Shown one piece after another: positions 1 to 64,000 of a stretch of DNA of 64,000 bases. Numbering within the stretch: the first letter of the stretch is position 1; the number at the start of each line of letters is the position of its first letter. The position numbers and the translations under genes were made by a program. Under the pieces are notes generated by a model, which saw only the letters and a list, made by a program, of their open reading frames with translations, searched no databases and had not been told where the DNA came from. The stretch comes from Spirochaetia bacterium (GTDB taxonomy: Bacteria > Bacillota > Desulfotomaculia > Desulfotomaculales > JAJYZD01): contig DATKUX010000146.1 in the NCBI GenBank assembly GCA_035530395.1, forward strand, positions 273 through 64,272. The letters are read 5' to 3'.

Positions 1-510
1 CTGCCGTACGTCGTCTTCCGTGAGGAGAAGCCCCCCCGCCAGGATGGGGATGTGCAGGCTTTCCCGCAGGTCGGTGACCACATAGGCGGGAACGGTGGCC
101 GGCAGTATTTCCACCGCGTCCGGCTTCACCGAAAGGGCCGTGCGAATGGAAGTTTTGAGGGCTTCCGAGTCCAGCATAAAAATTCTCTGCACGGTGACCA
201 GCTTTTCTTTCTGGCCCAGCCTCACCAGTTCCGGCCTGGTGGAGATCACCCCGTCCACACCCAGGCGGGCCAGGAAATTGATGCCGGCGTGATCGCGTCC
301 CACGCCTTCCATCAGATCAAGATGTACCAGGCTGTATCTGCCTGCTCCTTTGACTTTCCTGATCAGCGATGGTAAGGTGGCGATATTGCCATTCAAAAAG
401 AAGAACATTTTTATATGCTCATTCTTAAGCGCTTCGGCCAGGTCATCGTCCCTTCGGATAGCCGCTCCTATCTTCCAACAGGAAAACATCGGGTTGCCCA
501 CCGGATTCAT
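1..510 (-). CDS. glpP: Glycerol-3-phosphate-responsive antiterminator GlpP (3' end runs off the window)
   Basis: Not in the ORF track because it is open to the window edge. Minus-strand translation from ATG 510 gives MNPVGNPMFSCWKIGAAIRRDDDL...VTVQRIFMLDSEAL...KPDAVEILPA...LHIPILAGGLLLTEDDVRQ. These blocks match the G3P_antiterm/GlpP family (QRxFxxDS, PDxxEILP, IPILAGG). An in-frame TTG at 531 is an alternative start. Confidence 0.8.
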   Translation of the reverse strand, partial: MNPVGNPMFSCWKIGAAIRRDDDLAEALKNEHIKMFFFLNGNIATLPSLIRKVKGAGRYSLVHLDLMEGVGRDHAGINFLARLGVDGVISTRPELVRLGQKEKLVTVQRIFMLDSEALKTSIRTALSVKPDAVEILPATVPAYVVTDLRESLHIPILAGGLLLTEDDVRQ

Positions 511-535
511 CTCCTTCAGCCGGATAACCAACTAG

Positions 536-1543
536 CTAGCCATTAGATATATAGGCCAATAAATCCACTATGCGGTTCGAGTATCCCCACTCGTTGTCAT
601 ACCACGCGACCAACTTTACCATGTTGTCCACCACCATGGTGGAAAGGCCGTCAACTATGCATGAATGGGGATTACCGTTAAAGTCCCTGGAGACCAGGGG
701 AAGCGGACAATATTCCATAATACGGGACAGCGGCCCCCGCGCTGCATCTTCCAGCGCCCGGTTCACCTCCCTCGCCGTGCAGGGCTTCGCCAGTACGGCA
801 ACCAAGTCGACGACCGAAACGTTGGCGGTCGGCACCCGCATGGCCAGACCGGTCAGTCTTCCCCGCAGGGAGGGAAGTACGCGGCCCACCGCCTGGGCCG
901 CTCCCGTGGTGGTGGGAATGATGGACATGGCGGCCGCCCGCGCCCTCCTCAGGTCCTCGTGGGGCAGGTCCAAAATACGCTGGTCGTTGGTGTAGGAGTG
1001 GACGGTGGTCATCATACCCCGGGCAATACCGAATTGGTCGTCGATCACCTTGGCCAGGGGAGCCAGACAGTTGGTGGTGCACGAAGCATTGGAGATGATC
1101 CGGTGGCTCTGCGGGTTGTAGTCGTCTTCGTTCACCCCCATAACGATGGTGATGTCCTCGCCTTTGGCCGGGGCGCTGATGACCACCCTGCCCGCCCCAG
1201 CCTCCAGATGTCGGGCCGCCCCGTCGCGGGAGGTGAAACGCCCGGTTGATTCCACCACCACGTCCACCCCCAGGCGGGCCCAGGGGAGCCGGGAAGGCTC
1301 GCGCTCCGCAAGGACGGCAATTGACCGCCCCCCCACGAGCATCCCGCTCTCCGAGGCTTCCACGTCGGGGGGGAAGATACCGTGCACGGAATCGTATTTT
1401 AAAAGGTGGGCCAGTGTCTGCGATGCATCAAGGTCGTTTACGGCCACCACTTCGATCTCCGGTCTGTCGAAAGCCGCCCGCAGTACCAGGCGGCCGATAC
1501 GGCCAAAGCCGTTTATACCTATCCTCAGCGTCAAGTCAACCAT
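536..1543 (-). CDS. gap: Type I glyceraldehyde-3-phosphate dehydrogenase
   Basis: 335 aa. NAD-binding INGFGRIGR and the catalytic SNASCTTNCLAP motif are present. Confidence 0.95.
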   Translation of the reverse strand: MVDLTLRIGINGFGRIGRLVLRAAFDRPEIEVVAVNDLDASQTLAHLLKYDSVHGIFPPDVEASESGMLVGGRSIAVLAEREPSRLPWARLGVDVVVESTGRFTSRDGAARHLEAGAGRVVISAPAKGEDITIVMGVNEDDYNPQSHRIISNASCTTNCLAPLAKVIDDQFGIARGMMTTVHSYTNDQRILDLPHEDLRRARAAAMSIIPTTTGAAQAVGRVLPSLRGRLTGLAMRVPTANVSVVDLVAVLAKPCTAREVNRALEDAARGPLSRIMEYCPLPLVSRDFNGNPHSCIVDGLSTMVVDNMVKLVAWYDNEWGYSNRIVDLLAYISNG

Positions 1544-1591
1544 CCTTTCACCCGAAAGTGTAACTGATAAGCATCCCGGTGTGCTTAACAG

Positions 1592-2785
1592 TCATACGGT
1601 ACCTCGAACGAGCAATTCCGCCAGCACGCAGGCCGGATGTTCCACCGTCAGGCCGGTTGCGGCCATGATTTGAATCTTGCAGGTCCCGCATTCCGTCAAC
1701 ACTTTATCCGGTCTGACCTCCTGTACCCTGTCAAAGAGTTTCCGGCCGACGGCCGTGGCCGTGGCATAGTTTTCGGCTTTGAAACCGTAAGAACCGGACA
1801 GGCCGCAGCAGCCTCCGTCCAAGTCCACCATCTCCAGGCCCGCAAGGCCGGAAAAGAGAGCCAGGGCGGCCGACCGGGTGCCGGTGGCACGCAGGTGACA
1901 GGGAGCGTGATAGGCAAAGCGGCCATGTATTGCCGGCAGACTGCCGGAATCCACTCCGGCGTCCCGCCCGATAAATTCAAAGAGGTCCCAGACATGCGCC
2001 GCCACGACGCCGGCCTCTTCCAGGCCAAAGAGTTCCGCATACTCCTTCCTCAGCATCAAGCCACAACTCGGACAGGTGGTAACGATATCCAGGCCCTTTT
2101 CGACCAGGGGGCCCAGGAGCGACAGGTTTTCCACCGCCTTTTCGCGGGCGGCCGCGAGAAAACCGTTGGTTACCTGCGGTAGGCCGCAGCAGTGGACATC
2201 GGGAAGCTCGACACGGTAGCCCAGGTGGTTCAGGATGCGGACCGCGGCGACTCCGATCCGGGGCTCGAAAAAGTGGGCATAGCAGCCGGGAAAGTACACC
2301 ACCCGCTTTTGCCCGGGCCTCTGCCGGGCCTTTCTAAAACTCGCCGGGCCTTGGCCATCGCCCCGGAAAAAGGCCACGGTCGGCGAAAGACCGAATAATC
2401 TCTGTCCGATCCGTGCCGGAAAACCATCCCCGGTAAAGTATCCGGCCATTTTATTAAGCGGGAAAGTGTTGATAAGTTTCCCCGTCAGTTCCACATTGGC
2501 GAGAAAAAAGTCCCGCAGACGAAAAGACCGGTTTTCCAAATAGGAGCCGCGCGCCAGGTTTATCATGCGGGAAATCCCCACGCCAAAGGGACAGGCCAGG
2601 TCGCAGTTTTTGCAGTTTGAGCACAGCTTCAGGGAAGCCGGATAATCTTCAGAACCCGTTCTTTTTATCCTTGCCAGGTCGGGACCCAGCCTCTTAGGCC
2701 CGTCGAACAAGACGTTCACAGCACCGACCGGGCATTGGGAAAGGCAAGTCGTACATTTAACACACTGGTCCAGGTCAATGGACAT
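1592..2785 (-). CDS. glpC: Anaerobic glycerol-3-phosphate dehydrogenase subunit C (Fe-S / CCG-domain protein)
   Basis: Two ferredoxin-type clusters (CVKCTTCLSQCP, CSNCKNCDLACP) plus Cys-rich CCG repeats. It lies immediately downstream of glpA/glpB. Confidence 0.8.
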   Translation of the reverse strand: MSIDLDQCVKCTTCLSQCPVGAVNVLFDGPKRLGPDLARIKRTGSEDYPASLKLCSNCKNCDLACPFGVGISRMINLARGSYLENRSFRLRDFFLANVELTGKLINTFPLNKMAGYFTGDGFPARIGQRLFGLSPTVAFFRGDGQGPASFRKARQRPGQKRVVYFPGCYAHFFEPRIGVAAVRILNHLGYRVELPDVHCCGLPQVTNGFLAAAREKAVENLSLLGPLVEKGLDIVTTCPSCGLMLRKEYAELFGLEEAGVVAAHVWDLFEFIGRDAGVDSGSLPAIHGRFAYHAPCHLRATGTRSAALALFSGLAGLEMVDLDGGCCGLSGSYGFKAENYATATAVGRKLFDRVQEVRPDKVLTECGTCKIQIMAATGLTVEHPACVLAELLVRGTV

Positions 2786-2798
2786 GCTTTTCGCCCCT

Positions 2799-4049
2799 CT
2801 AGGCTAAATTGCCGGCTTTGTAGCCGCTGGCGACAGCTATACCGGTGCCTGACTTCTCGACCGAAAAATCGTAGCCGGCAAGCTTGGAGCCGGTAATGAA
2901 AACATTTTTGCAGATTACCTCGCCGGACGGGCCGGTCGGGTTGAGGTTGTCATCCACTTCTATGCCGACCCGCATAAAGTCCTTGCCCTTTCCATCCAGA
3001 AAAGGACCGTCCACCCCTTCGATACCTTCCCGCGGCAAAGTTACCGGAAGACCCATGACCGGCTCCACGGGTTGCCCTCCCTGCCAGGAGTAGCCCGAAC
3101 TCACGAAGGAACCGGTGGCCAGGACGAAGGAGGAGGCAGCAAACTTGTGTTCCCGGCCCGAAATGCAGGCCGTAACCCCTGCACAACCGTTATTGGAAAA
3201 CCAAGCGCCGTTAACCCTTACATTGGCGGTAACAGTCACGCCCCGGGACATGACCCAGCGGCGCAGCGCAGCATATATTCTCAGCCCCGGCACCGAAGGG
3301 GGCAGGGTAGAGACCTCCATGAGCGGAACCCCGAGAGATTCTTTGACGGAAGAGAGCACTTTGGCGGCTGCTTCCAAGCCGAAAACGGCCGGAACCAGGA
3401 TCAGCGACCTACCGTCCGCCGCGTCCGCCACCCGGTTGAGAAAGACCTCCCGGCACTCGTCCCTCTCCAGGTACCCGGCCAGGGTAAACGAGTCCACATG
3501 CCGCGGGAGGCCCAAAGAAACGGTAAGGGTGCGGACGTCGCGAGCCGGGCGAGACCCGGCAATCCCTTGGGCTACCGCAAGCGGAAAGAAGTCCTTGTAT
3601 TCCGCCAGTCCTACCACCAGCACCTTGTCCGCGGCATCCCATCCGGGGACGTACTGGCTTTCGGGGGCCATGAACGCAGGCCTCGCCATCCCCAGCGGTG
3701 TGGGAACCATTATGTTGCGTCCAGCCGCGGGGTTGTAAACCAGTCCTTGCGACCCGCAGACGGTCCGGAAAAACTCCATGCTCTCCTTCAGAACGTCGAG
3801 CAACCTGCCCCAGGGGTGGTCTGGCTGACTCCGGAGGTACTCCCCGATTCCTTGAACGGGATCCAGGACCATCGGGCTTTTTTCCAGCGGAGCCCAACCC
3901 CAGACGTCAATGTGGCCGGGCAGGAAGGGAAATGAGCCGAGTCCGTCCGTGAGAAGAAGCACCCTTTTCCCCCGTTCGGCAGCTCTGGCGGCGGCCACGT
4001 AACCGGACAACCCCCCGCCGATCACGACCACATCATATTCAGCCTTCAT
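2799..4049 (-). CDS. glpB: Anaerobic glycerol-3-phosphate dehydrogenase subunit B
   Basis: FAD fold MKAEYDVVVIGGGLSGYVAA. ATG 4049 has GGAG 9 nt upstream and overlaps the glpA stop by 11 nt. The ORF-track extension to 4340 overlaps glpA and was discarded. Confidence 0.75.
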   Translation of the reverse strand: MKAEYDVVVIGGGLSGYVAAARAAERGKRVLLLTDGLGSFPFLPGHIDVWGWAPLEKSPMVLDPVQGIGEYLRSQPDHPWGRLLDVLKESMEFFRTVCGSQGLVYNPAAGRNIMVPTPLGMARPAFMAPESQYVPGWDAADKVLVVGLAEYKDFFPLAVAQGIAGSRPARDVRTLTVSLGLPRHVDSFTLAGYLERDECREVFLNRVADAADGRSLILVPAVFGLEAAAKVLSSVKESLGVPLMEVSTLPPSVPGLRIYAALRRWVMSRGVTVTANVRVNGAWFSNNGCAGVTACISGREHKFAASSFVLATGSFVSSGYSWQGGQPVEPVMGLPVTLPREGIEGVDGPFLDGKGKDFMRVGIEVDDNLNPTGPSGEVICKNVFITGSKLAGYDFSVEKSGTGIAVASGYKAGNLA

Positions 4050-5700
4050 TATTGAACGCTCCATATTGAATTCGCTCCAGGCAAAGTAGTGACGAATAGA
4101 CCCCCAGGGCCAGTTCAGCCTCGGCCAGTTGTTGACCGTGTAAAACAGCCTGCTGGCCGCGCCACCTCTTCTCCAGGAACTCGGCCAGAAAGGGTCCGAA
4201 TTTGTCAGGCCCGAGGAAACCCTCTTCAACCAGAAGCCCCGTGGTTCTAACACCACAGAAAACACCCTGGCAGGTGCCGGTCCCCATCCTGGTTCGCCGG
4301 CGAACTTCACCCAGGCTTTGCAGAGGAAGGTGGCGGGCACTCGCCATTACTTCGGCCATGCTTACCCCTTCGCACTCGCAAAGGATGTCTTTGCTAAGCG
4401 GGTTTCTGGCCAGTTCCGCTTTCACCTCGTCCAGGTTTGAGGCTGAACGGGTAACCGTTAATTCTCCGAAACCGGAAACAAATGTTTTCCTAACTCTCTC
4501 CGTTGCCATCTTGTCCGGCTCAACCAGTTTTTCCCGGGAGGTTGAACCAGGAACGTAACAACCTATTTTTTTAGTTACCAGGTCGGCTGTCTTTTCGCTC
4601 ATCAGACGATAGATGGTGAACTTCCCACCGGTAATGGTGACAAAGCCCTCCAGTCCATCTTCCCGGCCGTGATCTATCAATACGAAGTTGCGGGTGGCGG
4701 CCCGCCCTTTGGCGCCGGACGTCCCCGGCGAATAGAGGGGGCGCACTCCGGCATAGGCCCTCAAGGGCCGGTAATCCCCCAGATCCCGTACCATTTCCCC
4801 GCCCAGAGTCATCAGACGGTCCAGTTCCTCGCGGGACGGCCGGTAGTCGTCCGGCTTTACCACATCGACTGAAGTCGTGCCCAGGATCATGGTGGTGTTG
4901 TGCGGAACGAAGATATCGGCGTCACTCGGCGGCCTCAGTCTGTTGAGAACCTTGTTGGCAATCCTGTGGTTGAACACTATCATCGCCCCCCGGTTGGGCA
5001 GCATGGTGAGGTCAACCCCGGCCAGGTTGGCGATGCTTCCGGCAAAGGCACCGCCCGCATTGACGACGATCTCGCATTCCATCCGGGAACGCTCCCCGGT
5101 GAGAATATTTTCCACCTCCAACCCGGTAACCCGGGAACCCGTGCGGAAAATCTCCTTCACCGCGGTGTACGGGTACATCCCGGCCCCGTGACGGGTGGCC
5201 GACCGCGCATTGGAATAAACCAGGCGAAAGCCGTCAATGGCAGCGTCCGGCACTCTGAACGCCCTCTGGAGGGATTTCCTCAGGCACGGTTCCTCCCGCA
5301 GGACGGCATCCCGATCGGTCTCCACGGCCTCTATACCGGCCGCCTGGCACGCTTCGACCCATTTTTGCACATATCGGTCATCGTCCCCCTCCATCTGGAG
5401 GAAGTAGCCGCCGCAATCCTCCACACAGTGCCAGGCAACCTTTTTCAGAATGAGGTTTTCCGTAATGCATTCCCGGGCTGCGTCAAGATCGTTTACGGCA
5501 TAGCGGCCGCCGCTGTGCAGGAGTCCGTGAAAACGGGCGCTGGTTCCGCTGCACAGGTCCCCTTTGTCCACGAGGGCGACCTTTACCCCCCGCAGGGCGA
5601 GATCCCTCAGGACCCCGCTGCCGGTCGCCCCCCCGCCGATGACAACCACCTGGTATTTAAGCATTGCTCTGTGCCAATCTCCTTGATCGTTGTATTGCAT
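4039..5700 (-). CDS. glpA: Anaerobic glycerol-3-phosphate dehydrogenase subunit A
   Basis: FAD motif VVVIGGGATGSG and a C-terminal BFD-like Cys cluster (CECEGVS...GTCQGVFC). Alternative start at ATG 5664 (MLKYQVVVIGGG). Confidence 0.85.
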   Translation of the reverse strand: MQYNDQGDWHRAMLKYQVVVIGGGATGSGVLRDLALRGVKVALVDKGDLCSGTSARFHGLLHSGGRYAVNDLDAARECITENLILKKVAWHCVEDCGGYFLQMEGDDDRYVQKWVEACQAAGIEAVETDRDAVLREEPCLRKSLQRAFRVPDAAIDGFRLVYSNARSATRHGAGMYPYTAVKEIFRTGSRVTGLEVENILTGERSRMECEIVVNAGGAFAGSIANLAGVDLTMLPNRGAMIVFNHRIANKVLNRLRPPSDADIFVPHNTTMILGTTSVDVVKPDDYRPSREELDRLMTLGGEMVRDLGDYRPLRAYAGVRPLYSPGTSGAKGRAATRNFVLIDHGREDGLEGFVTITGGKFTIYRLMSEKTADLVTKKIGCYVPGSTSREKLVEPDKMATERVRKTFVSGFGELTVTRSASNLDEVKAELARNPLSKDILCECEGVSMAEVMASARHLPLQSLGEVRRRTRMGTGTCQGVFCGVRTTGLLVEEGFLGPDKFGPFLAEFLEKRWRGQQAVLHGQQLAEAELALGVYSSLLCLERIQYGAFNNEG

Positions 5701-5729
5701 CCTCCGCTTGTTCCCGGGACCCTCGTACC

Positions 5730-7433
5730 CTAGCCTCCCTCTCGCACCACTTCGCGAACAATGTCATAGTTGGCGTCGGTCGCGGCTATGAACCCGTCGA
5801 TGGGCGAGTCAGCCATAGCACGCCGACCTTCTTCAAGTTGGGAAAGTTTCAGGAGGTTTCTTTTCAATTTATCTACCAGTCCCGGATTCAGGCCGGGCCG
5901 GCCCGCCAGGCAGTCCTTGGGGATTGGCTCCGTCTCGGCCAGGTAGACTAGGTCCGCCACCCTCAGTCCCCGCGCGGCGGCGTCGTCGATCGCTTCCGAA
6001 TAGGTGGCGCCCGCGGCCACCGTGCCGGCCAGCACCGCGTCGATGACCCGGCTGTGCGTTCCCAGGAAGACCGTTTCCCCCAGGTCCCGGTCGGGATCGA
6101 CCCCGGCCCGGCGCAACAAAATGCGGGGGTAGGCGTAACCGGAAGCCGACTTGGGATCCACGAAGGCCATTCGTTTGCCCTTGAGTGCGGCCAGGGAAGC
6201 CGCACCGGAGGCGCGTGTGACGATGTATCCCTTGTAGGAAGGCGACCCGTTGACGACCGGGGTAGCCAGAGGTATGACCCCGCCCCGCTCGCTGGCATTG
6301 ACGTAGGCCAGGGGCGAAAACCAACCCACGTCCACCACTCCGTCGATCAGGCTGTCGGCCAGGGCGTTGTAGTCCGCCGTTATTAGGACCGCCGGGCGGT
6401 AGCCCGTCACGGCGCAAAGCGCGGATATGACCGGAAGATACATTTTCCTTATGTTTTCCGGGCTCAGGGCCGGGTTTATACCAAATACGAGCTCTTTGGC
6501 ACCCCTGAAGGCCGCCGCCTGCTTCTGCAGGGAATAGACATTCTCCGAAAGGACGCCGGACAGGCTGGCCAAATAGGCATGAACCCTCTCCTGATTTCTT
6601 ACCAAACCGGTGATTTCCTGCATGCCCCCGTTGAGGTTGGAAAAAACATCCGCCAGATATTCCGTCGTTCCGGCCTGCTGGGCCATGGATCCGGAAAGTT
6701 CCTGGTTCAGTCCCGTGATTTCCTGGAATGCGGTGACGATATTGGCAAGAGCGCTTTTCACTTCGCCTGCGGTGCCTTGCACCGAGCCCAGCTCCCTGGC
6801 GCTCTTCTCCGCCTGGGACGCCACTTTGTTGATACCGGTGGTGATTTCCTCCGCCGTTTTGGCGATCATTTGGGAGGAATGCACGCTCCGGTCGGCCAGT
6901 TTGCGGACCTCCTGGGCCACCACCGAAAACCCCCGCCCGGCCAGTCCGGCCCGGGCCGACTCGATGGCTGCATTCAGGGCCAGGAGGTTGGTCTGGTTCG
7001 CGATGTCGACCACTTCGGCGACAAACCCCGTAATCTCGTGCGACATCTCTTTGAGCCGGGCAGCCGACGTGGCGAATTCCATCACGTCGGCAGCGATGGA
7101 ATGCAGAACCTTCTTGGCCTCGTCCATCAAATCCTCACTGCGTCCGGCATCCTCGAGCCGCGCCGAGCACAACGCGCTCACGCTTCGCGCGCTCTCCTCC
7201 AGGGAGCGGGCCACCGCTGTCAGTTCCTCCAGGCCGGCCGAGCCTGACATCAGTTCCTCCGCGTTTTTTTCCGTGTTTTTCACCAGGCTGGCAGCCAGTC
7301 CGGCATTTTCCCGCACCGTCCAGTTTATCTGGTGAATGTCAAATCCCAGTTTTTCGGCCAGGGGTAAAAGTTCGGGCTCTCCCCCCCCGCCCTGGCGGCC
7401 AGCCTTGGCCGTCGCCGTCCTGAACGAAAGCAT
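5730..7433 (-). CDS. Soluble methyl-accepting chemotaxis signalling domain fused to a C-terminal PhnD-like (phosphonate/phosphate-ester ABC substrate-binding) domain
   Basis: The N-terminal half has the MCP hairpin core ([37 protein letters not shown]). The C-terminal half is PhnD-like ([12 protein letters not shown]...GWFSPLAYV...[16 protein letters not shown]). I saw no hydrophobic TM segment. Confidence 0.75.
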
Positions 7434-7603
7434 GTTACCGACCTCCTGGTCTTGCGGGATATTATAGTTATCAGATCGCGGAAGGAGCCGGCAACCCGGT
7501 TAAACGGAGCGAGGCAGCTGCATTTCAATCGGCCGGGGACACTTTGCGGATGATGCAGCTACCTCAACCGTACTTGGAAATCAGTCGTCGTCCGTCTATG
7601 CCT

Positions 7604-9172
<1,569 letters not shown>

Positions 9173-9329
9173 TTATAGACGGTTCTTTTCCACATGTCTC
9201 GTCTTTTTGAGCTAAGAGGTTGAACTTTCAAAAACCGCCGGCGGAGGTCAGACCTGTACCCTTATTACGATTGGGTCAACTTTCGTCCGTCGGCAAACCA
9301 ACCTGCTTCAGCCGGTGATCTTTTGGCGT

Positions 9330-10124
9330 TTAGGCTCCCTTACTGATGTTCTGCTCGATTTGCTGCGCGTTTTTTATCGCATTGGGCAGGAAAGGGGTAA
9401 CGCCGAAATCGTAGAATAAAGCGCCAAGAACGCCGCCAAGCAGTGGAGCGATGATTGGTGCGGTCCACCAGTAACTGCCCACAAAGGCGCCGGTGTCTCC
9501 CGCAAACAAAGCGGCGAAAAGACGCGGGCCCAAGTCACGGGCCGGGTTCATGGCGTAGCCGGAGGGACCGCCTAAAGACAAGCCGAGGGCCACGATGGCG
9601 ATACCGACCATGAAGGGCCACAGATTGGCGCCCGGGCCGTTATTGTTGACTGCATCCACAATTGCGGAAATGAAGATGAGGAGACAGAAGGTGGCCAATA
9701 CTTCGGTGAAAAAGGCTGTTCCTAACGAGATGCCCTGGCCGGCACCGGTGTAGAACACGTTCTTGTACCCCTGGGAGACAAAGCAGCCCTGGTAAGACAG
9801 ATAGACCAGGCCCGCGCCTACGAAGGCGCCCACTACCTGGGCGATCCAGTAGCCGATGGCCTTGCCGAAAGACATGTTTTTTCTCAGCACGTTGGCGAGG
9901 GTAACGGCCGGGTTGATGTGGGCACCGGTAACGCCGCCGGCCACATATACGGCCATGGCCACGGCAAATCCCCACCCCCAGGTGATGGTATCCCAGTTGT
10001 ACCCTCCAGCAGCCAGACGGGGGTGAAAGACTACGTTGGCCACCACCCCGTCGCCGAAGATGATCAGAAGGGCTGTGCCGATAAATTCGGCCCAGTACTC
10101 ACCAAACGCTGAAGACCTATTCAT
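9330..10124 (-). CDS. glpF: Glycerol uptake facilitator (MIP/aquaglyceroporin)
   Basis: 264 aa with two NPA boxes (HINPAVT, MNPARD). RBS AAAGGAG lies upstream of the ATG. Confidence 0.92.
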   Translation of the reverse strand: MNRSSAFGEYWAEFIGTALLIIFGDGVVANVVFHPRLAAGGYNWDTITWGWGFAVAMAVYVAGGVTGAHINPAVTLANVLRKNMSFGKAIGYWIAQVVGAFVGAGLVYLSYQGCFVSQGYKNVFYTGAGQGISLGTAFFTEVLATFCLLIFISAIVDAVNNNGPGANLWPFMVGIAIVALGLSLGGPSGYAMNPARDLGPRLFAALFAGDTGAFVGSYWWTAPIIAPLLGGVLGALFYDFGVTPFLPNAIKNAQQIEQNISKGA

Positions 10125-10370
10125 ATTTCACTTTCACTCCTTTGATTATGATCCTTTTACTTGTCATGCGCCATTGCCTTTCCTGGGAAATTGACCGGAT
10201 CGGTAACTTGCTTTTAGACTGCCGAAACCGCTGGCTGGTATCACCCCCCTTCCCCATATCGGCAACCGGTCCCGGCATCACTCCTTCCTCCATCATTTTC
10301 AGCATAAGGCCGGCACGCCTGCCCGACGTTTCAGCGAAATGCGTCCGCCCGCCAAGCAGGCTGGAAAATG

Positions 10371-10417
10371 AAAAAACCCGGCAATTGCTTCTCTTTTGGG
10401 AGAAGGCAATGACCGGG
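10371..10417 (-). terminator. Leader intrinsic terminator upstream of glpF
   Basis: Minus strand: CCCGGTCATTGCCTTCTC-CCAAAA-GAGAAGCAATTGCCGGG followed by TTTTTT. It sits about 245 nt upstream of the glpF start, inside the operon leader. Confidence 0.6.
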
Positions 10418-10640
10418 TTTTCAAATCTCTAAACCCTTTTATCAAGTTGTTGGGGACCTAGGACGAACCACATGGACTCTAACCCAGTTTTATGTTAGGC
10501 CACTCCGTCCCAGAAGGCAATAGCAATTATTCGACCAGCAGGAAACAGGGGACAAGCGGTATCTATTAGCAATTAAACGGCGGAGCCTGTCGCAGGGAAC
10601 CTTAAGGGGCGTCACTCCGCGGTTGACGCTCTTGCCCCCC
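10418..10640 (-). promoter_or_regulatory. glpFK leader RNA, candidate GlpP-dependent antitermination element
   Basis: It shares conserved blocks, in the same order and spacing, with the leader at 12157-12400. The main block is ACAACTTGATA-A-GGGTTTAGAGAT-TGAAAACC abutting the terminator. TTTCCTGCTGGT lies about 80 nt further 5'. Confidence 0.55.
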
Positions 10641-10661
10641 GGCTCCGACCACGATGCAGCC

Positions 10662-11186
10662 CTACCCGGCCATGGCGGCAATCAGGGACCGGCAAAAGTC
10701 CGGCAGGTCGTCGGGCTTGCGGGAGGTGATCAGGTTCCCGTCGCAAACCACCGGTTGGTCCACGTATGTTGCCCCGGCGTTTTGCACATCGTCTTTGATG
10801 GCCACGGTGCAGGTCACCGTCCTGCCCCGGAGCACCCCCGCCGAAATCAATACCCATGGGGCATGACAAATGGCACCGATAACTTTGCCGGAGGAAAAGG
10901 CGGCCCGCACGAATTCCAGGACGCTCTTGGAGCGGCGCAACTTGTCCGGAGCCCATCCGCCGGGGATAACCACACCGTCGTAGTCCACCACCCCGACTTG
11001 GTCCATGGTTTTGTCAGGGCGGCAGGAAAGCCCGTACTTCCCCCGGTATTCGACGGCACTGCCGGTGCCGACAATTTCAACCACGGCTCCGGCTTCCCGC
11101 AGCCGCAAGACCGGGTACCAAAGCTCCAGATCCTCAAAGCCTTCCTCCGCCAGCACCGCTACAGTCCTGCCCCTTAGCTCATCCAT
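10662..11186 (-). CDS. DJ-1/PfpI family protein (glutamine amidotransferase-like / deglycase)
   Basis: Nucleophile elbow AICHAPWVL. ATG 11186 has GGAGG with a 7-nt spacer. The ORF-track start at 11246 overlaps the upstream gene. Confidence 0.85.
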   Translation of the reverse strand: MDELRGRTVAVLAEEGFEDLELWYPVLRLREAGAVVEIVGTGSAVEYRGKYGLSCRPDKTMDQVGVVDYDGVVIPGGWAPDKLRRSKSVLEFVRAAFSSGKVIGAICHAPWVLISAGVLRGRTVTCTVAIKDDVQNAGATYVDQPVVCDGNLITSRKPDDLPDFCRSLIAAMAG

Positions 11187-11224
11187 GGACGCACCTCCGT
11201 GCCGAAAAGTCCCATTGGCTACTG

Positions 11225-12043
11225 CTACAGTCTTTTTTCGACCCAACTATGAATATCTCCAATAACCGTGCCTCTTTCCTTTTCATTGAGTATTTCATGA
11301 AAAAGACCCTCGTAAAACTTCAATTGCTTGTCCTGCGACGAAATATTTTCGTAGAGCCATTTTGCAGCCTCAGGAATAACTATCCGGTCGGCGCCGCCAT
11401 GAACAATAAGGCATGGACACGCATAATCCTTAATATTTCTTGCCAGCCATGCAGGCCCCCTGATACCTATCTCACCAAGCAGCTTTAATTCCGTTTCTTT
11501 AAGAACCAGAGGGTCTTTCTCGTAATCATTGACCACAGCCTCATCCCTACAAATTAGACGGGCCAGTGAATTTGGTGATTTTACCCCCCGTAAGGCGTCG
11601 AAATCCACCTTCTTGAGTTCGGCCATCGAAGGAAGTTCTATGACCAGCGCCCCCGAAAGCACCTGCCCGGCAAGCTTATGTCCGTACTTCACGCCGTAAC
11701 AGGCTGCGATAAGGCCCCCCATGCTGTGTCCCAATATAAACAGGGGCAGTCCGGGATTATCCTTCTTGGCCAGGTTTACTACAACATCGGCGTCATCGAC
11801 AAAACGGAGAAAGTTATCAATATAACCCCTGTCCCCACCGGATTTTCCATGTCCTCTATTGTCATACCTGTACACACCGTAACCAAATTGGTTAAACTTC
11901 TGGGCTACATATTCATATCGGCCAGAATGCTCACATAGGCCATGCACAAAAACAAACACTGCCTTTGCTTTTTCAGGTAAATCCTTCCTAATGAACAACT
12001 CCGTATCATCAGCTGCGCCAATTAGCCCTTCATATGTCGTCAT
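11225..12043 (-). CDS. Alpha/beta hydrolase, monoacylglycerol lipase / lysophospholipase family
   Basis: HG oxyanion motif FVHGLCEHSGRY and nucleophile GHSMGG. Alternative start at 12067. Confidence 0.8.
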   Translation of the reverse strand: MTTYEGLIGAADDTELFIRKDLPEKAKAVFVFVHGLCEHSGRYEYVAQKFNQFGYGVYRYDNRGHGKSGGDRGYIDNFLRFVDDADVVVNLAKKDNPGLPLFILGHSMGGLIAACYGVKYGHKLAGQVLSGALVIELPSMAELKKVDFDALRGVKSPNSLARLICRDEAVVNDYEKDPLVLKETELKLLGEIGIRGPAWLARNIKDYACPCLIVHGGADRIVIPEAAKWLYENISSQDKQLKFYEGLFHEILNEKERGTVIGDIHSWVEKRL

Positions 12044-12111
12044 ACTACTATCCCCCTTCATTAACACTACCCAACCGGTCTGTCACAACTAACGGGTCCG
12101 GATTGGGAAGC

Positions 12112-12156
12112 AAAAAAACCACTCTTTGCTTCCCCTGAAGGGAGGCAACGAGCAGG
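12112..12156 (-). terminator. Leader intrinsic terminator upstream of the lipase/DJ-1 operon
   Basis: Minus strand: CCTGCTCGTTGCCTCCC-TTCAG-GGGAAGCAAAGAGTGG followed by TTTTTTT, about 70 nt upstream of the lipase start. Confidence 0.55.
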
Positions 12157-12400
12157 TTTTCAGATCTCTAAACCCGTCTATCAAGTTGTCGGTTTCCGGC
12201 GAAGCATGGGGTGCCATCCGTGCTGATTATAGAGCGCGGGGCTGCAAATAGTAAAGGGCAGTTTCTTTACCAGCAGGAAATAGAACGCAAACGGTAATAT
12301 TGGCCAGGCAAACGGAACAGCGGGTTTTGTGCCGACTGCAAACCGGCTTAGGAGAGCGGTCGGCAAACCGTAAAATTAACCTGTGGTCAATGTTCAACGT
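12157..12400 (-). promoter_or_regulatory. Lipase-operon leader RNA homologous to the glpFK leader
   Basis: Minus strand CCGACAACTTGATAGACGGGTTTAGAGATCTGAAAACC compares with glpF leader CCCCAACAACTTGATAAAAGGGTTTAGAGATTTGAAAACC. The shared TTTCCTGCTGGT block sits at similar spacing. Confidence 0.55.
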
Positions 12401-12544
12401 TGAACAATTCCCCGGAATTCCTGCCGCAAAACCAAGCCGCCGGTTGGGTCGGGGCCGAACCCATGAGTTCCTTGAAATCCGGCAAACAATCCCTTATAAT
12501 TAACACGGCGATTTTGCCTCTGATCAGGCTGGAGGGGTGTACCG

Positions 12545-13147
12545 GTGGTTATCAGTCTCGCGTTTATCGTCGCCGGCTACCTGGTCGGCTCCATTCCGTT
12601 CGGTCTGTGGCTGGTGAAGGCTTTCAAGGGCGTGGACGTCCGCCGGTTCGGCAGCGGCAACACCGGCACCATCAACGTTTTCAGGGTGGGCGGGGCGGGA
12701 TTGGGTGTCGTGGTCTTCGTTCTGGACGTCCTGAAGGGTTTGTTGCCCGTATTTCTGGCCAGCACGGTTTCCTTCTCTCCCCTTTTGATCGTCCTGGTCG
12801 GTCTGGCGGCCATCGCCGGCCATAACTGGTCCCTCTACCTGAAATTTTCCGGCGGCAAGGGAGTGGCCACCAGTCTGGGCGTGCTGGTCGCCCTGTCCTG
12901 GCAGACGGCCGTACTTGGTTTCGCGGTCTGGCTGGTCATGATTCTCCTGACCAGGTACTCGTCCGTAGGGTCCATGACCGCGGGAGTGGCGGCCCCGCTG
13001 CTTTTGTGGTGGCTGAAAGCGCCGCCGGCCTACATAGGGTTCGGAGTGGTCGCCGCGTTGTTCATCCTCTACCGGCACCGAGCCAACATCCAACGGCTGG
13101 CGCACGGCGAGGAACTGAAGATTAGCCTGCCGGGCAGGCACAAATAA
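12545..13147 (+). CDS. plsY: Glycerol-3-phosphate acyltransferase PlsY
   Basis: 200 aa polytopic protein with GSIPFG...FGSGNTGTINVFR and HNWSLYLKFSGGKGVAT motifs. GTG start. Confidence 0.9.
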   Translation: MVISLAFIVAGYLVGSIPFGLWLVKAFKGVDVRRFGSGNTGTINVFRVGGAGLGVVVFVLDVLKGLLPVFLASTVSFSPLLIVLVGLAAIAGHNWSLYLKFSGGKGVATSLGVLVALSWQTAVLGFAVWLVMILLTRYSSVGSMTAGVAAPLLLWWLKAPPAYIGFGVVAALFILYRHRANIQRLAHGEELKISLPGRHK

Positions 13148-13156
13148 CAGGCGGAG

Positions 13157-14197
13157 GTGCCGGCTATGCGCGTTCTTTGCTACGGGGCCGGGGCCATAGG
13201 CACCCTGGTGGGAGGTTATTTGGCCCGGGCCGGTAACCCCGTCGCCCTGCTGGGCCGCCCAGGCCACGTCGACGCCGTCAACCGACAGGGCCTGGAGATG
13301 CGCCTCCCCGGGGCTCCGCCCGAACGGGTCGGCCTCCAGGCCTATTCCTCCCTTGTCCAAGCCCTCGGCGACGGTTTTGCCCCCGAACTGGCCATCCTGA
13401 CCGTCAAGGGATATGATACCCCGGCGGCGGTAGCCGACCTGCAAGCCCACCTGCCCGCCGGCACCCTGGTCTTGACCCTGCAAAACGGCATCGGTAACGA
13501 GGAACTGTTGGCCGGGGCCCTGGGCCTGGATCGCACCCTCTCCGGCTGCATCACCCTGAGCGTAGGTCTCCCGGAGCCGGGCTGCGTAGAGCTTTTTTCC
13601 ACCAAAGGGGGCATCGGCCTGGCCTCCCTGGACGAACGGACTTCAATCGCTCCCGTGGCTTCCCTGCTCGGCCAGGCCGGCTTTACCGTTATGGTCCAAC
13701 CGGACTGGCGCGCCCTCAAGTGGTCCAAGCTACTCCTGAACGTCCTGGGCAACGCCGTCGCCGCCATTTTGGACCTGGCCCCGCGGGAGGTTTTCGCCGA
13801 CCACGCCCTGTGCGGGCTGGAGAGAGCCGCCTTCAACGAAGCCCTGGCGGTCATGAAGACTTGGGAGTTGCGCCCCGTCGACCTGCCCGGCTTCCCGGTC
13901 CGCCTCCTGGTGTTTCTCTTCCGCTCCCTGCCGCCCACCGTCCTTTCCCCCCTTCTGGCCGGCCGCCTCGGCTCCGGCCGGGGCGAGAAGATGCCCTCCC
14001 TATGGTTGGACCTGCGGAAAGGGCGGACCGAATCGGAAGTGGCGCAGTTAAACGGCGCGGTAGCAGCCTGGGGGAGGAAACTGGGCCTGGCGACGCCGGC
14101 CAACACCCGCATAACAGACGCCCTTACAGACATACTGGCGAACCCCTCCCGCCAGGAAAAATACCGGCACAACCCCGCCGCGCTTCTCAAGCCCTGA
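13157..14197 (+). CDS. 2-dehydropantoate 2-reductase family oxidoreductase (ApbA/PanE-like)
   Basis: Rossmann N-terminus MRVLCYGAGAIGTLVGGYLA and a ketopantoate-reductase-like C-terminal domain (SLWLDLRKGRTESEVAQLNGAV). ATG 13166 is an alternative start. Confidence 0.75.
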   Translation: MPAMRVLCYGAGAIGTLVGGYLARAGNPVALLGRPGHVDAVNRQGLEMRLPGAPPERVGLQAYSSLVQALGDGFAPELAILTVKGYDTPAAVADLQAHLPAGTLVLTLQNGIGNEELLAGALGLDRTLSGCITLSVGLPEPGCVELFSTKGGIGLASLDERTSIAPVASLLGQAGFTVMVQPDWRALKWSKLLLNVLGNAVAAILDLAPREVFADHALCGLERAAFNEALAVMKTWELRPVDLPGFPVRLLVFLFRSLPPTVLSPLLAGRLGSGRGEKMPSLWLDLRKGRTESEVAQLNGAVAAWGRKLGLATPANTRITDALTDILANPSRQEKYRHNPAALLKP

Positions 14198-14242
14198 CCT
14201 GCCGGAAACCGGAAGCTGCAACCATCTCCCGCAGGGCCTCCC

Positions 14243-14271
14243 TTGACAAACTGGACTGAATTTGGTACCAT
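14243..14271 (+). promoter_or_regulatory. Putative sigma-70 promoter of the toxin-antitoxin cassette
   Basis: TTGACA, 17 nt, TACCAT, followed by a GGTAC...GTAC palindrome-like operator and RBS AGGGGG before ATG 14296. Confidence 0.4.
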
Positions 14272-14295
14272 ATTTGTACAGGGGGCGATAACACG

Positions 14296-14577
14296 ATGAA
14301 TATTAAAGAAGATATTCGGGCCATTTCTTATGTTAAAGCCAATGCGGCTGAGATTCTTACGCAAGTGAACGAGACCCATAGACCTGTCTATGTTACTCAA
14401 AATGGAGAGGCTAGGGCGGTTTTATTGGATACTGAATCGTTTGAAAAAATGATGAAGGCACTCGGTTTATTAAAACTATTGGCCCAAGGCGAGCGTGACA
14501 TAGTTGATGGAAAAGTCTTATCGCAGGAAGACTTTTTTCGCTTAAATCGCAATTTTGATAATAAAAACGATGTCTAA
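14296..14577 (+). CDS. Type II antitoxin, Phd/YefM family
   Basis: 93 aa. The N-terminus ISYVKANAAEILTQVNETHRPVYVTQNGEARAVLLDTESFEKM is typical of Phd/YefM. It overlaps the toxin start (ATGTCTAA). Confidence 0.85.
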   Translation: MNIKEDIRAISYVKANAAEILTQVNETHRPVYVTQNGEARAVLLDTESFEKMMKALGLLKLLAQGERDIVDGKVLSQEDFFRLNRNFDNKNDV

Positions 14578-14905
14578 GGGAGTATATCAGGTTTTCTGGA
14601 CACAAACTGCCCAGCAGGATTTGCAAAGAATAATTGAATACATTTCCGCTGACAGCGAGCTTCAAGCACAAAGAGTTTATCTTTCCATTAAGGAAAAAGC
14701 TAATAACTTGAAGCAAATGCCCCTACAGGGAAGAATTATTCCAGAATTAAGATATTATAGTATTTTAATCTATAGAGAATTAATTAGTCCGCCCTGGCGA
14801 ATTATTTATAAGACTGAAGAAAATAAGGTATGGGTGCTTGCAGTAATCGATGGCAGAAGAAATGTGGAGGACATATTGCTTAACAGGTTCATCGATACTG
14901 AATGA
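14570..14905 (+). CDS. Type II toxin, RelE/ParE family
   Basis: MSKGVYQVFWTQTAQQDLQRIIEYI...WRIIYKTEENKVWVLAVIDGRR is a ParE/RelE fold signature. Low-GC cassette. Confidence 0.8.
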   Translation: MSKGVYQVFWTQTAQQDLQRIIEYISADSELQAQRVYLSIKEKANNLKQMPLQGRIIPELRYYSILIYRELISPPWRIIYKTEENKVWVLAVIDGRRNVEDILLNRFIDTE

Positions 14906-14974
14906 TCTTGCTAGCTAACATTTTTTAGCGCCTGAAAGTTCAGTAGTCACCGTCGCGGGTAACTTACTGTTACT

Positions 14975-15283
14975 GGGTTATCCGGTGCGCCTGCTGGCCT
15001 TTCTTTTCCGCTCCCTGCCGCCCGCCTTATTGTCCCCCCTGCTGGCCGGCCGCCTCGGTTCCGGCCGGGATGGGAAATGCCGTCTTTATGGATCGACCTG
15101 CAAAAGGGGCGCTCTAAGTCGGAAGTGACGCAATTAAACGGTGCGGTGGTGGAATGGGGGCAGAAACTGGGCTTTGCGACTCCGGCCAACGCCCGGATCT
15201 TGGCCGCCCTCACCGCCATACTGGCGGACCCCTCCCGGCGGGAAAACTACCGGCATAACCCGGAAGCCCTTCTCCAGTCCTGA
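14975..15283 (+). pseudogene. Orphan 3' fragment of a panE-like gene (diverged duplicate of 13886-14197)
   Basis: The DNA aligns by eye along its whole length with the 3' end of the intact gene. Encoded MPSLWIDLQKGRSKSEVTQLNGAVVEWGQKLGFATPANARI compares with MPSLWLDLRKGRTESEVAQLNGAVAAWGRKLGLATPANTRI. There is no 5' part. Confidence 0.8.
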
Positions 15284-15612
15284 CCCAGCGTTCCCAGCGT
15301 TCCCACCCACCGGCCGTTCGGCTCCTTCACTTTTCACCTCTTCCCCTCCGCGCTGTTACCCTCATCTGTAATATATTCCCTGGATGGGATGTTAAATCAG
15401 CGTAAAGCGTGTGTTAAATTAGGGTAAAATGTCTTAAATGCCCCAGTAGAAACTCGCCATTAAGCCGAATATATCGATGGGATTGCGGTATCCGTCGGTA
15501 TTTTCTGAAAGTTTCTCGTAGGAGGGCATATACTTGACGTTCTTTCTAGAATCTTCCTTTCTGAAATCGATTTTTTCGCAAACCTTCCCTTCTTAAATCG
15601 TCTTTTCTAAAG

Positions 15613-16143
15613 ATGAGAATTCGCGAACGAATTATAATGATTATGGCTACCATCTGCACAATCGTGATATTTCTCGGCCTGTATAGCCTATATAATGTGA
15701 ATCAAGTAAATAACAGCCTGAATAGCATGTACAATACATCCCTCATGTCTACCCAGTACCTCGCCAAAGCCGATCATTCTTTTCAGCAAATGAGGGTGGC
15801 GAAATACAGGAACATTGTAGCCACCGACCCGCAGGAAATGCAGACTTATAGTAACGATGCCGAGAATAACTATACAGATACGGAGAAATATCTCAAACAG
15901 TATCACTCTACCGGCCTATCGGCACGGGAAACAGCCGACTTGAACACCCTTCAATCTTTCCTGGACGAATACAAAACCAGCGTCGCCCGGATGGTGGCCG
16001 GCTTCTCCGTGCAATTGACTTCCCACGCCGAACAAACTTCGTCGGCCGTCTCGCAAACAGCCTCCGCGGCTAACGAAATCGCCCCCTCCGCGGCGTTATT
16101 ACTGGACTGCGCGATAGTTTCCATCCGGGCCGTGATAGCGTGA
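15613..16143 (+). pseudogene. Truncated methyl-accepting chemotaxis protein (N-terminal TM + 4HB-type sensor only)
   Basis: TM segment IMIMATICTIVIFLGLYSL and a 4-helix-bundle-like sensor, then an abrupt short piece of signalling-domain-like sequence (EQTSSAVSQTASAANEIA) and a stop. HAMP and most of the MA domain are missing. Confidence 0.6.
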
Positions 16144-16283
16144 TTAACATCACGGCAAACTTCTAACCGGGGCCACAGCTGTCGCCTCCGAAAAGGATAA
16201 AGTATAGGCAGGGCGGTAAACGGAGAACTTCCCAAGTTCACGTTGGAGTCAAAGCCGAACTGATCCTTAACGGAGGTGCATTT

Positions 16284-16847
16284 ATGGATACGGATACTAC
16301 CGGCAATAGCGGGCCGGGCCACCGCTCCCGCCTGATCCGGTATGTCACCAAGATGAAAGGGGCCAGGCGCACCACCCCTTTGCTGCCACCCGCCAGCCTG
16401 GACGTTCTAATCTCCTGGCTGGGGGCCTTTCTGGGCATCGGCACGGTTACCCTGCTCAGCATGGTTTGCAAAATGCCGCTTCTGGTGGCCTCTTTCGGGG
16501 CTTCGGCCGTGCTCGTCTACGGGGTACCCGACGTGCCTCTGGCCCAGCCGCGCAACGTCATCGGAGGCCATTTTCTTTCCGCGGTAACCGCCGTGATCGT
16601 TTATGCCGTCTTCGGCTCGACCTGGTGGTCCATTTCCCTGGCCGTAGCCCTGGCCATAGCCCTGATGCTCGTCACCCACACCGCCCACCCGCCCGGCGGA
16701 GCCACCGCCCTGGTGGGCGTTTTGACCAAGGCCTCGCCGTCCTTCATTTTCACCCCGGTTGCTTCCGGCGCGATCATCCTGGTCGCCGTGGGCCTTCTGA
16801 CCAACAATCTCTCGCCGAACAGACATTATCCCCGGTACTGGATATAG
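16284..16847 (+). CDS. HPP family membrane protein
   Basis: FGASAVLVYG...PRNVIGGH...THTAHPPGGATAL is the HPP signature. Confidence 0.8.
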   Translation: MDTDTTGNSGPGHRSRLIRYVTKMKGARRTTPLLPPASLDVLISWLGAFLGIGTVTLLSMVCKMPLLVASFGASAVLVYGVPDVPLAQPRNVIGGHFLSAVTAVIVYAVFGSTWWSISLAVALAIALMLVTHTAHPPGGATALVGVLTKASPSFIFTPVASGAIILVAVGLLTNNLSPNRHYPRYWI

Positions 16848-16850
16848 GGA

Positions 16851-17450
16851 ATGAAGCACGATGCCACAAAGGGGGCTAAGATTATGAGCGACCAACCGAA
16901 TATTACCCGGGAAGATGTGGAGGCCGCCCTGGAGCAAATGGCAACCGCCATGGATGTCACCTTCGAGGACTTGTGGAAAGTCGTCCGCCTGACCGTGGAC
17001 CATGCCGAACAGCGCAAAGCACTTTTCGAAGCCAGGGAATGGATCAGGGACATAATGAAAAGCCCGGTCATAACCTGCGCGCCGGATGCCAGTGTCCACG
17101 ACGCGGCCCACCTGATGCTCGAAAAGGACATTCACTGCCTGCCCGTGGTCGAGGACGGAACTAGGCTGGTGGGCATATTGACGGAGTCGGATCTGATGTA
17201 CCAACTGTCTCCCGAGGCAACTGACACCCCGCTCCACCACCTTTTCTTCCGGAAAAGGGTGCACAAGGCCGGCCATACCGCCGGGGAGGTCATGACCAGG
17301 GAAGTGCTTGCCGTTCATCCGGAGGATTCCATCATCGATGCGGTGCACATTCTCCTGAAACACGGTTTCGGCCGTCTCCCGGTAGTCGACCAGGACAACC
17401 ACCTTGTCGGCATCGTCGCCCGCAAGGATCTCCTGCGGTTTGTGCGCTGA
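16851..17450 (+). CDS. CBS-pair domain protein
   Basis: Two CBS repeats (IMKSPVITCAPDASVHDAAHLMLEKDIHCLPVV; VMTREVLAVHPEDSIIDAVHILLKHGFGRLPVV). Alternative start near 16884. Confidence 0.8.
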   Translation: MKHDATKGAKIMSDQPNITREDVEAALEQMATAMDVTFEDLWKVVRLTVDHAEQRKALFEAREWIRDIMKSPVITCAPDASVHDAAHLMLEKDIHCLPVVEDGTRLVGILTESDLMYQLSPEATDTPLHHLFFRKRVHKAGHTAGEVMTREVLAVHPEDSIIDAVHILLKHGFGRLPVVDQDNHLVGIVARKDLLRFVR

Positions 17451-17535
17451 ATCCTTTGGCTCCGGTGAAACGAACCCCAGCCAGTTGCTTAAGGATCTCT
17501 CCGTAGTGAAACTAAAAAACTAAGGACAAGGACAC

Positions 17536-17577
17536 AAAACTCCGATATGTAACCTTTTTAGCGTCACATATCGGAGT
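17536..17577 (-). terminator. Perfect 12-bp hairpin downstream of the STAS-like gene (possibly bidirectional)
   Basis: ACTCCGATATGT, 15-nt loop, ACATATCGGAGT. On the minus strand it is followed by TTTTG. It lies between convergent genes. Confidence 0.45.
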
Positions 17578-17599
17578 CTAAACAAAGACCATAAGGTAA

Positions 17600-17980
17600 T
17601 CAGACAGTCACCAGATCCTCAATCTCAATCTTTCGCAGGGCATCTTCTTCATCCCTACCCTTAAAGGGCATCCCGGAAGATGAAGAACGAGAAATCATCC
17701 CCAAGCTATAGGTGGCCACCATAGTTATTACACTTTTAACTACATCATTACAGTCCTTGAAGTGTATTCTGTGGTGAAAAGAAGGGCCAATTTGCCTAAT
17801 TATTACACCTATGGCTTCGTCAATGAAACTTTGAGTAACAAGATTAATGCCACTGAAGTCCAGCGTTATAGTATTGCTATTACCCAAAAGCTCTTCTATC
17901 TTTTCTCTCAATATTCGACCGCTGTGCCGTGATCCGATATCACTAGACTCAAAAATATCGAGCAATTTTAGAGAAAACAC
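17600..17980 (-). CDS. STAS-like (DUF4325-type) small protein
   Basis: 126 aa. The pattern GRILREKIEELLGNSNTITLDFSGINLVTQSFIDEAIGVI is typical of DUF4325/STAS-like proteins. Low-GC island. Confidence 0.6.
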   Translation of the reverse strand: MFSLKLLDIFESSDIGSRHSGRILREKIEELLGNSNTITLDFSGINLVTQSFIDEAIGVIIRQIGPSFHHRIHFKDCNDVVKSVITMVATYSLGMISRSSSSGMPFKGRDEEDALRKIEIEDLVTV

Positions 17981-18002
17981 GGCTTATTACCTCCTTCCAA
18001 TA

Positions 18003-18956
18003 TTATTTGAAAGCTATGTTCACCAATTTATCCTCAGATTCCTTTAGTATATCACTCATGCAATCCTTGAGGCAGTGTTTGATATTATTATTTACCAATT
18101 CAACAGAAACTACAACACCAGGCCATGGCCGGGTCAAACTACCTTCGTTTCTTTCGTACCCATTTTCCACCGAAAACAAGCCTTCGCCAGATATTATCTT
18201 AAGAGTGCCGCCACTTTTAGCAACTAAACCTTTTGTAATATACAAACCATATCCCACATTACTAAATGAATTTCCATAAATGCCTGGAATCACTCCAGTA
18301 ACTCCTTTTCTTAAAGCTAATGCTATGGCTTCCATATCGGTTTTAAGATTGTACTGTGACGATAGGTGCCGCTTAAAACCAATGCCACAATCGGAAACAC
18401 AGAATTGGGCTTTATTCGTCTGTGGCCAATACTGAGCACAGACGACAGCGCCAAAGAGGCACCCGGAATGTTCTACTGCGTTGGCGATAATCTCTCTTAT
18501 CATATAGCTCATGTAGTTCTTAAGTTCCGGTTCTCTTAAAAAAATTTGAGCTATACTATTGGATATCTTGTCCGTACTGGCAGTACTGTCAACTATCTCT
18601 GTCTCTATAAACCTACCGCTGCTATCCCTTCTATGAAATCCTTCATCCTTTTCAATCTGTAAAATCTTGTAAAAGCTAATCCTTTGTAAATATCTTTCCA
18701 CGTCTCCATCAAAAACATTCTCACTAACTGAGACATATATTCCTGCACCCTGGAGAAACTTAATATAAGCCAGCAGGGTAGCTATCCCACAAGGCTCCAC
18801 CCAGGCCAGTTGACTTATATCAATGAACACTGGCTGAGTATCGTCCCTCATAAGACTGGTTACCAATTTGCCAAGGGATGCCATATCCAGTCTTCTGCCC
18901 AAGTCTACCTCGATCAATGCGGCACCTCCGGCCCTGATTGAACCAGCCAATGACAA
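18003..18956 (-). CDS. GHKL/histidine-kinase-like ATPase with N-terminal STAS-like region (anti-sigma/partner-switching-like)
   Basis: N-box-like IREIIANAVEHSG and G1-like VSDCGIGF. The N-terminal 100 aa resemble a STAS fold (PVFIDISQLAWVEPCGIATLLAYIKFLQ). Low-GC. Confidence 0.6.
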   Translation of the reverse strand: MSLAGSIRAGGAALIEVDLGRRLDMASLGKLVTSLMRDDTQPVFIDISQLAWVEPCGIATLLAYIKFLQGAGIYVSVSENVFDGDVERYLQRISFYKILQIEKDEGFHRRDSSGRFIETEIVDSTASTDKISNSIAQIFLREPELKNYMSYMIREIIANAVEHSGCLFGAVVCAQYWPQTNKAQFCVSDCGIGFKRHLSSQYNLKTDMEAIALALRKGVTGVIPGIYGNSFSNVGYGLYITKGLVAKSGGTLKIISGEGLFSVENGYERNEGSLTRPWPGVVVSVELVNNNIKHCLKDCMSDILKESEDKLVNIAFK

Positions 18957-19308
18957 GCTCTTTTGGTGAGACAGTCATATCAGTAGATTACCATCTTGGC
19001 TACTCTTCATCATTTCTTTCGTTTCTTTACGGGCACACTTCTTTACTAATTCCTTCCGTTCTTCGGCAAGAAAAGTGTATAAAGGTACTCTTTCTTCCTG
19101 AAGACATACCCGGCGATCTTAAAGTCATCATCGGCGAGGTCGAGCCAGTTTTCCGTCTTTGTCTTCACCGTAACGGCCTACGGAAAGACAAAAGGATTGA
19201 AACACCAGCCCGGACTTGGAAAGAGCAAAAAACCGCTTGGGAAGTTCCTAACGATATTTTACTGCCTTTCGTCGCTCGTTTCAATCCCTACCGCAAATAT
19301 TTTACAAA

Positions 19309-19935
19309 TCAGCCCGAATTGCCCTGCCGCCCGGCGGACCAAGGGCCGGAGGTCAGTTCCGCCAAAACCGCCGCCACCTGCTTTTTGGTCTCCGCCACGG
19401 TACCGTTGTTATTGATCACGAAGTCGGCGAACTTCAGCTTCTCCTCCACCGGCATCTGGGCGGCAATCCGTCTTTCGGCCCCGGCCCAGGTGAGCCCGCG
19501 GCCGCGAAGCCGTTCCATTTGCACGACCGGGGATGCGTACACAACGACCACCTTGTCCACCATCTCCCGGGCCATATCTTCCGTGAGCAGGGGGATGTCC
19601 TTAATGATAAGGGCCTGCGGCTCGGCGGCGAGGATGGCGGTGGTCCTGTCCCGGTCGGCGGCGAATACCGCCGGATGAACGATCCGGTTGAGCCGGTCCA
19701 GTCGGGCCGGATCGTTGAAGACGACCCGGGCAAGTTTGGCCCGGTCGATGGTCCGGTCCGGTCGCAGGACTTCCTCCCCGAAGCACCCCGCAATTTCCCG
19801 CCACGCCGGAGAAGGGGGCAGGATCACCTCGTGGGCCAGCCGGTCGAAATCAATGACTTCAGCGCCCATTTCCCCGAACATGGCGGCCACAGTACTTTTG
19901 CCCGTGCCAATGCTGCCGGTCAGACCCACTATCAT
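19309..19935 (-). CDS. coaE: Dephospho-CoA kinase
   Basis: MIVGLTGSIGTGKST P-loop at the N-terminus. The ORF-track start at 19971 is probably extended. Confidence 0.9.
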   Translation of the reverse strand: MIVGLTGSIGTGKSTVAAMFGEMGAEVIDFDRLAHEVILPPSPAWREIAGCFGEEVLRPDRTIDRAKLARVVFNDPARLDRLNRIVHPAVFAADRDRTTAILAAEPQALIIKDIPLLTEDMAREMVDKVVVVYASPVVQMERLRGRGLTWAGAERRIAAQMPVEEKLKFADFVINNNGTVAETKKQVAAVLAELTSGPWSAGRQGNSG

Positions 19936-19994
19936 CCTTATCCATCTCCCGGCAAAAAAGGGGCCGGACACTTTCGTCCGACCCCCTGGTGCCC

Positions 19995-21446
19995 CTAATA
20001 CCTCTTGCGTCTTGCGGCGGCAGGGATGCCCAGTTCATCCCGGTACTTGGCAATAGTCCGGCGGGAAACGTTCATCCCCTGCCGGCCGAACATCTCCACC
20101 AGTCGCTGGTCCTTGAAAGGGTCCTTGGAGTCCTCGGTCGCGATAAACTCCTGCAGGCGGCACTTGATGCTTTGTGCCGAAGTAAGCGTCCCGTCGTCAT
20201 TGTTTAGCCCGGTAGAAAAGAAATACTTCATCTCAAAAACGCCGAGCGGTGTCTGGATGTGCTTATTGGCCGTGGCCCGGCTGACCGTGGACTCGTGCAA
20301 GCCCAGATTCCCGGCTACTTTCCTCAGGTTCAAGGGCTTTAGGTACCGCACCCCGTAGTCGAGGAAATCACGCTGCAACTCCACCAAACATTCCGTTACC
20401 CGGTAGAGAGTAACCTTTCTCTGCTCAATGCTGCGAATCAACCAACTGGCCGCATTCAGCCTCGATTCCAGGTAGCGCCTGGTCGGGGGATCCTCACCGG
20501 ACCGGTTCAAAAGGGAGCGGTAAGCCCGGTTAATGATAAGGCGGGGTGTCGCCGCGTCGTTGATGATTATGACGTAGTCGCCGCCCACCTTTTCCAACAC
20601 CACGTCCGGCACGATGTACCTGGTATCCTCCGCGCCGGCAAAGTTACAGGCAGGTTTCGGATCGAGTCTCTTGATGAAATCGGCGGCCTTCTGGACCTCC
20701 TGAACCGTCACCGACAGACGGCGGGCTATCCGGTTGAGCTTGCCTCCGGCCAGGTCCTCCAGATGGCTTTCAATAATCCGGCGGACCAGGGAATCAATCG
20801 GGGCAAGCTGGTCCAACTGGTTCAACAGGCACTCCTTCAGGTCGCGGGCGCCGATCCCGGGGGGATCGAAACCCTGGAGAACCGAGAGGGCCTGCCCCAC
20901 TTGGGCTTCCTCCACGTGCAGACTGGCGCAGACCTCATCCACCGAGCAGCACAGGTAGCCATGCTCGTCCAGGTTGCCTATCAGATACGCGCCGATCTTT
21001 TTTACCGTGCCCCGGCACGGACTCAAATCCAGTTGAAACAGCAGGTGTTCAGCCAAGGTGGGTGCCCTGCTGACGAAGTTTTCATAGCCGGTATCCCGGG
21101 ACCGATCCTGGTTTATACGGGCCGGAGCATGGTCGGCATACTCCGCAAAGTATTCCTCCCAGTCCGTTTCCGCTTCCTTCTCGCGCTCGGCCGGTTCCTC
21201 AGCCGGCTCCTCAGCCGGCTCCTCGGCCGGTTCTTCCGGCTGTTCCCCGCTATCCTCGTCCCGTATTTCCAAAAACGGGTTTTCCAAAAGCTCCTGCTCC
21301 ACGTACTGGGACAGCTCCAAAGAGGAAAGTTGCAGCACGGTTATAGCCTGGCGCAACTCCGGGGTCATAACCAATTTTTGGGTCTGTTCCAGTTTCAGAC
21401 CGTAGCCGATCACTAGGCTCACCCCCTGACCGGAAAACCGGTGCAT
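19995..21446 (-). CDS. rpoN: RNA polymerase sigma-54 factor
   Basis: Region I LKLEQTQKLVMTPELRQAITVLQL, an acidic region II, and a C-terminal RpoN box ARRTIAKYR. The exact start is uncertain. Confidence 0.93.
   Translation of the reverse strand: MHRFSGQGVSLVIGYGLKLEQTQKLVMTPELRQAITVLQLSSLELSQYVEQELLENPFLEIRDEDSGEQPEEPAEEPAEEPAEEPAEREKEAETDWEEYFAEYADHAPARINQDRSRDTGYENFVSRAPTLAEHLLFQLDLSPCRGTVKKIGAYLIGNLDEHGYLCCSVDEVCASLHVEEAQVGQALSVLQGFDPPGIGARDLKECLLNQLDQLAPIDSLVRRIIESHLEDLAGGKLNRIARRLSVTVQEVQKAADFIKRLDPKPACNFAGAEDTRYIVPDVVLEKVGGDYVIIINDAATPRLIINRAYRSLLNRSGEDPPTRRYLESRLNAASWLIRSIEQRKVTLYRVTECLVELQRDFLDYGVRYLKPLNLRKVAGNLGLHESTVSRATANKHIQTPLGVFEMKYFFSTGLNNDDGTLTSAQSIKCRLQEFIATEDSKDPFKDQRLVEMFGRQGMNVSRRTIAKYRDELGIPAAARRKRY
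21190..21237 (-). repeat. 12-nt tandem repeat x4 inside rpoN region II (EEPA)4
   Basis: Plus strand GCCGGTTCCTCA GCCGGCTCCTCA GCCGGCTCCTCG GCCGGTTCTTCC encodes EEPAEEPAEEPAEEPA. Confidence 0.85.
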
Positions 21447-21559
21447 CTTTGAAATTCGCCGTCCGGCACCGGATTTCCTGCCCGCATTCTCTCTACAGGA
21501 TATTCGGCACCGTGGCCAAAGAAGCCCCCTCTATCCGTTTAACGGTGCAGGGATTTACC

Positions 21560-22525
21560 TTATGTCAGACTTCTGCCGGCTCCGGGCCCCGTCGCGCCCA
21601 GCTTTGCGGCCAGTTGTTCCAGGCGCCGCAACCGGTGGTTGACCGCCGACTTGGAGATCTGCGGCTCCATCATTTCCCCCAATTCCTGCAAACTGGCATC
21701 GGGGTTTTCCACGCGCAAGGCGGCTATGACCCGGAGAGCAGGCGGCAACCTTCTCAGACCCAGTATTTCATCCAGCTGCCCTATGCTCTCCAACTGGCGC
21801 AAGCTTGCTTCCACCGTCCGGTTCAGGTTGGCCGTCTCGCAGTTGACCACCCGGTTGACGTCCCCCTTGACTCCCCTCAGCACACGCGCGTTTTCAAACT
21901 CCAGGAAGGCGGTGTGGGCACCGGCCAGCTTCAAAAAGGCGGCGATGGATTCACTTTCCTTGAGATAGACCACATGGCGCCCTTTGCGCGGGCAGCCCAA
22001 AGCCTTGAGCCCGAAACGCCGCATCAGGGCGGACACATCCCGCGCTTTCCGGGCGGAGTTCGTGACTATTTCCAGGTGGTAATCCCCGGCCGGGTTGCTG
22101 ACCGAGCCGGCGGCCAGAAAGGCCCCCCGCAGGTAGGCCCGCCGGCAGCAATCCCGGCCGGTTAAACGGGCCGGGCAAGTCTGCGAAAGAAGCCCCGACC
22201 GGTCCAGGAGACCTAGACCGGCCAGGACGAGACGGGGCTGCGCACACTCGGGCAGACGAACCCGGTAGAGGTTGTTTTTGTGCAGCCGCGCTCCTTTGTA
22301 GACCTGCACCTCGGCGGACAGGCCGGCACATTCCTTGAAAAGGGTGAACGTCTTTCTGGCCACCGCTGCGCTGGGGGTAACCACGGCGAGACACAGGCGC
22401 CTGTCGCCGGCGATCTCCAGACGGCCGGCCAGGCTCACCAGCGCCGCCAGTTCGGCTTTCCGGCAACAGGCGGACGTACTCCCCACGCGGGCCAGTTCGC
22501 TTTTGGTCAGAGCTGAAAAAGACAT
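21560..22525 (-). CDS. whiA: DNA-binding protein WhiA
   Basis: 321 aa with the WhiA-type N-terminus MSFSALTKSELARV, LAGLIDADG-like repeats and a C-terminal HTH. Found in the usual neighbourhood with yvcK/rapZ. Confidence 0.85.
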   Translation of the reverse strand: MSFSALTKSELARVGSTSACCRKAELAALVSLAGRLEIAGDRRLCLAVVTPSAAVARKTFTLFKECAGLSAEVQVYKGARLHKNNLYRVRLPECAQPRLVLAGLGLLDRSGLLSQTCPARLTGRDCCRRAYLRGAFLAAGSVSNPAGDYHLEIVTNSARKARDVSALMRRFGLKALGCPRKGRHVVYLKESESIAAFLKLAGAHTAFLEFENARVLRGVKGDVNRVVNCETANLNRTVEASLRQLESIGQLDEILGLRRLPPALRVIAALRVENPDASLQELGEMMEPQISKSAVNHRLRRLEQLAAKLGATGPGAGRSLT

Positions 22526-22543
22526 GGCGGTACCCCCCCTCGT

Positions 22544-23338
22544 TCAGCCGGTTCCCAGGAGCAGGGCGGCAAAGTCGGCCGGGCCGATCCGGCCGTTGAC
22601 ACGCAGGCGGCGCAAGGCGTACAGGTCGGCCCCGGGCCTGTTGACCCCGGGCCGGGTGGAAACGGCGCCCCGGTAATACCGGCGGGCCAGCCGGCGGGTC
22701 TTTTGGTCAAAACTTCCGTACGGGTAGCAGAAAAAGGCTACCGGGCGGCCCAAAGCGCTTTCCAGGATGGTCCGGGAAGAGAGTAATTCCGCCACCGCCT
22801 GGTCCGGCGCCAGGCCGGCCATATGGAGGTGCCTGGCGCCGTGGGACTCGAAGTCGATACCGTCCGCCGCCATCTCCCTTATCTGGCCCCACTGCAACAT
22901 CGGCAGAACCGGCCCCCGGTCAAAATAGTTGGTTTTATCAACGGCCCCGGCCACCAGGAATATTGTGGCCGGGAAATGGTACTTCTTTAATACGGGGAAG
23001 GCGAAACGGTAATTGTCCTCGTAGCCGTCATCGAAGGTTATAACCACGGGCCGGGGCTCCAGGGCACCTCCCCGCCGCAGGTAGGCGACCGCCCGGTCCA
23101 GGGTGACCGGGTGGTAACCGGCCCGGGCCAGGTAGTCCATCTGCCGGGCGAACTGCCCGGGGGTAACCTTCAGGCCGGGACCGCCCGGACTGGTCGCCGT
23201 ATCCACCCGGTGATACATGAGCACCGGCACGAACCGCTCCCTGCCCCCGGCCCGTCCCTCGTCGGGCACCAAAATCCCGGGCTGCAGGGCTAAAAAGACA
23301 ATCAGACAGGCCGCGAAAACGAGACTTCTTATAGCCAC
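22544..23338 (-). CDS. Polysaccharide deacetylase (CE4) family protein, secreted
   Basis: Signal/TM N-terminus. NodB motifs VVITFDDGYEDNY and HGARH. Confidence 0.85.
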   Translation of the reverse strand: MAIRSLVFAACLIVFLALQPGILVPDEGRAGGRERFVPVLMYHRVDTATSPGGPGLKVTPGQFARQMDYLARAGYHPVTLDRAVAYLRRGGALEPRPVVITFDDGYEDNYRFAFPVLKKYHFPATIFLVAGAVDKTNYFDRGPVLPMLQWGQIREMAADGIDFESHGARHLHMAGLAPDQAVAELLSSRTILESALGRPVAFFCYPYGSFDQKTRRLARRYYRGAVSTRPGVNRPGADLYALRRLRVNGRIGPADFAALLLGTG

Positions 23339-24747
23339 CGCCCCCCCGGCCCCGGGGCGGGCATGATCATTATCACAAACGGCCCGTAACCATTGGGGGG
23401 CAGGGTTGTCCGCAACACGTAGGTATGGCCGGGCACCGCGTAAGGCAGATCGAACACCACATGTCCCTGCCCCAGCGGCTGGAGGGAACGGGGCGACCGG
23501 TAATAGCCGGCATAGCCGGGATCCCGGAAGGACACCGTCCTTACGACACCGTCCAAATCGAAGACCAGATGCTGGTCATACATATCCGGCGAGGCCAGCG
23601 GCCCGCTGTAAAGGGCCGGTTGAACGGCTACCGCCGCCGGTCCCGACAACTGGAGCCGGAAGACGTACACAATCCCGTAGTTGCCGCTGTCCTGGGCCCG
23701 GACATGATCGTCAAGGCCGTTTGCGGAGACGTCATTGACGAACATATCCGGTTCATAACCTGGGGCGGTGTCCGGACCACTATCACGGGCGAAATACTGC
23801 TGGGCCACCTGCACAGCTACGGGCTTCACCCCCGGTCCCGGGTCATACCTGATGGTCATGGTCCGGTCGGCCCCGGCAAAAATCCCCCGCTGGTGGAACG
23901 GAGTCGGCGAGGGCGCGCCCGGGGCGTCATCGGCCGGAGATATCACGTCCGATTTGTCGGCCAGCCGGTAGAAAGAGGTAAAGTCGGTCCCGTAACGGGT
24001 GATGAGGACCTCCACCCCGATCCCGCCGTCTGATACGGGCGTCACCAACTGACCGGTCTTTTGGTCGCGTAGGACGAAGTCGAACAGGCCCATGGCCCAG
24101 GCTCCCGGGCCCACGTTTTCCTGGTAGAGGTAGGAACCGCCCGGAGCCAGGTCGGCCAACCGGTGTTCCTCGTCGCCGTCCCCGCTGGCAAACCACTTTT
24201 CCACCAGGGTGGTGCCTTCCCGGCCGCCGAAGTCCGGTCCGGGGCCGGACCCCCCGGCAGCCGGCGCATAGTCCACCGGCCCCGCCAGGGTGCCGTTTCT
24301 GTCCGTGGTGCGCATTGTCGCCATACGCGTCCAAAAAAGGGAGACCGCCCGGCCGGTGTGGTTGACGACAGCCACACCTATGGTCGCCGGATCGTCCACC
24401 CGGGGGTTGCGCGGATCGAAAAGCAGGTTTTTATGGCTGTAAAGGAGCCGGAAACGGCCCGACATGACGTTATCCATTTTACACAGTATGCCGGGCCGGT
24501 TGGGAAACTCGGGGCTGTTGCTCAGCACCAGGGGCTGGGTGGAAAGATCCAGGGCCCGGCCCCGGCTGAGTGATACCGCCTGATCGAACACGCTCGCCGC
24601 TACCGTGAACTGACCGGGATCGGCCGGCGCGGGTACAGCGGTTCCCCACCAGCCGGCCAAAACGAGTAAAATTGCAAGAAGTCGCGTCCAACGGTGCAAG
24701 AAGAAGTCACCAAAAGTTGCCGCGCGGAAGCCCCTGGATTTATCCAT
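23329..24747 (-). CDS. Secreted hypothetical protein (no recognisable domain)
   Basis: 472 aa from ATG 24747. Signal-like WTRLLAILLVLAGWWGTAVPAPA. It overlaps the deacetylase start by 10 nt. The start codon lies inside the IscB element end hairpin. Confidence 0.6.
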   Translation of the reverse strand: MDKSRGFRAATFGDFFLHRWTRLLAILLVLAGWWGTAVPAPADPGQFTVAASVFDQAVSLSRGRALDLSTQPLVLSNSPEFPNRPGILCKMDNVMSGRFRLLYSHKNLLFDPRNPRVDDPATIGVAVVNHTGRAVSLFWTRMATMRTTDRNGTLAGPVDYAPAAGGSGPGPDFGGREGTTLVEKWFASGDGDEEHRLADLAPGGSYLYQENVGPGAWAMGLFDFVLRDQKTGQLVTPVSDGGIGVEVLITRYGTDFTSFYRLADKSDVISPADDAPGAPSPTPFHQRGIFAGADRTMTIRYDPGPGVKPVAVQVAQQYFARDSGPDTAPGYEPDMFVNDVSANGLDDHVRAQDSGNYGIVYVFRLQLSGPAAVAVQPALYSGPLASPDMYDQHLVFDLDGVVRTVSFRDPGYAGYYRSPRSLQPLGQGHVVFDLPYAVPGHTYVLRTTLPPNGYGPFVIMIMPAPGPGGRWL

Positions 24748-26584
24748 GGGGAGGAATCGCGGCACCGGCGTCAGCCGGCATCCTTTCGTGTTGCCAACCA
24801 TTGGCCCTTTGCCGCAACCGGCAATACTTTACCGGGATCCCCTGGCAGATCCGTTTCCCCGTGCCTTCCTTGATGTCGAAGTAGCCACTCTTTCTGACAG
24901 CCACCCGGCCGCGCCAACTGCCTGTGTACTTCCCTTTCGGGATATCGGCCGCCACCAGGTCGCCGGTCTTGAAACCGCAGTGGGTCTTCTTCCGTTCTCG
25001 CCACCGATAGGGAAATCCGTACTTGTCGATCCCGGCCATCTGCCGGTTGCCCCGACCGGTGGCCGTGTAGACCTCGACAAACGACACAGCCACCGTTTCC
25101 GGAAGGTTTTTCCCCACGCACGCGGCATCATAGTAGTGGGTCTTCGGTAGTTTTAACACCTGGGTACGATTGTACTTCGTCAGGCCACCGCTCCCGGTTT
25201 CCAGGGGCAACGCGAGAGCCGTGAGCCGTCGATAGAGCCCCCACCTGGTCGCGTTCATCATGGCCGCATCCTTCAGGGGCTGTTTCAACTCTTGGAGCGC
25301 CTTTGGCAGATTATCTGTCCGAATCTGGTCCAGGGCCTTGCCGGACGCCCGCAACTGTTCCAGCCACTCCTCCGGCTGCAGGTTGCCCTTATCATCATTG
25401 CACTTCTTGCAGGCGATGACCAAATTCGAGACCCGGTCCGTGCCCTTCGGCCCGTGGTCCGGGTTCCTTGGAACCACGTGCTCCACGTTCAGAACAGGGT
25501 CTCCGGAGGCACCCCGACAGTAAGCGCATAGGCGGGCAAATTTCTGCAGCAGGTACTCCCGCACCTCGTACCCGGCCAAGGTACCCTGCTGGTACTCGAC
25601 GCCGGAGATGTCCGGATTCTCCATCAGTTGGGTATCGAACCGGATCAACTCCATCGCGATCGCGGTGATGGGCAGGAGCTGGCGCATCTTACACACCCAG
25701 GACAAAGTCTCCTCCACCCGGGCCCGGAGCGAAGGCGGCAGCCACGCCTCCCGGAGACCGTTGTCAACGAACCGCCCGGCCTCATGGCACGGACGGCAGT
25801 ACCGGCTGCCGTGTTTCGCGTTCCGGCCACAGGCGGCACACTTCTCCGGGTGCCGATTGTTGAACCGGGGTTCCCGATACCGGGTCTTCCGGTTCCTGCG
25901 GCTCCGGCGTTGCTCCCGCCGGGCGTCCAGGTTTCCCTTGATGTCCGTCCGGTGTCGACATTCATAGCAGCCTATGGTTACTTTACCGTCCCGGACCACC
26001 GCACCCCCGGTTACTTTCGACCCGGGATCCAGCTTCATGTCGAGGGGTTGCAGAACACTGTCCTCAACCAAGCGGTCTTTCAGTCTGATCGTGAACGGAG
26101 CCATCTTGTGGACCACCGCCCGGCCGTGCTCCAAAAGTAGCCGGGCCCGTTTCTCGCTACATGGCATTAATGGTTTTTTGCGCTTGTCGAGTACATAAAC
26201 CACATGATTTCATCCTTTCTCTCCTTTCGGAGATCCCTTACGGGACCGGTTCCGCGCCGGGCTCGACACCCGGCATCTCTCCTCGCCGATGTTATCCCGG
26301 CTTTGCGCCGGCGGCACTGCTCGCATATAGTACGGTGATTACTGTGAATATGCTGTGTCCATTGTTACATCCACCCCTGCTCGCTGTTTAACCGCCGACG
26401 GCAGCTCCTGGAACTGGAGAAGCATCCCAGGGTGCCGGGACCGGAATAACGTAGTCTGCTCGCTCGGAGATCCCGGCAGACTTGGGCTGGTCATAGCGCC
26501 CTTGCGGGCTTTCTCGCCTAAATCCGGAGACTGTCGGAGGAGGACCTCCTCAAGCCCCCGGCTTTAGCCGTGGGGTCTATGACC
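24708..26584 (-). mobile_element. Non-autonomous IS200/IS605-type element carrying iscB + omega-RNA (copy 1)
   Basis: The ends were defined by comparison with copy 2. Similarity starts at CACCAAA (24708) and stops after ...GTGGGGTnnnTGAC (26583). Subterminal hairpins lie at 24731-24751 and 26556-26575. No tnpA. Confidence 0.7.
24740..26203 (-). CDS. iscB: IscB RNA-guided endonuclease (PLMP + split RuvC + bridge helix + HNH)
   Basis: 487 aa. Motifs: KKPLMPC (PLMP); LDPGSKVTG (RuvC-I); RREQRRSRRNRKTRYREPRFNNR (Arg-rich helix); IAMELIRFD (RuvC-II); CAYC...NVEHVVP...SNLVIACKKCNDDKGN (HNH); KTHYYDAA (RuvC-III). GTG start with an AGGAGAGAAAGGA RBS. Confidence 0.9.
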   Translation of the reverse strand: MVYVLDKRKKPLMPCSEKRARLLLEHGRAVVHKMAPFTIRLKDRLVEDSVLQPLDMKLDPGSKVTGGAVVRDGKVTIGCYECRHRTDIKGNLDARREQRRSRRNRKTRYREPRFNNRHPEKCAACGRNAKHGSRYCRPCHEAGRFVDNGLREAWLPPSLRARVEETLSWVCKMRQLLPITAIAMELIRFDTQLMENPDISGVEYQQGTLAGYEVREYLLQKFARLCAYCRGASGDPVLNVEHVVPRNPDHGPKGTDRVSNLVIACKKCNDDKGNLQPEEWLEQLRASGKALDQIRTDNLPKALQELKQPLKDAAMMNATRWGLYRRLTALALPLETGSGGLTKYNRTQVLKLPKTHYYDAACVGKNLPETVAVSFVEVYTATGRGNRQMAGIDKYGFPYRWRERKKTHCGFKTGDLVAADIPKGKYTGSWRGRVAVRKSGYFDIKEGTGKRICQGIPVKYCRLRQRANGWQHERMPADAGAAIPPHG

Positions 26585-26599
26585 AATCCTTTTTAGCCG
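26204..26599 (-). ncRNA. Candidate omega-RNA of IscB copy 1 (scaffold about 26204-26584, putative guide about 26584-26599)
   Basis: 380-nt non-coding gap directly 5' of iscB, dense in GC-rich hairpins. It is homologous to the region upstream of iscB-2, with compensatory changes. The extents are inferred, not measured. Confidence 0.65.
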
Positions 26600-27921
26600 G
26601 CAACGTTTTTAAGCAATTCCTTGATTTTCTTTTCCACCCGGAAGGGAATCAGGCCCATCCGTCCGGCGCGCCCCTGCCCGGCCAGCACCAGTTCCAGCAC
26701 GGCCCGACCCAGAAGCTCCGGGTCATGCCTCAGCAGGTCTCCTTCCCGCAGAAGGCGTCCGCCGACCACCCGCACGCCCAGCGCCTCCAGGGCGGCCAGG
26801 TCCACCTGCACCGGCGCGGATCCCTCTTCCCGGTAGCGCTCCAGCACCTTTCCCGGGGCCGGCTGCTGGTTCACCAGGACGCAGTTCACCTTCAACGGGG
26901 CGTGGGCCAATATGGCCCGGAAGTGGTCCGCCGCCGTGTAGCCGGCCGTTTCGCCCGGCTGGGTCATCACGTTCACCACATATATTTTGATGCCCGGGGC
27001 CTGGTTTATAGCCTCGGGAATCCCTTCCACCAGCAGGTTGGGGATGACGCTGGTGTACAGGCTGCCCGGGCCCAGCACTACCGCGTCAGCTTCCCGGATG
27101 GCCGCCAATACTTCTGCCGGCGGCCGGCAGGGAGCCGGTAACAGAAACACCCGCTCGACCGGCAGGGGACTCCGGGCAATGTGACACTGTCCCTTGAGGA
27201 CACTGCCATCGGCCAGGACGGCGCCCAGAACCACGTTGGCCAGGGTCACCGGCAGCACCCGGCCCCTAACCGCCAGTACCTTAGAGAGGCCCTGCACGGC
27301 CGCGAAAAAGTTACCGGTCACCTCGGTCAGGGCCGCCAGCATCAGGTTGCCCAGGCTGTGCCCAGCCAGTTCCCCTGTCCCGAAACGGTACTGCAAAACT
27401 TTTTCCATCAATGTTTCCTTGTCCGCCAGGGCGATCAGGCAATTCCGGATGTCCCCGGGGGGCAGGATACCCAGATCCTCGCGCAACCGGCCCGAACTAC
27501 CACCGTCATCGGCCACCGACACCACCGCCGTGATGTTGGCGGTGTACGCTTTAAGTCCCCTCAAAAGCACCGAGAGGCCGGTGCCGCCCCCGATCACCAC
27601 GATGCGCGGACCACGCTTCAGGTAGCGCCGGGCAAAGATGATGTCCACCAGGCGGCTTTGTTCCTCCGGCAGGAGAACCGTGACCACCGACCGGAAGGCC
27701 CGGTACAGGCCGGCCAGCAAAAGCGCGAAGCCGAGCAGGGCGAGCAGAGCCCCGGCTCCAAACCATTCCAGACTGTGGCGGCTCGGTCCCAGCACCGCCG
27801 CGGCGATCTGGGCGTTCTGGAAGAAGGAACCCGCCACCAGGAGTAACATCATCCCCGCCAGGGCCAGAATAAGCCACCTCTTCACCCGCAGGCCGGGATA
27901 GAGCCACTTCATTATTCTCAA
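26593..27921 (-). CDS. yvcK: Gluconeogenesis factor YvcK (CofD-like, UPF0052)
   Basis: GGGTGLSVLLRGLK motif. N-terminal TM segments. Neighbour of rapZ. Confidence 0.88.
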   Translation of the reverse strand: MRIMKWLYPGLRVKRWLILALAGMMLLLVAGSFFQNAQIAAAVLGPSRHSLEWFGAGALLALLGFALLLAGLYRAFRSVVTVLLPEEQSRLVDIIFARRYLKRGPRIVVIGGGTGLSVLLRGLKAYTANITAVVSVADDGGSSGRLREDLGILPPGDIRNCLIALADKETLMEKVLQYRFGTGELAGHSLGNLMLAALTEVTGNFFAAVQGLSKVLAVRGRVLPVTLANVVLGAVLADGSVLKGQCHIARSPLPVERVFLLPAPCRPPAEVLAAIREADAVVLGPGSLYTSVIPNLLVEGIPEAINQAPGIKIYVVNVMTQPGETAGYTAADHFRAILAHAPLKVNCVLVNQQPAPGKVLERYREEGSAPVQVDLAALEALGVRVVGGRLLREGDLLRHDPELLGRAVLELVLAGQGRAGRMGLIPFRVEKKIKELLKNVAG

Positions 27922-27937
27922 TCAACGAGCCCGCCCT

Positions 27938-28807
27938 TCAAACCCGGTTGACGTCACGGTGCCGGACCCTCACCCGGAAACCCCGCTCCTTGAAGATTTC
28001 GCCCAGCCGGTTGGCCAGGGCCACCGAGCGATGCATGCCGCCCGTGCAACCGATGGCGATCATCAGCGTCGTTTTTCCTTCCTTGGTGTAAAAGGGGATC
28101 ACGTATTCAATAAGATTTATGAACCTTTTCATGAACTCGACTGTTACCGGAGAAGCAAAGACGTAGTCAGCCACCGGCGCATCGTTACCGGTGAAAAGTT
28201 TCAACTCGGCCACATAGTGGGGGTTGGGGAGAAAGCGCACATCCATCACCAGATCCGAGTCGAGCGGTATCCCGTACTTGAACCCGAAGGAAACCACTGT
28301 AACCAGCAGGCCGCCGGTGTCGGGCCCCTCGCCGAAGACACTGGCCAGTTCGTCCTTCAGTTGGCGGCTGGTGAGGTCCGAGGTGTCGATGATCTTATGG
28401 GCCCGTCCCTTGAGCTCTTCCAGTCGGCGGCGTTCCTCCCTTATCCCGGTCAGGATTTCCGTGGAAAGGGGGTGGCGGCGGCGTGTTTCCTTGAAGCGGC
28501 GTACGAGGGCCTCGTCGGACGCGTCCAGGAACAGGATTTCGTAGCGTACGCCGCTGCGGTCCAGGTCGGCCAGCACCTCGAACAGGGTGTCGAAAAACTC
28601 GCCGCCCCGGATATCAACCACCAGGGCGACATTGCTTATCCGGCCGGCCGTCTGCGCCAGGAGTTCCCCAAACTTGGGAATGAGGGCCGGGGGCAGGTTG
28701 TCGACGCAGAAGAACCCCAGGTCCTCCAGGCTACGCAAGGCCTGCGTCTTCCCCGCCCCGGACAGCCCGGTTACAATTACCAGTCTGGGCTGGGTTATGA
28801 TAAACAC
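27938..28807 (-). CDS. rapZ: RNase adapter protein RapZ (YvcJ)
   Basis: [32 protein letters not shown] and C-terminal [10 protein letters not shown] motifs. Confidence 0.92.
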
Positions 28808-28920
28808 CTCCTAATGACGGATTCGCGACCGGGTTAAATTGACTTAAGATAGAGTACGGCATCCCCCCGACTTACGGCACCGTTCACGGGCGGGTCGGGC
28901 GGAAAAAAAGTGGCGCGACC

Positions 28921-29982
28921 TCAGAGTTTGGCCAGCTCTTTCTTCAGGCGCTCGATCACCGGTACCGGCCCGGGGTCGATGCCGTAGAGAGCCGCCAGGT
29001 AGACGCTGGTGTAATCACCCCGGTAGATGAGGTCGTAGGTACGGGCAAGCCGGCCCTCACCCCTGGCCGTCAATTCAGTTACGTCAACCTGTTCCGCGAT
29101 GATCCGCCGGGTGATGTCCATCCTGAGGCCTACCCGGGGATGGTCGCCCGCATCACGTAAAAGCACGACCGACAGGAGTTTCAGCGCCTCGCCCGGACCG
29201 GTAAAGCCGTTGATCTCGTTATGGTTCAGCTCCGGCAGGATACTCCAGTAGGCCGGGGCCTTGGCGTTTTCGTTGATCTGCCCCTTGAAGCGCAGGGCCA
29301 CCACCTCGGTGGTACCGGCCGTACCCCAAATGACGGGCAGCTTGCCGACCAGGCGCCGGGCCAGTTGTTTGGCCGGATTTGTCTCTTCCGGGACGGCCGG
29401 ACCGATCTCCTCCCGCACCCCGGCCAGGTGGGTGACCAGTTCGGCTACCTCGGCACCCGGGTCGTCCACCAGGCCCAGCCGGTGCAGCACCTTCAGCATG
29501 GGCAGGAAGAGGTAACCGGTGGCCGAACGCGGCGAGATGCCGCCGGGCACGGTGATGACGGGCACGCCGTCCGAGGCGGCCATTTCCTTGAGCCGGCCGC
29601 CGGAGGTGAGGGCCACCACCCGGGCCCCCTTTTCCCGGGCCCCGGCATAGGCGGAAAGGGTCTCCTCGGTATTGCCCGAGTAACTGACACAAAAGACCAG
29701 GCTGTCCTCACCCACAAAGGCGGGCAGGCGGTAGTCGCGGTTGACCAGCACCGGCACGGCCAGGCGGCCGGCGGCCCAGACCCGCAGCAGATCCCCCCCG
29801 ATCGCCGACCCGCCCAACCCCGTGACCACCACGTTGCTCAGGGGACCGGTATCGGGAAACGTCACCCCGTCCGCCAGAGCCCAGGCCCGGGTACACTGCT
29901 CCGGCAGATCCCAAAGCGCGCCCAAGGCGCCGATGGAATCCAGGGCGGTTAAGGCATTCTGATCATCGAGTATGTTGCTCAC
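28921..29982 (-). CDS. Bifunctional phosphoglucose/phosphomannose isomerase (SIS domain)
   Basis: SIS motifs VTGLGGSAIGG and VSYSGNTEETL. GTG 29982 overlaps the upstream stop (GTGA). The ORF-track extension to 30303 was rejected. Confidence 0.8.
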   Translation of the reverse strand: MSNILDDQNALTALDSIGALGALWDLPEQCTRAWALADGVTFPDTGPLSNVVVTGLGGSAIGGDLLRVWAAGRLAVPVLVNRDYRLPAFVGEDSLVFCVSYSGNTEETLSAYAGAREKGARVVALTSGGRLKEMAASDGVPVITVPGGISPRSATGYLFLPMLKVLHRLGLVDDPGAEVAELVTHLAGVREEIGPAVPEETNPAKQLARRLVGKLPVIWGTAGTTEVVALRFKGQINENAKAPAYWSILPELNHNEINGFTGPGEALKLLSVVLLRDAGDHPRVGLRMDITRRIIAEQVDVTELTARGEGRLARTYDLIYRGDYTSVYLAALYGIDPGPVPVIERLKKELAKL

Positions 29983-31973
29983 GTCAAAGCACCCCTCCTG
30001 TATTTTTCTTCCAGGGGCGGTCTCTTCTCCAGCACTTCCTCCACCCAGGCCCGCAGCACCTCGCCCACGCCCCAGGCCTGGGCGAAACAACCCCGGGGAA
30101 CCAGCGGCTCGTCGCCGTCGAAGATTTCGGCGATGTAGCCCACCCCCTGTTCGTCGAGGTGCTGCCTGAAGGGGTCCAGCAAACGGGCCGCCCGGACCCG
30201 GCTGGCGCTTGAGTAGCCGTTGACTTTCCGGTAAGCGGTCACAAAGGGTCCGATGAGCCAGCTCCAGACCGTTCCCTGGTGGTAAGCGCTGTCGCGCGCA
30301 CACTGATCACCCTGGTAGCGGCCCTTGAAGCGGGAATCATCCGGGGCCAGGCTGCGCAGCCCGTAGGAAGTGTAAAGGCTGCGCCAGACCCGGCCCACCA
30401 TCCGGCGGGCCGCTTCCCCTTCCGCCACGGCAAACGGCAGGCTGACCGCCAGGATCTGGTTAGGTCGTAAAGACGCGTCCGGCCCGTCCTTGCCCAGGCA
30501 GTCGTAGAAATAACCGTCGTTCCAGAAGAGCCGCTGAAAATTCTCGCGCACTCGTTCGGCCAGTTCCCCCGCACCGGAATCTTCGCCACGGAGAGCGGCC
30601 AAACCTTCCAGAACTTTCAAAGCGTTGTACCAAAGAGCCTGAATTTCCACCGGCTTGCCGCGGCGGGGCGTCACCACCCAGTCCCCTACCTTGGCGTCCA
30701 TCCAGGTCAGTTGGACCCCCGTCTGGCCGGCCCGGATCAGCCCGTCGTCATCCATGCCGATGCCGAAGGAGGTGCCGTCCCGGTAATGGTGAAAGATGTC
30801 CTGCAGCACCGGATAGATCTCTTCCCGCACGAAGGCCAGGTCACCGGTATAGGCCAGGTAGCGGTCCACGGCGTAAAAGTACCAGAGGGAGGCGTCCACC
30901 GTGTTGTACAGCGGCGTCTCGGCGCCGGCGCCGAAGGCGTTGGGGATCAGGCCGTCCTTACAGTAGCGGGCAAAGGTACCCAGGATCTCCCGCGCCGCCT
31001 CGTAGCGTCCGGTCACCAGGGTCAGACCGGGCAGGGCGATCATGGCGTCGCGCCCCCAGTCGGTGAACCAGGGGTAGCCGGCCACCACCGTACTGGCGGA
31101 GGTGGAGCGCCGGGTGACCACAAAGGCGTCGGCCGCCTTCACCAGCCGGGTGGCCAGGGTACCGGAAAGCCCCGAGCGCCGCACCAGGCCGGCTTGCCGG
31201 TCCTGTTCCGCCGGCCACACGCCGGCCGGGTCGGGACAGGGCCCGTTTTCCACGGTCGCCACGAAGTGAAAGACGGTTTCTTCGCCGGCCGGGCATTCCA
31301 CCCGGAACTGGCCCGGCCGGAAATGGTCCTCCCGGGCGTCCTCCCCCCGCTCGCGTTCCACCGCGTAGCTGAGGCCGTAATACCAGTCGGCGCCTGGTAG
31401 AAACTCCCCCCTCGTAACGGAAAGGGAAAGCGGCGGCACCGGCAGGCGTCCCCTGACCTGTACTCCCCCGGGCACCCTTGTTACCGCAAAGTCCACCTGG
31501 CCCCGCCGGGTCAGGTCGTGGTAACCGCGACAGTTCACCATGGGCTTCAGGTAGAGGGTGGCGGCAGCCCCGGCGCAAAACACCCGGTAGGAAACGACGG
31601 TGGTGTTTTGCCCCCGTACCATGGCGATGCGCTTCTCCAGTCGAACGTCCGCCATACTGTAGACGAAGACGGGCAAGGGGTCCACACCCACTGACTGCAG
31701 GTGTTTGAAACCGTCCTCCCACAGGCGGCCGTCCACCTCGTTGGCGGCCAGGTTGTAGCCGGTGCCGTCCGACTCCAGGTACTCGTCCAGCTTGGCCAAA
31801 AGCAGCCAGCGTTCCCCGGGCGGGTTCAGGGCGGCCAAAAGCAGGCCGTGATATTTACGGGTATTGGCCAGCGCCAGGGTACCGGCGGCAAAGCCGCCGA
31901 TGCCGTTGGTCACCAGCCATTCGCGGCTGGTAGCGCGTTCGAAGGTGGCCAAATCGCCCTTACCGAAAAACAC
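29979..31973 (-). CDS. Glycogen debranching enzyme (amylo-alpha-1,6-glucosidase, GDE_C family)
   Basis: GYPWFTDWGRDAMIALPGL and (alpha/alpha)6 barrel motifs. GTG 31973 has a GGGGGA RBS just after the glk stop. The ORF-track extension to 32417 overlaps glk and was rejected. Confidence 0.82.
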   Translation of the reverse strand: MFFGKGDLATFERATSREWLVTNGIGGFAAGTLALANTRKYHGLLLAALNPPGERWLLLAKLDEYLESDGTGYNLAANEVDGRLWEDGFKHLQSVGVDPLPVFVYSMADVRLEKRIAMVRGQNTTVVSYRVFCAGAAATLYLKPMVNCRGYHDLTRRGQVDFAVTRVPGGVQVRGRLPVPPLSLSVTRGEFLPGADWYYGLSYAVERERGEDAREDHFRPGQFRVECPAGEETVFHFVATVENGPCPDPAGVWPAEQDRQAGLVRRSGLSGTLATRLVKAADAFVVTRRSTSASTVVAGYPWFTDWGRDAMIALPGLTLVTGRYEAAREILGTFARYCKDGLIPNAFGAGAETPLYNTVDASLWYFYAVDRYLAYTGDLAFVREEIYPVLQDIFHHYRDGTSFGIGMDDDGLIRAGQTGVQLTWMDAKVGDWVVTPRRGKPVEIQALWYNALKVLEGLAALRGEDSGAGELAERVRENFQRLFWNDGYFYDCLGKDGPDASLRPNQILAVSLPFAVAEGEAARRMVGRVWRSLYTSYGLRSLAPDDSRFKGRYQGDQCARDSAYHQGTVWSWLIGPFVTAYRKVNGYSSASRVRAARLLDPFRQHLDEQGVGYIAEIFDGDEPLVPRGCFAQAWGVGEVLRAWVEEVLEKRPPLEEKYRRGALT

Positions 31974-31984
31974 CGCTTTTCCCC

Positions 31985-32920
31985 CTATCCTTGCGTACCA
32001 AAGGCCAGGGCTACCGCGCCGACGACGCCGGAGTCTCCCCCCAGCCGGGCCGGCACCAGGCTGACCCGCTCCCAGGCCGGACCATAAGCGTGCCGCGCCG
32101 CCTCCTCCCGGGCCGTGGCCAAAAAAGCCGGCCCGCTGGCCATTACGCCGCCGCCCACGACTACCACCCGGGGGTTGAGCAGCGTGATGACGCCGGCCAG
32201 TCCCCGCCCCAGATTGACAGCCGCGGCCCGCAGGATGGCGGCGGCCGCAGCGTCGCCCTGCCGGGCGGTCTCGGCCACAGTCTGCGCGGTGATGGCCCCG
32301 GGCTCCAGCCGGCGCAAGCCAGAGCCGCCGCCCCGGGCCACCAGTTCCCGGGCCTCCCGGGCAATGGCCGTACCGGAAGCCAGGGCTTCCAGACAGCCCC
32401 GCCGTCCGCAGCTGCACAGCGGTCCGTCCCGGTCCAGGATCATGTGGCCGATCTCCCCCGCGCCGCCCGCGCTACCGTGGTAGATGCGGCCGTCCAGGAT
32501 CAGGCCTCCGCCGATGCCGGTGGACACGGTGACGTAGACCAGGTGGCTTTCGTTTTGCCCGGCCCCCCGGACGCACTCGCCCAGAGCGGCCAGGTTGGCG
32601 TCGTTGTCCACGAAGACCGGCACGCCCAGGCGCTCCCGCAACATCTCTCCCAGGGGCACGTTGCGCCACCCAAGGTTGGGCGAATGATACACCAGGCCGG
32701 TGGTATGGTCCAGCGGCCCCGGCGATCCCACGCCCACAGCCGCCAGGGGAACCCCGGCGGCCACTTGCCGGACGCTATCCACCAGGCGGCCGATGACCGC
32801 TGCGGGGCCGTCCGCGGCCTTTGTCGCCACCTTGATTCTGGCCAGTATGTTGCCGCCGGTATCAGCCAGGGCGGTCAGGATCTTGGTGCCCCCCAGGTCT
32901 ACCCCCGCCACATAATCCAC
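31985..32920 (-). CDS. glk: ROK family glucokinase
   Basis: GVDLGGTK ATP motif and the ROK zinc motif CSCGRRGCLEA. Confidence 0.9.
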   Translation of the reverse strand: MDYVAGVDLGGTKILTALADTGGNILARIKVATKAADGPAAVIGRLVDSVRQVAAGVPLAAVGVGSPGPLDHTTGLVYHSPNLGWRNVPLGEMLRERLGVPVFVDNDANLAALGECVRGAGQNESHLVYVTVSTGIGGGLILDGRIYHGSAGGAGEIGHMILDRDGPLCSCGRRGCLEALASGTAIAREARELVARGGGSGLRRLEPGAITAQTVAETARQGDAAAAAILRAAAVNLGRGLAGVITLLNPRVVVVGGGVMASGPAFLATAREEAARHAYGPAWERVSLVPARLGGDSGVVGAVALAFGTQG

Positions 32921-32922
32921 CG

Positions 32923-33735
32923 TTACACCCCGCTCCCGAGAACGAAGCGCTCTACGGCCAAAGCCACGCCGTCGCAGTCGTTGGCAGCGGTCACGTAATC
33001 CGCGTGCGCCTTGATCTCCGGACGGGCGTTGCCCATCACCACGCCGATGCCGGCGTACTCCACCATATCCAGGTCGTTGTAACTGTCACCCACCGCCATG
33101 ACCTCCTCCCGCCGGATGCCGAAAAGGCCGGCCACTTTGGCCAGGGCCTGCCCCTTGCTGGCCTCCCGGTGGGAAAACTCCAGGAAATGCGGTTTGGATT
33201 TGGTTATGTTCAAACGGTCCCCCACTACCGGCATCAGCTCGCGAGCCAACGCATCAAGCTGCTCCTCATCGGCGATCACCAGCACCTTGGTTGGATCCTG
33301 GGACAGGAAGTTCAAAAGGTCGCCCACGGCCTCCACATTCACCCCCGACAGGGCGGCGTACCGCCGGACCTCTTCGGTCAGGGAAGCGACGTAAAGGGAG
33401 TCGTCCAGGTAAACATTGATGTGGTAGCCCAAAGGCACTACCCGGGCGATCACCTCCCGCGCCAATTCCAGCTGCAGGGGAAGGTGTTGGATCACTTCCC
33501 CTGCCGGCCATTTGACCAGGGCCCCCTGGTAGGCTATGACCGGATCGACCAGGCCTAACTCCGTGGCCTTTGCTTGCGCGGAACGGAACATGCGGCCGGT
33601 AGCCAAAACCACCCGCACCCCGCTGGTACGGGAGCGTTCCAGCGCCTCCCGGTTGCGCGGGGAGATGGTCAGGTCGGACCCCAGCAGGCTGTCATCCAAA
33701 TCTACCGCCAAAAGTCTTATCTTATTCGTTGCCAA
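32923..33735 (-). CDS. Cof-type HAD-IIB phosphatase
   Basis: LLAVDLDDSLL (DxD) and GDSYNDLDM motifs. TTG 33735 is the likely start. The ORF-track extension to 33855 overlaps uvrC. Confidence 0.8.
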   Translation of the reverse strand: MATNKIRLLAVDLDDSLLGSDLTISPRNREALERSRTSGVRVVLATGRMFRSAQAKATELGLVDPVIAYQGALVKWPAGEVIQHLPLQLELAREVIARVVPLGYHINVYLDDSLYVASLTEEVRRYAALSGVNVEAVGDLLNFLSQDPTKVLVIADEEQLDALARELMPVVGDRLNITKSKPHFLEFSHREASKGQALAKVAGLFGIRREEVMAVGDSYNDLDMVEYAGIGVVMGNARPEIKAHADYVTAANDCDGVALAVERFVLGSGV

Positions 33736-33776
33736 GGAACCCCCCACCCCTATAACTTGCCGCCGGCGCGGTAATC

Positions 33777-35585
33777 TTACTCGGCGGGTCCGCCCGCCCG
33801 GAAAAAGCGGTAAACCTGCCCGGCCACCGCGCGGTTCATACCCGGTACGCGGCACAGGTCCTCCAGGCCGGCCTCCCGGATGGCCTGCAGGGAGTCGAAC
33901 GCCTGGAGCAGAGCCCGGCGGCGGACGGGTCCCACCCCGTCTATCTCCTCCAGCACCGACTGCAGGCTCTTTTGGCGCCTGGCCCGGTGATAGGTTATCG
34001 CAAAGCGGTGGGCCTCGTCGCGCACCCGCTGGAGCAGGTGCAGGGCCGGGGCATCCCGCGAAAGAAGCACCTCGGTCCCACCGGCCAGAATGATCGTTTC
34101 CTCCCGCTTGGCCAGGCCTACGGCGGGTATGGCCACACCGGCATTCCCCAGAACCTTCTCCACGGCACTCAACTGACCCCGCCCGCCGTCGACCAGGATC
34201 AGGTCCGGTAAGGGCAGAAAGGCTTGGTCTCCGGCCAGCCCCCTGGCCAGACGCCTCTCCATCACTTGCGCCAGCGCCGCGTAATCGTCCGGCCCGGCCC
34301 CCACCTTGAAGCGCCGGTAGAGGGACGGGTCGGGCCGGCCCCCGGTCGCCACCACCATGACGCCCACCTGTTCTGTGCCGGAAGTATGGGAAATGTCGTA
34401 ACCCTCCACACGCTCCGGCGGGCCGGACAGCGAGACCAGTGCGGCCAGTTCCGCCAATTCCGTTTGTTCCCGCTGCCGCTGCCCGCTCCTTTTCTCCTCC
34501 GCCAGGGCCAGGGCGGCGTTTTTTCCGGCCAGAGTCAGCAGGTCCTTCTTTTCCCCGCGACGCGGCACGGTGATGATCACCCGGTGCCGCGCGGACTCAG
34601 TCAGCCACTTGACCAGGGCCGGTATTTCTTCCTTGAGCACGGCGCCGACCACCAATTGCGGCGGTACGACAGCGGCGTTAAGATAAAACTGCTTTAAAAA
34701 AGCCGTCACTATTTCGGCGTCAGACATCTCCCCGGGCGGTTCCAGGGGGAAGTGGTCATGCCCGACCACCCTTCCTTCCCGGACGTAAAAGACCGTCACC
34801 ACGGCCAGGGTGCCTTTCTGCACGAGGGCCAGAACATCCAGGTCGTCTCCTTGCAGCCGGGAAACCTTTTGTTTCTCCAGCACCTCACCGATGGCCCTGA
34901 TCTGGTCCCGCAGGAGAGCCGCCTGTTCGAACGCCAGGTTTTGGACCGCCTCTTCCATCCGTCCGGTCAGCCGCGCCACAACCTTCTCCTGCTTGCCCTC
35001 CAGGAACTGGCAGACGTCCTCCACCAGGTTAAGGTATTCACCGCGGTCCACCCCGCCGGTACACGGGCCCAGGCAGCGTTTGATGTGATAGTTCAGGCAG
35101 GGACGGGCTTTCGCTTTTAAGACCGCTTGGCGGCAGGTCCGCAAGGGGAAAAGACGTTTCAGCAGGTTTAAGGTTTCGTGCACCGCTCCCGTATGGGTAT
35201 AGGGCCCGAAATACCGGGATCCGTCCTTGGCCAGGCGCCGGGTCAGGAAGACCCGCGGGTATTCCTCCGCCAGGGTCACCTTGAGGTAGGGGTAGCTTTT
35301 GTCGTCCTTTAAATTGACGTTGTACTTGGGCCGGTGCTCCTTGATCAGGTTGGACTCCAGGACCAGGGCTTCGACCTCGGAATCGGTGACGATGTATTCC
35401 AGGTCCCGGATGCGCTCCACCAGGGACCCAATGCGCGGCCCGTGGTCGCGCTTGATAAAGTACTGGCGGACCCGGTTCTTGAGGGAACGGGCCTTGCCCA
35501 CATAGACCGTGCGGCCGGTTTCGTCCTTGAAGAGGTAGACGCCCGGCGTAGCGGGCAGATTACGCAGTTTTTCGCGCAGGTCCAT
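33777..35585 (-). CDS. uvrC: Excinuclease ABC subunit C
   Basis: GIY-YIG N-terminus (PGVYLFKDETGRTVYVGKA), UVR domain and C-terminal HhH. Confidence 0.95.
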   Translation of the reverse strand: MDLREKLRNLPATPGVYLFKDETGRTVYVGKARSLKNRVRQYFIKRDHGPRIGSLVERIRDLEYIVTDSEVEALVLESNLIKEHRPKYNVNLKDDKSYPYLKVTLAEEYPRVFLTRRLAKDGSRYFGPYTHTGAVHETLNLLKRLFPLRTCRQAVLKAKARPCLNYHIKRCLGPCTGGVDRGEYLNLVEDVCQFLEGKQEKVVARLTGRMEEAVQNLAFEQAALLRDQIRAIGEVLEKQKVSRLQGDDLDVLALVQKGTLAVVTVFYVREGRVVGHDHFPLEPPGEMSDAEIVTAFLKQFYLNAAVVPPQLVVGAVLKEEIPALVKWLTESARHRVIITVPRRGEKKDLLTLAGKNAALALAEEKRSGQRQREQTELAELAALVSLSGPPERVEGYDISHTSGTEQVGVMVVATGGRPDPSLYRRFKVGAGPDDYAALAQVMERRLARGLAGDQAFLPLPDLILVDGGRGQLSAVEKVLGNAGVAIPAVGLAKREETIILAGGTEVLLSRDAPALHLLQRVRDEAHRFAITYHRARRQKSLQSVLEEIDGVGPVRRRALLQAFDSLQAIREAGLEDLCRVPGMNRAVAGQVYRFFRAGGPAE

Positions 35586-35595
35586 GTTCAGTCAC

Positions 35596-38436
<2,841 letters not shown>

Positions 38437-38496
38437 ACACTTTGCTCCTGCAGACCTCCGACTTCAGTCGGAGGTAGTTGAAGATTTTACCTCGTC

Positions 38497-38524
38497 CCCA
38501 AAACCCCCGTTTTAAAACGGGGGT
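38497..38524 (-). terminator. Hairpin + U-tract between uvrB and uvrA (possible attenuating terminator)
   Basis: Minus strand ACCCCCGTTTTAAAACGGGGG followed by TTTTGGGG. A second 9-bp hairpin, ACCTCCGAC-TGAA-GTCGGAGGT, lies at 38454-38475. Confidence 0.45.
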
Positions 38525-38532
38525 ACGATCCC

Positions 38533-40542
38533 TTACGAACAGGTATCCCAAACGTCCTCTTCCACCGGGGCCTGCCGGCCCTTTTGGGCCAGCTTAAGCT
38601 CAATGATCATGTCCCGGTAACGGGCCGCATCTTCGAAGGCCAGTTCCCTGGCCGCTTTTTTCATCTTCTCCTCCAGGTCGGCGATGATCTTGCGCGCCTC
38701 CCGGGCCGGCAGCTGTTTGCCCCCCCGGCCGGCCCTTGTTTTGGGCAGGGCCGTGGTGGCCTCAATGATCTCCCGGATCTCTTTTTGCACCGTCACGGGG
38801 GTGATGCCGTGCCGGCGGTTAAAGGCCACCTGCAGGATGCGCCGCCTTTCGGTCTCCTTCATGGCCCGGTCCATGGACCCGGTTACCTGGTCGGCGTAAA
38901 GGATGACCCGCCCGTGGACGTTGCGGGAAGCCCGGCCGATGGTCTGGATCAGGGACCGCTCGGAGCGCAGGAAGCCCTCCTTGTCCGCGTCCAGGATGGC
39001 CACCAGGCTGACCTCGGGCAGGTCCAGGCCTTCCCGCAGGAGGTTTATGCCCACCAGCACGTCGAAGGCGCCCAAGCGGAGGTCCCGGATGATCGCCAGC
39101 CGCTCCAGGGTGTGAATATCCGAGTGCAGGTAGCGCACCCGCACCCCCACCTCGGCCAGGTACCCGGTCAGGTCCTCGGCCATGCGCTTGGTCAGGGTGG
39201 TGACCAGGACCCGCTCCCCGCGGCTCACGGTGAGCCTGATCTCGCCGAGGAGATCGTCGACCTGGCCGCGGGTGGGGCGTACCATCAGATCGGGGTCCAC
39301 CAGGCCGGTGGGACGGATGATCTGTTCCGCTACCCGCCCGGCTATCTCCAGTTCAAAGGGTCCGGGGGTGGCGGAGACGTAAATGACCTGGCCGACGGCC
39401 CCCATGAATTCGTCAAAGGTCAAGGGGCGGTTGTCATAGGCCGACGGCAGGCGGAAGCCGTGTTCAATCAGGGTCTTTTTCCGCGAGCGGTCACCCTCGT
39501 ACATACCCCGGACCTGGGGCACGGATTGGTGGGATTCATCGATAAAGAGCAGGAAATCCGGCGGAAAATAGTCCAGCAGGGTATAAGGCGGCTGGCCCGG
39601 GGCCCGCCCGGTCAGGTGCCGGGAATAGTTTTCGATGCCCTGGCAAAAGCCTATTTCCCGCATCATCTCCACGTCGTTTAAGGTTCTGGTCTCGAGGCGC
39701 TGGGCCTCCAGGAGCTTCCCTTCCCCCCTCAGCCAATCCAGTCTTTCGACCAGTTCCGCCTCAATAGAGACGATGGCGCTTAACATGCGGGCCTGGGAAG
39801 TGGCGTAGTGGCTGGCCGGAAAGATGGAGACGTGGGTGCGCCGGCCGATGATTTCCCCGGTCAGGCTGTCCACCTCCAGGAGGCGCTCCACGTGATCGTC
39901 CGACAGTTCCACCCGGATCAGCCGTTCGGCCGCCCCGGCCGGAAAGATTTCCACCACCTCGCCGCGGGCGCGAAAATTCCCCCGGGCCAGGCTTACCTCG
40001 TTGCGGGTGTACTGGATATCCACCAGGCGCCGCAGAAGCTGTTGCCGCTCCAGGGGAGCCCCCTCGCGCAGGGAAACCACCAGGTCCCGGTATTCGCCCG
40101 GGTCGCCCAGGCCGTAAATGCAGGATACCGAGGCCACGATAATCACGTCCCGCCGTTCGATCAGGGAGCAGGTGGCCGAGTGGCGGAGCTTGTCTATCTC
40201 ATCGTTGATGGAGGAGTCCTTCTCGATATAAGTGTCGGTCTGCGGGATATAAGCCTCGGGCTGGTAATAGTCGTAGTAGCTGACGAAGTATTCGACTGCG
40301 TGCCGCGGAAAAAAAGATTTAAACTCGCTGCAAAGCTGGGCAGCCAGCGTCTTGTTCGGAGCCAGCACCAGCGCCGGACGGCCCAACCGCTCAATGACCC
40401 TGGCCATGGTATAGGTTTTGCCGCTGCCGGTAACCCCCAGCAGCACCTGGTGCCGGAGGCCGGCCTCCAGTCCCTCCGCCAGCGATGCGATGGCTCCGGG
40501 CTGGTCGCCGCACGGTTCCAGGGGCGTTTCCATACGAAACAC
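38533..40542 (-). CDS. uvrB: Excinuclease ABC subunit B
   Basis: Helicase motif I GVTGSGKT, a beta-hairpin region and a C-terminal UVR domain. Confidence 0.97.
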
Positions 40543-40889
40543 TGTTTTTATCCCCCCGAGGGTATTATAGCACAGATGGGGAAATTAGCCCACCAAGGGG
40601 CATCCTTTCCCCACGCCCACTGCCCCCGAATATTGGTTTTGGCATTATTGTGAAAATGAAAGGATTTTAAGTAATAATGTCGAAACGAACGATAAATATC
40701 TTTGAGCTTGAGATGACGGCCAAGCGCAGAGGTTTCCCGGGCCGGCACCGTTCGACGGCAAGCCCGAAAAACAGTACCCCGGTACCAGGCGAATAGGCCT
40801 CCGGTGTCAGGAGATTCCTGCACTGACATGGTAGGATGTAGCAAAGGATGCATTTATAGCCCTGTAGGTGGCTGGAAAGGACGTTTTCT

Positions 40890-41474
40890 ATGCTGCTGGC
40901 GACGGATGCAGGGGAACCGGGGTGCCCTGAGGACTCCAACCTTCCTATCCAGGTCATTTTGGTGCGCATGAAGGCTTGGGACGAGACCCTTTACAAACAT
41001 GCCAGACTGACGGCCCGGCTGGCCGTCAGTGCCGGTGAAATACTGGAGCTCTCCCGGGAGGAACGCTTCTACCTGATCACCGGCGCCCTTTTACACGACA
41101 CCGGCAAAATCCTCTGGCCGCCGGAGATGTCCTACAAATCCCGGCTGACTCCGGCCGACCTGGTCCTGGTGCGCACCCACCCCGAGAGCGGCTACCGCCA
41201 CGTGCAGGCCCATTGGCCCCAGGTGCCCGCCGAAACCCTGACCATTATCCGCCAGCACCACGAACGCGCCGACGGTTCCGGCTACCCGGCCGGCCTTTCG
41301 GGGCACCAGATCCACCCGCTGGCCAAAATTGTGGCGGCGCTGGAAGCTTACGCAGCCATGACCGAGGCCCGGACCTACCGGAACTACCGCTTCAACCACT
41401 TTGATGCCATGAGCGAACTGCTGCTGAGCGGTCATCCCGAGCGTCTGGTCAACCTCATCCACCACCTGGCCTGA
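40890..41474 (+). CDS. HD-GYP domain protein (putative c-di-GMP phosphodiesterase)
   Basis: LLHDTGK and HHERADGSGYP signatures. ATG 40968 is a likely alternative start. Confidence 0.8.
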   Translation: MLLATDAGEPGCPEDSNLPIQVILVRMKAWDETLYKHARLTARLAVSAGEILELSREERFYLITGALLHDTGKILWPPEMSYKSRLTPADLVLVRTHPESGYRHVQAHWPQVPAETLTIIRQHHERADGSGYPAGLSGHQIHPLAKIVAALEAYAAMTEARTYRNYRFNHFDAMSELLLSGHPERLVNLIHHLA

Positions 41475-41495
41475 GCGGTTATAAAAGCCCCGCAA

Positions 41496-42683
41496 TCAGC
41501 TGCTGGTTCCCCCCCCGGTCTGGCTTCCGCCCGCCTCGCTGCTTTCAATCTTTTTCAGCTTGCCCTGGTACTGAACCTCGATGGTCTTGCCCTCCTCCGT
41601 GGTTATACGGAGGGTATTCGCCTTGGTCTGGGAACTCCCTGATTGTCCGCTACTGCCCCCCGATTGTCCGCCCCCCGGGGGATCGCCCTGCTGCCCTCCG
41701 CCCTGGCTGCCCCCGCTCCCTCCCGCCTGTCCCTGCCCGGACCATGTCTTATCCAGCAGGTAGAAGTTTTGCCGCGTAATCAGGCGTACCGGTACGATCT
41801 GGGCCGGCACGCTGTAGCTCCCGTTGGCCACCAGTTGATGGTGGGCGACCGGCTGGCCCTTGGCCAGGCTCAGGGCCGCCTGCAGCGCCAGCGTGCCCTC
41901 CTGTTCGGGCCGGGTATCCACCTCGCCGCTGAGCTTGCCCTCGCTGACATACCGGAAGGCATCCTTGGAATTGCCGATGCCGGCGGCAAAGGCCGGCGGC
42001 GCCCCCACAGCGGTCAGATCCCGCACCGCCGCCACGGCCAGGGCGGCATCCCCGGCCAGCACCACCGCTGGACGGTCTCCCGTCTTCAAGACGGGAGCTT
42101 TGCTGCTTGTAGCGGCCAGGACGTCGGTCCGGGCGTATTGGCGCACTTCCGCCAGCAGGCCGGCCGCGCTGACCTGGGCGGTCCACAGATCGGGCTGATC
42201 CAGCCCGGCCACCGTGAGGATCAGGGATGCCCCCTTGCTCACCGCGGCCGCCGCCTTGGTCAGCAAGGTCCGGGCCCCGCTCCGGTCGAAGCTGACGTAG
42301 CTGTCCACCGGCGTATCGGCAGGAAGGACATTTAGAGCTACCACCTTGATCTTGCTGCGGGCCAGCCGTTCCACCAGGTCACGCGCCGCAACCGGATCCA
42401 CGGCTTCCAGCACCACGGCGCTTACCTTTTCCCCGATCATTTGCTCCACGTCCTGCTCCTGCTTAAGGGGATCCCCCTTAGAGTCGGCAAAGACGAGGTC
42501 GGCTTTTTCCTTGTCTTTCTGGCTTTCCATCGTTTGCTTGATCGCCTGGTCCTGATCCGGATCCAGTCCGGCCAGACTGACGCCCACGCGCGGCGGCGGC
42601 GGCGAGGGCTTGGGCGGCTGTTTTTTATCCGGGCAACCGGTCAGGAGAAACGGACAAATAAGGAGGAGAAGCAGCCCGGCCAT
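41496..42683 (-). CDS. Lipoprotein, periplasmic-binding-protein (sugar-binding PBP1-like) with G/S/Q-rich C-terminal tail
   Basis: Lipobox LLTGC after a signal peptide. PBP-like core. The C-terminal region is low complexity (GGSGGSQGGGQQG...). The start is taken at ATG 42683. Confidence 0.65.
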   Translation of the reverse strand: MAGLLLLLICPFLLTGCPDKKQPPKPSPPPPRVGVSLAGLDPDQDQAIKQTMESQKDKEKADLVFADSKGDPLKQEQDVEQMIGEKVSAVVLEAVDPVAARDLVERLARSKIKVVALNVLPADTPVDSYVSFDRSGARTLLTKAAAAVSKGASLILTVAGLDQPDLWTAQVSAAGLLAEVRQYARTDVLAATSSKAPVLKTGDRPAVVLAGDAALAVAAVRDLTAVGAPPAFAAGIGNSKDAFRYVSEGKLSGEVDTRPEQEGTLALQAALSLAKGQPVAHHQLVANGSYSVPAQIVPVRLITRQNFYLLDKTWSGQGQAGGSGGSQGGGQQGDPPGGGQSGGSSGQSGSSQTKANTLRITTEEGKTIEVQYQGKLKKIESSEAGGSQTGGGTSS

Positions 42684-43040
42684 TTTCTTCAAGCGGAACA
42701 AGGCCCGTCGCCCCTTCCGGCACAAATTGTTCTAGAGGTATTATGGAGGGTTTGGAGCGGAAATATCACGAGCGGAAAAGAGCCCCGGAACGGACGCCGA
42801 CGACACGGGAAGCCGGCGGAGTGTACGAAACTGGCAAACCCGGACATGGCAACCTGATGACCCAGCCGGTGATGTCGCTACCGGTTGGCCGTTTTTTGAC
42901 AGAAACCGCCAGGAAGTCCCGTTTCATAGGTGATGAAAGGCGGCAAATATGTAAGAAAATGCTTGCAAGTCCGCGGGCTTTTTGTTAGGATGGATTACAG
43001 GAAGAGTTCCTGCAACGTCTGGCCGAAAGGAGGCTTTGCC

Positions 43041-43307
43041 ATGACCTGGGAGGATGCAAAAAGGATTCTTCCCAATCAGTGGTTGATTATTGAACCGATT
43101 CAAGCACACACCGAGGGCAATAAGACGATCCTAGATGACATAACAGTTGTTGACGCTTTTCAAGAGGAGAATAGCAAGAATGCTTTGTTGCAGTATGTCA
43201 AGCTTCACAGAAAACACAGGGAACGGGAATTGCTTGTCGTCCACACTTCCCGACCTGAGCTTGACATTATTGACAAAGGGTGGATTGCGGTGAGGCCAGC
43301 TCTATGA
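43041..43307 (+). CDS. Small hypothetical protein (88 aa) paired with a retropepsin-like gene
   Basis: Strong RBS AAAGGAGG before ATG 43041. ATGA overlap with the next ORF. Low-GC islet. Confidence 0.55.
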   Translation: MTWEDAKRILPNQWLIIEPIQAHTEGNKTILDDITVVDAFQEENSKNALLQYVKLHRKHRERELLVVHTSRPELDIIDKGWIAVRPAL

Positions 43308-43513
43308 ACATACAATCGCGTCACGGGCTACCTTTTACTGAAGTTATGCTTTTACACAAAGGAAAGTCAGTCCTTTTGAAAAATTTCTTAATTGACACCG
43401 GCTCTACATCCACCTTGATATCTGCTGATGTTGCCACTAAGTTAGACCTAGAACCAAAGTCTAATGATATCATAACAAAAAGTCGTGGCGTGGGTCGCGT
43501 TGAATACGTCTAG
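43304..43513 (+). pseudogene. Retropepsin-like (clan AA) aspartic protease, apparently 3'-truncated
   Basis: Catalytic FLIDTGSTSTLIS (D-T/S-G) motif. Only 69 codons before the stop, which is much shorter than I would expect for this family. Confidence 0.5.
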
Positions 43514-43735
43514 ATTTGGGGGAAATGGCCATAGGATAACACCACCTATTTTCAAGGACAGATGGGGCGTGAAACCACAAAGCCGCAATCTCACATCTAA
43601 ACCGGCCACCACCGTACAGATGTTCTTTCTGAAGCTATTAACAGACCCGTAATTCACCCGCTTTACATCACCGCCACTAGGACGCATCACAGATGAAGAA
43701 GGTTATAACTGACCATATTCCTCTCCGGTCATCCC

Positions 43736-43936
43736 TTAGGAAGTTGTCGAACCTCTCAGAGTGTACAAAGCCTCCCCGCAACTCAGGATCCTCACATCAT
43801 CACCGTCGATTTCAAATGACAATTCGTCACCCTCATTGATGCCCAGAGCTTTGCGAATCTCGGAAGGCATGGTAACCGGGCCCTTGGTCGTCACCGTTAC
43901 GGAACCAGTATTTGCCAATTTCCCGGCGTCTTGCAT
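43736..43936 (-). CDS. AbrB/MazE/SpoVT-family DNA-binding protein (antitoxin-like)
   Basis: SVTVTTKGPVTMPSEIRKALGINEGDELSFEIDGDDV is a SpoVT-AbrB swapped-hairpin signature. AAGGAGG RBS before ATG 43936. Confidence 0.75.
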   Translation of the reverse strand: MQDAGKLANTGSVTVTTKGPVTMPSEIRKALGINEGDELSFEIDGDDVRILSCGEALYTLRGSTTS

Positions 43937-44146
43937 GGGGAAAACCTCCTTGCTTCCTTTACGTCTACCAGTGGTATTATGCCGGATTACCAACGGTGGA
44001 AATCATCTTCCGGGCAAGCAAAACTTGGCATAGCATGTCATCGATCTGGAGGAATTATCCAGGAACAGGAAACGAGGGAAGCCTCCCGTATCCCGGGAGA
44101 TCTTCCCTCTTGTAAAATCCTTGCGTACCCTGCTGCGACCGGGGAC

Positions 44147-45286
44147 TTAAGCCGTGTGCATCATATCCACGTCCAGCAGTTCGTGCAGGGCTGTGTAGGG
44201 CAGGCGCAAAGCTTCGGCCACGGCCTTGTAGGTAACCTGGCCGTCGTAGACGTTCACGCCGCGGGCCAGAGAAATATCTTCCTTGACCGCCTGGGCCAAG
44301 CCCTTGTTAGCCAGCGCCAGGGCATAGGGCAGAGTGACATTGGTCAGGGCAAAAGTCGAGGTTCGGGCTACCGCGCCCGGAATGTTGGCTACCGCGTAGT
44401 GGACCACCCCGTACTTGACATAAGTGGGATCGGTGTGGGTGGTAACCCGGTCGGCCGTTTCCACACAACCGCCCTGGTCGATGGCCACGTCCACGATCAC
44501 GGAACCGGGCTTCATTCCCCGGACCATCTCCTCCGTCACCAGCCGGGGAGCCCTGGCGCCGGGAACCAGCACGGCTCCGATAACCAGGTCGGCTTCCTGC
44601 ACCGCTTCCTTGATGTGGTAGCTGTTGGAGATGTAAGTTTTGACCCGGGCGCCGAAAATGTCGTCCAGGTAGCGCAGCCGGTCGGCGTTGTTGTCCAGAA
44701 TCAGCACCTCGGCCCCCATGCCCACGGCCACCTTGGCCGCGTTAGTGCCCACGGTACCGCCGCCGACGATGGCCACCTTGCCGGGGAGCACGCCGGGCAC
44801 CCCGCCCAGTAGCACGCCCCGGCCGCCATACTGTTTCTCCAGGAACTGGGCCCCAATCTGGATGGACATGCGGCCGGCCACTTCACTCATGGGCATCAGC
44901 AGGGGCAGGGCGCCCCGGTCGGTCTGGATGGTTTCATAGGCCACGCCGGCCACTTTCCTGTTTAACAAGGCGCGGGTCAGCTCCGGTTCCGGAGCCAGGT
45001 GCAGGTAGGTAAACAACAGTTGACCTACCTTGAATAGGTCGTATTCCGCCGCCAGGGGCTCCTTGACCTTCATGATCAGGTCCGCCTGCGCGTAAACGTG
45101 TTCGTGAGCGGACACCATGCGCGCCCCGGCCCCGGTGTAATCCGCATCGCTGATCCCGCTGCCGGTGCCGGCGCCTGCCTCGACCACCACCTGGTGGCCC
45201 GCCTTAAGGAAAGCCTCCACGCCGGCCGGAGTGATACCCACCCGGTACTCGTTGTCCTTGATCTCTCCGGGAACCCCGATAATCAT
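44147..45286 (-). CDS. ald: Alanine dehydrogenase
   Basis: [21 protein letters not shown]-terminus and NAD motif [14 protein letters not shown]. Confidence 0.93.
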
Positions 45287-45622
45287 CTTTCGCGCACCAC
45301 CTTTTAAATTTACCAATCTTCTCCTAGAAATCATCGCCCCAAACCAGGGATACGGCTTGATGCCTCAAGGTGGGTGGGGAAATACCCTTCTCATTCCTTA
45401 TGTATGACCCATGCGAGAGAATTTCTCTAACTTCCTCGACATTCCTTGACACGCCTTTTACCGGTAATTACAAATAACCCACTCCTGTTCCCTCCCTCCA
45501 GGGAACTGCCATAGTATTTGCACCCGCCATATAACTATTTTTACCTTTTTATCTTAGAAAACCTTTATGTATCCTCCCTGCGCAGATTTGTTATAATTAG
45601 TTTGGGAACGGGGGCAGACATA

Positions 45623-46861
45623 ATGCGCCAGGGCAAGGAAGGCCTCTTGCATTTAATTGAAAAAGACGTACTGCTAAAAATCATCGAAAACTTTACCAGG
45701 GCAACGGACATAACCATCGACATCAACGATGTCCAGGGCTACCCCTTGGTAGAACACGACTTCTTTCATGGTTTTTGTCACAGCATCCGCTCCACCCCGA
45801 AGGGATTGAAAAGGTGCATCCGGTCCAACGCCGAAGTGGGTTTCAAGACGGCCACCACCGGTGAAGTCTGCTATGGAACCTGCCATGCCGGCATCCTGCT
45901 GATGGCCGTACCGCTGGTTGTGGAGAACCGGTTCCTGGGCTCCATCACCTGCGGCCAGATGCGGCTGACCCCTCCCGGGGAGGGAGATGTCAGGAAGATG
46001 TTGCGCACCACCGCCGATCTGGGGCTGGACAGGGAGCACTTAACCGATACTTACCGGCAAATTCTGGTTCTGACGGCAGACAAGTGCCAGGCTGCTTCCC
46101 GCCTCATCGAGTACGTTTTGAATTACATTACCGACCTGATTTACCGGGCCAAGGTCCAGGAACAAAAAACCCGGGAAAAGCTGTTCAGTATGCGGGAAGC
46201 CAAAACCAGGGCCGAGCTGGAAAACAGCCTGCGCATGGCCCAGTTGAAAAACCTGCAGGCCCAGATTAAGCCACATTTTCTTTTCAACACCCTGAGCACC
46301 ATTACCAGCCTTGTGACCTTGCACGAAAACGACCGGGCCCTGGAAACCCTTTACGCCCTATCCAACCTGTTGCGGTACAACGTCCAGCATCCGGCGGAAC
46401 TGGTGCCGCTGCAACAGGAACTGAAATATGTGCGGAGCTATCTGACCATCCAGCAGACCCGCTTTGGCGACCGACTGCAAGCCAGGATCGATGTAGATGA
46501 AGCCTTGCTCGACCTGCCGGTGCCTTTCCTGAGCCTGCAGCCCCTGGTGGAAAACGCCTGTATCCACGGACTGGAACCGAAGGAGGGAACGGGCCACCTG
46601 CTGATTACCGCCCGGTCCGGGGATGGTCTCGCGGTGATTGAGGTGGTGGACGACGGAATCGGCATTTCACCCGCCAACATTTCGGCCCTGCGCCGCGGTC
46701 TGAGACACCCGGCCGGACCGGAAGCTCTGGAACGCGGCATCGGCCTCTACAACGTGGATGAGAGGCTCCGGCTCCACTTCGGCCCGGAATTCGGCCTGGT
46801 TCTGGCGAGCCGGCCGGGCGAAACCCGGGTGAGCGTAATGCTCCCCCGGAATGAATTGTGA
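45623..46861 (+). CDS. Cytoplasmic sensor histidine kinase with PocR sensory domain (YesM-like)
   Basis: PocR domain (FCHSIRSTPKGLKRCIRSN...CHAGIL), His_kinase region (QIKPHFLFNTL) and HATPase. No TM segments. Confidence 0.82.
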   Translation: MRQGKEGLLHLIEKDVLLKIIENFTRATDITIDINDVQGYPLVEHDFFHGFCHSIRSTPKGLKRCIRSNAEVGFKTATTGEVCYGTCHAGILLMAVPLVVENRFLGSITCGQMRLTPPGEGDVRKMLRTTADLGLDREHLTDTYRQILVLTADKCQAASRLIEYVLNYITDLIYRAKVQEQKTREKLFSMREAKTRAELENSLRMAQLKNLQAQIKPHFLFNTLSTITSLVTLHENDRALETLYALSNLLRYNVQHPAELVPLQQELKYVRSYLTIQQTRFGDRLQARIDVDEALLDLPVPFLSLQPLVENACIHGLEPKEGTGHLLITARSGDGLAVIEVVDDGIGISPANISALRRGLRHPAGPEALERGIGLYNVDERLRLHFGPEFGLVLASRPGETRVSVMLPRNEL

Positions 46862-47952
46862 GGGATTATCCGGTGTACAAGATACTCCTGGTGGAAGACG
46901 AGGAACTGGAACGCCAATTCCTGCGCCATCTGGTGCAAACCTGCGGATGCCCCGTAGAGGTCGCCGGTGAAGCCAAAAGCGGCAAGGAAGCGGTGGAGAT
47001 GGCCGCGGATGTCCACCCGGACATTATCCTGATGGACATTCGCATGCCCGGCTTGGACGGATTAGAGGCTACCCGGCTGATCAAGGCGCGTCAGCCCGCC
47101 GTGGAAGTGATCATTCTCACCGCCCACGGCACCTTCTCCTACTCCCAACAGGCCATCAAAAGCAAGGTGGCTGACTACCTTTTGAAACCGGTCCAGCCGG
47201 AAGAACTAGCCGAAGCCCTGGACCGGGTCATCGCCGGACTGGAGGCGCAGACGCCGGGGGTGGAGCGTTTTCTGGCCACTGCCCCGCCTTTAAACGCGGC
47301 CGCCACCGACCTGGTCAAGGCCATCCGTTATTGTGATCCCGCTGCCGCCCGCCAAGCTGTGGCGGGACTGCTTTCAGGTTTTTTAAGGGAAACGGAGCGC
47401 CCGGAAAAGGAACAACTGGCCGCCCTGGCCTTCGAAATGCTGGTCACGGCGGGTCAGGGTCTGCTGGCCGGCGGCGCGGGCGAGGTGGCGCTGTCCTCGC
47501 AACAAAGCGATCTGGCCCGGGAAATAAGGGACATCGGCACCGTCTCCGGGTTGACCGCCTGGGCGGAAAGGATGTATACCGCCCATATCCGCTGGATCCG
47601 GGATCACCGCGCTACCGGCGACCAGGCGGTCATCGGCCAGGTCAAAGAATACCTGCGCCGGCACTACCGCGAGGAGATAACCCTGGCCCGGGCAGCCGGC
47701 TCCGTCCATCTCAACCCGGCCTACCTGAGCCGCCTGTTCAAACAAAAGAGCGGCCAAAGCTTTGTGGCGTACTTGACCCTGTTACGTTTGGAGAATGCCA
47801 AGGAACTGCTGCTCTCCTCGGACCGGACCATCGACCAGATTGCGGCCGACGTGGGATTCAGGAACAACAGTTACTTCACTACCGTATTCCGGAAGCGGGA
47901 AGGCATCACGCCTTCCGAATTCCGCTCCCGCCCCTTGTCGGAGCGGACCTAA
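46858..47952 (+). CDS. Response regulator, CheY receiver + AraC-type HTH (YesN-like)
   Basis: ILLVEDEELE...DIILMDIRMPGLDGLE receiver and a C-terminal AraC HTH (IDQIAADVGFRNNSYFTTVFRKREGITPSEFR). Confidence 0.9.
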   Translation: MRDYPVYKILLVEDEELERQFLRHLVQTCGCPVEVAGEAKSGKEAVEMAADVHPDIILMDIRMPGLDGLEATRLIKARQPAVEVIILTAHGTFSYSQQAIKSKVADYLLKPVQPEELAEALDRVIAGLEAQTPGVERFLATAPPLNAAATDLVKAIRYCDPAAARQAVAGLLSGFLRETERPEKEQLAALAFEMLVTAGQGLLAGGAGEVALSSQQSDLAREIRDIGTVSGLTAWAERMYTAHIRWIRDHRATGDQAVIGQVKEYLRRHYREEITLARAAGSVHLNPAYLSRLFKQKSGQSFVAYLTLLRLENAKELLLSSDRTIDQIAADVGFRNNSYFTTVFRKREGITPSEFRSRPLSERT

Positions 47953-48019
47953 TTAGGGCATGTCCCCCTCCCTTCCGGCATATATTGCCTCAAAGCCGGT
48001 AAAGGGGGCAATAGCCGTA

Positions 48020-48310
48020 ATGTGGCAGGAACTTACCAAGTTGTTTCAGGAGATCCGGGACCGGATGCCGGTGAACCCTCCACCCAGGCAGGACCCACCG
48101 CTCCTGCGGGAATTGTGGCAGGCCCACGAGCAGCTCCACTGTCTGGAAAACCAGCTTAATCATGTGGACCGGGACATGGTGGAATATATCATCTTCCGGA
48201 TCAACGCGGCCGAGCGCCTGTGCACCGCGCTGTGGCAGGTGGCGCGGCGGGAGAACCTGACAGCCTGGGGTGAGCTGCCTAACCCGGTGTTCAAAGTTGT
48301 TGAGTGTTGA
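48020..48310 (+). CDS. DUF2508 (YaaL-like) small protein
   Basis: The pattern DMVEYIIFRINAAERLCTALWQVARRENL resembles the YaaL family. GGGGG RBS before ATG 48020. Confidence 0.55.
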   Translation: MWQELTKLFQEIRDRMPVNPPPRQDPPLLRELWQAHEQLHCLENQLNHVDRDMVEYIIFRINAAERLCTALWQVARRENLTAWGELPNPVFKVVEC

Positions 48311-48451
48311 GAAGGCCAAAGCAAACCGGGCCTGAAGCCGAAAGAACCAGGGAGGATCCGGACACTCCCGGACAATGATGACAAAACCTTAACTTTCCCC
48401 CCGGCCCCGTCTTGCGGTATAATTTACAGCACGCAAAGGACGGGAAGGGCG

Positions 48452-49030
48452 GTGGGCGCAGGCTTGTTCTTTGAGATGATTGCCCCCTTTTACGACGCTT
48501 TCATGAAAAAGGCCGGACTTGACCTTTCGGTCAAACTGGCCGAAATTATCGCTCCCGGGCCGGGGATGTCCGTGCTGGACCTGGGGGGCGGCACCGGCTT
48601 GAACGACGCCCTGCTGGCGGAAAAGGGCGCCGCGGTAACCATCCTGGACCGTTCGGAAGCCATGCTGAGCAGGGCGAGGCAAAAGAACCTGCCCGTCCAC
48701 CTGGTGCTGGGCAGTGCCGAGCAAATGCCTTTTGAGGACGCCTCCTTCGACGTGGTGCTGATCTCCGATGCCTGGCACCATTTCCAGGCCCAGGAGGAAG
48801 TGGCCCGGGAGGTGCATCGGGTTCTCAAACCGGGCGGTCGCGTCGTCGTTGTCGAGTTCGACCCGCGCCAGCCAAAGATCCGCATCGTAGCCGCCCTGGA
48901 GAGGATGGTTTTGGAACCGTCCACCTTCCAGGCGCCGGAGCGGCTGGCCGCCACCTTCGCCGGAGCCGGGATCAAAGGGGAGATAAAGGCCATCTCCCCC
49001 ACCCAGTACGTCTTTACCGGCGTCCGGTAG
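48452..49030 (+). CDS. Class I SAM-dependent methyltransferase
   Basis: Motif I VLDLGGGTG and post-I/II motifs. UbiE/Methyltransf_11-like. Confidence 0.85.
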   Translation: MGAGLFFEMIAPFYDAFMKKAGLDLSVKLAEIIAPGPGMSVLDLGGGTGLNDALLAEKGAAVTILDRSEAMLSRARQKNLPVHLVLGSAEQMPFEDASFDVVLISDAWHHFQAQEEVAREVHRVLKPGGRVVVVEFDPRQPKIRIVAALERMVLEPSTFQAPERLAATFAGAGIKGEIKAISPTQYVFTGVR

Positions 49031-49108
49031 GCAGAAGTTTTTTACGGAGTTGCAAGTCGTGTTTTTCACCGGTACATTGGCGAGAGATTGTAAAGGGGGA
49101 GAATCGGT

Positions 49109-49267
49109 ATGTACGATGCCGGCAAAGTCATGGCCGTTCCGCCGGAAATGGTCACGATTAAAGCCCTTGCCGATTCCGTCCAAATGGGCATGGCCGAGAA
49201 CGGCATGGATTTGGAGGAATTGCTAGCCGGATTAAGGGACGGTTGCAACGACTATGATACGGATTAG
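49109..49267 (+). CDS. Unlisted small ORF (52 aa) with strong RBS
   Basis: AAGGGGGAGAATCGGT-ATG. MYDAGKVMAVPPEMVTIKALADSVQMGMAENGMDLEELLAGLRDGCNDYDTD. It is below the ORF-track size cutoff and fills an otherwise empty gap. Confidence 0.4.
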   Translation: MYDAGKVMAVPPEMVTIKALADSVQMGMAENGMDLEELLAGLRDGCNDYDTD

Positions 49268-49301
49268 GGTTACTGGATGGCTTCGCGGCCCCGTAGCCAG
49301 G

Positions 49302-49601
49302 TCAGATTTCGTAGTCGATGACCAGCCACGAGTCCATGGTCTCGCGTAAGAGTTTCAGCACGGCCTGGTGCTCGGGATGCTTAATGTAGTTACTCAGGGA
49401 TTCTTTGTCGGCAAACGTTGCCGCCAGCCCTACGTCATACCCCAAACTGCGCGCAGGATCAGAGATAAAACTGATTCCGGCGGAAAGGCTGAGTACACCC
49501 GGAACGCTCTTTGCCAAGGCATTCAGTTTGCTGACAACTTCGGCCAGCCTCTCTTCCGCTAGCCCCGGTAAAAACTTAAATGCAACTATGTGTTGGATCA
49601 T
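49302..49601 (-). CDS. Dabb (stress-responsive alpha/beta barrel) domain protein
   Basis: MIQHIVAFKF... 99 aa, typical Dabb length and N-terminus. Confidence 0.8.
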   Translation of the reverse strand: MIQHIVAFKFLPGLAEERLAEVVSKLNALAKSVPGVLSLSAGISFISDPARSLGYDVGLAATFADKESLSNYIKHPEHQAVLKLLRETMDSWLVIDYEI

Positions 49602-49657
49602 GGATCAGAACCATTCCCTTCTCTGCCAATTTAGCCTGGTAAACGTCTGTTCCGGCA

Positions 49658-50287
49658 TTAAACCGGCGTGTTCCCCTTCACCGCATCGTAGCGTTCCTTT
49701 ACCTTCTGGAAGTCCTCCCACACCGGCTTCTTCCAGCCGGGGTTCCGTAAGAGGGCCGCCGGATGGTAGGTGGGCATTACGGCGATACCGCTCTTTGTGG
49801 TCAGCCAGTTTCCCCGGGCGGCCGTGATGCCGCTGGTCCCCCCGATCAGATATTTGAAGGCGGAGGCCCCCAGAAGTACGATGATGGCGGGCCGCAGGGT
49901 TTCCACCTGTTGGAAGAGCCAGGGCAGGCAGGCCGCCGCCTCGGCCGGCGAGGGCACCCGGTTGCCCGGCGGCCGGCATTTGACCACGTTGGCGATGTAG
50001 ACTTCCTCCCGGGTAATATCCACCGCAGCCAGAATGCGGTCCAAGAGCTGGCCGGCCGCTCCCACAAAGGGCCGGCCCAGCCGGTCCTCATCCGCCCCGG
50101 GCCCCTCGCCGATCAGCATCAGCCTGGCTGCCTCGTTCCCCTCGCCGAAGACGATCTGCTGCCGTCCCCCGGCCAGGCCACAGGCCTGGCAGTTGTTCAT
50201 CTCCTGTTTAATGTCTTCCAGTGTCAAAAAAATCACCCCGGGATATCTTTCTCCCCGGGGTGCCGTGCTTCCTGCCGTTGTTCCCAC
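49658..50287 (-). CDS. Family 4 uracil-DNA glycosylase
   Basis: GEGPGADEDRLGRPFVGAAGQLL and HPAALLRNP motifs with an Fe-S Cys pattern. The start may be internal to the ORF. Confidence 0.88.
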   Translation of the reverse strand: MGTTAGSTAPRGERYPGVIFLTLEDIKQEMNNCQACGLAGGRQQIVFGEGNEAARLMLIGEGPGADEDRLGRPFVGAAGQLLDRILAAVDITREEVYIANVVKCRPPGNRVPSPAEAAACLPWLFQQVETLRPAIIVLLGASAFKYLIGGTSGITAARGNWLTTKSGIAVMPTYHPAALLRNPGWKKPVWEDFQKVKERYDAVKGNTPV

Positions 50288-50308
50288 TACCGTTACCGGC
50301 GGATTATC

Positions 50309-50503
50309 TTAATTCTGGTCTTCCTCCAGCACGATGCGGTGATCCACCAGGGCCAGTTCCAGAATCCGGCCCTTTAAAACCTTCCGCCGGCCAAAAATGT
50401 CCTCCAGGACCAGGCCTTCGGGCTGCGGTACTACCTTATCCACCATCTCGAGATACAGTTCGTCCTTGTCCCCGCGCCGCAGGTAGGCATTAGCCTCACA
50501 CAT
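50309..50503 (-). CDS. cooT: CooT-family nickel-binding protein
   Basis: 64 aa beginning MCEANAY (conserved Cys2). Length and beta-rich pattern are like CooT. Confidence 0.65.
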   Translation of the reverse strand: MCEANAYLRRGDKDELYLEMVDKVVPQPEGLVLEDIFGRRKVLKGRILELALVDHRIVLEEDQN

Positions 50504-50548
50504 CTAAATCACCCCCGGAATTTAGGAAAGAATAGTTCCCTTCCTCGA

Positions 50549-51754
50549 TTATATCCTTTTCCTCCGCCAAGTCAACCACCGGTAAAATCCAGTCCGGCCC
50601 GGGGTTCCCGTCTCCAGGGTGGGTTCGTCCCCCGGCTCCGGTACCGTCACCAGCCCCGGGGACGGCCCCACCGGGATTATGATGCCCCGGTGAAACTGAC
50701 GATCCCGGAAAAAGACGATGTCTAACGGAGCGGCTTTAGCGACCGCCGCCAGGAGTTCCCGCCGGGAGTTCACCACCTGCTCCCCGGCCTCGGCGATGAC
50801 GTCCCCGGCCCGCACGCCGGCCCGCCAGAAGGGGGAACCGGGCCAGACGTCCAGAACCCGCACCCCGCGCGCGGGACGCGCGTAGTAGGTCGGACCGCCA
50901 TACTCCAACCGGCTGCCCAGGTGGATAACCCCCTCGTGGCCGAGGGGAGCAAACAGGGCGGCCACCCAAAGGAGGAAGGGTTCCCAGCGGGATAACACCG
51001 CCAGGGCCAGGAGAATCAGACTGTAGAGGAACAGCACGGCGAACTGCTGCCGGCTTTTCTGTTCCGGCGCTCTCGCCAGGGCCAGATCGCCGTAACCCAG
51101 GGCGGCTACGACAGGTATGAGACCGTAGGCCAGCGCCGGACCCGCTCCCAAAAGGGGCCACCAGCCCGGCATGGAAAGGCCGGATACCGGGGCCTGCAGG
51201 GCCACCAGGGCCACCACCGGCAGCGGCCAGAACTTCTGCAGGACAAAGCCGCCCACCACCTCTCCCCGGGATGAGCGGACATAGGTGGGCACAGCCCCCC
51301 GGTGGCCGCTCACCAGGATCAGGAGGCTTTCCACCAGGTGCAGTACCGCTACCAGGGCCATCAACTGGGCCACGTCGAGGGCCGGCCAGCCAAAGAGGAG
51401 GTTGGCCAGGGCCAGGATGCCCCCGGCATAGGAAAAGCACAGGAAGCGGGCGTTGATAAACATGAGGAGGATGGCCAGCGGCCAGAGGTAGGCCAGGGAG
51501 GACGCCGACAGGGTCACTCCGGCCAGCACCATGACCAGACTGCCGAAGAGCCCCCCGCCAAGACCCCAGACCGTGGCCTTGAGGGTCTCCACCAGGAAGG
51601 CGCCCGGCCGCCTGAGACCGAAGGTTTTTTGGCGCAACCCTTCCACCCGCCGGTACAAAAAGGCCACCAGGACGACCACCAGCCAGAAAACGGGATCGGC
51701 CGGCAGTTGTCCGATAGTGGCCAGGGTCATAGCGAGAATAGTTGCCCAGTCCAT
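50549..51754 (-). CDS. Polytopic membrane protein with C-terminal PDZ domain
   Basis: About 8 hydrophobic segments, then a PDZ-like GVRVLDVWPGSPFWRAGVRAGDVIAEAGEQVV. No HExxH. Confidence 0.7.
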   Translation of the reverse strand: MDWATILAMTLATIGQLPADPVFWLVVVLVAFLYRRVEGLRQKTFGLRRPGAFLVETLKATVWGLGGGLFGSLVMVLAGVTLSASSLAYLWPLAILLMFINARFLCFSYAGGILALANLLFGWPALDVAQLMALVAVLHLVESLLILVSGHRGAVPTYVRSSRGEVVGGFVLQKFWPLPVVALVALQAPVSGLSMPGWWPLLGAGPALAYGLIPVVAALGYGDLALARAPEQKSRQQFAVLFLYSLILLALAVLSRWEPFLLWVAALFAPLGHEGVIHLGSRLEYGGPTYYARPARGVRVLDVWPGSPFWRAGVRAGDVIAEAGEQVVNSRRELLAAVAKAAPLDIVFFRDRQFHRGIIIPVGPSPGLVTVPEPGDEPTLETGTPGRTGFYRWLTWRRKRI

Positions 51755-51760
51755 GGGCGC

Positions 51761-52936
51761 CTAAGCCGCGTTGACCTTAACTTTTTCCAGCATGATCTTC
51801 AGGGCGGCGTCCAGTTGCAGGTCGGGCTTGTTGCTCTCCGGATTGGCCACCACGACGTTGGGCTCTATGCCCTTGTGCTGGATGTCGTGTTTGGCCGGCG
51901 TCAGGTAACGGGCGGTCGTCAGCTTGAGGCCGGCGCCGCCGGAAAGCGGGTACACGGTCTGGACCACGCCTTTGCCGAAGGTCTTGGTGCCGACCAGGAT
52001 GCCCACCCCGGTATCCTGGATGGCCCCGGAAAGAATCTCGGCGGCGCTGGCCGTGTTGCCGTTCACCAGCACCACCACGGGCACGTTGATCAGCCGGTCC
52101 TCGGTCTGCGTCAAAACGTCTTGCCCGAAATTGGACTGGATATAGACCACCGGGCTGCCCTTGGGCAGGAAAAAGCGGGCCACGTTCACGGACGACTGCA
52201 GTTCCCCGCCGGGATTGTCCCGGAGATCCAGAATGAGTCCCTGCAGCCCCTGGCTCAGCAACGACATCAGTTGGGCCTTCATCTCATCCGGGGTATTCTC
52301 GCTGAACTGGGAGATCGCCACGTAGCCGATCCCGGGGGCGATCATCCGGCTGGCCACCGTCGGCACGCTGATCTGCTGGCGTACCATGGCCACCGAATGT
52401 ATGGCGCCGGTGGGCCCGCCCCTGGCCACGGTCAGGGTGACCTTGGAACCTACCGGTCCCCGCAGCAGGCCTACCGCCGTTTCCAGATCCATGCCCTTGG
52501 TGTCCCGGGAATCAATCTTGAGGATGGCGTCGTTGGAACCGATGCCCGCCTGCTGGGCGGGAGTTCCCTTAATCGTGCTCTTTACCGTAAGGTAACTGTT
52601 CTGCTGGTTAATGGTCACCACCATACCCAGGCCGGCAAAGGACCCCTGAATCTGCTGCTGCAGCTGGTTGAAGCTGGTCGGGGTCATGTAAACGGAATAA
52701 GGATCGTTGAGGGAGTCGACCATACCGCTGATGGCCCCTTCCATCATCTGACCCACTGATACCTTGTAGATGCCCTGACTGCGAACCATAGCCACGACTT
52801 TGACCAGGTTGCCAAGGTTGTCGAAGTTGCTGGCCATGGCCCAGCCAGTTCCCACGGCCAGTAGCAGTACCAGCACTCCGATGGCGATCAGTACCCTGCC
52901 CGCCGTGATAAAGGAGCCCGTCTTCTTAGGTTCCAC
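51761..52936 (-). CDS. ctpA: Carboxy-terminal processing protease (S41A)
   Basis: PDZ + S41 catalytic motifs (LDLRDNPGGEL; NGNTASAAEILSGA...KTFGKG). Confidence 0.92.
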   Translation of the reverse strand: MEPKKTGSFITAGRVLIAIGVLVLLLAVGTGWAMASNFDNLGNLVKVVAMVRSQGIYKVSVGQMMEGAISGMVDSLNDPYSVYMTPTSFNQLQQQIQGSFAGLGMVVTINQQNSYLTVKSTIKGTPAQQAGIGSNDAILKIDSRDTKGMDLETAVGLLRGPVGSKVTLTVARGGPTGAIHSVAMVRQQISVPTVASRMIAPGIGYVAISQFSENTPDEMKAQLMSLLSQGLQGLILDLRDNPGGELQSSVNVARFFLPKGSPVVYIQSNFGQDVLTQTEDRLINVPVVVLVNGNTASAAEILSGAIQDTGVGILVGTKTFGKGVVQTVYPLSGGAGLKLTTARYLTPAKHDIQHKGIEPNVVVANPESNKPDLQLDAALKIMLEKVKVNAA

Positions 52937-53110
52937 TTGGCGACCTTCCTTCCCGCTACTCCGGCCTCAATAATGGTCCAAAGCGCTCCCTGACAGATAT
53001 TTACCCCGGTTTTGCCGGGGTAAAGGCAACTAAGGCATACCCAGCCTTATCGGTACCGGTCTGCCTTAATATACTACAACACAGTGGGAGAAATTACAAC
53101 CTGTCCGGAG

Positions 53111-53983
53111 CTATACCTTCAGGTAGCGTCGCAGGGAGAAAAGGCTGCCCGTCGCTCCGATGAACACGCCGAGCACCAGGAGCCCGCCCACCACCGCCAC
53201 CAGGGTGACAGGGTCGTCAACCGGCTTGATAAAGGGCAGGGCTGCCTCCACGGCGTTAACCGCATAGGAATAGCCCAGGTAGACGGCCACGCCGGCCAGG
53301 AGTGAGCCCGCAGCACCCAAGGCCATTCCTTCCAGCAGAAAAGGACTACGGACAAACCAATTGGTGGCACCGAGAAACTTCATGATACCGATCTCGTAAC
53401 GGCGGGCGTGTACCGACACCCTAATGGTGGTGGCGATGAGGAAGATGGCCGACAGGCCGATCAGCACCATCAAGGCCAAGCCGCCCAGCCGCAGCCAGTG
53501 GGTCACCGTCAGCAGTTTCTCCACCACACCCTGGCCGTAGCGCACCTGGTCCACGCCGTCCATATGCTCCACCTGGCCGGCCAAGGCGGGAATGTCCGCC
53601 GCGTTAACGGCCTTGACCTGGAAAGCATCGGGCAGGGGGTTGTTCTGGTCCAGACCGGACAGGAGTTCCGACTGGCCACCCATGTTCTGCCTGATCTGAG
53701 CCAGGGCCTGATCCTTGGAGACGAACTGCACCGAAGCAACCCCGGGCAGGGCCCGCAACTGGTTGTTCAGGGCCTGGACCTGGTTGGTACCGGTGTTGTT
53801 CTGGAGGAAGACGGTCATCTGCACCCCGGACTCCAGGGTCCCCGCCAGATTGTCCACATTCAGCACCATGAGGGTGGTGGACCCCAGGATGAGCAGGGAG
53901 AGGGCTACGGTAACCACCGAGGCGAAAGATAGCCAGCCGTTGCGCCAGATGGACCGCAGGGCTTCGTTAAGATGGTGTTCCAT
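53111..53983 (-). CDS. ftsX: Cell division ABC transporter permease FtsX
   Basis: FtsX topology, with LNEALRSIWRNGWLSFASV at the N-terminus. ATG 53983 overlaps the ftsE end. Confidence 0.88.
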   Translation of the reverse strand: MEHHLNEALRSIWRNGWLSFASVVTVALSLLILGSTTLMVLNVDNLAGTLESGVQMTVFLQNNTGTNQVQALNNQLRALPGVASVQFVSKDQALAQIRQNMGGQSELLSGLDQNNPLPDAFQVKAVNAADIPALAGQVEHMDGVDQVRYGQGVVEKLLTVTHWLRLGGLALMVLIGLSAIFLIATTIRVSVHARRYEIGIMKFLGATNWFVRSPFLLEGMALGAAGSLLAGVAVYLGYSYAVNAVEAALPFIKPVDDPVTLVAVVGGLLVLGVFIGATGSLFSLRRYLKV

Positions 53984-54674
53984 CGTTCTCAACCGCACGT
54001 CCGTACCCACCCCCTTTCTCGTCCCTGACCATCCGTCCCGCATCCAGAGCGACGACCCGCCGCTTCATGGTGTCGACGATCTCATGGGCGTGGGTGGCCA
54101 TGAGAATGGTCGTACCCTTCTCGTTTATATCCGCCAGCAGTTTCATGATTTCCCACGACGTATCCGGATCCAGGTTACCGGTGGGCTCGTCGGCAATGAT
54201 CAGCAGGGGATTGTTGACCAGGGCCCGGGCCAGGCAGACCCGCTGCTGTTCGCCGCCCGAAAGCTGGGAAGGCAGGTTGTTCTTCTTGCCCTCCATACTC
54301 ACCCGGGCCAGCATCTGGGGGACCAGGCGGCGAATATCCCTTCCCGGAGCGCCGGTTACCTCCAGGGCGAAGGCCACGTTCTCGAAAACGGTATGATTGG
54401 GCAAGAGCCGGAAGTCCTGAAAGACCATGCCTATCTTACGCCGCAGGTACGGCACCTCGCGGCCCTTCATCCGGGACAGGTTCTTACCGGTAAATATGAC
54501 CTGCCCCCGGGTGGGCAACTCTTCCCGGAGGAGCAGCCTGGTCATGGTGGTCTTGCCGGCCCCGCTGGGGCCGACCAGAAAGACGAAATCGCCGCGGTTT
54601 ATGGTTATGCTGACATCGTTAAGGGCTTTGACCCCGTTGGGATACTGTTTGGAAACGTTCAGGAACTGGATCAT
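53967..54674 (-). CDS. ftsE: Cell division ATP-binding protein FtsE
   Basis: Walker A GPSGAGKTT, signature LSGGEQQR, Walker B LIIADEPT. Confidence 0.95.
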   Translation of the reverse strand: MIQFLNVSKQYPNGVKALNDVSITINRGDFVFLVGPSGAGKTTMTRLLLREELPTRGQVIFTGKNLSRMKGREVPYLRRKIGMVFQDFRLLPNHTVFENVAFALEVTGAPGRDIRRLVPQMLARVSMEGKKNNLPSQLSGGEQQRVCLARALVNNPLLIIADEPTGNLDPDTSWEIMKLLADINEKGTTILMATHAHEIVDTMKRRVVALDAGRMVRDEKGGGYGRAVENDGTPS

Positions 54675-54931
54675 ATCACCACTCCCGTAACCCTGTTCCT
54701 TGCTAATTCGACAGTTTGTCCCTAAAAACCTTCTCCGGATATGTTTTGGAAGTTAAAGAAGAGCTGAAAAGTCACCTTAAGAGTCTATAGAAAGATATGG
54801 CAGGAGGAAGGCACCACCGGCAGGCGGACCGCTGGAAGGGTTGCAGACAAGTGTTTTTCGCCGACCGTCGGACTGGCGACGGATACCGGAGAAGATAAAT
54901 CAAGAAGAGTGCCTCGAAGGGGAAAAATCTG

Positions 54932-55153
54932 GTGAACGAAAATGATAAGGATATCGATCTGACTATCATATCTCCGGATCTCGGGAATGACCGGTTTGAC
55001 GAAGCTATTATGCTCAGAAAGTTTACCCGGGGAATTGATCTGGATATTTCCCCGCGGCCTTATTCGGAAAAGCAGTATAAAGAGGCGAAAAAGGGTGACT
55101 TTCTATACGATGAGATCAACAGAAAGGGCAAGGTAGTGTACGAGGGGGATTGA
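54932..55153 (+). pseudogene. 5'-truncated nucleotidyltransferase (MNT-like) fragment
   Basis: It retains ...DKDIDLTIISP... (the DxD region) and the C-terminal part. The GS-containing N-terminus is absent and a stop lies at 54896 in frame. No HEPN partner. Low-GC. Confidence 0.5.
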
Positions 55154-55272
55154 GTCCCCCTTGCGATTAACCTGGCTTTTTTGTGATCTCCCGTGGCGCA
55201 AAACGACTACGTGTTCAAGCATCGTCGGGTCGCTCCACCCAGACCTTTTGACCCACCTCCCTGGGATAATAC

Positions 55273-57209
55273 CACCAAAGATAGCCGGGCGCGGGAGCCC
55301 CTGCATTTATGCATGGGGAGGAGCGCCCGGTATGCCCCCTTTCCTTTTTGGAATCCATTTGGGAATGCCGTGCCCCTTAAGAGTCTTCACAATCGTACCG
55401 ATAATCGACCGGCTTTCGGACAAACGATTCCTGTACGCCCGTTCTTCCAGGGTCAACTTCTTCCAGTCCTTGTCCGCGATCATGTTTGCTTCCAGATGTG
55501 ATACCTCGAAGGTTCCCCGCTCGCGCAATCCGGTGATATAACCGTGAATTCTTATGCCGTCATTGACAAAAGAGACTTTATCGTACAACTGAAAACCATG
55601 CACCCTTCTTACGGCGGAAGTCCTCTCGCATGTTTTGCCTTTCTTGTTCTCGTTCGAGAAGCGGTGAAAAGGTCTGCGGGCTTTTAAACGCCTTTCGATC
55701 ACATGTTCCGCCGGTAGATCAAAATCTAACCCGCCTGCGGCTATCGTCATCGCGTCGATGATCTGCGCCTTTGGTAAACGAATCTTCAACCTGTAATATT
55801 TCGTCTGATAGCCGAAGGTCGCTTCAACCGGCACGCCAAGTTTCTTTAACTCCTGCCAGAGTGCCCATTTGTAACTTTGAGTCAGGGCACTGTACCGAAA
55901 AGCTCTGTGTTTGACTGCTTCTTTCTGGATATTCGGGAATCCGAATTCTTCTGCCGTTCGAGAACCCTTCTTTAAATTACACGTCTCACAGGCGATTACC
56001 AGGTTGGACACCTTGTCGGTACCGCCCCGGGACTTGGGAATAACGTGCTCGATCTCCAGAACCGGATCGCCGCTCTTTCCCTTGCAGTAAACGCATTGGT
56101 GGCCGTGTTTGTGTAGAAGGTACTCCTTGACCTCGTACCCGAAAAGGGCACCCTGCTGATATTCCGTGCCCTGGACCTCCGACCTGGCCATCTTCTGGGT
56201 ATCAAACGCGGTAAGCTCAACCCGGATCTTCGTTATGGGCATAATCCCGACCAGCTTCTTGACCTCCGCCAGGATCGCGTCAACCTTGTTCCGCAATGTG
56301 GGGTTGAGAATCTTATCGGTATCGTGCTTACCTTTCTCGCCGGCACGTTCATGCTGGCATTTCCGACAGACCGCGGCCCGACCGTTCTCAACCTTTTTGA
56401 GGCTCTTTCCGCCGTTCCTGCGTTTGGCCTTTTTCCAGACCTTCGGCGTGTGGTTCACGCCGCAGACCGAGCAGAACGACTTCGGCCGGTTTTGAAAACG
56501 GGACTTCCGGTACCCGGTATTACGGCCCCGGCGCTCTCTCCGGGCGGCGGCCCGCCGCTTAAGCTGCGCCGAGATGTCAGTCCGGAGCAGGATCTCCTTG
56601 GCATAGACGATCTCACATGTTTGCTCTCCCGGCTTGTGCTGCTCTACTGCTACCGGTGTATCGCTGGAACCCGGATCGATTCCGAGTGTCATTTCCACCG
56701 GTACAAATGCCGTACTTTCGTACGTCAACTGGATGGTGAACGGGTTGTAGCACATAATGACAGCCTTGCCGTCTTTGAGGAGATGCCGGACCCGGCCTGG
56801 CCGCCGCGTCGGCGCCAACCGCTTACCCGACTTCGATATTACGAAGATCTGTTGCTGTTCCGACTTTTTCTCGCTCTGCTTCATCAGAAGAACACCTTCC
56901 GTGGTTCCCCCCTGAGGGGGGGATAATGCGGGCCAGGGGCACCCGTTCAATTCCCCGCCTGTGTTCCGCCGGCTTGCCCGGATACGCCGGGCCGTCCCGA
57001 GGTTGACCGCCCCGTCCCCCGAGGGGCTTTTACAGAGCCTCCAGAATGTTCTGCCAGACTGGCTTTTCATCCGGCTGTCTGCTAACCGGTGGAACGCCCG
57101 GTCGCCCGGGCTGGCTGTCGCTCACGGAGCTTCCGCTCCCGCATCAATCCGAGAACATGTCAGGGTGGTTACTGACAAGCCCCCGCATTTATGCGTGGGG
57201 TGATTGACA
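55273..57209 (-). mobile_element. Non-autonomous IS200/IS605-type element carrying iscB + omega-RNA (copy 2)
   Basis: The same terminal architecture as copy 1. It starts at CACCAAA (55273), has hairpins at 55298-55318 and 57181-57200, and ends ...GTGGGGTnnnTGAC (57208). No tnpA. Confidence 0.7.
55307..56884 (-). CDS. iscB: IscB RNA-guided endonuclease, divergent paralog
   Basis: From ATG 56884: MKQSEKKSEQQQIFVISKSGKRLAPT (PLMP-like). Further motifs: GIDPGSS (RuvC-I); RRAAARRERRGRNTGYRKSRFQNR; IRVELTAFD (RuvC-II); CVYC...EIEHVIP...SNLVIACETCNLKKGS (HNH); KAQIIDAM (RuvC-III, with Q where copy 1 has H). The ORF-track start at 57070 reads through the omega-RNA region. Confidence 0.88.
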   Translation of the reverse strand: MKQSEKKSEQQQIFVISKSGKRLAPTRRPGRVRHLLKDGKAVIMCYNPFTIQLTYESTAFVPVEMTLGIDPGSSDTPVAVEQHKPGEQTCEIVYAKEILLRTDISAQLKRRAAARRERRGRNTGYRKSRFQNRPKSFCSVCGVNHTPKVWKKAKRRNGGKSLKKVENGRAAVCRKCQHERAGEKGKHDTDKILNPTLRNKVDAILAEVKKLVGIMPITKIRVELTAFDTQKMARSEVQGTEYQQGALFGYEVKEYLLHKHGHQCVYCKGKSGDPVLEIEHVIPKSRGGTDKVSNLVIACETCNLKKGSRTAEEFGFPNIQKEAVKHRAFRYSALTQSYKWALWQELKKLGVPVEATFGYQTKYYRLKIRLPKAQIIDAMTIAAGGLDFDLPAEHVIERRLKARRPFHRFSNENKKGKTCERTSAVRRVHGFQLYDKVSFVNDGIRIHGYITGLRERGTFEVSHLEANMIADKDWKKLTLEERAYRNRLSESRSIIGTIVKTLKGHGIPKWIPKRKGGIPGAPPHA

Positions 57210-57224
57210 GGTCGAAGAAGCACC
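56885..57224 (-). ncRNA. Candidate omega-RNA of IscB copy 2 (scaffold about 56885-57208, putative guide about 57209-57224)
   Basis: Structured 325-nt region 5' of iscB-2. Its 5' module aligns with copy 1 (ACCCCACG-hairpin-GGGGGCTTG-hairpin-TCTCGGATT...CCAGCCC). The extents are inferred. Confidence 0.65.
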
Positions 57225-58720
57225 TACTCTGCGGAAGTCTGTGGTTGGGCCCACCAGTCGCCTTTTTTAGGTGCAAGCTCATCCTCGGCGCAGGTCCAGG
57301 CGGAACCGCTCCGCCAGGCCTCCCTTATTTCGATGAGATGGCTGAAAAGAAATGCCAAAAAGGCGTTTTCCCTGTCGAACCCAGTATAGCCGGCAATTTT
57401 CGCGAGAACGTAGGTAAGGACGGCCGGATCCTGTTCCCGGTCTATTACCTGCCAGGTTTCCTCCGTCAGTACAACATGCTTTTCGGAGTCCGCAGCAGCT
57501 ATCAAGGCGTGCAAGGTCGTCCCGTCCCAGTTCTTTCCGTCGCAGGCTATTGCTTTCCGGAAGAGCTCGACCTCCTGTTCGGGGTAGGGAAGCTCAAAGG
57601 TGCCAGGTGTGACGTTGGTATCTCCAGTCCTTTGGGGCGCAACGCGCTCCGCCTGCAGTTTGTGTAATATGTTCCGGACTCTTTCTACTGGAACGCCGGC
57701 CATGCCGGCTATTTTCCGGGAAGCCTCTTCCTCCTCAAAGTAAGCACGGGTCCGGTAATACCGGGGTACGAACTCGGCCGGCAGAAAACCGACGGCCCGG
57801 GCCGGTCCGGTAGGTCCCGAATCAAAGGCACCCAGAGCATGAGCGATGGACAATACTTGTTCCAACTCCCACCGGGGGCCGTCGGAGTCCAGGCACGCCA
57901 TCCGCACCAGATCGTACAAGTTGCCCGTACCGTCAAGAATATGGAGGCATTCCCCCAATGCCCCAATGGTCCCGGGGGCATTTTGCTTGAGGCGGTCTTT
58001 CGCCCATGAGTTGCACAGGGTTATGTTTTTTGACACCAGCAGGCGATAAATGGCTGCCTGATCGCCCCTCTGTTCCTCGCTCGTTTTTTGGACCAGTCCG
58101 CTGTCCCTTTGAGCGAGCACGTCCCAGAGCCTTTCCGGATCCAGGAGCAATGGTATATCGAAGGGTTTTCCCTTGATCCCGGTGAGCCACCGGAGGGAAT
58201 GCGCCCAGTCCCGCGCAGCCAGGTTGCCGGTGGCGCAGGCCCGACCGGGAAATAGGTTTTCCGCCAGGGTGATAATGCACCAGATGAAGTCGTGATAAGG
58301 GCAGGACTGGGTCTTTTCGTGAAATACCCTGACCGGCCTCCGGCCCCGGAAGAGGGTATCGGACAAATCTTCGTCGTCCTGCCCTTTATGCTTCGGTCCA
58401 TATATTCTCCGCCGGTAGAAGCCGATATCGCGGTATAACGTGAAGTCTTCGCCCCTCTGCCTTGTCCATCCGTCCCCTACAATGGACAAAAAACGTCCGA
58501 ATTCGTTCCGGCCTTCGATACGGCGGGTGAGAAAAAACCGGTAATAGCCCGACTTGTTCTCCGCGTCCAACCTCTGGAGGGGTAGGGGAAATGCCCGGGC
58601 CAGTGCCAGAGCCTCATCGTAGAAGCCATTCCATTCCCCGGGGTCGATTTCCAAGGGCAGGATGTCCAGACCCAGATAGACTCCCATTTCAAATTCCCTC
58701 CCCACTAACGAAATTTCCAT
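57224..58720 (-). CDS. Hypothetical protein, 498 aa, no recognisable domain
   Basis: Long uninterrupted ORF with normal composition. It is divergent from an XRE regulator, and its stop is 15 nt from the IscB-2 element end. Confidence 0.6.
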   Translation of the reverse strand: MEISLVGREFEMGVYLGLDILPLEIDPGEWNGFYDEALALARAFPLPLQRLDAENKSGYYRFFLTRRIEGRNEFGRFLSIVGDGWTRQRGEDFTLYRDIGFYRRRIYGPKHKGQDDEDLSDTLFRGRRPVRVFHEKTQSCPYHDFIWCIITLAENLFPGRACATGNLAARDWAHSLRWLTGIKGKPFDIPLLLDPERLWDVLAQRDSGLVQKTSEEQRGDQAAIYRLLVSKNITLCNSWAKDRLKQNAPGTIGALGECLHILDGTGNLYDLVRMACLDSDGPRWELEQVLSIAHALGAFDSGPTGPARAVGFLPAEFVPRYYRTRAYFEEEEASRKIAGMAGVPVERVRNILHKLQAERVAPQRTGDTNVTPGTFELPYPEQEVELFRKAIACDGKNWDGTTLHALIAAADSEKHVVLTEETWQVIDREQDPAVLTYVLAKIAGYTGFDRENAFLAFLFSHLIEIREAWRSGSAWTCAEDELAPKKGDWWAQPQTSAE

Positions 58721-58901
58721 CCTCTATTGCCATATGTCGAACACCTTTATCCACACCGCCATGACTTTCAGAGGCCGTCACATCCCCCGCCTACATAGTA
58801 AACGGCATACCGTTGTATGTCAATTGTATTTCGTTAAGACGCGGTAAATAATTTGCTATAAACTATCATTAACGGTTTTCCTGCAAGGAGAAAACGCCTG
58901 G

Positions 58902-59276
58902 ATGGACATTACCAACAGAATCATTGAGCTACGCCAAGCAAGGGGTTACAGTACTACCAAACTTGCCAGCCTTGCCGGCATTGCCCAGTCCACCTTACGT
59001 GAGATCGAAATTGGGAAGACGTCGCCGACCTGGGACACAATCCAAAAGGTTTGTAAAGCCCTGGACATTGGTGTGGCGACTCTGGTTGAAAGTGACCTTT
59101 TGACTTCCTGCCCTGACCCGAGCGAAGATATGTTGCGGGAACCCCCGGGAGATTATCACCCGGAGCTTCCTCCCGACTTGCACCGCATCCTCAATACCGC
59201 CCGACGCCTAACTCCCCGCCAGCGTAAGGTGCTCCTGGATGTGATGGAGGAGTGGGTTCAGATCAATAAGGCGTAA
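58902..59276 (+). CDS. XRE-family helix-turn-helix transcriptional regulator
   Basis: IIELRQARGYSTTKLASLAGIAQSTLREIEIGKTSPTWDTIQKVCKAL is an HTH_3 signature. Confidence 0.85.
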   Translation: MDITNRIIELRQARGYSTTKLASLAGIAQSTLREIEIGKTSPTWDTIQKVCKALDIGVATLVESDLLTSCPDPSEDMLREPPGDYHPELPPDLHRILNTARRLTPRQRKVLLDVMEEWVQINKA

Positions 59277-59394
59277 AGATCTTTACCAGAATCAAGCCCC
59301 ATGGGAAAGCAGCGTGTTACTCGCCGCAATTACCTTGGTAGTCATCACCAAAAAGAGATCGCCGGAGCGATCTCTTTTACAAATTCATTTTTCA

Positions 59395-60142
59395 TTCCTT
59401 ACAGCCCCGCAACTCCTCCTGCAGGGCCCTGTGCCGCGGGTGCCTGGCTTTCGGTTATCTACCTCTGCCACTGGGCCGCCGTCCTCTCCAAGAGGGCCTT
59501 AACCCGTACCAGGCAGGCCTCCCGGTAGGCCCAGGCTGATATATCCTTGCGCCATTTCCCGGTAGACGGCTGCGGTCGGGAAGTCCTTTTCTTGGGCTAA
59601 GTCCTTACGGCAATCCAATCGAAGCGCGGAAGAATGCCGGGAAAACAGGTCCACGTCACCCTCGGCCAAAGCGATTTGCAGAAGATATTGCCACTCTTCC
59701 TTCCCCTCCAGAACCTGCAGCAACTGCAGACGGAGTCGCTCCCAGTCGCCCGTCTTCCGAGCCGTACTGCCTACGGCAAGGAAGGAATCGGCCGCAGGAG
59801 AAAATAGCGGCCCTGCCATTCCAGGGCCTTGTCCCATTCTTCCCTGTCCAGATAATACTTGCAGAGCCACCCAACGTACGCGGGACCTGTTCAGTGGGAG
59901 GCAGTTCCCGGAAGGATTGCGGATCCGGGTCAGCAGACCGCCACGATGTGCTTACAGAAATCCCCCCGGGGGCAGGAGTAATCGGTGATGCCGTTCGAAC
60001 CGAGTTTCACCCTAACGTCGTAGGGTTCGTACGACGAACCCTCGCACCGGGCGCGAAGCCCGTCGCCAGAGGATACAGGCTTAATTACGGCGCCGCGGTC
60101 GTAGTAGCGCTCCCCCCGTTCAAAACTTGCGGAGTCGGCCAT
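59395..60142 (-). pseudogene. Decayed SWIM zinc-finger family gene (N-terminal SWIM piece + frameshifted C-terminal piece, middle deleted)
   Basis: 59930-60142 encodes a SWIM-like YSCPRGDFCKHIVAV. 59395-59870 is paralogous at DNA and protein level to 61667-62150 (SADSFLAV.ST..KT.DWER.RLQLL.VLEG) but is frameshifted near its end. Confidence 0.65.
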
Positions 60143-60403
60143 TTAGCGGATCACTTCTTCGGTGAGTCGGAAAGCTGGCATAAGCGTCACTCCTTGGCCA
60201 AGTCTTCCTGCGAACAGGTCGGCGTAGCCGCCCCGTAACCTCGTTTCTCTCCTGTTTCGACGTATTGAGGGGAAAATCTTCCGATTCGCGGTGGTTCTCC
60301 CTCCTTAGGCACCTTCACCTTCACCGGATCCAACTCGGATTCGCATGTCGAAAACGGGCTCTTTTCGTTTATTGTTTGCCCTTGTCCGGCGCGGGAATGA
60401 CCT

Positions 60404-60431
60404 TTGCACAGGCCGCCGGAAGCGGTATAAT
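60404..60431 (+). promoter_or_regulatory. Near-consensus sigma-70 promoter in degenerate spacer
   Basis: TTGCAC, 16 nt, TATAAT. No convincing ORF follows until the antitoxin about 430 nt downstream. Confidence 0.3.
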
Positions 60432-60858
60432 GAACCTGGAAGGACGGTGAGATGCTCTGAAGAAGGAAGTCAATTGTCCAGACGTTCAGGGACAAGACGC
60501 TTAGAGCTTTCGGCTTGAATACCGCGTGCATCGTGGCATCGCTGCCACCGTCGTCCCGGTGGTCGAGAAGAGGAATAAAGGAAACTAGAAAAGCCCGAAG
60601 CGCTAAAGCTGATTTTCTTGCCCATGATGAAGAGTAAGTCAAGTGAGATGGCCATCAAGGCGGCGGGACTGGCCAAAATCATCCCGGGAGAGATGCGGAC
60701 TTTTGTTTAAGGGGTGCGTTAGGCGACAGGTTTCTTTCAGAAGAAGGCACCAAGAAACTGATGGTGATATTGAGTATGACTGCGATCGGCCAGCGGTTCC
60801 GAGAAGATGGTAAGATGTAAGACATACTTAAGAACAGCGAGTCATGGAGGTATTAATA

Positions 60859-61107
60859 ATGCCAAATATTAAGCCGGTTTCAGATTTAAAAAACTATAAC
60901 GACGTTCTCCGCTCCTGCCAAGTTGGAGAACCTGTGTTTTTAACCCAAAACGGCAGAGGCCGCTATGTTCTTTTAGATATGCAGGAATACGAAAAACAGC
61001 AGGCTATGATCAAGCTTCTGTCCAAGCTCTCCGAGGCAGAAGATGTGATTAAGACCGGAGAGGAATGGAAATCACTTGATGACCTCAAAAAAGCACTGGA
61101 GGTCTGA
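60859..61107 (+). CDS. Type II antitoxin, Phd/YefM-like
   Basis: MPNIKPVSDLKNYNDVLRSCQVGEPVFLTQNGRGRYVLLDMQEYEK. GGAGG RBS. Followed immediately by the toxin remnant. Confidence 0.8.
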   Translation: MPNIKPVSDLKNYNDVLRSCQVGEPVFLTQNGRGRYVLLDMQEYEKQQAMIKLLSKLSEAEDVIKTGEEWKSLDDLKKALEV

Positions 61108-61109
61108 GC

Positions 61110-61443
61110 GTGAAATCCAAAACCAGAATCAACCCTTCGGCGATTTCTGATGTACAGGAAATAAAAGCATACATCGCCGAGGACAACCCCGGAGCAGCCA
61201 CAAAGATAGGAAACGCAATTTATTCTAGCATAGAAAAGCTGGCTAATTTCCCTGAAATGGGATTCTCTCTAAGTTCTAAGTTCTAAAATCAATATGAAAA
61301 CGGATTACCGCTTCCTTGTATGCGGCATTTATCTCATATTTTATAAGGTTGAGGGCGAATTCGTTTCCGTTTATCGTGTATTGAACGGAGTTCGGGATTA
61401 CTTATCCATTCTTTTCGCAGAAGAACTACACAGCAAAGATTAA
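61110..61443 (+). pseudogene. RelE/ParE-family toxin inactivated by a 7-bp tandem duplication
   Basis: The GTG 61110 frame gives ...IEKLANFPEMGFSLSSKF-stop. Removing one copy of TCTAAGT (61268-61274 / 61275-61281) restores GFSLSSKINMKTDYRFLVCGIYLIFYKVEGEFVSVYRVLNGVRDY. Confidence 0.8.
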
Positions 61444-61666
61444 ACACAGCTACAGACTTAGGACCCGGTCACGTTGCTTTGCGGCCGGTTTTCGCCTCCA
61501 TTCCGAGGAACGTTGGCTCTGCTGGCATGGGTACCGGCCTCTGCTGGAAACGTGTCCAGCCAGTAGGAAGCAAACCGAGAATTACAGTTATTTGTCCGTT
61601 TCCCGCCTTTTATCCCCGGGTATTTCCGGGATTGCCCCGGCCCGCTATTTGCCGGAGCAATTCCCT

Positions 61667-63187
61667 CTACAGTCCCGCCGACCGTAACTCCTCCCACAGG
61701 GTCTTGTGCCGCGGATACCTGGCTTTAAGCCCGGCCATGTACTCTTCCCACCGATCCCCCGTCCTCTCAAAGAGGGCCTTTGCCCGTACCAGACACCGGG
61801 CGGCTTCCCGATAGGCTTCCCTCCGCTGCTGTCTGATATGTTCCTGCGCCATTTCCCGGTAAAGGGCGGCGGCTTCGGCGGGAAAATCCTCTTCCGCCAC
61901 ATGGGCCAGGTCTTTACGGTAATTCCACCTGAGCGAGGGCGAAACCCGGGAATACAGCTCCAGTGCCCGGCTTGCCTCTCCCTCGACCAGGGCTATGGCC
62001 AAAAGCTCCGGCCACCTTTTCTCGCCTTCCAAGACGTGCAGCAACTGCAATCGAATCCGTTCCCAGTCGTCCGTCTTCTGAGCCGTACTACTTACGGCAA
62101 GAAAGGAATCAGCCGAAGGCTGCCGGAGGAAGTCGCGGGTCTGCAACTCCAGGGCTTTCCCCCACTCTTCCCGACTCAAATGGTACTCTATGAGCAACTG
62201 CCCATGCGCGGGATCCTCCTCGGACAGACCGGTCACAAAATCAACCGCCTGCTCCATGAGGCCACCTGTTACCAACTGGTCGACCACCCGGGCAATTACC
62301 TCCGGCAGGTACAGGAAATTTTCCCGGGCCATGGTAAGAGCCTCTTCCGCTTTCCCCTCCTTGATCATCAGAAACATGACCTGCTCCGGAGGCCCGGTTT
62401 CTTTGATGATTGGCACCCGTTCCTGCGCCCTCGTCTGCCAGGCGGTCAGCCTTTCGCCGAGGTAGGCCCGGTTGCCGCCACCCACCATTGCTGCCCGGAT
62501 CTGTACTTCCAGTGGAGCCCACTCTTCGGCAGAAGTATGCTCCACAATCAGATCAAAGGCTCCCGGAGCCAGATCAATACCACCCAGATCGGCCAGTTCG
62601 GCCGCCAAAAGGGCGGCAAACCATCCGGCGCGCCCCTCTCCGTTGCCTTCGGACAGGCACTCCTCCATCAGTTCCACACTCTCCCCGCCGAAGACCGCTA
62701 TCTCCCCCTCTTCGTCCAACTCCTGGATATCCTCGTAGTTTTCGGCCAGGGCGGTCAGGATCGCTTGGCACACGGTGCCCGCTCCGACCCAGTCGTTCTT
62801 GTCGGCCATATCCCGGGCCGTGACGAGCAGGCCCCGCAGGTCCCTTTCGATCAGGCGGCCGTCCTCCTGCTGCAGTGCCTCGGAGGCCAGGCTCAGCCAG
62901 GCCTCCCCGTCCGCCTGTCCCCTGCCATCCGCGAGGATGGGGGTGGTCACCGTGCCCAGGTCCACCACCTCGCAACCCGTAGACAGTAATCCTTTCACCA
63001 ATGTGTTTTTCAACCGGGGGGAACTCAGGCGGTTGTCCATCCCCACCAGAACCTGGGCCAGACCCTTTCTTTGCAGAAAGGTGCCGAAGGCGCGGCCTAA
63101 AGAGGCAACCGTATCGTCGGTGAGATCGCGCTCAGCCACGCCACGAATGTCGTATTCGCGAAAGATGCTCGGATTTAAAATAGACAC
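61667..63187 (-). pseudogene. Chimeric ORF: N-terminal about 86 aa of phosphomannomutase/phosphoglucomutase fused to a SWIM-associated family middle+C-terminal region
   Basis: MSILNPSIFREYDIRGVAERDLTDD...GCEVVDLGTVTTPILA is the PMM/PGM domain I start, but the active-site Ser loop and domains II-IV are absent. From about 62929 downward the sequence is paralogous to the 59395-59870 fragment. Confidence 0.65.
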
Positions 63188-63219
63188 CTTGCTCTATCCC
63201 CTCTGCCAATTGGATTCTT

Positions 63220-64000
63220 TCACAGCACGTGATCCAGGCCTGCTTTTTCCAAAGCCGCGGTGAGAAGCTTTAGATCTCCCGCCCGCTCCTTGGTACAGAC
63301 CAGCAGGCATTCACCGTCATCCACCACGACCAGGTCCGTGATTCCCAGGGTAGCTACGAGCCGGCCCGGCACCCTGATGATGCTCCCCGTGGTCTCGAGG
63401 AAAACCCCTTGCGCATCCAGAACATTGCCATTCCCCTCCGTTTCCCGGCACCGCTCCAGGGCCGGCCATGTGCCCACATCGTCCCAGCCGAAATCTCCCG
63501 GCAGCACAAGGACATTGTCGGCCTTCTCCATGATGCCGTAGTCGACGGAGACCTTGGGCAGGGCGGAATAGATGCCGGCCAGCTTTTCCCTATATTCCCG
63601 GCTCCCTTGCACATCCAGCAGGCTCCCGATTTCCGCCAGTCCGGTCGCCAACTCGGGCAAGTACCGGTCAATAAGACGCAGGATAACATCGGCCCGCCAG
63701 ATGAACATGCCGCTGTTCCACAGATACCGACCGCTGGACAGAAACTCCCGGGCCCTGTCCGCGGTGGGCTTCTCGGTGAACCTTTCCACGCGGTAGGCCG
63801 GGATGTCATTTGATGGTTCCACCGGTTCACCGCGGGATATGTATCCGTAGCCCGTGTCCGGCCGGGTGGGGGTGATGCCCATGGTCACCAGCCACTCGCC
63901 GCTGGCGGCGTAGTCCGCGGCAGCGCGTAGCAGCGTCTGGAACTTTTCCGCATCGGCAATGTAGTTGTCGGCCGGCAGCACGATCATAACCCCTCTCGGA
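63220..64000 (-). CDS. manC: Mannose-1-phosphate guanylyltransferase (5' end beyond the window)
   Basis: The C-terminal two-thirds of a GMP-type nucleotidyltransferase (VLPADNYI...TGYGYI...FTEKP...YLWNSGMF). The frame stays open to the window edge. Confidence 0.85.
   Translation of the reverse strand, partial: PRGVMIVLPADNYIADAEKFQTLLRAAADYAASGEWLVTMGITPTRPDTGYGYISRGEPVEPSNDIPAYRVERFTEKPTADRAREFLSSGRYLWNSGMFIWRADVILRLIDRYLPELATGLAEIGSLLDVQGSREYREKLAGIYSALPKVSVDYGIMEKADNVLVLPGDFGWDDVGTWPALERCRETEGNGNVLDAQGVFLETTGSIIRVPGRLVATLGITDLVVVDDGECLLVCTKERAGDLKLLTAALEKAGLDHVL

Follow-up and report, generated by a model that had tools for sequence, protein, structure and literature searches.

A likely GlpP-type transcription attenuator shared by the glycerol operon and a monoglyceride-lipase/DJ-1 operon on a metagenome-assembled contig

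In a 64,000-nucleotide stretch of a metagenome-assembled contig (hereafter the window), two related leaders were found, one in front of the glycerol operon that begins with glpF and the other in front of a monoglyceride-lipase-like gene and a DJ-1/PfpI-family gene. Judged from sequence comparison, both leaders are likely to be transcription attenuators that depend on GlpP, like those of the glp genes of Bacillus subtilis. As in B. subtilis-type systems, a PF04309 protein is encoded, a terminator lies in the predicted 5' UTR, a GlpP-leader-like sequence overlaps the terminator, and glycerol or glycerol-3-phosphate (G3P) genes are found at the locus. A preliminary description had proposed that the same GlpP-type leader serves glpF and the lipase/DJ-1 genes and thus extends the regulon, and this proposal is supported by the glpP gene, by the likeness of the leaders to GlpP-linked ones and by related organisms. 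Antitermination by GlpP has been on record since the 1990s, and the mechanism proposed here is the same; the novelty lies in the target operon and in the promoter-leader cassette copied in front of the lipase and DJ-1 genes. No publication on the control of a lipase by GlpP turned up in a literature search.

All genes described here lie on the minus strand. The first gene behind the lipase leader (11225..12043) encodes an alpha/beta-hydrolase of 272 aa that is monoglyceride-lipase-like and matches Pfam Hydrolase_4 (E=8e-69); its closest solved structures are monoglyceride lipases, namely Mycobacterium tuberculosis Rv0183 (6eic, 6.5e-41) and human MGLL (3e-36). The following gene of the DJ-1/PfpI/YhbO family (10662..11186, 174 aa), which matches Pfam DJ-1_PfpI (E=3.6e-55) and scores above the cut-off of NCBIfam TIGR01382, starts 38 nt past the lipase stop without an intervening terminator, and we infer that the two genes are co-transcribed. 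Downstream, comparison with Pfam, NCBIfam and PDB identified glpF, encoding a glycerol facilitator of the MIP family (9330..10124), a gene for a fusion of a chemoreceptor-signalling and a PhnD-like binding domain (mcp, 5730-7433) and gap, encoding glyceraldehyde-3-phosphate dehydrogenase (536..1543), as well as glpA-like (4039-5700), glpB-like (2799-4340, as an ORF) and glpC-like (1592-2785) genes. The glycerol kinase gene glpK is given here by its ORF limits (7604..9151), its true start being probably internal, as its relatives have 500 aa. The gene order of the mcp-glpABC stretch (1592..7433) is the same in the related metagenomic loci L011 and L012/L013.

The last gene of this glpF-glpK-mcp-glpABC-gap operon, that is, of the operon behind the glpF leader, is glpP (1..510), encoding a glycerol-3-phosphate-responsive antiterminator (PF04309, E=6.5e-47). 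The left edge of the window cuts the gene, leaving 170 aa of its product visible, and the public record, in which the protein has 188 aa, names it glycerol-3-phosphate responsive antiterminator. Furthermore, the GlpP crystal structures 3kts (8e-25) and 1vkf match the window frame 510..1, and a tblastn search with the GlpP fragment of a related contig gave a match at 489..292. glpP is also present in the glp operon of L012/L013 and on the L011 contig. The nearest named homologues of this GlpP are those of Desulforamulus and Desulfofundulus, with 50-55% identity. The contig itself is labelled Spirochaetia, and the relatives of its GlpP belong to the Desulfotomaculia.

The two leaders share a conserved block directly before their terminators. 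The block of the lipase leader, CCGACAACTTGATAGACGGGTTTAGAGATCTGAAAACC (12155..12192, minus strand), is the proposed GlpP-binding site and has 89% identity to that of the glpF leader, CCAACAACTTGATAAAAGGGTTTAGAGATTTGAAAACC (10416..10453, minus strand). Its 35-nt core, ACAACTTGATAGACGGGTTTAGAGATCTGAAAACC, lies at 12189..12155 on the minus strand and recurs at 10450..10416 on the same strand with 3 mismatches, just as the preliminary description had stated in reporting a near-identical block with three differences; the chance expectation for such a match is 0, and none was seen in 100 dinucleotide-preserving shuffles. When the 64-kb window was searched with a covariance model built from seven copies, exactly two copies were detected, scoring 94 and 90 bits. 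Outside the block, identity between the lipase and glpF leaders drops to 62% in the terminator, 56% in the promoter and upstream blocks, 39% in the spacer between the -10 element and the block, and 34-37% in the flanks. The two leaders are paralogues and therefore count as a single evolutionary observation. The partial likeness of their terminators reflects common descent as well as constraint.

Folding showed that each block continues without a gap into a hairpin that is long and imperfect and has a U run behind it. In the lipase leader, this intrinsic terminator spans 12112..12160 on the minus strand and ends in the U7 already described for it (12118..12112), and in the glpF leader it spans 10371..10421 on the same strand, with a U6 at 10376..10371; the full leaders fold at -34 to -40 kcal/mol. 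The AAAACC at the 3' end of the block is at the same time the start of the terminator 5' strand, and it is there that the stem of the lipase leader begins. RNAalifold analysis of 7 related copies revealed 7 base pairs with compensatory changes in the terminator hairpin, and the terminator is thus real by covariation. A simple terminator scanner called no terminator at either leader, probably because the stems hold mismatches and bulges. The earlier observation that the terminator stems differ between the two leaders holds only in part, as a TTGCC...GCAA core is common to both.

Further copies of the element were found in related metagenomic organisms, a look-up of proteins homologous to the lipase, GlpF and GlpP being more productive than a pattern scan of a genome collection; the comparative search that the preliminary description had suggested, covering the window and these relatives, returned copies in L007, L011, L013 and L018 in addition to the two in the window. 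The whole lipase leader, with block and terminator, is kept in L007, an SRA assembly in which the lipase is 88% identical; there, what follows the lipase gene is not a DJ-1 gene but one for a sigma-54 activator that carries HPr and PAS domains, and then dhaK/dhaL. L011, from the same sample as L007 and with a GlpF of 94% identity, carries one copy before glpF and a separate one before the DJ-1 gene. L013, which has a GlpF of 72% identity and an operon that ends with glpP, carries a copy before glpF, as does L018. The element is therefore found beside glycerol genes, namely glpF-glpK-glpABC in the window, glpF in the relatives, and the lipase gene followed by dhaK/dhaL in L007. Alignment of seven copies, comprising the window pair and those of L007, L011, L013 and L018, gave the consensus AcAAyTTGATArAnrGGTTTAGAGnnnnGAAAACCyGsT, followed by the terminator. 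Such a leader is absent from lipase homologues with 63-64% identity (L008 and L010), and the block is absent from a glpF relative with 69% identity (L014-L016), which adjoins a sigma-54 activator gene and has no glpP nearby; this agrees with a link between the block and GlpP. A scan of metagenome contigs with the pattern GATANANNGGTTTAGAGNNNNGAAAAC returned two relatives only. The pattern GGGTTTAGAGATNTGAAAAC gave 5 hits in a genome collection, in Bacteroidota, a cyanobacterium and Pirellula, none of which has the extended block, and these were therefore regarded as chance matches to a pattern that was too strict.

Promoter prediction placed a sigma-70-type promoter of the lipase operon, TTTACT-18-TATAAT, at 12226..12255 on the minus strand, and alignment to it placed the predicted glpF promoter, TTGCCT-17-TAACAT, which is below the scanner threshold, at 10492..10520 on the same strand. 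The L007 equivalent of the lipase promoter is TTTACC-18-TATAAT, and the equivalents of the glpF promoter are TTGCAT-17-TAAGAT in L011 and TTGCCT-17-TAATAT in L018. Upstream of the lipase promoter, blocks common with the glpF region occupy 12269..12315 (minus strand) and consist of CCGTTTGC, present twice (12315..12308 and 12294..12287, 21 nt apart), and TTTCCTGCTGGT. The latter lies at 12280..12269 (minus strand), 80 nt 5' of the block, in the lipase region and at 10545..10534 (minus strand), 84 nt 5' of the block, in the glpF region. The CCGTTT...TACCGnTTG block reported farther upstream is indeed there, a more apt description being a CCGYTTGN octamer that recurs at a spacing of 21 nt, at 12315/12294 in the lipase region and 10580/10559 in the glpF region. 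As read from the sequence, the distance from TTTCCTGCTGGT to the predicted -35 element is 13 nt in both window copies. Between the -10 element and the block, the distance is not conserved and ranges over 21-49 nt.

In all but 1-2 of the seven copies, a predicted sigma-70-like promoter lies between the upstream blocks and the ~37-nt block. Since the upstream blocks are 5' of the predicted promoter, they are read as promoter-upstream DNA elements that are probably outside the leader RNA, and the regulatory RNA is probably a short leader in which a variable 5' spacer precedes the block and the terminator. The repeated leader layout that had been proposed, which spans roughly 200 nt, is accordingly kept as far as the blocks go, which are present in both regions, while its upstream portion is probably DNA and not RNA. 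Two other candidate signals in this region were rejected: a sigma-54 promoter in the leader, whose TGGCAC...TGCT spacing falls 2 nt short and whose sequence has no counterpart in the glpF copy, and a cre/CcpA site at TACCGnTTG, where inspection showed mismatches at key consensus positions.

The upstream blocks allow for another reading, in which co-regulation is achieved mainly at initiation by a DNA-binding regulator acting on these blocks, the conserved block and terminator forming a constitutive or secondary attenuator; such control could also add to that by GlpP. The blocks are indeed located 5' of the predicted promoters, are identically spaced in both window promoters and are partly kept in L007 and L011. 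However, they are less conserved than the RNA block (56% vs 89%), the distal repeat is degraded in L007, and L013 and L018 retain just a GACCGTTCG remnant. Moreover, no candidate regulator gene is adjacent, and the adjacency of block and terminator in every copy would be left unexplained. We therefore consider it unlikely that initiation is the main level of control.

Control by GlpP at the leader, in turn, is suggested by comparison with GlpP-linked leaders of other bacteria. The block lies at the same position as the GlpP site of B. subtilis glpD. Its resemblance to known leaders was assessed by global alignment of every 41-mer of the window on both strands (~128,000 positions), the references being the leader of B. 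subtilis glpD and the glpP-adjacent leaders of Bacillus, Cytobacillus, Paenibacillus, Desulfofundulus and Desulforamulus. Against seven Bacilli leaders, the two blocks scored 30.1 and 29.7 and took ranks 1 and 2 over a background of 14.5 ± 3.2, with the next best 41-mer at 28.9; against three Desulfotomaculia leaders, they scored 32.7 and 32.3, again ranks 1 and 2, with the next best at 31.7. The glpF block came first and the lipase block second in both scans, and the margins over the next-best scores were small in both. Shuffle z-scores for the resemblance were 3-4.8. In scans of the window with single leaders, which are underpowered, the leaders were ranked 3rd-4th or not found. PLSDB records that are really chromosomes provided four further organisms with the same layout beside glpP, namely Bacillus sp. 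N5-665, Cytobacillus spongiae, Paenibacillus cellulosilyticus and Acetoanaerobium noterae; the more distant GlpP-family loci of Enterococcus gilvus, C. butyricum and Bacillus sp. F19, with different or partial motifs, were omitted from the alignments.

Profile searches gave no significant matches between families. An nhmmer search with a Bacilli-only profile HMM did not report the window leaders, and one with a 12-member family HMM reported them at E = 7-12. In the reverse direction, the covariance model of the lineage reached only E=0.23 with the glpF leader of Cytobacillus and E≈10 with the leader of D. kuznetsovii, neither significant. Homology of the block to the B. subtilis GlpP site is thus well supported by ranks and by intermediate forms, but not by profile E-values.

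The arrangement in the window resembles that of B. subtilis glpD, glpFK and glpTQ in having a promoter, a short conserved sequence and an intrinsic terminator in the 5' UTR of glycerol-catabolic genes, as well as a GlpP homologue (PF04309) encoded at the locus. Even in B. subtilis, the RNA site recognized by GlpP is not well defined. The B. subtilis pair of GlpP and leader is reported to be functional in E. coli. The 5' UTR of B. subtilis glpD, ACAAGTTAATAAGAACGGTCCTGAGATGAGGAGAGACC followed by the terminator (PMC9604022 Table S4), was found to confer GlpP- and glycerol-dependent control on heterologous (hybrid) promoters (PMC9604022). The motifs of the two systems are collinear, with ACAAGTTAATA / GG / rGAGA / GAGAG-terminator in B. 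subtilis and ACAACTTGATA / GGG / AGAG / GAAAACC-terminator in the window, and the box differs at 2 of its 11 positions. Different from the Bacilli, which have two GAGA elements and a box that begins 4-5 nt after the -10 element, the window leaders have one AGAG element and ~15-40 nt extra between the predicted transcription start and the box. The position of glpP also differs, as this gene closes the regulated operon in the window but stands separately upstream in B. subtilis, and the targets in the window additionally include the monoglyceride-lipase-like hydrolase and the DJ-1/PfpI protein.

Leaders of Desulfotomaculia bridge the Bacilli form and the window form. Intermediate forms were found in the glpP-glpF intergenic regions of Desulfofundulus kuznetsovii, ATAACTTGATATTGGTAGGAGTCGAGGAGAAAACCCC, and Desulforamulus reducens MI-1, ACAATTTGATATTTGGTTGGAGTTTAGGAGAATAACCC, each followed by a terminator; in these two organisms, leaders precede glpF and glpA. 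Their box is AYAAYTTGATA, the D. reducens box being identical to the L013/L018 form. As in the window, the A-rich run, GAAAACC or GAATAACC, enters the terminator, and the 5' spacer is long, the box of D. reducens lying 33-34 nt after TATAAT. Unlike the window leaders, both keep two GGAG elements, as the Bacilli do. Within ±10 kb of glpP, these Desulfotomaculia showed neither a lipase gene nor a DJ-1 gene. In Desulforamulus ruminis, the gap gene beside glpP has its own GlpP-like leader.

A search of Rfam found no family match at the locus, either at the gathering threshold or at E≤10; the best hit below threshold, a CopA-like one on the glpF terminator with 26 bits where 60 are required (E=0.09), arises by chance from the hairpin. 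The GlpP-linked leaders of Bacilli and Desulfofundulus are likewise unmatched in Rfam. The lack of a match leaves room for an undescribed class of cis-acting riboswitch, or for the target of another RNA-binding factor, that would sense glycerol, G3P or a related metabolite without GlpP, glpP being present by coincidence or acting elsewhere. A conserved RNA element at a terminator upstream of metabolically linked genes would fit such a reading, and a small 5' hairpin, AACUUG/CGGGUU, is predicted in the leader. This hairpin, however, shows only wobble-compatible changes among the 7 copies, and the alternative hairpin has a stability of ~0 kcal/mol. Conservation is restricted to ~37 nt, the 5' spacer being variable in both length (21-49 nt) and sequence (39% identity), no multi-helix aptamer is present, and covariation is confined to the terminator. 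Moreover, the motif matches glpP-adjacent leaders in many Firmicutes, including the characterized leader of B. subtilis glpD. A riboswitch is therefore very improbable, given that ~37 nt are conserved, that no structured aptamer is present and that the motif tracks glpP across Firmicutes.

That the lipase leader is a recent and functionally irrelevant duplicate of the glpF promoter-leader, with the lipase independent of glycerol, is hardly credible: the paralogy of the leaders is clear and extends to parts of the terminator stem and to the DNA upstream, but block and terminator are intact in a species whose lipase is just 88% identical, a third copy lies before the DJ-1 gene in the same lineage, divergence has been selective, the block being kept while the spacer and the hairpin top change, with compensatory pairs, and a strong intact terminator would silence the operon unless it were relieved.

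Under GlpP-dependent attenuation, transcription would start at the predicted sigma-70-type promoter, 21-49 nt 5' of the block, and the nascent RNA bears ACAAYTTGATA-N4-GGTTTAGAG-N4-GAAAACC, a motif whose 3' end is already the terminator 5' strand. Without inducer, the terminator would form, and transcription would halt before the lipase gene or glpF. By analogy with B. subtilis, when glycerol-3-phosphate accumulates, GlpP produced from the end of the glpF operon would bind the block and keep AAAACC(YG) off the terminator 3' strand, allowing RNA polymerase to read through. One possible means would be the stabilization of a weak hairpin, (C)GGGUUU/AAAACC(YG), around an AGAGnnnnGA loop. Taken alone, this candidate antiterminator hairpin has a predicted stability of +0.7 to -1.8 kcal/mol and appears in minimum-free-energy folds of the nascent RNA, and it is so weak that a protein would be needed to stabilize it. 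In the lineage, the candidate helix (P2) is invariant except for columns 20/41 of alignment A4, where G-C, A-U and G-U occur, and analogous short helices in other leader families were no better than those of shuffles; the helix is therefore put forward as a hypothesis only.

Similar logic is known from other antiterminators. As in the RAT systems of BglG, SacY and LicT and in HutP-hut, a ligand- or signal-activated RNA-binding protein would act on a short element that overlaps the terminator 5' strand. The proteins of the RAT (CAT-PRD) and hut (HutP) systems are, however, unrelated to GlpP. RAT is an imperfect hairpin of roughly 29 nt, and neither the RAT nor the HutP RNA pattern is present in the window leaders.

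The regulon would comprise the release of glycerol from monoacylglycerol by the lipase, its uptake and phosphorylation by GlpF and GlpK, oxidation to dihydroxyacetone phosphate (DHAP) by GlpABC, entry into glycolysis through Gap, and the DJ-1/PfpI protein. As the lipase would free glycerol, from which GlpF and GlpK would make the inducer G3P, the circuit may form a feed-forward loop. Proteins of the DJ-1/PfpI family include glyoxalase III and deglycase enzymes, and such a deglycase or glyoxalase in the regulon would handle methylglyoxal arising from excess DHAP. The B. subtilis regulon already has GlpQ, which frees the glycerol moiety from lipid head groups (PMC9604022).

GlpP was explicitly left out of the comparative analysis of a regulon study (PMC3750489), and its RNA target has no curated model; the compact alignment of GlpP-linked leaders assembled here, which spans Bacilli and Desulfotomaculia, could serve as the seed of an RNA family model. 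We lean slightly towards a broader reading, in which ACAAsTTrATA...GAGA...terminator is an uncurated, widespread family of GlpP-binding leader RNAs missing from Rfam, and the regulon has been expanded in this Desulfotomaculia-like lineage beyond glycerol uptake and oxidation to a "glycerolipid scavenging and DHAP-stress" module made up of the monoacylglycerol lipase, the DJ-1/PfpI deglycase/glyoxalase, GAPDH and the operon-embedded chemoreceptor, each gained by cassette copying. The advance is incremental and of use in annotation, as well as for glycerol-inducible expression tools of the kind that employs the B. subtilis glpD leader. The locus provides evidence for the copying of a promoter-leader cassette in front of new genes. 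For the bacterium itself, the shared leaders suggest that the release of glycerol from lipids is probably co-regulated with glycerol consumption, which would plausibly connect lipolysis (monoacylglycerol to glycerol) with glycerol catabolism and with DJ-1/PfpI-based protection against methylglyoxal or glycation.

Upstream of the lipase promoter in the window, the octamer CCGTTTGC is repeated with a period of 21 nt, equal to two helical turns (12315-12287, minus strand), and an equally spaced pair, CCGTTTAA and CCGCTTGT, is present at the glpF promoter (10580-10552, minus strand). In addition, TTTCCTGCTGGT lies 13 nt ahead of the -35 element in both promoters. Taken jointly, the octamer repeats and TTTCCTGCTGGT look like a candidate site for a DNA-level regulator common to the two promoters. 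The region separating the plsY promoter from the divergently oriented lipase promoter holds a perfect palindrome, TGTTCAACGTTGAACA (core at 12391-12406), which is extended to a 24-nt perfect form, GAATTGTTCAACGTTGAACAATTC, in a related contig encoding a lipase of 88% identity (L007, 3-26). The palindrome may resemble the clostridial Rex operator, TTGTTAAnnnnTTAACAA, from which it differs by one change per half-site.

On the 3' side of the glpF terminator, about 245 nt precede the start codon (10124-10370, minus strand), and this stretch contains islands, such as GTGCCGG and GGCAATGGCGCAT, conserved in a contig from the same sample as L007 (L011, 5375-5578). The B. subtilis glpF leader contains an RNA thermometer, the location of which corresponds to this terminator-to-start stretch (PMC10573289).

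Within the glp operon, one gene encodes an N-terminal MCP signalling domain fused to a C-terminal PhnD-like periplasmic-binding domain (5730-7433, minus strand). The fusion is kept at the equal operon position in two related lineages (L011, 8091-9800; L012, 4802-6490); its product may sense a phosphorylated ligand, for example G3P, as a chemoreceptor. In L007, the leader-controlled lipase gene is followed by a gene for a sigma-54-dependent activator that contains HPr and PAS domains, and by dhaK/dhaL (Dak1, Dak2) (1231-5373), an arrangement that connects the lipase with glycerol metabolism through its dihydroxyacetone branch; in the window, rpoN is located at 19995-21446. The window also contains a Phd/YefM-type antitoxin gene downstream of plsY and ApbA-like genes (14296-14577, plus strand) and a HEARO RNA (RF02033; 26272-26583, minus strand; 111.9 bits, where the gathering score is 83), directly 3' of which lies a 487-aa ORF (24740-26203, minus strand).

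In the public record, the contig carries the label 'MAG TPA ... Spirochaetia bacterium'. The nearest named homologues are from Desulforamulus and Desulfofundulus for GlpP (50-55% identity) and from Clostridium for the lipase (about 60%), and the assigned taxonomy may be incorrect.

In Desulforamulus ruminis, gap lies directly 3' of glpP and is preceded by TATAAT, a CAGGAGTATTGGAGCGGG motif and a terminator (L027, 10690-10790), suggesting that GlpP repeatedly targets GAPDH among the Desulfotomaculia, in agreement with the position of gap inside the window's glp operon. Beside more distant homologues of GlpP (27-30% identity) lie pre-terminator motifs that are either of a different type, such as CTGACAG...GAAAsGAGGG, or partial, such as GGAGTTAATGGAGAAAACC (L026 of Enterococcus gilvus, 4600-4710 and 6480-6550; L023, 6690-6800; L024, 6590-6640). 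GlpP subfamilies seem to differ in RNA specificity.

Follow-up and report, generated by a model that had tools for sequence, protein, structure and literature searches.

A putative non-autonomous IS200/IS605-family element carrying iscB and an ωRNA gene downstream of yvcK in a Spirochaetia bacterium

Downstream of the yvcK gene of a Spirochaetia bacterium (GCA_035530395.1), a long open reading frame on the minus strand is preceded by a structured non-coding region, which raises the question of whether both belong to one genetic unit and, if so, whether this unit represents a mobile element, a relic of one or a part of the host's own equipment. IscB proteins are small RNA-guided DNA cutters that are ancestral to Cas9. 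The stretch of DNA analyzed, hereafter the window, comprises 64,000 nucleotides (DATKUX010000146.1:273-64272), and all positions are counted from its first letter. Based on the results compiled below, the interval 24712-26583 very probably represents a complete, non-autonomous insertion sequence of the IS200/IS605 family with iscB and the ωRNA gene as its only cargo; it is apparently intact and belongs to a well-known class of mobile elements. Since an identical protein has already been deposited in GenBank as IscB (HUW65423.1, "RNA-guided endonuclease IscB"), the locus is not a discovery. There are thousands of IscB-ωRNA elements, and the importance of this copy goes little beyond its correct annotation.

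The IscB protein and the upstream RNA

The ORF at 24740-26203 (minus strand) starts with GTG and encodes a protein of 487 amino acids, in which every motif quoted for an IscB in an earlier, sequence-only reading of the window was located. Over its whole length, the protein matched the NCBIfam equivalog guided_IscB (NF040563) with 378.3 bits (cutoff 175). Furthermore, matches to the Pfam family RRXRR (PF14239; 213 bits, cutoff 25, E = 2.7e-63) and, for residues 226-279, to the HNH profiles PF01844 and PF14279 were obtained. Sequence matches among solved structures included TbaIscB (E = 3.9e-43) and OgeuIscB (E = 1e-19). An AlphaFold (AF2) model of the protein (pLDDT 84.4, pTM 0.77), in which the zinc-finger region described below and the last eight residues are of low confidence, retrieved the PDB entries 9k30, 8csz, 9nvu, 9liq and 8dmb as top Foldseek matches (E = 1e-18 to 1e-22), the best folds being those of IscB, IsrB and type II-D Cas9. 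The matches to TbaIscB, OgeuIscB, OrufIscB and IsrB reached a probability of 1.00, E values of 1e-14 to 1e-22 and a TM score of approximately 0.5 over about 540 columns; such a modest value against solved IscBs would be unsurprising for a multi-domain protein. The comparison with profiles and solved structures that had been proposed as a check on the IscB assignment came out in its favor, with solved IscBs as the best relatives and aligned catalytic residues. One search recorded over 7,900 homologs with E <= 1e-20. Among the GTDB representative genomes, Desulfofundulus provides the best match (65% identical).

From the N- to the C-terminus, the protein comprises the PLMP motif (residues 11-14, kept in 62-66 of 72 homologs), RuvC-I (LDPGS, 58-62), an Arg-rich stretch or bridge helix (approximately 95-113, with an Arg-rich helix modelled at 88-105), an FNNR motif, a zinc finger, RuvC-II (AMELIRFD, 183-190), HNH, RuvC-III (THYYDAA, 355-361) and a beta-rich, WED/TI-like C-terminal region. 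The N-terminus was modelled as a beta-sheet plus helix with a pLDDT of more than 95. The HNH domain, located between RuvC-II and RuvC-III, contains CAYC (226-229), EHVVP (241-245) and CKKCNDDKGN (265-274), and thereby E241-H242, N260, N269 and a C4 finger formed by C226/C229/C265/C268; H242, N260, N269 and the C4-finger cysteines are invariant or nearly so among the 72 homologs compared. The catalytic residues D59 (RuvC-I), E185 (RuvC-II), H242 (HNH), H356 and D359 (both RuvC-III) are each at least 90% conserved across the same homologs. The protein encoded at 24740-26203 is an IscB with a full set of catalytic residues in RuvC and HNH.

Between the FNNR and LPPS motifs, a stretch of about 20 residues with C122/C125/C136/C139 constitutes a REC-like zinc finger, a presence/absence character that is carried by 40 of the 72 close homologs. 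The earlier statement that the protein has no REC lobe holds for a helical REC lobe, but has to be amended with respect to this four-Cys finger.

The ωRNA scaffold region, reaching from the iscB start codon to the end of the element (26204-26583, minus strand), is exactly 380 nt long, as had been stated for a structured non-coding region 5' of the gene. Its HEARO core (26272-26583), which immediately precedes iscB and shares its strand, matched Rfam RF02033 with 111.9 bits (threshold 83; E = 1.6e-23) over model positions 1-211 without truncation, the match stopping 68 nt short of the start codon. The minimum free energy of the region beat that of 100 out of 100 shuffled sequences (z = -4.0). 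Moreover, 21 of 45 predicted pairs showed compensatory changes in an alignment of 14 sequences, among them pairs of a long-range helix (columns 180-189/366-375) and of a hairpin (199-206/216-223); this covariation is supportive and not statistical, because the 14 sequences include close relatives. Three terminal hairpins follow the HEARO core (at about 26273-26257, 26245-26234 and 26233-26220) and are kept in relatives despite altered stems. Judged by profile match, folding and covariation, the RNA encoded upstream of iscB is a HEARO/ωRNA. A scan for promoter and terminator motifs around the yvcK/ωRNA junction revealed none, which is compatible with read-through from yvcK, though it is no evidence for it.

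Ends of the element and genomic setting

The boundaries of the element were deduced from a comparison with approximately 25 related loci. The right end (RE; 26555-26583, minus strand) consists of GTCATAGA and then an imperfect palindrome, CCCCACGGCTAAAGCCGGGGG (26575-26555), which also represents the first ωRNA hairpin. This RE junction is conserved in 26 loci, and homology begins exactly at GTCA (26583) in 20+ relatives, the preceding flanks being unrelated. At the left end (LE), a subterminal hairpin, CCCCATGGATAAATCCAGGGG (24731-24751, minus strand), accommodates the iscB stop codon TAA (24742-24740) in its loop. About 20 related elements have this hairpin at their 3' end, and it is shared with a divergent second IscB element of the window (locus 2, approximately 55272-57224), in which the stem is altered in a compensatory manner from GGAT/ATCC to GCAT/ATGC. 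The LE (24751-24731) and RE (26575-26555) hairpins form a direct repeat (D3) of 83% identity. Homology with the related loci L065-L069 extends through the LE terminal segment (24712-24730, minus strand), which reads CTTCCGCGCGGCAACTTTTG (consensus of the relatives, CTTCYCGCGSGC..TTTG). For four sister elements located elsewhere (83-87% DNA identity), homology reaches exactly from 26583 to 24707 or 24701. Terminal inverted repeats are absent, as neither of the ends, GTCATAGA... and ...TTTTG(GTGA), is an inverted version of the other, and the differing flanks GGATTG and CTTCTT show no target-site duplication. The GC content amounts to 0.59-0.60 within the element vs. about 0.65 in its flanks.

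The conserved block ends with GTGA (24708-24711, minus strand), which corresponds to TCAC on the plus strand, 5' of LE. RTGA (TCAY on the top strand) was observed at 21 of 22 LE junctions, and divergence begins right after it. This pattern suggests that GTGA is probably the TAM and TnpA target site rather than the last four nucleotides of the element. The interval proposed previously, starting at 24708, matches the end of the conserved block, but its first four nucleotides more likely belong to the flanking TAM. Because no empty site was found, the LE/TAM boundary is inferred only, and RTGA is inseparable from the element's own last bases.

The upstream ORF (26593-27921) was assigned to Pfam CofD (YvcK family) and follows the RapZ gene; its stop codon TAA is located at 26595-26593, confirming that the insertion lies right behind yvcK. 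The element occupies the yvcK-downstream intergenic spacer of a rapZ-yvcK-...-whiA string and is co-oriented with its genes, in agreement with the orientation bias relative to the upstream gene reported for such elements (Meers et al. 2023, 10.1101/2023.03.14.532601). Gene callers place the start codon of the downstream gene within LE, i.e., inside the transposon. The sequence-only reading had noted no CRISPR array, cas1/2 or tnpA nearby. Cas genes and CRISPR arrays or interspaced repeats were not found in the 64-kb window; tnpA (PF01797) was found neither among the called genes and ORFs of the window nor in the examined parts of the 78-kb source contig. Mobility of the element consequently depends on an unseen transposase.

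Guide, mobility and alternative explanations

The predicted ωRNA guide, CGGCUAAAAAGGAUUG (26584-26599, minus strand), is host DNA just beyond RE that includes the yvcK stop codon; its length of 16 nt was assumed from published IscB systems. Both the start of the HEARO model at 26583, adjoining the predicted guide, and the onset of homology among the relatives at this nucleotide agree with the guide position proposed beforehand.

According to what has been published on the biology of IscB and IS605 (Altae-Tran 2021; Meers 2023), transcription would enter from yvcK and yield an RNA with a 5' part of about 16 nt of host sequence (26599-26584) and a scaffold of approximately 360-380 nt, and IscB would bind this guide-scaffold RNA. 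A TnpA provided in trans would cut the element out as single-stranded DNA. Once resealed, the donor joint, 5'-CGGCTAAAAAGGATTG|GTGA-3' (predicted empty joint sequence ...GCCGGCTAAAAAGGATTGGTGACTTCTTCTTGCACC...), would match the guide perfectly, with the TAM right behind the match, and IscB would cut both strands there, the target strand by HNH and the non-target strand by RuvC. The occupied site would escape cleavage because the guide match is followed by GTCA, the start of RE, and not by GTGA. Expression of the ωRNA, the TAM and mobility of the element are what we infer on this basis.

A sister metagenome contains five copies of 78-87% identity, each at a different site. Furthermore, a second protein (HUW65590.1) falls into the same 90%-identity cluster and carries the same MAG label, TPA 'Spirochaetia bacterium'. 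Related copies at several sites together with this second cluster member argue for recent movement of the lineage. The yvcK-downstream site is present in three datasets and occupied in each of them. JGI metagenome contigs scanned for the donor joint expected after excision (GGCTAAAAAGGATTG, 0-10 nt, CTTCTTCTTGCACC) yielded no match, and when YvcK and the downstream deacetylase were looked up as exact proteins, only occupied sites, or a contig breaking inside LE, came up. With the site occupied in three of three datasets and no empty joint found, excision is putative, and so is the exact LE/TAM boundary. The flanks of L065-L069, sought inside the window as a reciprocal empty site, were not present, no record was obtained for the ORF that precedes locus 2, and look-ups of FtsE gave short contigs only. 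Inspection of the relatives by eye for an IS608-style covariation between the TAM and the four nucleotides 5' of the LE hairpin disclosed no consistent rule.

An intact IscB/ωRNA unit may also have become fixed at this site after a compatible TnpA was lost from the genome, its nuclease being idle or cutting only rare empty alleles that arrive by recombination. The occupation of the site in every dataset found, the failure to detect an empty joint in the JGI metagenomes and the lack of a Y1 transposase in the window and the examined contig parts would fit such a stranded unit, as would the published proportion of iscB genes with a nearby tnpA (approximately 1.5%, vs. about 98.5% without; Meers et al. 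2023, 10.1101/2023.03.14.532601). However, neither the ORF with its catalytic residues nor the ωRNA nor either of the end hairpins shows any damage, close copies from the same environment reside at several different sites, the second cluster member shares the MAG label, and the negative result for tnpA covers the window and the examined contig parts. Loss of mobility is hence considered quite unlikely.

It is far less probable still that the RNA or the protein is kept to serve the host operon instead of transposon maintenance, e.g., by modulating the downstream secreted-protein and deacetylase genes or whiA. The co-oriented position within a conserved gene string, the missing terminator motif and the called start codon of the downstream gene in LE could be read in this way, but the element has the same ends, TAM-like flank and flank-equal guide as its mobile relatives, which occupy unrelated sites, so that nothing sets it apart, and its nuclease residues are kept, in contrast to those of the domesticated derivatives known of TnpB or IscB.

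The gene almost certainly encodes neither a restriction endonuclease of the plain HNH/McrA type nor a miniature Cas9 associated with CRISPR (type II-D): several homologs are labelled '5-methylcytosine-specific restriction endonuclease McrA' by JGI and weak partial matches to Cas9d/Cas9 models and structures occur, but HNH accounts only for residues 226-279 or so beside PLMP, split RuvC and bridge helix, the Cas9d model scored 36 bits against a cutoff of 375, a HEARO RNA is located at the canonical position, and no CRISPR array or cas gene lies within 64 kb. Family scores, HEARO match and the absence of repeats and cas genes effectively refute this identity; where type II CRISPR-Cas9, including II-D, has a helical REC lobe, the present protein has only its short zinc finger.

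The two copies of the window lie 9 and 15 nt past a stop codon, and for 5 of the 22 relatives that were mapped, the ORF lying upstream enters RE, which supplies the stop (TAG in GTCATAG or a hairpin-loop TAA). A co-oriented ORF end was located within 150 nt upstream of RE for 9 of 22 elements vs. 22.6% of control positions (p = 0.04, marginal); since spurious ORFs in high-GC DNA inflate the background and the result is marginal, proximity to stop codons is not established. It is rather doubtful that this IscB lineage prefers to settle in or behind the 3' ends of co-oriented host genes and thereby captures transcription for its guide. A true positional preference, beyond the reported orientation bias, would be new information on how OMEGA elements choose their sites or survive at them.

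Compared with the database record, this study adds both ends of the element (RE and LE), the position of the ωRNA, its guide, a predicted donor-joint target with an RTGA TAM and the zinc finger, and with its anatomy mapped the copy is directly testable as a compact nuclease. With its zinc finger and the short RTGA TAM predicted for it, this IscB could represent an uncharacterised compact editor.

Comparison with known systems

The domain order from PLMP to WED/TI matches that of the OgeuIscB-ωRNA complex (PDB 7XHT, 7UTN, 8CSZ; Kato 2022, PMC9640706; Schuler 2022), and D59, E185, H242, H356 and D359 align with D61, E193, H247, H340 and D343 of OgeuIscB. Both proteins are similar in size (487 vs. 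496 amino acids), and in both systems the ωRNA is encoded 5' of the gene with the guide at its 5' end. In contrast, sequence identity in the structural alignment is only about 16-20%, the REC linker is a beta-hairpin in OgeuIscB and a four-Cys zinc finger at the same position here, the scaffold region measures up to 380 nt vs. 206 nt, and the TAM is NWRRNA for OgeuIscB vs. the RTGA predicted here. Among the solved structures, TbaIscB (PDB 9K30) is the closest relative by sequence (E = 3.9e-43). With respect to the REC-like zinc finger, CzcbIscB-type IscBs and type II-D Cas9 serve as the comparison group (PMC13180657), from which the present IscB differs by having neither a CRISPR association nor a helical REC bundle.

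Like IS608 and ISDra2, the present element has a subterminal imperfect palindrome near either end, the two being directly oriented, and lacks terminal inverted repeats and target duplication; a conserved motif of 4-5 nt, which here probably lies outside the element, flanks LE in all of them. The spacing is asymmetric, with 20 nt from the LE cleavage site to the hairpin and 8 nt from the hairpin to the RE end; the corresponding values for IS608 are 19 and 10. IS608 and ISDra2 carry tnpA and tnpB and encode the guide RNA at the 3' end, whereas the cargo here is iscB, which runs from RE to LE on the opposite strand, and tnpA is missing.

The GstIscB/ISGst elements of the IS605 family belong to another host lineage and have other hairpin sequences, and the element described here is known from sequence alone, while the TAM of GstIscB, TTCAT located 5' of LE, was determined experimentally (Meers et al. 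2023, 10.1101/2023.03.14.532601). It is of the same type as the nTCAC (top strand) predicted here. Moreover, both are non-autonomous without tnpA, both have an RE that bounds the ωRNA and an LE adjoined by the TAM, which is a predicted one here, the terminal motif of RE departs from this TAM at position 3 in both, and both are co-oriented with the upstream gene.

Protein features of the IscB from locus 1

The iscB gene of locus 1, the minus-strand IscB element behind yvcK, is located at 24740..26203 (-), begins with GTG and encodes 487 amino acids. All motifs quoted for this ORF in the sequence-only reading were located in its translation, namely PLMP (residues 11-14), LDPGS (58-62), AMELIRFD (183-190), CAYC (226-229), EHVVP (241-245), CKKCNDDKGN (265-274) and THYYDAA (355-361). 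By all available tests, the protein is an IscB: it matched the NCBIfam equivalog guided_IscB with 378 bits (cutoff 175) and Pfam RRXRR with E = 2.7e-63, its HNH domain comprising residues 226-279. Among the sequences of solved structures, TbaIscB was the best match (3.9e-43), followed by OgeuIscB (~1e-19), IsrB and type II-D Cas9. Furthermore, an AlphaFold2 model based on 72 homologs (mean pLDDT 84.4, pTM 0.77) matched 9k30, 8csz, 9nvu, 9liq, 8dmb and 7xht at E-values of 1e-14 to 1e-22, with II-D Cas9 and then ordinary Cas9s at lower ranks. Sequence and fold searches returned the same set of relatives, with IscB structures on top, in agreement with the identity proposed earlier.

The catalytic residues of OgeuIscB (RuvC D61, E193, H340 and D343; HNH H247; PMC9640706) all aligned with residues of the locus 1 protein (D59, E185, H356, D359 and H242, respectively). 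In the family alignment, conservation reaches 90% or more for all of these residues and likewise for N260, N269 and the C4 finger of the HNH domain. As judged from alignment and conservation, signs of inactivation are absent. The statement that it has no REC lobe was refined, since a REC-like zinc-finger insert with four cysteines (C122, C125, C136 and C139) occupies the interval between FNNR (114-117) and LPPS (155-158). Of 72 close homologs, 40 carry this insert and 32 lack it cleanly; its CxxC...C pattern is shared with TbaIscB in the alignment.

Element ends, predicted TAM and ωRNA

The first clue to the element ends was a 50-nt block around the iscB stop codon common to locus 1 and locus 2, the second IscB element of the window. 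The comparison of boundaries drew on 58 loci from genomes and 80 from metagenomes. Every related element starts with GTCA(TAGA)-CCCCAC....GGGGG-CTTG, and the flanks directly before the G of GTCA are unrelated (26 junctions), which places the right end (RE) of locus 1 at 26583. The left end (LE) carries a hairpin (24751-24731, minus strand) that matches the RE hairpin and holds the iscB stop codon TAA in its loop; next come CTTCCGCGCGGCAACTTTTG and, after it, GTGA, past which the relatives diverge. Four sister elements at other sites (83-87% DNA identity) could be aligned to the window, with 26583/26584 at one end of the alignment and 24707/24701 at the other. The hairpins of RE and LE form a direct rather than an inverted repeat (family D3), and inspection of the ends and flanks of locus 1 revealed neither inverted-repeat ends nor a target duplication; these features are hallmarks of IS200/IS605 elements. 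GC content is 0.59-0.60 within the element vs. ~0.65 in the flanks. From these sequence comparisons, we infer that the element spans 24712-26583 with GTGA as predicted TAM, the LE/TAM boundary being uncertain by 4 nt. An empty site proving the boundary was not found in JGI metagenome contigs, sister flanks in the window or neighbour-protein look-ups.

The top strand of locus 1 is the plus strand of the window, on which TCAC precedes LE and corresponds to GTGA on the iscB strand (24711-24708). At 22 LE junctions, the TAM position is occupied by GTGA (17), ATGA (4) or GTGG (1). Meers et al. (10.1101/2023.03.14.532601) describe a TAM that TnpA and IscB have in common; on the top strand, it is located 5' of LE, and it reads TTCAT for GstIscB. 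The LE-flank motif TCAY is of the same type. Moreover, RE terminates on the top strand in ATGAC, a motif with a different base from the predicted TAM nTCAC at position 3, which parallels the TAM/TEM relation of ISGst described in the same study.

Between the start codon and the onset of similarity with related elements lie exactly 380 nt (26204-26583); the iscB-upstream RNA was reported to be bounded by RE (10.1101/2023.03.14.532601). Rfam family HEARO (RF02033), later identified as the IscB ωRNA family, matched 26272-26583 (-) over its full length with 111.9 bits (gathering score 83). Within an alignment of the RE-to-start-codon regions of 14 elements, compensatory two-sided changes keeping the pair were observed for 21 of 45 consensus pairs, among them pairs of the closing stem GUCAUAG/CUAUGAC, of a long-range helix and of an internal hairpin. 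In addition, the 396-nt guide and scaffold RNA folded more stably than 100 of 100 shuffles (z = -4.0). The structured non-coding region described 5' of iscB is borne out. Extra hairpins follow 3' of the Rfam model end at ~26273-26257, 26245-26234 and 26233-26220 (-), the latter two being recognisable in relatives with altered stems; they agree with the remark of Meers et al. (10.1101/2023.03.14.532601) that RF02033 lacks 3' elements and with the terminal hairpins of the OgeuIscB structure (PMC9640706). The guide had been proposed at the host flank covering the yvcK stop; indeed, with RE at 26583, the TAA (26595-26593) falls within 26584-26599. Further copies of the guide, allowing up to 3 mismatches, were absent elsewhere in the window.

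Genomic setting and the second IscB element

The gene 5' of the element (26593..27921) belongs to the CofD/YvcK family and is preceded by RapZ, with WhiA encoded three genes on. In Bacillota, yvcK and whiA are usually adjacent; here (21560-28807, minus strand) the interval holds the IscB element, a 490-aa protein without Pfam match and a polysaccharide deacetylase. The rapZ-yvcK-...-whiA gene string has a Bacillota-like look, and the closest IscB relatives originate from Desulfofundulus, Pelotomaculum and other Bacillota. The NCBI label of the MAG, 'Spirochaetia bacterium', may represent a binning or classification error. Gene callers start the downstream 478/490-aa gene, encoding a signal-peptide-like N-terminus and no Pfam match, inside LE (24699-24801, minus strand), overlapping the iscB 3' end. 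The TTG at ~24699 is a likelier native start, giving MHRWTRLLAILLVLAGWW..., and the 20-30 residues annotated at the N-terminus probably stem from the transposon.

Neither a Y1 transposase nor cas genes were detected in the window (Pfam annotations of called contig genes and Pfam scans of remaining ORFs), and tandem-repeat and k-mer searches of it returned no CRISPR array; the description as a stand-alone OMEGA unit holds. This is the normal state of iscB, since only ~1.5% of copies have tnpA nearby (10.1101/2023.03.14.532601).

Locus 2 (55272-57224, minus strand) is a divergent IscB element 31 kb away, sharing 36% amino acid identity with locus 1 and matching guided_IscB with 309 bits. A sub-threshold HEARO match (56945-57208, 40 bits) overlaps the 5' part of its listed ORF (55307..57070), so that the true start is likely at ~56884 (525 aa). 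RE starts with GTCAATCA at 57208 (-), and the LE hairpin (55318-55298, minus strand) is followed by GTGG at 55275-55272. Since RLAP stands in place of PLMP and a Gln in place of the RuvC-III His (KAQIIDA), the RuvC function of this copy may be impaired, leaving it a nickase or inactive.

The placement right after the yvcK stop was confirmed, RE lying 9 nt past the stop codon (26584-26595); at locus 2, the distance to the TAG of the co-oriented upstream ORF is 15 nt (57209-57226). For 5 of 22 mapped relatives (L002, L008, L052, L095 and L138), an upstream co-oriented ORF enters RE and is closed by an RE-supplied stop, either the TAG of GTCATAG or the TAA of the hairpin loop. Co-oriented ORFs ended at most 150 nt upstream of RE in 9 of 22 cases vs. 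22.6% background, a marginal difference (p = 0.04). Contigs of two loci (L061 and L064) both end at 55225/55224, ~47 nt outside the locus 2 LE (55224-55271), and that of a third (L147) begins inside the locus 1 LE hairpin (24746). Such breaks of independent assemblies at or near element ends suggest repeat- or polymorphism-induced assembly breaks.

Proposed working cycle and comparison with known systems

At locus 1, IscB, ωRNA gene and transposon ends are all intact and the guide position is host flank. Transcription of the rapZ-yvcK operon would read into the element; a motif scan detected no sigma-70-like promoter or intrinsic terminator between yvcK and the element, and a same-orientation arrangement with the upstream gene is favoured according to Meers et al. 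(10.1101/2023.03.14.532601). The first ~16 nt of the resulting RNA (CGGCUAAAAAGGAUUG) would originate from host sequence. Excision by a trans-acting TnpA would create a donor joint of CGGCTAAAAAGGATTG directly followed by GTGA, a perfect target with TAM, which IscB would cleave, and recombination with the sister chromosome would restore the element. The occupied locus, featuring the same 16 nt and then GTCA, should be protected.

An identical protein is already deposited as 'RNA-guided endonuclease IscB' (HUW65423.1, MAG TPA), HUW65590.1 from a MAG of the same label falls into the same 90%-identity cluster, and >7,900 homologs were found at E <= 1e-20. Hence, the locus 1 element belongs to a thoroughly known kind, although itself uncharacterised. 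Mildly interesting are the zinc finger together with the TbaIscB kinship, the long ωRNA, the short predicted TAM, the position in a conserved operon and the very different second element; none of these features would surprise a specialist. [quoted passage not shown]

Follow-up and report, generated by a model that had tools for sequence, protein, structure and literature searches.

Introduction

The described elements closest to the locus analysed here are the ISC transposons, the iscB systems characterised as TnpA-linked nucleases and the insertion sequence IS608. ISC elements are defined as non-autonomous and, in the part of the defining paper drawn on here, have 5'-GTCA termini, subterminal hairpins and GTGR or ATGA targets, with insertion into GTGR read as falling between GT and GR (Kapitonov et al., 2016, PMC4810608). 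About 98.5% of iscB genes are without a nearby tnpA, about 1.5% being near one, and the omega-RNA of iscB is bounded by the right end (RE) of the element (Meers 2023, bioRxiv 10.1101/2023.03.14.532601). The left end (LE) of IS608 (ISHp608) consists of TTAC, a 19-nt linker, the guide tetranucleotide GL (AAAG) and a 22-nt palindrome, IPL; palindrome lengths, loops and the extrahelical T have been published, as have the contacts T-4:A-34, C-3:G-35 and T-4:A+17, with AAAG as GL and TTAC as CL (He et al., 2011, PMC3201880; Morero et al., 2018, PMC5934647).

Here we analyse two iscB copies found in a 64-kb stretch of DNA (hereafter the window), in each of which a nested hairpin coincides with the 3' end of the gene. 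We consider it very probable that each of these hairpins is the left end of a non-autonomous ISC element of the IS200/IS605 family, lying on the plus strand of the window and antisense to iscB.

Results

Two divergent iscB genes end in nested hairpins

Both iscB genes of the window lie on the minus strand and their products share 36% amino-acid identity. RRXRR and HNH domains (Pfam) were found in both proteins, and the catalytic and invariant residues are kept in both. A protein 100% identical to IscB of element 1 carries the annotation RNA-guided endonuclease IscB; for the 525-aa form of copy 2, and for P0121, look-up gave no match. The open reading frame listing and the deposited gene call stretch iscB of element 2 to position 57070, over the omega-RNA. 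Each gene terminates in a nested hairpin whose apical loop holds the TAA stop codon, and at its opposite end each element has a near-identical inner hairpin, which lies within the HEARO/omega-RNA (Table 1); in element 1 it is the first inner hairpin of that RNA. In both copies, then, IscB (RRXRR/RuvC and HNH) has an upstream omega-RNA that overlaps the right end, and subterminal imperfect palindromes stand at both ends in the same orientation, without terminal inverted repeats. By the convention for TnpA, the hairpin at the 3' end of iscB is the left end, comprising IPL and GL and antisense to the gene, and the hairpin inside the omega-RNA is the right end.

Table 1. Features of the two iscB elements; positions are those of the window
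Feature	Position	Strand	Details
Element 1 (W1), non-autonomous ISC (IscB + omega-RNA)	24711..26583	-	1873 bp; ends from W1/L206/L207/L208 alignment
Target/TAM, element 1	24707..24710	+	TCAC on +; GTGA on iscB sense strand; outside element
Nested left-end hairpin, element 1	24718..24764	+	covariance model 52.5 bits; covariation; guide/target rule
Outer stem, element 1	24718-24724 / 24758-24764	+	TGCCGCG / CGCGGCA
GL, element 1	24727-24730		GAAG
IPL, element 1	24731-24751		21-nt imperfect palindrome, CCCCTGGAT-TT-ATCCA-T-GGGG, extrahelical T
iscB, element 1	24740..26203	-	487 aa, RRXRR/RuvC + HNH (Pfam); TAA 24740-24742 (TTA on +)
omega-RNA (HEARO, RF02033), element 1	26272..26583	-	111.9 bits against gathering score 83, E 3e-22
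Right end, element 1	26551..26583	+	GR CAAG 26551-26554; IPR 26555-26575 (CCCCCGGCTTTAGCCGTGGGG); 8-nt tail closed by CR TGAC 26580-26583
Element 2 (W2), divergent non-autonomous ISC	55276..57208	-	1933 bp
Target/TAM, element 2	55272..55275	+	CCAC on +; GTGG on iscB sense strand
Nested left-end hairpin, element 2	55285..55330	+	covariance model 42.6 bits
Outer stem, element 2	55285-55292 / 55323-55330		
GL, element 2	55294-55297		GGAG
IPL, element 2	55298-55318		CCCCTGCAT-TT-ATGCA-T-GGGG
iscB, element 2	55307..56884	-	525 aa from ATG 56884; TAA 55307-55309 inside hairpin loop
HEARO-like omega-RNA, divergent, element 2	56945..57208	-	40.3 bits, E 3.6e-6, below gathering score
Right end, element 2	within omega-RNA		GR CAAG 57176-57179; IPR 57180-57200; CR TGAC 57205-57208

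At the nucleotide level, the two elements resemble each other only in the HNH region, over 50 nt at the 3' end (84%) and over 26 nt at the 5' hairpin. The outer stems of the two copies are wholly unlike in sequence, with their pairing kept, and a single compensatory change, from G-C to C-G, is seen in the inner stem. Exactly four copies of the motif CCCCAYGNNTAAANNCRGGGGC are present in the 64 kb, at both ends of both elements and always on the minus strand, compared with a chance expectation of 0.06; four copies were reached in none of 100 shuffles. On folding, nested hairpins formed on both strands, with modest z-scores of -2 to -3. The inner hairpin also resembles the palindrome of IS608, which we take to have the same CCCC/GGGG foot, T-rich loop closed by a T-A pair and extrahelical T.

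An initial annotation of this DNA had described stems that differ between the copies while staying complementary, a stop codon in the loop of both and a hairpin of like form at the other end of each element, and the comparisons above bear it out on all of these points. Its string for copy 1 describes the hairpin correctly apart from the omission of one C (the true string is TGCCGCG-C-GGAAG), and the position at which it began the hairpin, 24708, falls in the element terminus/target instead. Similarity between the copies begins between (T/C)CAC and CAAA; measured from the inner foot this point is 20-22 nt away, and from the outer stem 7-9 nt, and not about 25 nt outside the hairpin.

The nested hairpin covaries across 60 IscB loci

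Regular-expression extraction of hairpins from MFE folds proved too noisy and was replaced by a covariance model of the nested hairpin (R1), the 5' hairpins of relatives being located by pattern. The model matches the nested hairpin at the 3' end of iscB in 60 IscB loci, in every case on the iscB strand, and at the 5' ends of omega-RNAs it matches the inner hairpin only. It can be seen that pairing is retained across the 60 loci, with 75.7% of cells paired compared with 58.4% in shuffled sets; double-change cells numbered 140 compared with 50 in shuffles, 0/500 shuffles equalled the observed value and slid controls were much lower. The 5' and 3' hairpins are more alike within an element (0.72) than between elements (0.64; 0/5000 shuffles).

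Within the window, the covariance model search found no solo hairpins or mini-elements. A model match at 46828-46901 (+), considered as a solo end, had an E value of 0.07 and was treated as chance, there being no IscB homology nearby and the sequence being coding-like.

Guide tetranucleotides predict the flanking target

The four bases beside the hairpin foot predicted the flanking tetranucleotide in 52 of the 60 loci, compared with 32 +/- 2.4 after shuffling (0/5000). Five target types are represented in this set: ATGA, GTGA, GTGG, ATGG and TTGA. The predicted target was absent from the span searched in the remaining eight loci, two of which fit given an insertion or a longer linker. The left ends of those metagenomic tnpA-tnpB and TnpB-only elements that were inspected by hand also fit the rule, with ATAA, GTAA and GTAG. 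In the window, GAAG pairs with TCAC in element 1 and GGAG with CCAC in element 2, and CAAG with TGAC at both right ends, the GR/CR pairs of element 1 again fitting the IS608 code. This pairing rule is the one published for the TnpA guide and cleavage site of IS608.

For element 2, CCAC was predicted from its GL and located 22 nt from the hairpin foot. For element 1 the IS608 code predicts TCAC from the guide tetranucleotide, and the TCAC concerned is the last position common to four related elements whose contexts differ; left-end cleavage is predicted to fall 3' of it. On the iscB strand the TAMs predicted from DNA alone are GTGA (copy 1) and GTGG (copy 2), and GL-based prediction of targets offers a cheap way to read the TAMs of uncharacterised IscB nucleases.

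Element boundaries and a syntenic empty site

The sense strand of element 1 reads 5'-GTCA...CTTTTG-3', with a 2-nt GT ambiguity at the ends. Four elements (68-84% amino-acid identity) found in four different contexts have in common an end at GTCA and an end at which GTGA follows; their flanks are unrelated before GTCA and beyond GTGA, and no flank repeat, and hence no target-site duplication, is seen. Insertion between GT and GR and insertion upstream of GTGR leave an identical empty-site sequence, and the GR/CR pairing favours GTCA as the true end. The predicted empty joint would join ...AAAAAGGATTG to GTGACTTCTTC..., and the predicted RE-LE circle junction would join ...TCTATGAC to CAAAAGTTGCC....

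A syntenic locus (L084/L085) consists of cofD, 16 nt and the ortholog of the downstream gene, and carries neither an element nor a match to the covariance model. This relative is fairly distant (61% amino-acid identity, neighbouring gene), and places the insertion within a spacer of about 20 nt and not to the nucleotide. The four related copies and the syntenic empty site agree with the element boundary that the initial annotation had put forward. Each element was found in a single genomic context, the same insertion being present in two assemblies of one study, so that recent mobility would be conjecture.

Related elements with the same hairpins encode TnpA

Neither element encodes TnpA, as had been noted at the outset: no tnpA-like open reading frame was found in the 64-kb window with an HUH...Y regular expression or by tblastn. 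The same searches, with an approximate IS608 TnpA sequence as the tblastn query, found no TnpA within 4 kb of 79 of 80 relatives. The sole tblastn match, at L071:10-306, was to a truncated TnpA that lies some 1.2 kb upstream of the iscB of that locus and probably belongs to a neighbouring element. Since most iscB genes are without a nearby tnpA and ISC elements are non-autonomous by definition, this absence is no puzzle.

In metagenomes, tnpA-tnpB elements are bounded by the same hairpin pair. One of these, L145, has the order LE, tnpA, tnpB, RE; its TnpA is closest, among structures, to ISHp608 TnpA (E 1e-58), and its IPR is identical to that of element 1. As tnpA and tnpB lie on the opposite strand in metagenomic elements with the same hairpins, the convention set by TnpA makes the hairpin at the 3' end of iscB a left end on the plus strand of the window. 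The initial proposal of an IS200/IS605 subterminal hairpin for a Y1 TnpA is thus supported by the 60-locus covariation, the guide/target code, the tnpA-tnpB elements and the boundaries.

The absence of tnpA from the window and the single context of each copy would also fit hairpins that are end relics of an immobilised, domesticated iscB, unused by TnpA, with only IscB and the omega-RNA still functional, as would the score of the copy 2 omega-RNA below the Rfam gathering threshold. However, palindromes, CR/GR pairs and flank-matching guide tetranucleotides are intact at both ends of both elements, the catalytic and invariant residues of both proteins are kept, and close relatives have exact ends in different contexts. 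We therefore regard relic ends as unlikely.

Stop codon position, strand preference and C-terminal tails

The hairpin might instead act at the level of the iscB mRNA, by intrinsic termination, by stabilising the 3' end or by regulating translation through concealment of the stop codon, its likeness to a transposon end being secondary. That both strands fold about equally would agree with this, as would a short T run after the outer stem in GTGR-type elements and the stop codon lying in the loop throughout the close clade W1, L206, L207 and L208. When all 60 loci were considered, however, the stop codon preceded the hairpin in 30, fell in its loop in 10 and followed it in 20; a stop codon in the loop is thus a trait of one clade only, 50 of the 60 loci having it elsewhere. 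No terminator-like site of the Rho-independent kind was called at either hairpin, and the tails are A-rich in most relatives, those of the ATGA type being A-rich and not T-rich. Elements with tnpA/tnpB are bounded by the same structure, which lies there on the strand that does not encode these genes, and a role in RNA leaves the guide/target covariation unexplained. Sense A.C pairs outnumber G.T pairs by 76 to 26, a count uncorrected for relatedness and alignment artefacts, which favours folding of the antisense strand. Taken as the main function, a role in RNA is thus very improbable; the hairpin may have an additional RNA-level role in iscB mRNA.

That the palindrome is a by-product of selection for a conserved IscB C-terminal peptide (..PPHG/PPHA) is scarcely credible: 9 of 120 IscB homologs do end in PPHA and several more have similar tails, but the conserved core stops at GWQYEK, past which the DNA hairpin is retained even though length, sequence and reading frame of the tails vary; the hairpin is entirely downstream of the stop codon in half of the 60 loci, and the 3' arms, although non-coding, co-vary with the 5' arms. 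Because the stop codon may stand before, inside or after the hairpin, the hairpin is not a coding artefact.

Discussion

A model for the two elements as TnpA-dependent transposons

Each left end reads, in order, flanking target/TAM (TCAC or CCAC), a 20-22 nt linker, GL (GAAG or GGAG) and a 21-nt palindrome, which has a TT loop and an extrahelical T; the outer stem is formed between part of the linker and bases on the 3' side of the palindrome. We infer that an IS608-like Y1 HUH TnpA, supplied in trans, would bind the left and right hairpins of these two copies on single-stranded DNA, pairing of GL with the TAM and of GR with TGAC setting the positions of both cleavages. The top strand would then leave as a circle and re-enter on the 3' side of a tetranucleotide that matches. 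With the same TAM, and with the 5' part of the omega-RNA, which derives from the flank, as its guide, IscB would cut the empty donor joint, and recombination following the cut would restore the element. The iscB open reading frame runs into the left end, and as a result the last residues of the protein and its stop codon (in element 1, AAIPPHG and TAA) are encoded by the hairpin.

In the outer stem the TAM-proximal linker is paired to the sequence that follows the palindrome on its 3' side, so that the guide tetranucleotide is enclosed in an internal loop of about 6/6 nt, and it is found in IscB, TnpB-only and tnpA-tnpB elements alike. To our knowledge it has no place in the textbook model of IS608, with which we contrast it. 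A conserved, co-varying part of the left end in an IS608-like group could conceivably pre-organise or gate the contact between guide and TAM, for example by limiting extended target pairing or by coupling the contact to iscB translation through the end, but we hold this idea only tentatively.

Comparison with known systems

The analysis determines exactly where two IscB elements end, which is of value for annotation, and corrects two gene calls, one that starts the downstream gene inside the hairpin and one that stretches the start of iscB over the omega-RNA.

PATE and REP elements are palindrome-associated non-coding derivatives mobilised by Y1 transposases. The same hairpins as those described here bound non-coding mini-elements of about 330 nt in metagenomes (L104 and L098), whereas the elements of the window are full-length and protein-coding.

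With IS608, our elements share the order of parts, a linker of similar length (20-22 compared with 19 nt), a palindrome of 21-22 nt and the guide/cleavage-site pairing rule, and the metagenomic relatives L149 and L118 have exactly GL AAAG with target TTAC. They differ from it in their cargo, which is iscB and an omega-RNA on the opposite strand and not tnpA-tnpB, and in their target, which is TCAC or CCAC and not TTAC.

As in the system of Meers 2023 (bioRxiv 10.1101/2023.03.14.532601), the right end bounds the upstream omega-RNA, the TAM would be common to TnpA and the nuclease, and the elements are non-autonomous, presumably trans-mobilised, accompanied by PATE-like derivatives and co-oriented directly downstream of a host gene. 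Here, however, the TAM contains G/C (GTGA/GTGG on the iscB strand) and is not AT-rich, and the copies are known from sequence alone.

The likeness to the ISC transposons of Kapitonov, Makarova & Koonin (2016, PMC4810608), again as regards the part of that paper drawn on here, extends to the single iscB, 5'-GTCA, a GTGR (or ATGA) insertion site that is not duplicated, an imperfect subterminal hairpin at each end, the absence of tnpA and termini in common with TnpB elements of the other strand. Nothing essential differs, although both copies add new sequences, whose source is an uncultured bacterium, and the nested outer stem and the guide/target code are not spelled out in that part of the text. 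We conclude that both copies are non-autonomous ISC (IscB) elements of the IS200/IS605 family, of the already well-described kind reported by Kapitonov 2016 and Meers 2023, and that they leave the current picture of ISC elements unchanged.

Nested hairpins at the ends of the two iscB elements

Both iscB copies end in nested hairpins of the kind described in the initial annotation, with the TAA stop codon in the apical loop in each case. For copy 1 the hairpin itself stands, but one C had been left out of its string and the quoted start, 24708, falls in the terminus. Motif CCCCAYGNNTAAANNCRGGGGC has exactly four sites in the window (0.06 expected), at both ends of each element and always on the minus strand; at the 5' ends it makes up the omega-RNA's first inner hairpin. 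Apart from the HNH region, nucleotide likeness between the two elements is confined to their final 50 nt (84%) and a 26-nt stretch at the 5' hairpin, and the IscB proteins share only 36% amino-acid identity.

Features of the two iscB elements (window positions)
Feature	Position	Strand	Details
Element 1	24711-26583	minus	2-nt GT ambiguity at ends
iscB copy 1	24740-26203	minus	487 aa; RRXRR/RuvC and HNH domains
HEARO/omega-RNA (RF02033), upstream of iscB copy 1	26272-26583		full; 111.9 bits
cofD-like gene	26593-27921	minus	stop 9 nt upstream of element 1 (edge 26584-26595)
Element 2	55276-57208	minus	2-nt GT ambiguity at ends
iscB copy 2	55307-56884	minus	525 aa from plausible ATG; RRXRR/RuvC and HNH domains
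HEARO/omega-RNA, upstream of iscB copy 2	56945-57208		divergent; 40.3 bits
498-aa ORF	57224-58720	minus	stop 15 nt upstream of element 2 (edge 57209-57226)

The copy 1 protein is held in public databases as an RNA-guided endonuclease IscB from a Spirochaetia MAG, and an ENA metagenome contig matches the window. The mechanical ORF of copy 2 continues to 57070, and the deposited gene call (587 aa) stretches it over the omega-RNA (56885-57070); IscB homology begins at the ATG at 56884 (MKQSEKK...). At only 40 bits against HEARO, the copy 2 omega-RNA has a divergent scaffold.

Copy 1 was aligned with three relatives (68-84% amino-acid identity) from unrelated contexts; all four start exactly at GTCATAGA and end exactly after GTGA. 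The comparison with empty sites proposed in the initial annotation could be made with L084/L085, a syntenic locus from another metagenome where rapZ, cofD, the downstream gene's ortholog (61% amino-acid identity) and whiA follow in the same order. Here only 16 nt separate cofD from the ortholog and the left-end model finds no match; without element 1 the window would have a similar spacer, of 20 nt. The element boundaries in the table follow from the shared ends and this empty site.

Both elements lie just 3' of the stop codons of co-oriented host genes, so that the omega-RNA guide overlaps the 3' end of the host gene; this placement fits the orientation bias that Meers et al. report, where the omega-RNA is driven by transcriptional read-through. 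For the gene that follows element 1, the called start falls inside the hairpin (24765, 478 aa) and the ORF list has ATG 24801. The true start is probably TTG 24699, 11 nt past the end of the element, from which a signal-peptide-like N-terminus can be read; the ribosome-binding region of this gene may now come from the element end (..TTGGTGA). The window's own metagenome sample contains a second IscB element (L206; ENA ERZ27256808 k141_1002282), with a protein 78% identical to copy 1, a different context (after an HD-domain gene) and the same start GTCATAGA and target GTGA, so the family has several members in that community.

Covariation across IscB loci

We assembled 80 IscB loci from contigs taken one genome per species and built a covariance model from the 3' ends of 20 of them. 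In the searched loci it matched over its full length 60 times, in each case at the 3' end of iscB and on that gene's strand; the 5' ends of 13 omega-RNAs matched with the inner hairpin only, and no other matches appeared. Pairing reached 75.7%, against 58.4% after shuffling (0/500 shuffles attained the observed value), double-change cells numbered 140 against 50, and slid-partner controls fell much lower than the true pairs. This is strong covariation, with most compensatory changes affecting the outer stem's four core pairs and the inner stem's upper four. Mismatches were mostly A.C on the iscB strand, equivalent to G.T on the complement (76 against 26, kinship among loci being ignored), an excess suggesting that the plus strand is the one that folds.

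In the Halomonas/Vreelandella group (L019, L024, L026, L029 and L041) the 5' hairpin reads CCTCTCCCTGAAGGGAGAGG and the 3' hairpin TCCCGGCACTGAAAGTACCGGG, only 45-59% identical, unlike most elements; a TnpA of looser specificity may act there, or the two ends may differ in how they are read. The left-end model also gave a weak full-length hit at 46828-46901 on the plus strand (14.3 bits, E 0.07, ending ..CCTGGTGG), which is probably due to chance, since the region looks like ordinary coding sequence and has no IscB homology close by.

A coding artefact was rejected as an explanation of the hairpin: the conserved IscB core stops at GWQYEK, and the tails that follow vary in frame and sequence as well as in length. 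Of the 60 loci, 30 have the stop codon upstream of the hairpin, 10 have it in the loop and 20 have it downstream; the loop position is conserved only within the close clade of copy 1. A terminator was likewise rejected, as no terminator-like site was called at either window hairpin; an A-rich tail is present in most relatives. We conclude that the hairpin is a real feature, rightly interpreted in the initial annotation.

The guide tetranucleotide and its target

In IS608 (ISHp608) the protein does not read the cleavage sites; a guide tetranucleotide on the 5' side of each hairpin foot does so: GL AAAG with CL TTAC and GR GAAT with CR TCAA, through canonical pairs T-4:A-34, C-3:G-35 and T-4:A+17 and with linkers of 19 nt in the left end (LE) and 10 nt in the right end (RE) (PMC3597680, PMC3201880, PMC5934647). 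With the rule recast for the iscB strand, a flanking tetranucleotide 12-27 nt away is predicted from the four bases that follow the foot of the hairpin. The predicted tetranucleotide was found in 52/60 IscB loci; shuffling guides among loci gave 32 +/- 2.4 fits, and 0/5000 shuffles reached 52. Five guide/target classes co-vary (iscB strand): TNTC with ATGA, CNTC with GTGA, CTCC with GTGG, TNCC with ATGG and ATTC with TTGA. Copy 1 pairs CTTC with GTGA (plus strand, GL GAAG and flanking target, or TAM, TCAC) and copy 2 CTCC with GTGG (GL GGAG, TAM CCAC). The other end also fits, with GR CAAG and CR TGAC, which places the true terminus at |GTCA.

The predicted target is missing at L011:1976-2038, L017:5394-5458, L022:1552-1613, L033:5334-5396, L062:4689-4751 and L082:5265-5328, which may be decaying ends or off-target insertions; L011 has GTCC beside ATGA, and its close relative L021 TTTC beside ATGA.

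Relatives that carry tnpA

Metagenome contigs scanned for the inner-hairpin pattern yielded mostly non-IscB elements. Of 80 loci, 28 have tnpB and 9 have tnpA, and with few exceptions these genes run antisense to the CCCCAYG reading. Upstream of tnpA, at a distance of 60-110 nt, L145, L149 and L118 carry the CAT..CAG variant, the form found at the 3' end of iscB. The CAC..CGG variant, the omega-RNA form, is located past the 3' end of tnpB in seven (L145 among them) of the nine loci with tnpA. The hairpin described in the initial annotation is therefore the LE in the TnpA convention, in agreement with Meers et al., where the iscB omega-RNA is bounded by the RE. The outer stem also occurs in the true left ends of these metagenome loci (for example L145, L149 and L151), and the left ends inspected by hand obey the guide/target rule, L149 and L118 being exactly like IS608 (GL AAAG, target TTAC).

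L145:1-1995 contains a complete 1.66-kb IS605-type element, in the order TTAT, LE, tnpA (Y1_Tnp, 137 aa), tnpB (370 aa) and RE ...GTCAC. It shares an identical RE palindrome with element 1, and its TnpA is closest to the ISHp608 TnpA structures (E 1e-58); a transposase of this type is a candidate helper for IscB elements of this kind. Neither window element encodes TnpA, as originally noted: there is no tnpA in the 64-kb window, nor near 79/80 IscB relatives. With tnpA near only ~1.5% of iscB genes (Meers et al.), its absence is the norm for such elements and not an anomaly.

Two non-coding mini-elements of ~330-340 nt (L104:628-975 and L098:10912-11255) have the same 5' hairpin and a nested 3' hairpin, identical in L104 to the copy 1 inner hairpin, with the predicted targets GTGA and ATGA, respectively. 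They are PATE-like (palindrome-associated, non-coding) derivatives, with a roughly omega-RNA-sized interior and no iscB.

Comparison with known systems

The conserved outer stem of the LE and the accuracy of the LE guide as a predictor of the TAM over IscB diversity are not spelled out in the available text of published descriptions; both are refinements inside a known mechanism. ISC transposons as defined by Kapitonov, Makarova and Koonin (PMC4810608) are non-autonomous, have 5'-GTCA termini, insert at GT|GR or ATGA, carry imperfect hairpins in a subterminal position and share their termini with TnpB elements of antisense orientation. All features of the window elements match that description, and they match the TnpA/IscB model of Meers et al. 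too. The original reading of the hairpins as IS200/IS605 subterminal hairpins is supported.

Follow-up and report, generated by a model that had tools for sequence, protein, structure and literature searches.

HEARO was reportedly described by Weinberg in 2009. According to Meers et al. (bioRxiv 10.1101/2023.03.14.532601) and Goltsman et al. (PMC9755519), HEARO is the RNA located upstream of iscB, later shown to be an omega-RNA guide. The Rfam model of this RNA (RF02033) is without the downstream hairpins (Meers et al.), only 65% of IscB 5' UTRs match it (Goltsman et al.), and omega-RNA surveys in print have used far lower cut-offs combined with gene context (Meers et al.). The transposon right end gives rise to the omega-RNA scaffold, with the guide beyond the boundary, and the elements favor co-orientation with an upstream gene (Meers et al.).

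The 64,000-nt stretch of DNA analysed here (hereafter the window) carries two iscB genes, and an initial annotation had proposed IscB omega-RNAs upstream of both. This proposal was supported by the encoded proteins, discussed below, and by a covariance-model search of the kind the annotation had called for, which found RF02033 at both places. The region upstream of iscB-1 (copy 1; 26583-26272, minus strand) matched model positions 1-211 with 111.9 bits (E 3e-22), above the gathering score of 83 bits that serves as Rfam's threshold for membership. In an 801-nt local scan, the region upstream of iscB-2 (copy 2; 57208-56945, minus strand) also matched model positions 1-211, but its 40.3 bits (E 1e-6) fell below the gathering score, which under Rfam's own threshold excludes it from RF02033; clade-mates of copy 2 from other contigs scored 42-56 bits, likewise below that score. 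Matches of the copy-2 region to other Rfam families (twister-sister, 18 bits; whalefall-1, 17.5 bits; guanidine-II, 15.6 bits) were far under their gathering scores and were dismissed as chance matches. A full-length HEARO match was present upstream of iscB in 17 of the 18 related loci scanned. Copies 1 and 2 were alignable with each other over their entire length, and both lie directly upstream of an IscB ORF on the same strand, with the scaffold ending ~10 nt or less from the start codon. We conclude that both regions very probably encode omega-RNAs of the Rfam HEARO type, which would serve as guides for two diverged IscB nucleases and are carried on ~1.9-kb non-autonomous IS200/IS605-type elements. 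The class is already known, being a curated and experimentally characterised RNA family, and the present case is a typical example from a system already described in detail.

Element 1 extends from 26584 to ~24707 on the minus strand (~1.9 kb). Homology to five other copies (L024, L026, L028, L095 and L043) begins at 26584/26583, and the sequence 5' of this point is different in every copy. As the homology begins with the first base of the scaffold, the guide belongs to the flank; the predicted guide segment of omega-RNA 1, the ~16-nt CCGGCTAAAAAGGATT (26585..26600, minus), is thus outside the mobile element, and it overlaps the TAA stop (26595-26593) of the upstream yvcK-like gene. The scaffold occupies 26210..26584 (minus), comprising the HEARO core (26583-26272) and three extra terminal hairpins (26274-26256, 26247-26232 and 26233-26220, minus) that display compensatory changes. 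The iscB-1 gene (24740..26203, minus) has a GTG start and encodes 487 aa with Pfam RRXRR (2.7e-63) and HNH domains, matching solved IscB structures at E 4e-43 to 1e-19. The residues of an IscB nuclease were all found in it, namely PLMP, the RuvC D (DPGS), E (MELIRFD), H and D (KTHYYDA), and those of HNH. The last conserved bases of element 1, GGTGA (24707..24711, minus), represent a candidate transposon-adjacent motif (TAM). All copies of the element finish with GGTGA or GGATGA and then diverge, and the uninterrupted orthologous site in L162/L163, an empty site, reads GGATGA at the element-1 end; because the intergenic spacer has diverged, this empty site does not fix the exact length of the TAM.

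Element 2 extends from 57208 to ~55272 on the minus strand (~1.9 kb). Its homology to L001, L002 and L007 begins at 57208, with unrelated flanks, and the aligned block of L004 is ragged there. The predicted guide segment of omega-RNA 2, GGTGCTTCTTCGACCT (57209..57224, minus), again in the flank, comes directly after the stop codon (57226-57224) of an upstream co-oriented 498-aa ORF. The scaffold occupies 56890..57208 (minus) and includes the sub-threshold HEARO match (57208-56945) and terminal hairpins at 56945-56929 and 56923-56906 (minus). The iscB-2 gene (55307..56884, minus; ATG at 56884) encodes 525 aa with Pfam RRXRR (4e-42) and HNH, matching solved IscB structures at E 1e-40 to 6e-28. 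IscB-2 retains the RuvC D, E and D and an intact set of HNH residues; however, it has Gln where OgeuIscB has H340 (KAQIIDA aligned with KDHYLDA), giving D/E/Q/D, and RLAP in place of PLMP. The element finishes with GGTGG (55272..55276, minus), likewise a candidate TAM, and L001, L002, L004 and L007 all finish GGTGG before diverging.

Each RNA together with its gene thus forms a ~1.9-kb unit that occurs elsewhere with unrelated flanks, and this recurrence indicates that the unit is, or has been, mobile. The motif CCCC-A-NNNN-TAAA-NNNN-GGGG was present exactly 4 times in the window, compared to an expectation of 0.08. It lies once near each end of each element in the same orientation, and not as inverted terminal repeats, as the subterminal hairpins of IS200/IS605 elements do. 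In element 1 these are the end hairpin CCCCACGGCTAAAGCCGGGGGCT (26553..26575, minus), which folds as DNA at -8.1 kcal/mol, and a second end hairpin, CCCCATGGATAAATCCAGGGGCT (24729..24751, minus), with the iscB-1 stop TAA in its loop; in element 2 they are CCCCACGCATAAATGCGGGGGCT (57178..57200, minus) and CCCCATGCATAAATGCAGGGGCT (55296..55318, minus), with the iscB-2 stop TAA in its loop. The hairpin CCCCACGGCTAAAGCCGGGGGCT is probably also the subterminal hairpin of the transposon end that is recognised by TnpA. Neither 1.9-kb unit contains a tnpA, and a crude HUH motif scan of the window ORFs found no convincing Y1 (HUH) TnpA candidate. Between the co-oriented upstream gene and either RNA there was no promoter-like or terminator-like site on the minus strand.

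We measured conservation of the HEARO fold separately in the two clades, using MAFFT alignments not fitted to the covariance model. In the copy-1 clade (8 sequences), 90.1% of cells were paired and 13 pairs displayed compensatory changes, while the copy-2 clade had 82.0% of cells paired and 16 pairs with compensatory changes (25 by RNAalifold). Slid-partner controls gave 29-48% paired cells and 0-4 compensatory pairs, and none of 500 shuffles attained the observed values. By these pair counts, covariation persisted once homologues from other contigs had joined the alignment. Both RNAs were also more stable than 100 dinucleotide-preserving shuffles (z = -4.05 for copy 1, -3.07 for copy 2). The RNA regions differ by 5-8%, against 35-36% at synonymous sites (dS 0.48-0.50). 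Comparison of the two copies with each other supported the view that structure had been conserved while sequence drifted: among 67 model pairs, 27 were identical, 2 had changed on one side, 24 had changed on both sides and still paired, and 14 were broken or gapped. Many of the conserved pairs are G-U, which places the structure on the iscB-sense strand. Judged from the aligned sequences, then, both RNAs possess a conserved, covarying secondary structure on that strand.

Conservation of this kind could in principle reflect DNA-level signals of a transposon end, namely a TnpA-binding hairpin and a cleavage-site guide, followed by an ordinary 5' UTR and not a functional RNA. The hairpin nearest the 5' end (hairpin 1) is indeed repeated at the opposite end of each element, and it contains Watson-Crick pairs only, so that it is formable in single-stranded DNA of either strand and its covariation alone cannot tell DNA from RNA structure. 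However, the covarying positions extend over ~300 nt and involve more than 10 helices, which exceeds any IS200/IS605 end by far; read on the opposite strand, the many conserved G-U pairs become C-A mismatches; and the copy-1 region matches a curated RNA family (RF02033). We therefore regard a purely DNA-level explanation as highly improbable. An even smaller probability attaches to the view that the region upstream of iscB-2 is coding, as part of a 587-aa ORF (55307-57070) or of the 547-aa gene called in the public assembly. An open frame does run from 57070, and the assembly calls a 547-aa product (P0001), but relatives differ there by 1-, 2- and 17-nt indels, the changes upstream of iscB-2 are compensatory in RNA helices, and IscB homology begins at Met 56884. 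On account of the non-triplet indels, we rejected a coding reading of the 587-aa ORF over copy 2.

An RNA reading of both regions was thus retained, and individual helices described in the initial annotation could be placed within it. Both sequences quoted there lie on the minus strand, and the start given for copy 1 (26584) was correct; copy 2 starts at 57210, not at 57215. An 8-bp long-range complement claimed for copy 1 proved exact, GGTCATAG (26584-26577) pairing with CTATGACC (26496-26489), and corresponds to helix P1 of the Rfam HEARO model. Hairpin 1, which in copy 1 is CCCCACGGCTAAAGCCGGGGGCT, keeps its shape while the inner stem changes, as had been observed: it reads CCCC-A-CGGC-TAAA-GCCG-GGGG in copy 1 and CCCC-A-CGCA-TAAA-TGCG-GGGG in copy 2, giving two compensatory pairs between the copies. 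Hairpin 2 is found at a corresponding position in the two copies, its sequences being unrelated, in agreement with the annotation, but copy 1 can form only ~5 of the 7 pairs claimed, as a stem of 7 bp would close on a loop of just 1 nt. Blocks taken to be single-stranded fared less well. Most of the block GGGGGCTTG belongs to hairpin 1 as its 3' arm, TCTC(C)GGATT supplies the 3' strand in an alternative long helix, and 'CCAGCCC' shows no more than partial homology, the block that is conserved being GAC(C)AGCC.

The CUUG/CAAG helix of the Rfam model is a probable misfit in copy 1, where a GCCC-GCAA-GGGC hairpin fits better; the latter is lengthened by complementary insertions in L095 and L043. 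A 5' UCAAU:AUUGA pairing in the minimum-energy fold of copy 2 was not kept in its clade-mates.

The likeness to HEARO RF02033 comprises a full-length match, position and strand upstream of iscB, a P1 helix enclosing the end hairpin, the nexus and central stems plus inner hairpins, and a variable 5' flank as predicted guide next to a scaffold bounded by the transposon end. Differences are that copy 1 carries 43-nt and 50-nt insertions and three extra 3' hairpins outside the model, and that copy 2 and its whole clade score under the gathering threshold. The OgeuIscB omega-RNA (7XHT, 7UTN; Kato et al., PMC9640706) has the same order of parts, from guide, adaptor helix, nexus stem and central stem to pseudoknot hairpin, linker and terminal hairpins. 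In contrast to the 43-nt simple hairpin of OgeuIscB, the adaptor module here is ~92-96 nt and branched, and OgeuIscB is only a distant relative of both proteins (E 1e-19 to 5e-28). Copy 1 has a loop-to-linker complementarity of the kind that could form the pseudoknot, whereas copy 2 is without the loop. In copy 1 the hairpin loop CUUCUCC (26416..26422, minus) is complementary to GGAGAG (26282-26277), a pairing that would correspond to the nexus pseudoknot of OgeuIscB (Kato et al.). An unbiased column scan returned CUUCUCC as the top complementary partner of the linker, and pairing is possible in 8 of 8 clade members; these columns hardly vary, a single C-to-U substitution preserving a G-U pair, and the putative pseudoknot therefore displays no compensatory covariation.

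The elements themselves resemble the non-autonomous IS200/IS605 elements with iscB or tnpB described by Meers et al. in carrying a subterminal hairpin near either end and no internal tnpA, in being inserted immediately downstream of a host gene and in its orientation, and in having a conserved short motif opposite the omega-RNA end that fits a TAM. In contrast to the AT-rich TAMs of Geobacillus elements (Meers et al.), the candidate TAMs here are G-rich (GGTGA, GGTGG). With the TnpB omega-RNA (reRNA) and the Cas9 tracrRNA:crRNA they share the logic of a structured scaffold, fused to a short guide, that directs a RuvC-family nuclease; however, TnpB has its RNA at the 3' end of the gene and the guide 3' as well, and Cas9 guides come from CRISPR arrays, none of which is involved here.

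The 5' module, the first 70 nt of both RNAs, keeps two mutually exclusive conserved folds, a transposase-type hairpin and a long adaptor helix. As the two folds exclude each other, the same DNA may provide TnpA with a single-stranded signal and IscB with an RNA folded in another way, although we regard such a dual DNA/RNA role as speculative and give it low probability.

Values of dN/dS (0.15 for iscB-1 relative to L026, 0.135 for iscB-2 relative to L001) indicate that both iscB genes, whose frames are intact, are under purifying selection (0.13-0.15). These values bear on whether the omega-RNA and IscB of copy 2 are in decay or altered in function, instead of forming a working DNA-cutting guide system. 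Its HEARO score is only 40.3 bits, a 17-nt deletion shared with L001 takes out the UUCUC pseudoknot loop that pairs with GGGAA in six clade-mates, and IscB-2 has Gln at the H340 position and RLAP instead of PLMP. A complementarity scan against the linker returned no convincing substitute pseudoknot partner in copy 2, and one candidate, AUUCU:GGAAU, was rejected because it is not kept in L001 or L079. Given the RuvC Gln, copy 2 may work differently or less well. On the other hand, despite sharing the deletion, copy 2 and L001 have RNAs that are 95% identical against a 35% synonymous-site difference, and both ORFs are intact at the low dN/dS given above. Moreover, 56 of the 120 closest homologues have Gln at the RuvC His position and keep RuvC D, E, D and the HNH residues, indicating a clade trait and not a lesion. 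Decay or loss of guided cutting is therefore unlikely, and we favor a maintained omega-RNA/IscB pair. The large Gln clade, its sub-threshold omega-RNAs (10 of 10 Gln-type loci score under the RF02033 gathering threshold) and, in the copy-2/L001 branch, the loss of the pseudoknot loop from an RNA still under strong purifying selection suggest, as a tentative proposal that we consider doubtful, a functionally distinct IscB/omega-RNA lineage. The Gln-for-His clade could represent a natural target-strand nickase, or have otherwise altered catalysis.

By analogy with published IscB work, transcription would enter from the gene upstream (yvcK-like for copy 1, the 498-aa ORF for copy 2), as a result of which the ~16 nt that flank the scaffold on its 5' side would become the guide, a length likewise taken from published work. 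The scaffold would be bound by IscB, and TnpA supplied in trans would excise the element. The resealed donor joint, consisting of flank and TAM (probably GGTGA or GGTGG), would then match the guide and be cut, and the element would be restored by recombination with the sister copy.

For annotation, we recommend an ncRNA label (IscB omega-RNA/HEARO) for both regions and a shorter iscB-2 call that starts at 56884. Since IscB omega-RNAs are well characterised, these assignments add little to the science of the family. In these data, RF02033 misses a whole clade of IscB, that with the Gln-type RuvC, which may represent a compact natural nickase. Finally, two IscB elements that have diverged and are apparently maintained, both having defined boundaries and a candidate TAM, occur together in one Peptococcaceae-like genome.

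Searching the entire window against Rfam returned a single above-threshold match, RF02033 (HEARO), on the minus strand upstream of iscB-1 (copy 1, 26583-26272; 111.9 bits versus a gathering score of 83, E 3e-22, model positions 1-211). A permissive scan matched the region upstream of iscB-2 (copy 2, 57208-56945, minus strand) to model positions 1-211 at 40.3 bits, which is below the gathering score of 83, with an E value of ~1e-6 that refers to an 801-nt search. The HEARO RNA upstream of iscB was later identified as the omega-RNA guide (Meers et al., bioRxiv 10.1101/2023.03.14.532601; Goltsman et al., PMC9755519), and because only 65% of IscB 5' UTRs match RF02033 (Goltsman et al., PMC9755519), the sub-threshold score of copy 2 is not unusual. 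The initial annotation had proposed both regions as IscB omega-RNAs and called for a covariance-model search; RF02033 was recovered for both, sub-threshold for copy 2, indicating that its observation was real and its interpretation correct. The sequences it quoted were located upstream of both ORFs, with copy 2 starting at 57210 rather than 57215. The 8-bp long-range complement that it proposed for copy 1 matches exactly (26584-26577 with 26496-26489) and corresponds to helix P1 of RF02033.

We gathered 158 loci encoding relatives of IscB-2, among which blastn found close relatives of both RNAs. An Rfam scan of 18 of these loci gave 100-129 bits for all 8 copy-1-type loci; the 9 scored loci that were copy-2-type or from the wider copy-2 clade all fell below the gathering score, at 42-82 bits. 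Every HEARO match was full-length and lay upstream of the IscB match. The HEARO structure of each window copy was then projected onto plain MAFFT alignments that were not fitted to the model. The copy-1 clade (A4, 8 sequences) had 90.1% of cells paired and 13 compensatory pairs, compared with 33-39% and 0-4 in slid controls, while the copy-2 clade (A3, 8 sequences) had 82.0% and 16, compared with 29-48% and 1-4. None of 500 shuffles reached the observed cells paired, compensatory pairs or covariation score, and an independent RNAalifold prediction for A3 contained 86 pairs, 25 with compensatory changes. Compared through the model, copies 1 and 2 shared 27 identical pairs; a further 24 remained paired despite changes on both sides, 2 had a one-sided change, and 14 were broken or gapped. 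The proposal that structure is kept while sequence drifts held once homologues from other loci were added. Both RNAs were also more stable than dinucleotide-preserving shuffles (z of -4.05 for copy 1 and -3.07 for copy 2), and their numerous conserved G-U pairs assign the structure to the iscB-sense strand. Relative to locus L026, the RNA region of copy 1 differed at 7.6% of positions versus 36% of synonymous sites in iscB-1 (dS 0.50, dN/dS 0.15); relative to L001, the values for copy 2 and iscB-2 were 4.6% and 35% (dS 0.48, dN/dS 0.135). The RNAs are therefore more constrained than silent sites.

In both clades, the stretch from the 3' limit of the Rfam model to the start codon holds extra hairpins with compensatory changes and often GNRA-type loops. 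This fits the observation of Meers et al. (bioRxiv 10.1101/2023.03.14.532601) that downstream elements are missing from RF02033. The expected loop-to-linker complementarity is found in copy 1 (CUUCUCC, 26422-26416, with GGAGAG, 26282-26277) and in 8 of 8 clade members; its columns are almost invariant, and a single C-to-U change retains a G-U pair. The equivalent UUCUC:GGGAA pairing of the copy-2 clade is carried on a 17-nt extension, CTGATCTTCTCCGGGTC, whose loop is complementary to the downstream GGGAA in six clade-mates (L002-L005, L007 and L079; A3 columns 186-203). This segment is absent from copy 2 (~57062-57064) and from the 95%-identical L001, and judging from complementarity it would represent the nexus pseudoknot, apparently lost from these two.

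The first ~70 nt of both RNAs (26489-26584 and 57117-57208, minus strand) can adopt two mutually exclusive folds. In the Rfam model, hairpin 1 (the first hairpin of the 5' module) closes locally as an end hairpin; alternatively, its loop and 3' arm pair with AGUCUCCGGAUUUAG (26532-26518) or GUUCUCGGAUUGAUGCG (57156-57140) to form a long helix. The block TCTC(C)GGATT, previously described as single-stranded, is complementary to that loop and arm. In both copies, the long helix, tipped by hairpin 2, is the predicted minimum-energy structure for the P1 module (-51.2 versus -46.6 kcal/mol for the local hairpin in copy 1; -42.4 versus -34.5 kcal/mol in copy 2). RNAalifold selected the same helix, which is 87% (copy-1 clade) and 80% (copy-2 clade) paired and includes several compensatory pairs as well as many G-U pairs. 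Both folds are conserved.

The iscB-1 (24740-26203, minus strand, 487 aa) and iscB-2 (55307-56884, minus strand, 525 aa, inside a longer open frame to 57070) products are 36% identical, contain Pfam RRXRR and HNH domains, and match solved IscB structures (TbaIscB, OgeuIscB 7XHT/7UTN) with E values of 1e-19 to 1e-43. The KAQIIDA motif of IscB-2 places Gln at the position of the RuvC catalytic His (OgeuIscB H340), as in 56 of its 120 closest homologues, Methanosarcinales IscBs among them. Gln-type proteins retain the RuvC D, E and D and the HNH residues, and could constitute a natural nickase clade. Gln-type loci were sub-threshold for HEARO and His-type loci above threshold in 16 of 16 readable loci (18 scanned). 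A 587-aa ORF and the 547-aa public call (P0001) were considered as coding over 56885-57070 and rejected based on non-triplet indels in relatives; the public call is over-extended into the omega-RNA. At the iscB-1 start (26201-26206, minus strand), relatives read ATGGTTTATGT and the window copy ATGTGGTTTATGT, a 2-nt insertion that leaves the ancestral ATG out of frame and GTG at 26203 as the in-frame start. From the expected starts, the iscB frames of L007 and L004 span only 294 and 18 aa, respectively, and may be pseudogenes or have wrongly placed starts.

In element 1, homology to other copies extends from 26584/26583 to ~24707; in element 2, it extends from 57208 to 55272. The flanks of every copy are unrelated; therefore, each scaffold begins exactly at the element boundary. 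The ~16 nt of would-be guide would then lie in the flank, which agrees with the published account of IscB elements (Meers et al., bioRxiv 10.1101/2023.03.14.532601). Exactly 4 instances of the motif CCCCAYGNNTAAANNNRGGGGCT are present in the window (0.08 expected), all on the minus strand, with one close to either end of element 1 and of element 2, and thus hairpin 1 is probably also a TnpA-type subterminal hairpin. All four end hairpins share a predicted fold as DNA. Both iscB genes have their TAA stop within the TAAA loop of the respective distal hairpin (24729-24751 and 55296-55318, minus strand), so that the hairpin stem encodes the final residues (PPHG, PPHA). No tnpA was found within either unit, or in the window by a crude motif scan. 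The terminal bases, beyond which copies diverge, are GGTGA for element 1 (GGATGA in L095) and GGTGG for element 2; we infer these to be candidate TAMs. In a relative with an 82%-identical YvcK, yvcK and the next gene are uninterrupted, separated by 17 nt with GGATGA at the junction. Locus L058 carries element-1-like pieces in both orientations, suggesting a rearranged copy.

Scaffolds start 9-15 nt past the stop of a co-oriented gene, yvcK-like for copy 1 (stop 26595-26593, minus strand) and a 498-aa ORF with no Pfam match for copy 2 (57224-58720, stop 57226-57224, minus strand). No minus-strand promoter-like or terminator-like site was found between either gene and its scaffold, an arrangement that fits the read-in transcription required by IscB elements and their orientation bias (Meers et al., bioRxiv 10.1101/2023.03.14.532601). 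Element 1 lies inside a conserved row, rapZ-yvcK-(unknown ~450-aa secreted protein)-whiA (23329-28807; compared with loci L159-L164), which is that of a Peptococcaceae-like genome; the spacer holding it is only 17 nt in the uninterrupted relative. The downstream gene probably has its true start at or after ~24700, since its listed ORF (23329-24801) runs into the end of the element. The 55-62 kb region may be an island, given a G+C content (50-58%) below most of the window.

Since the HEARO family is already curated in Rfam and experimentally characterised, novelty is limited: these RNAs are only new members, with copy 2 from a diverged clade.
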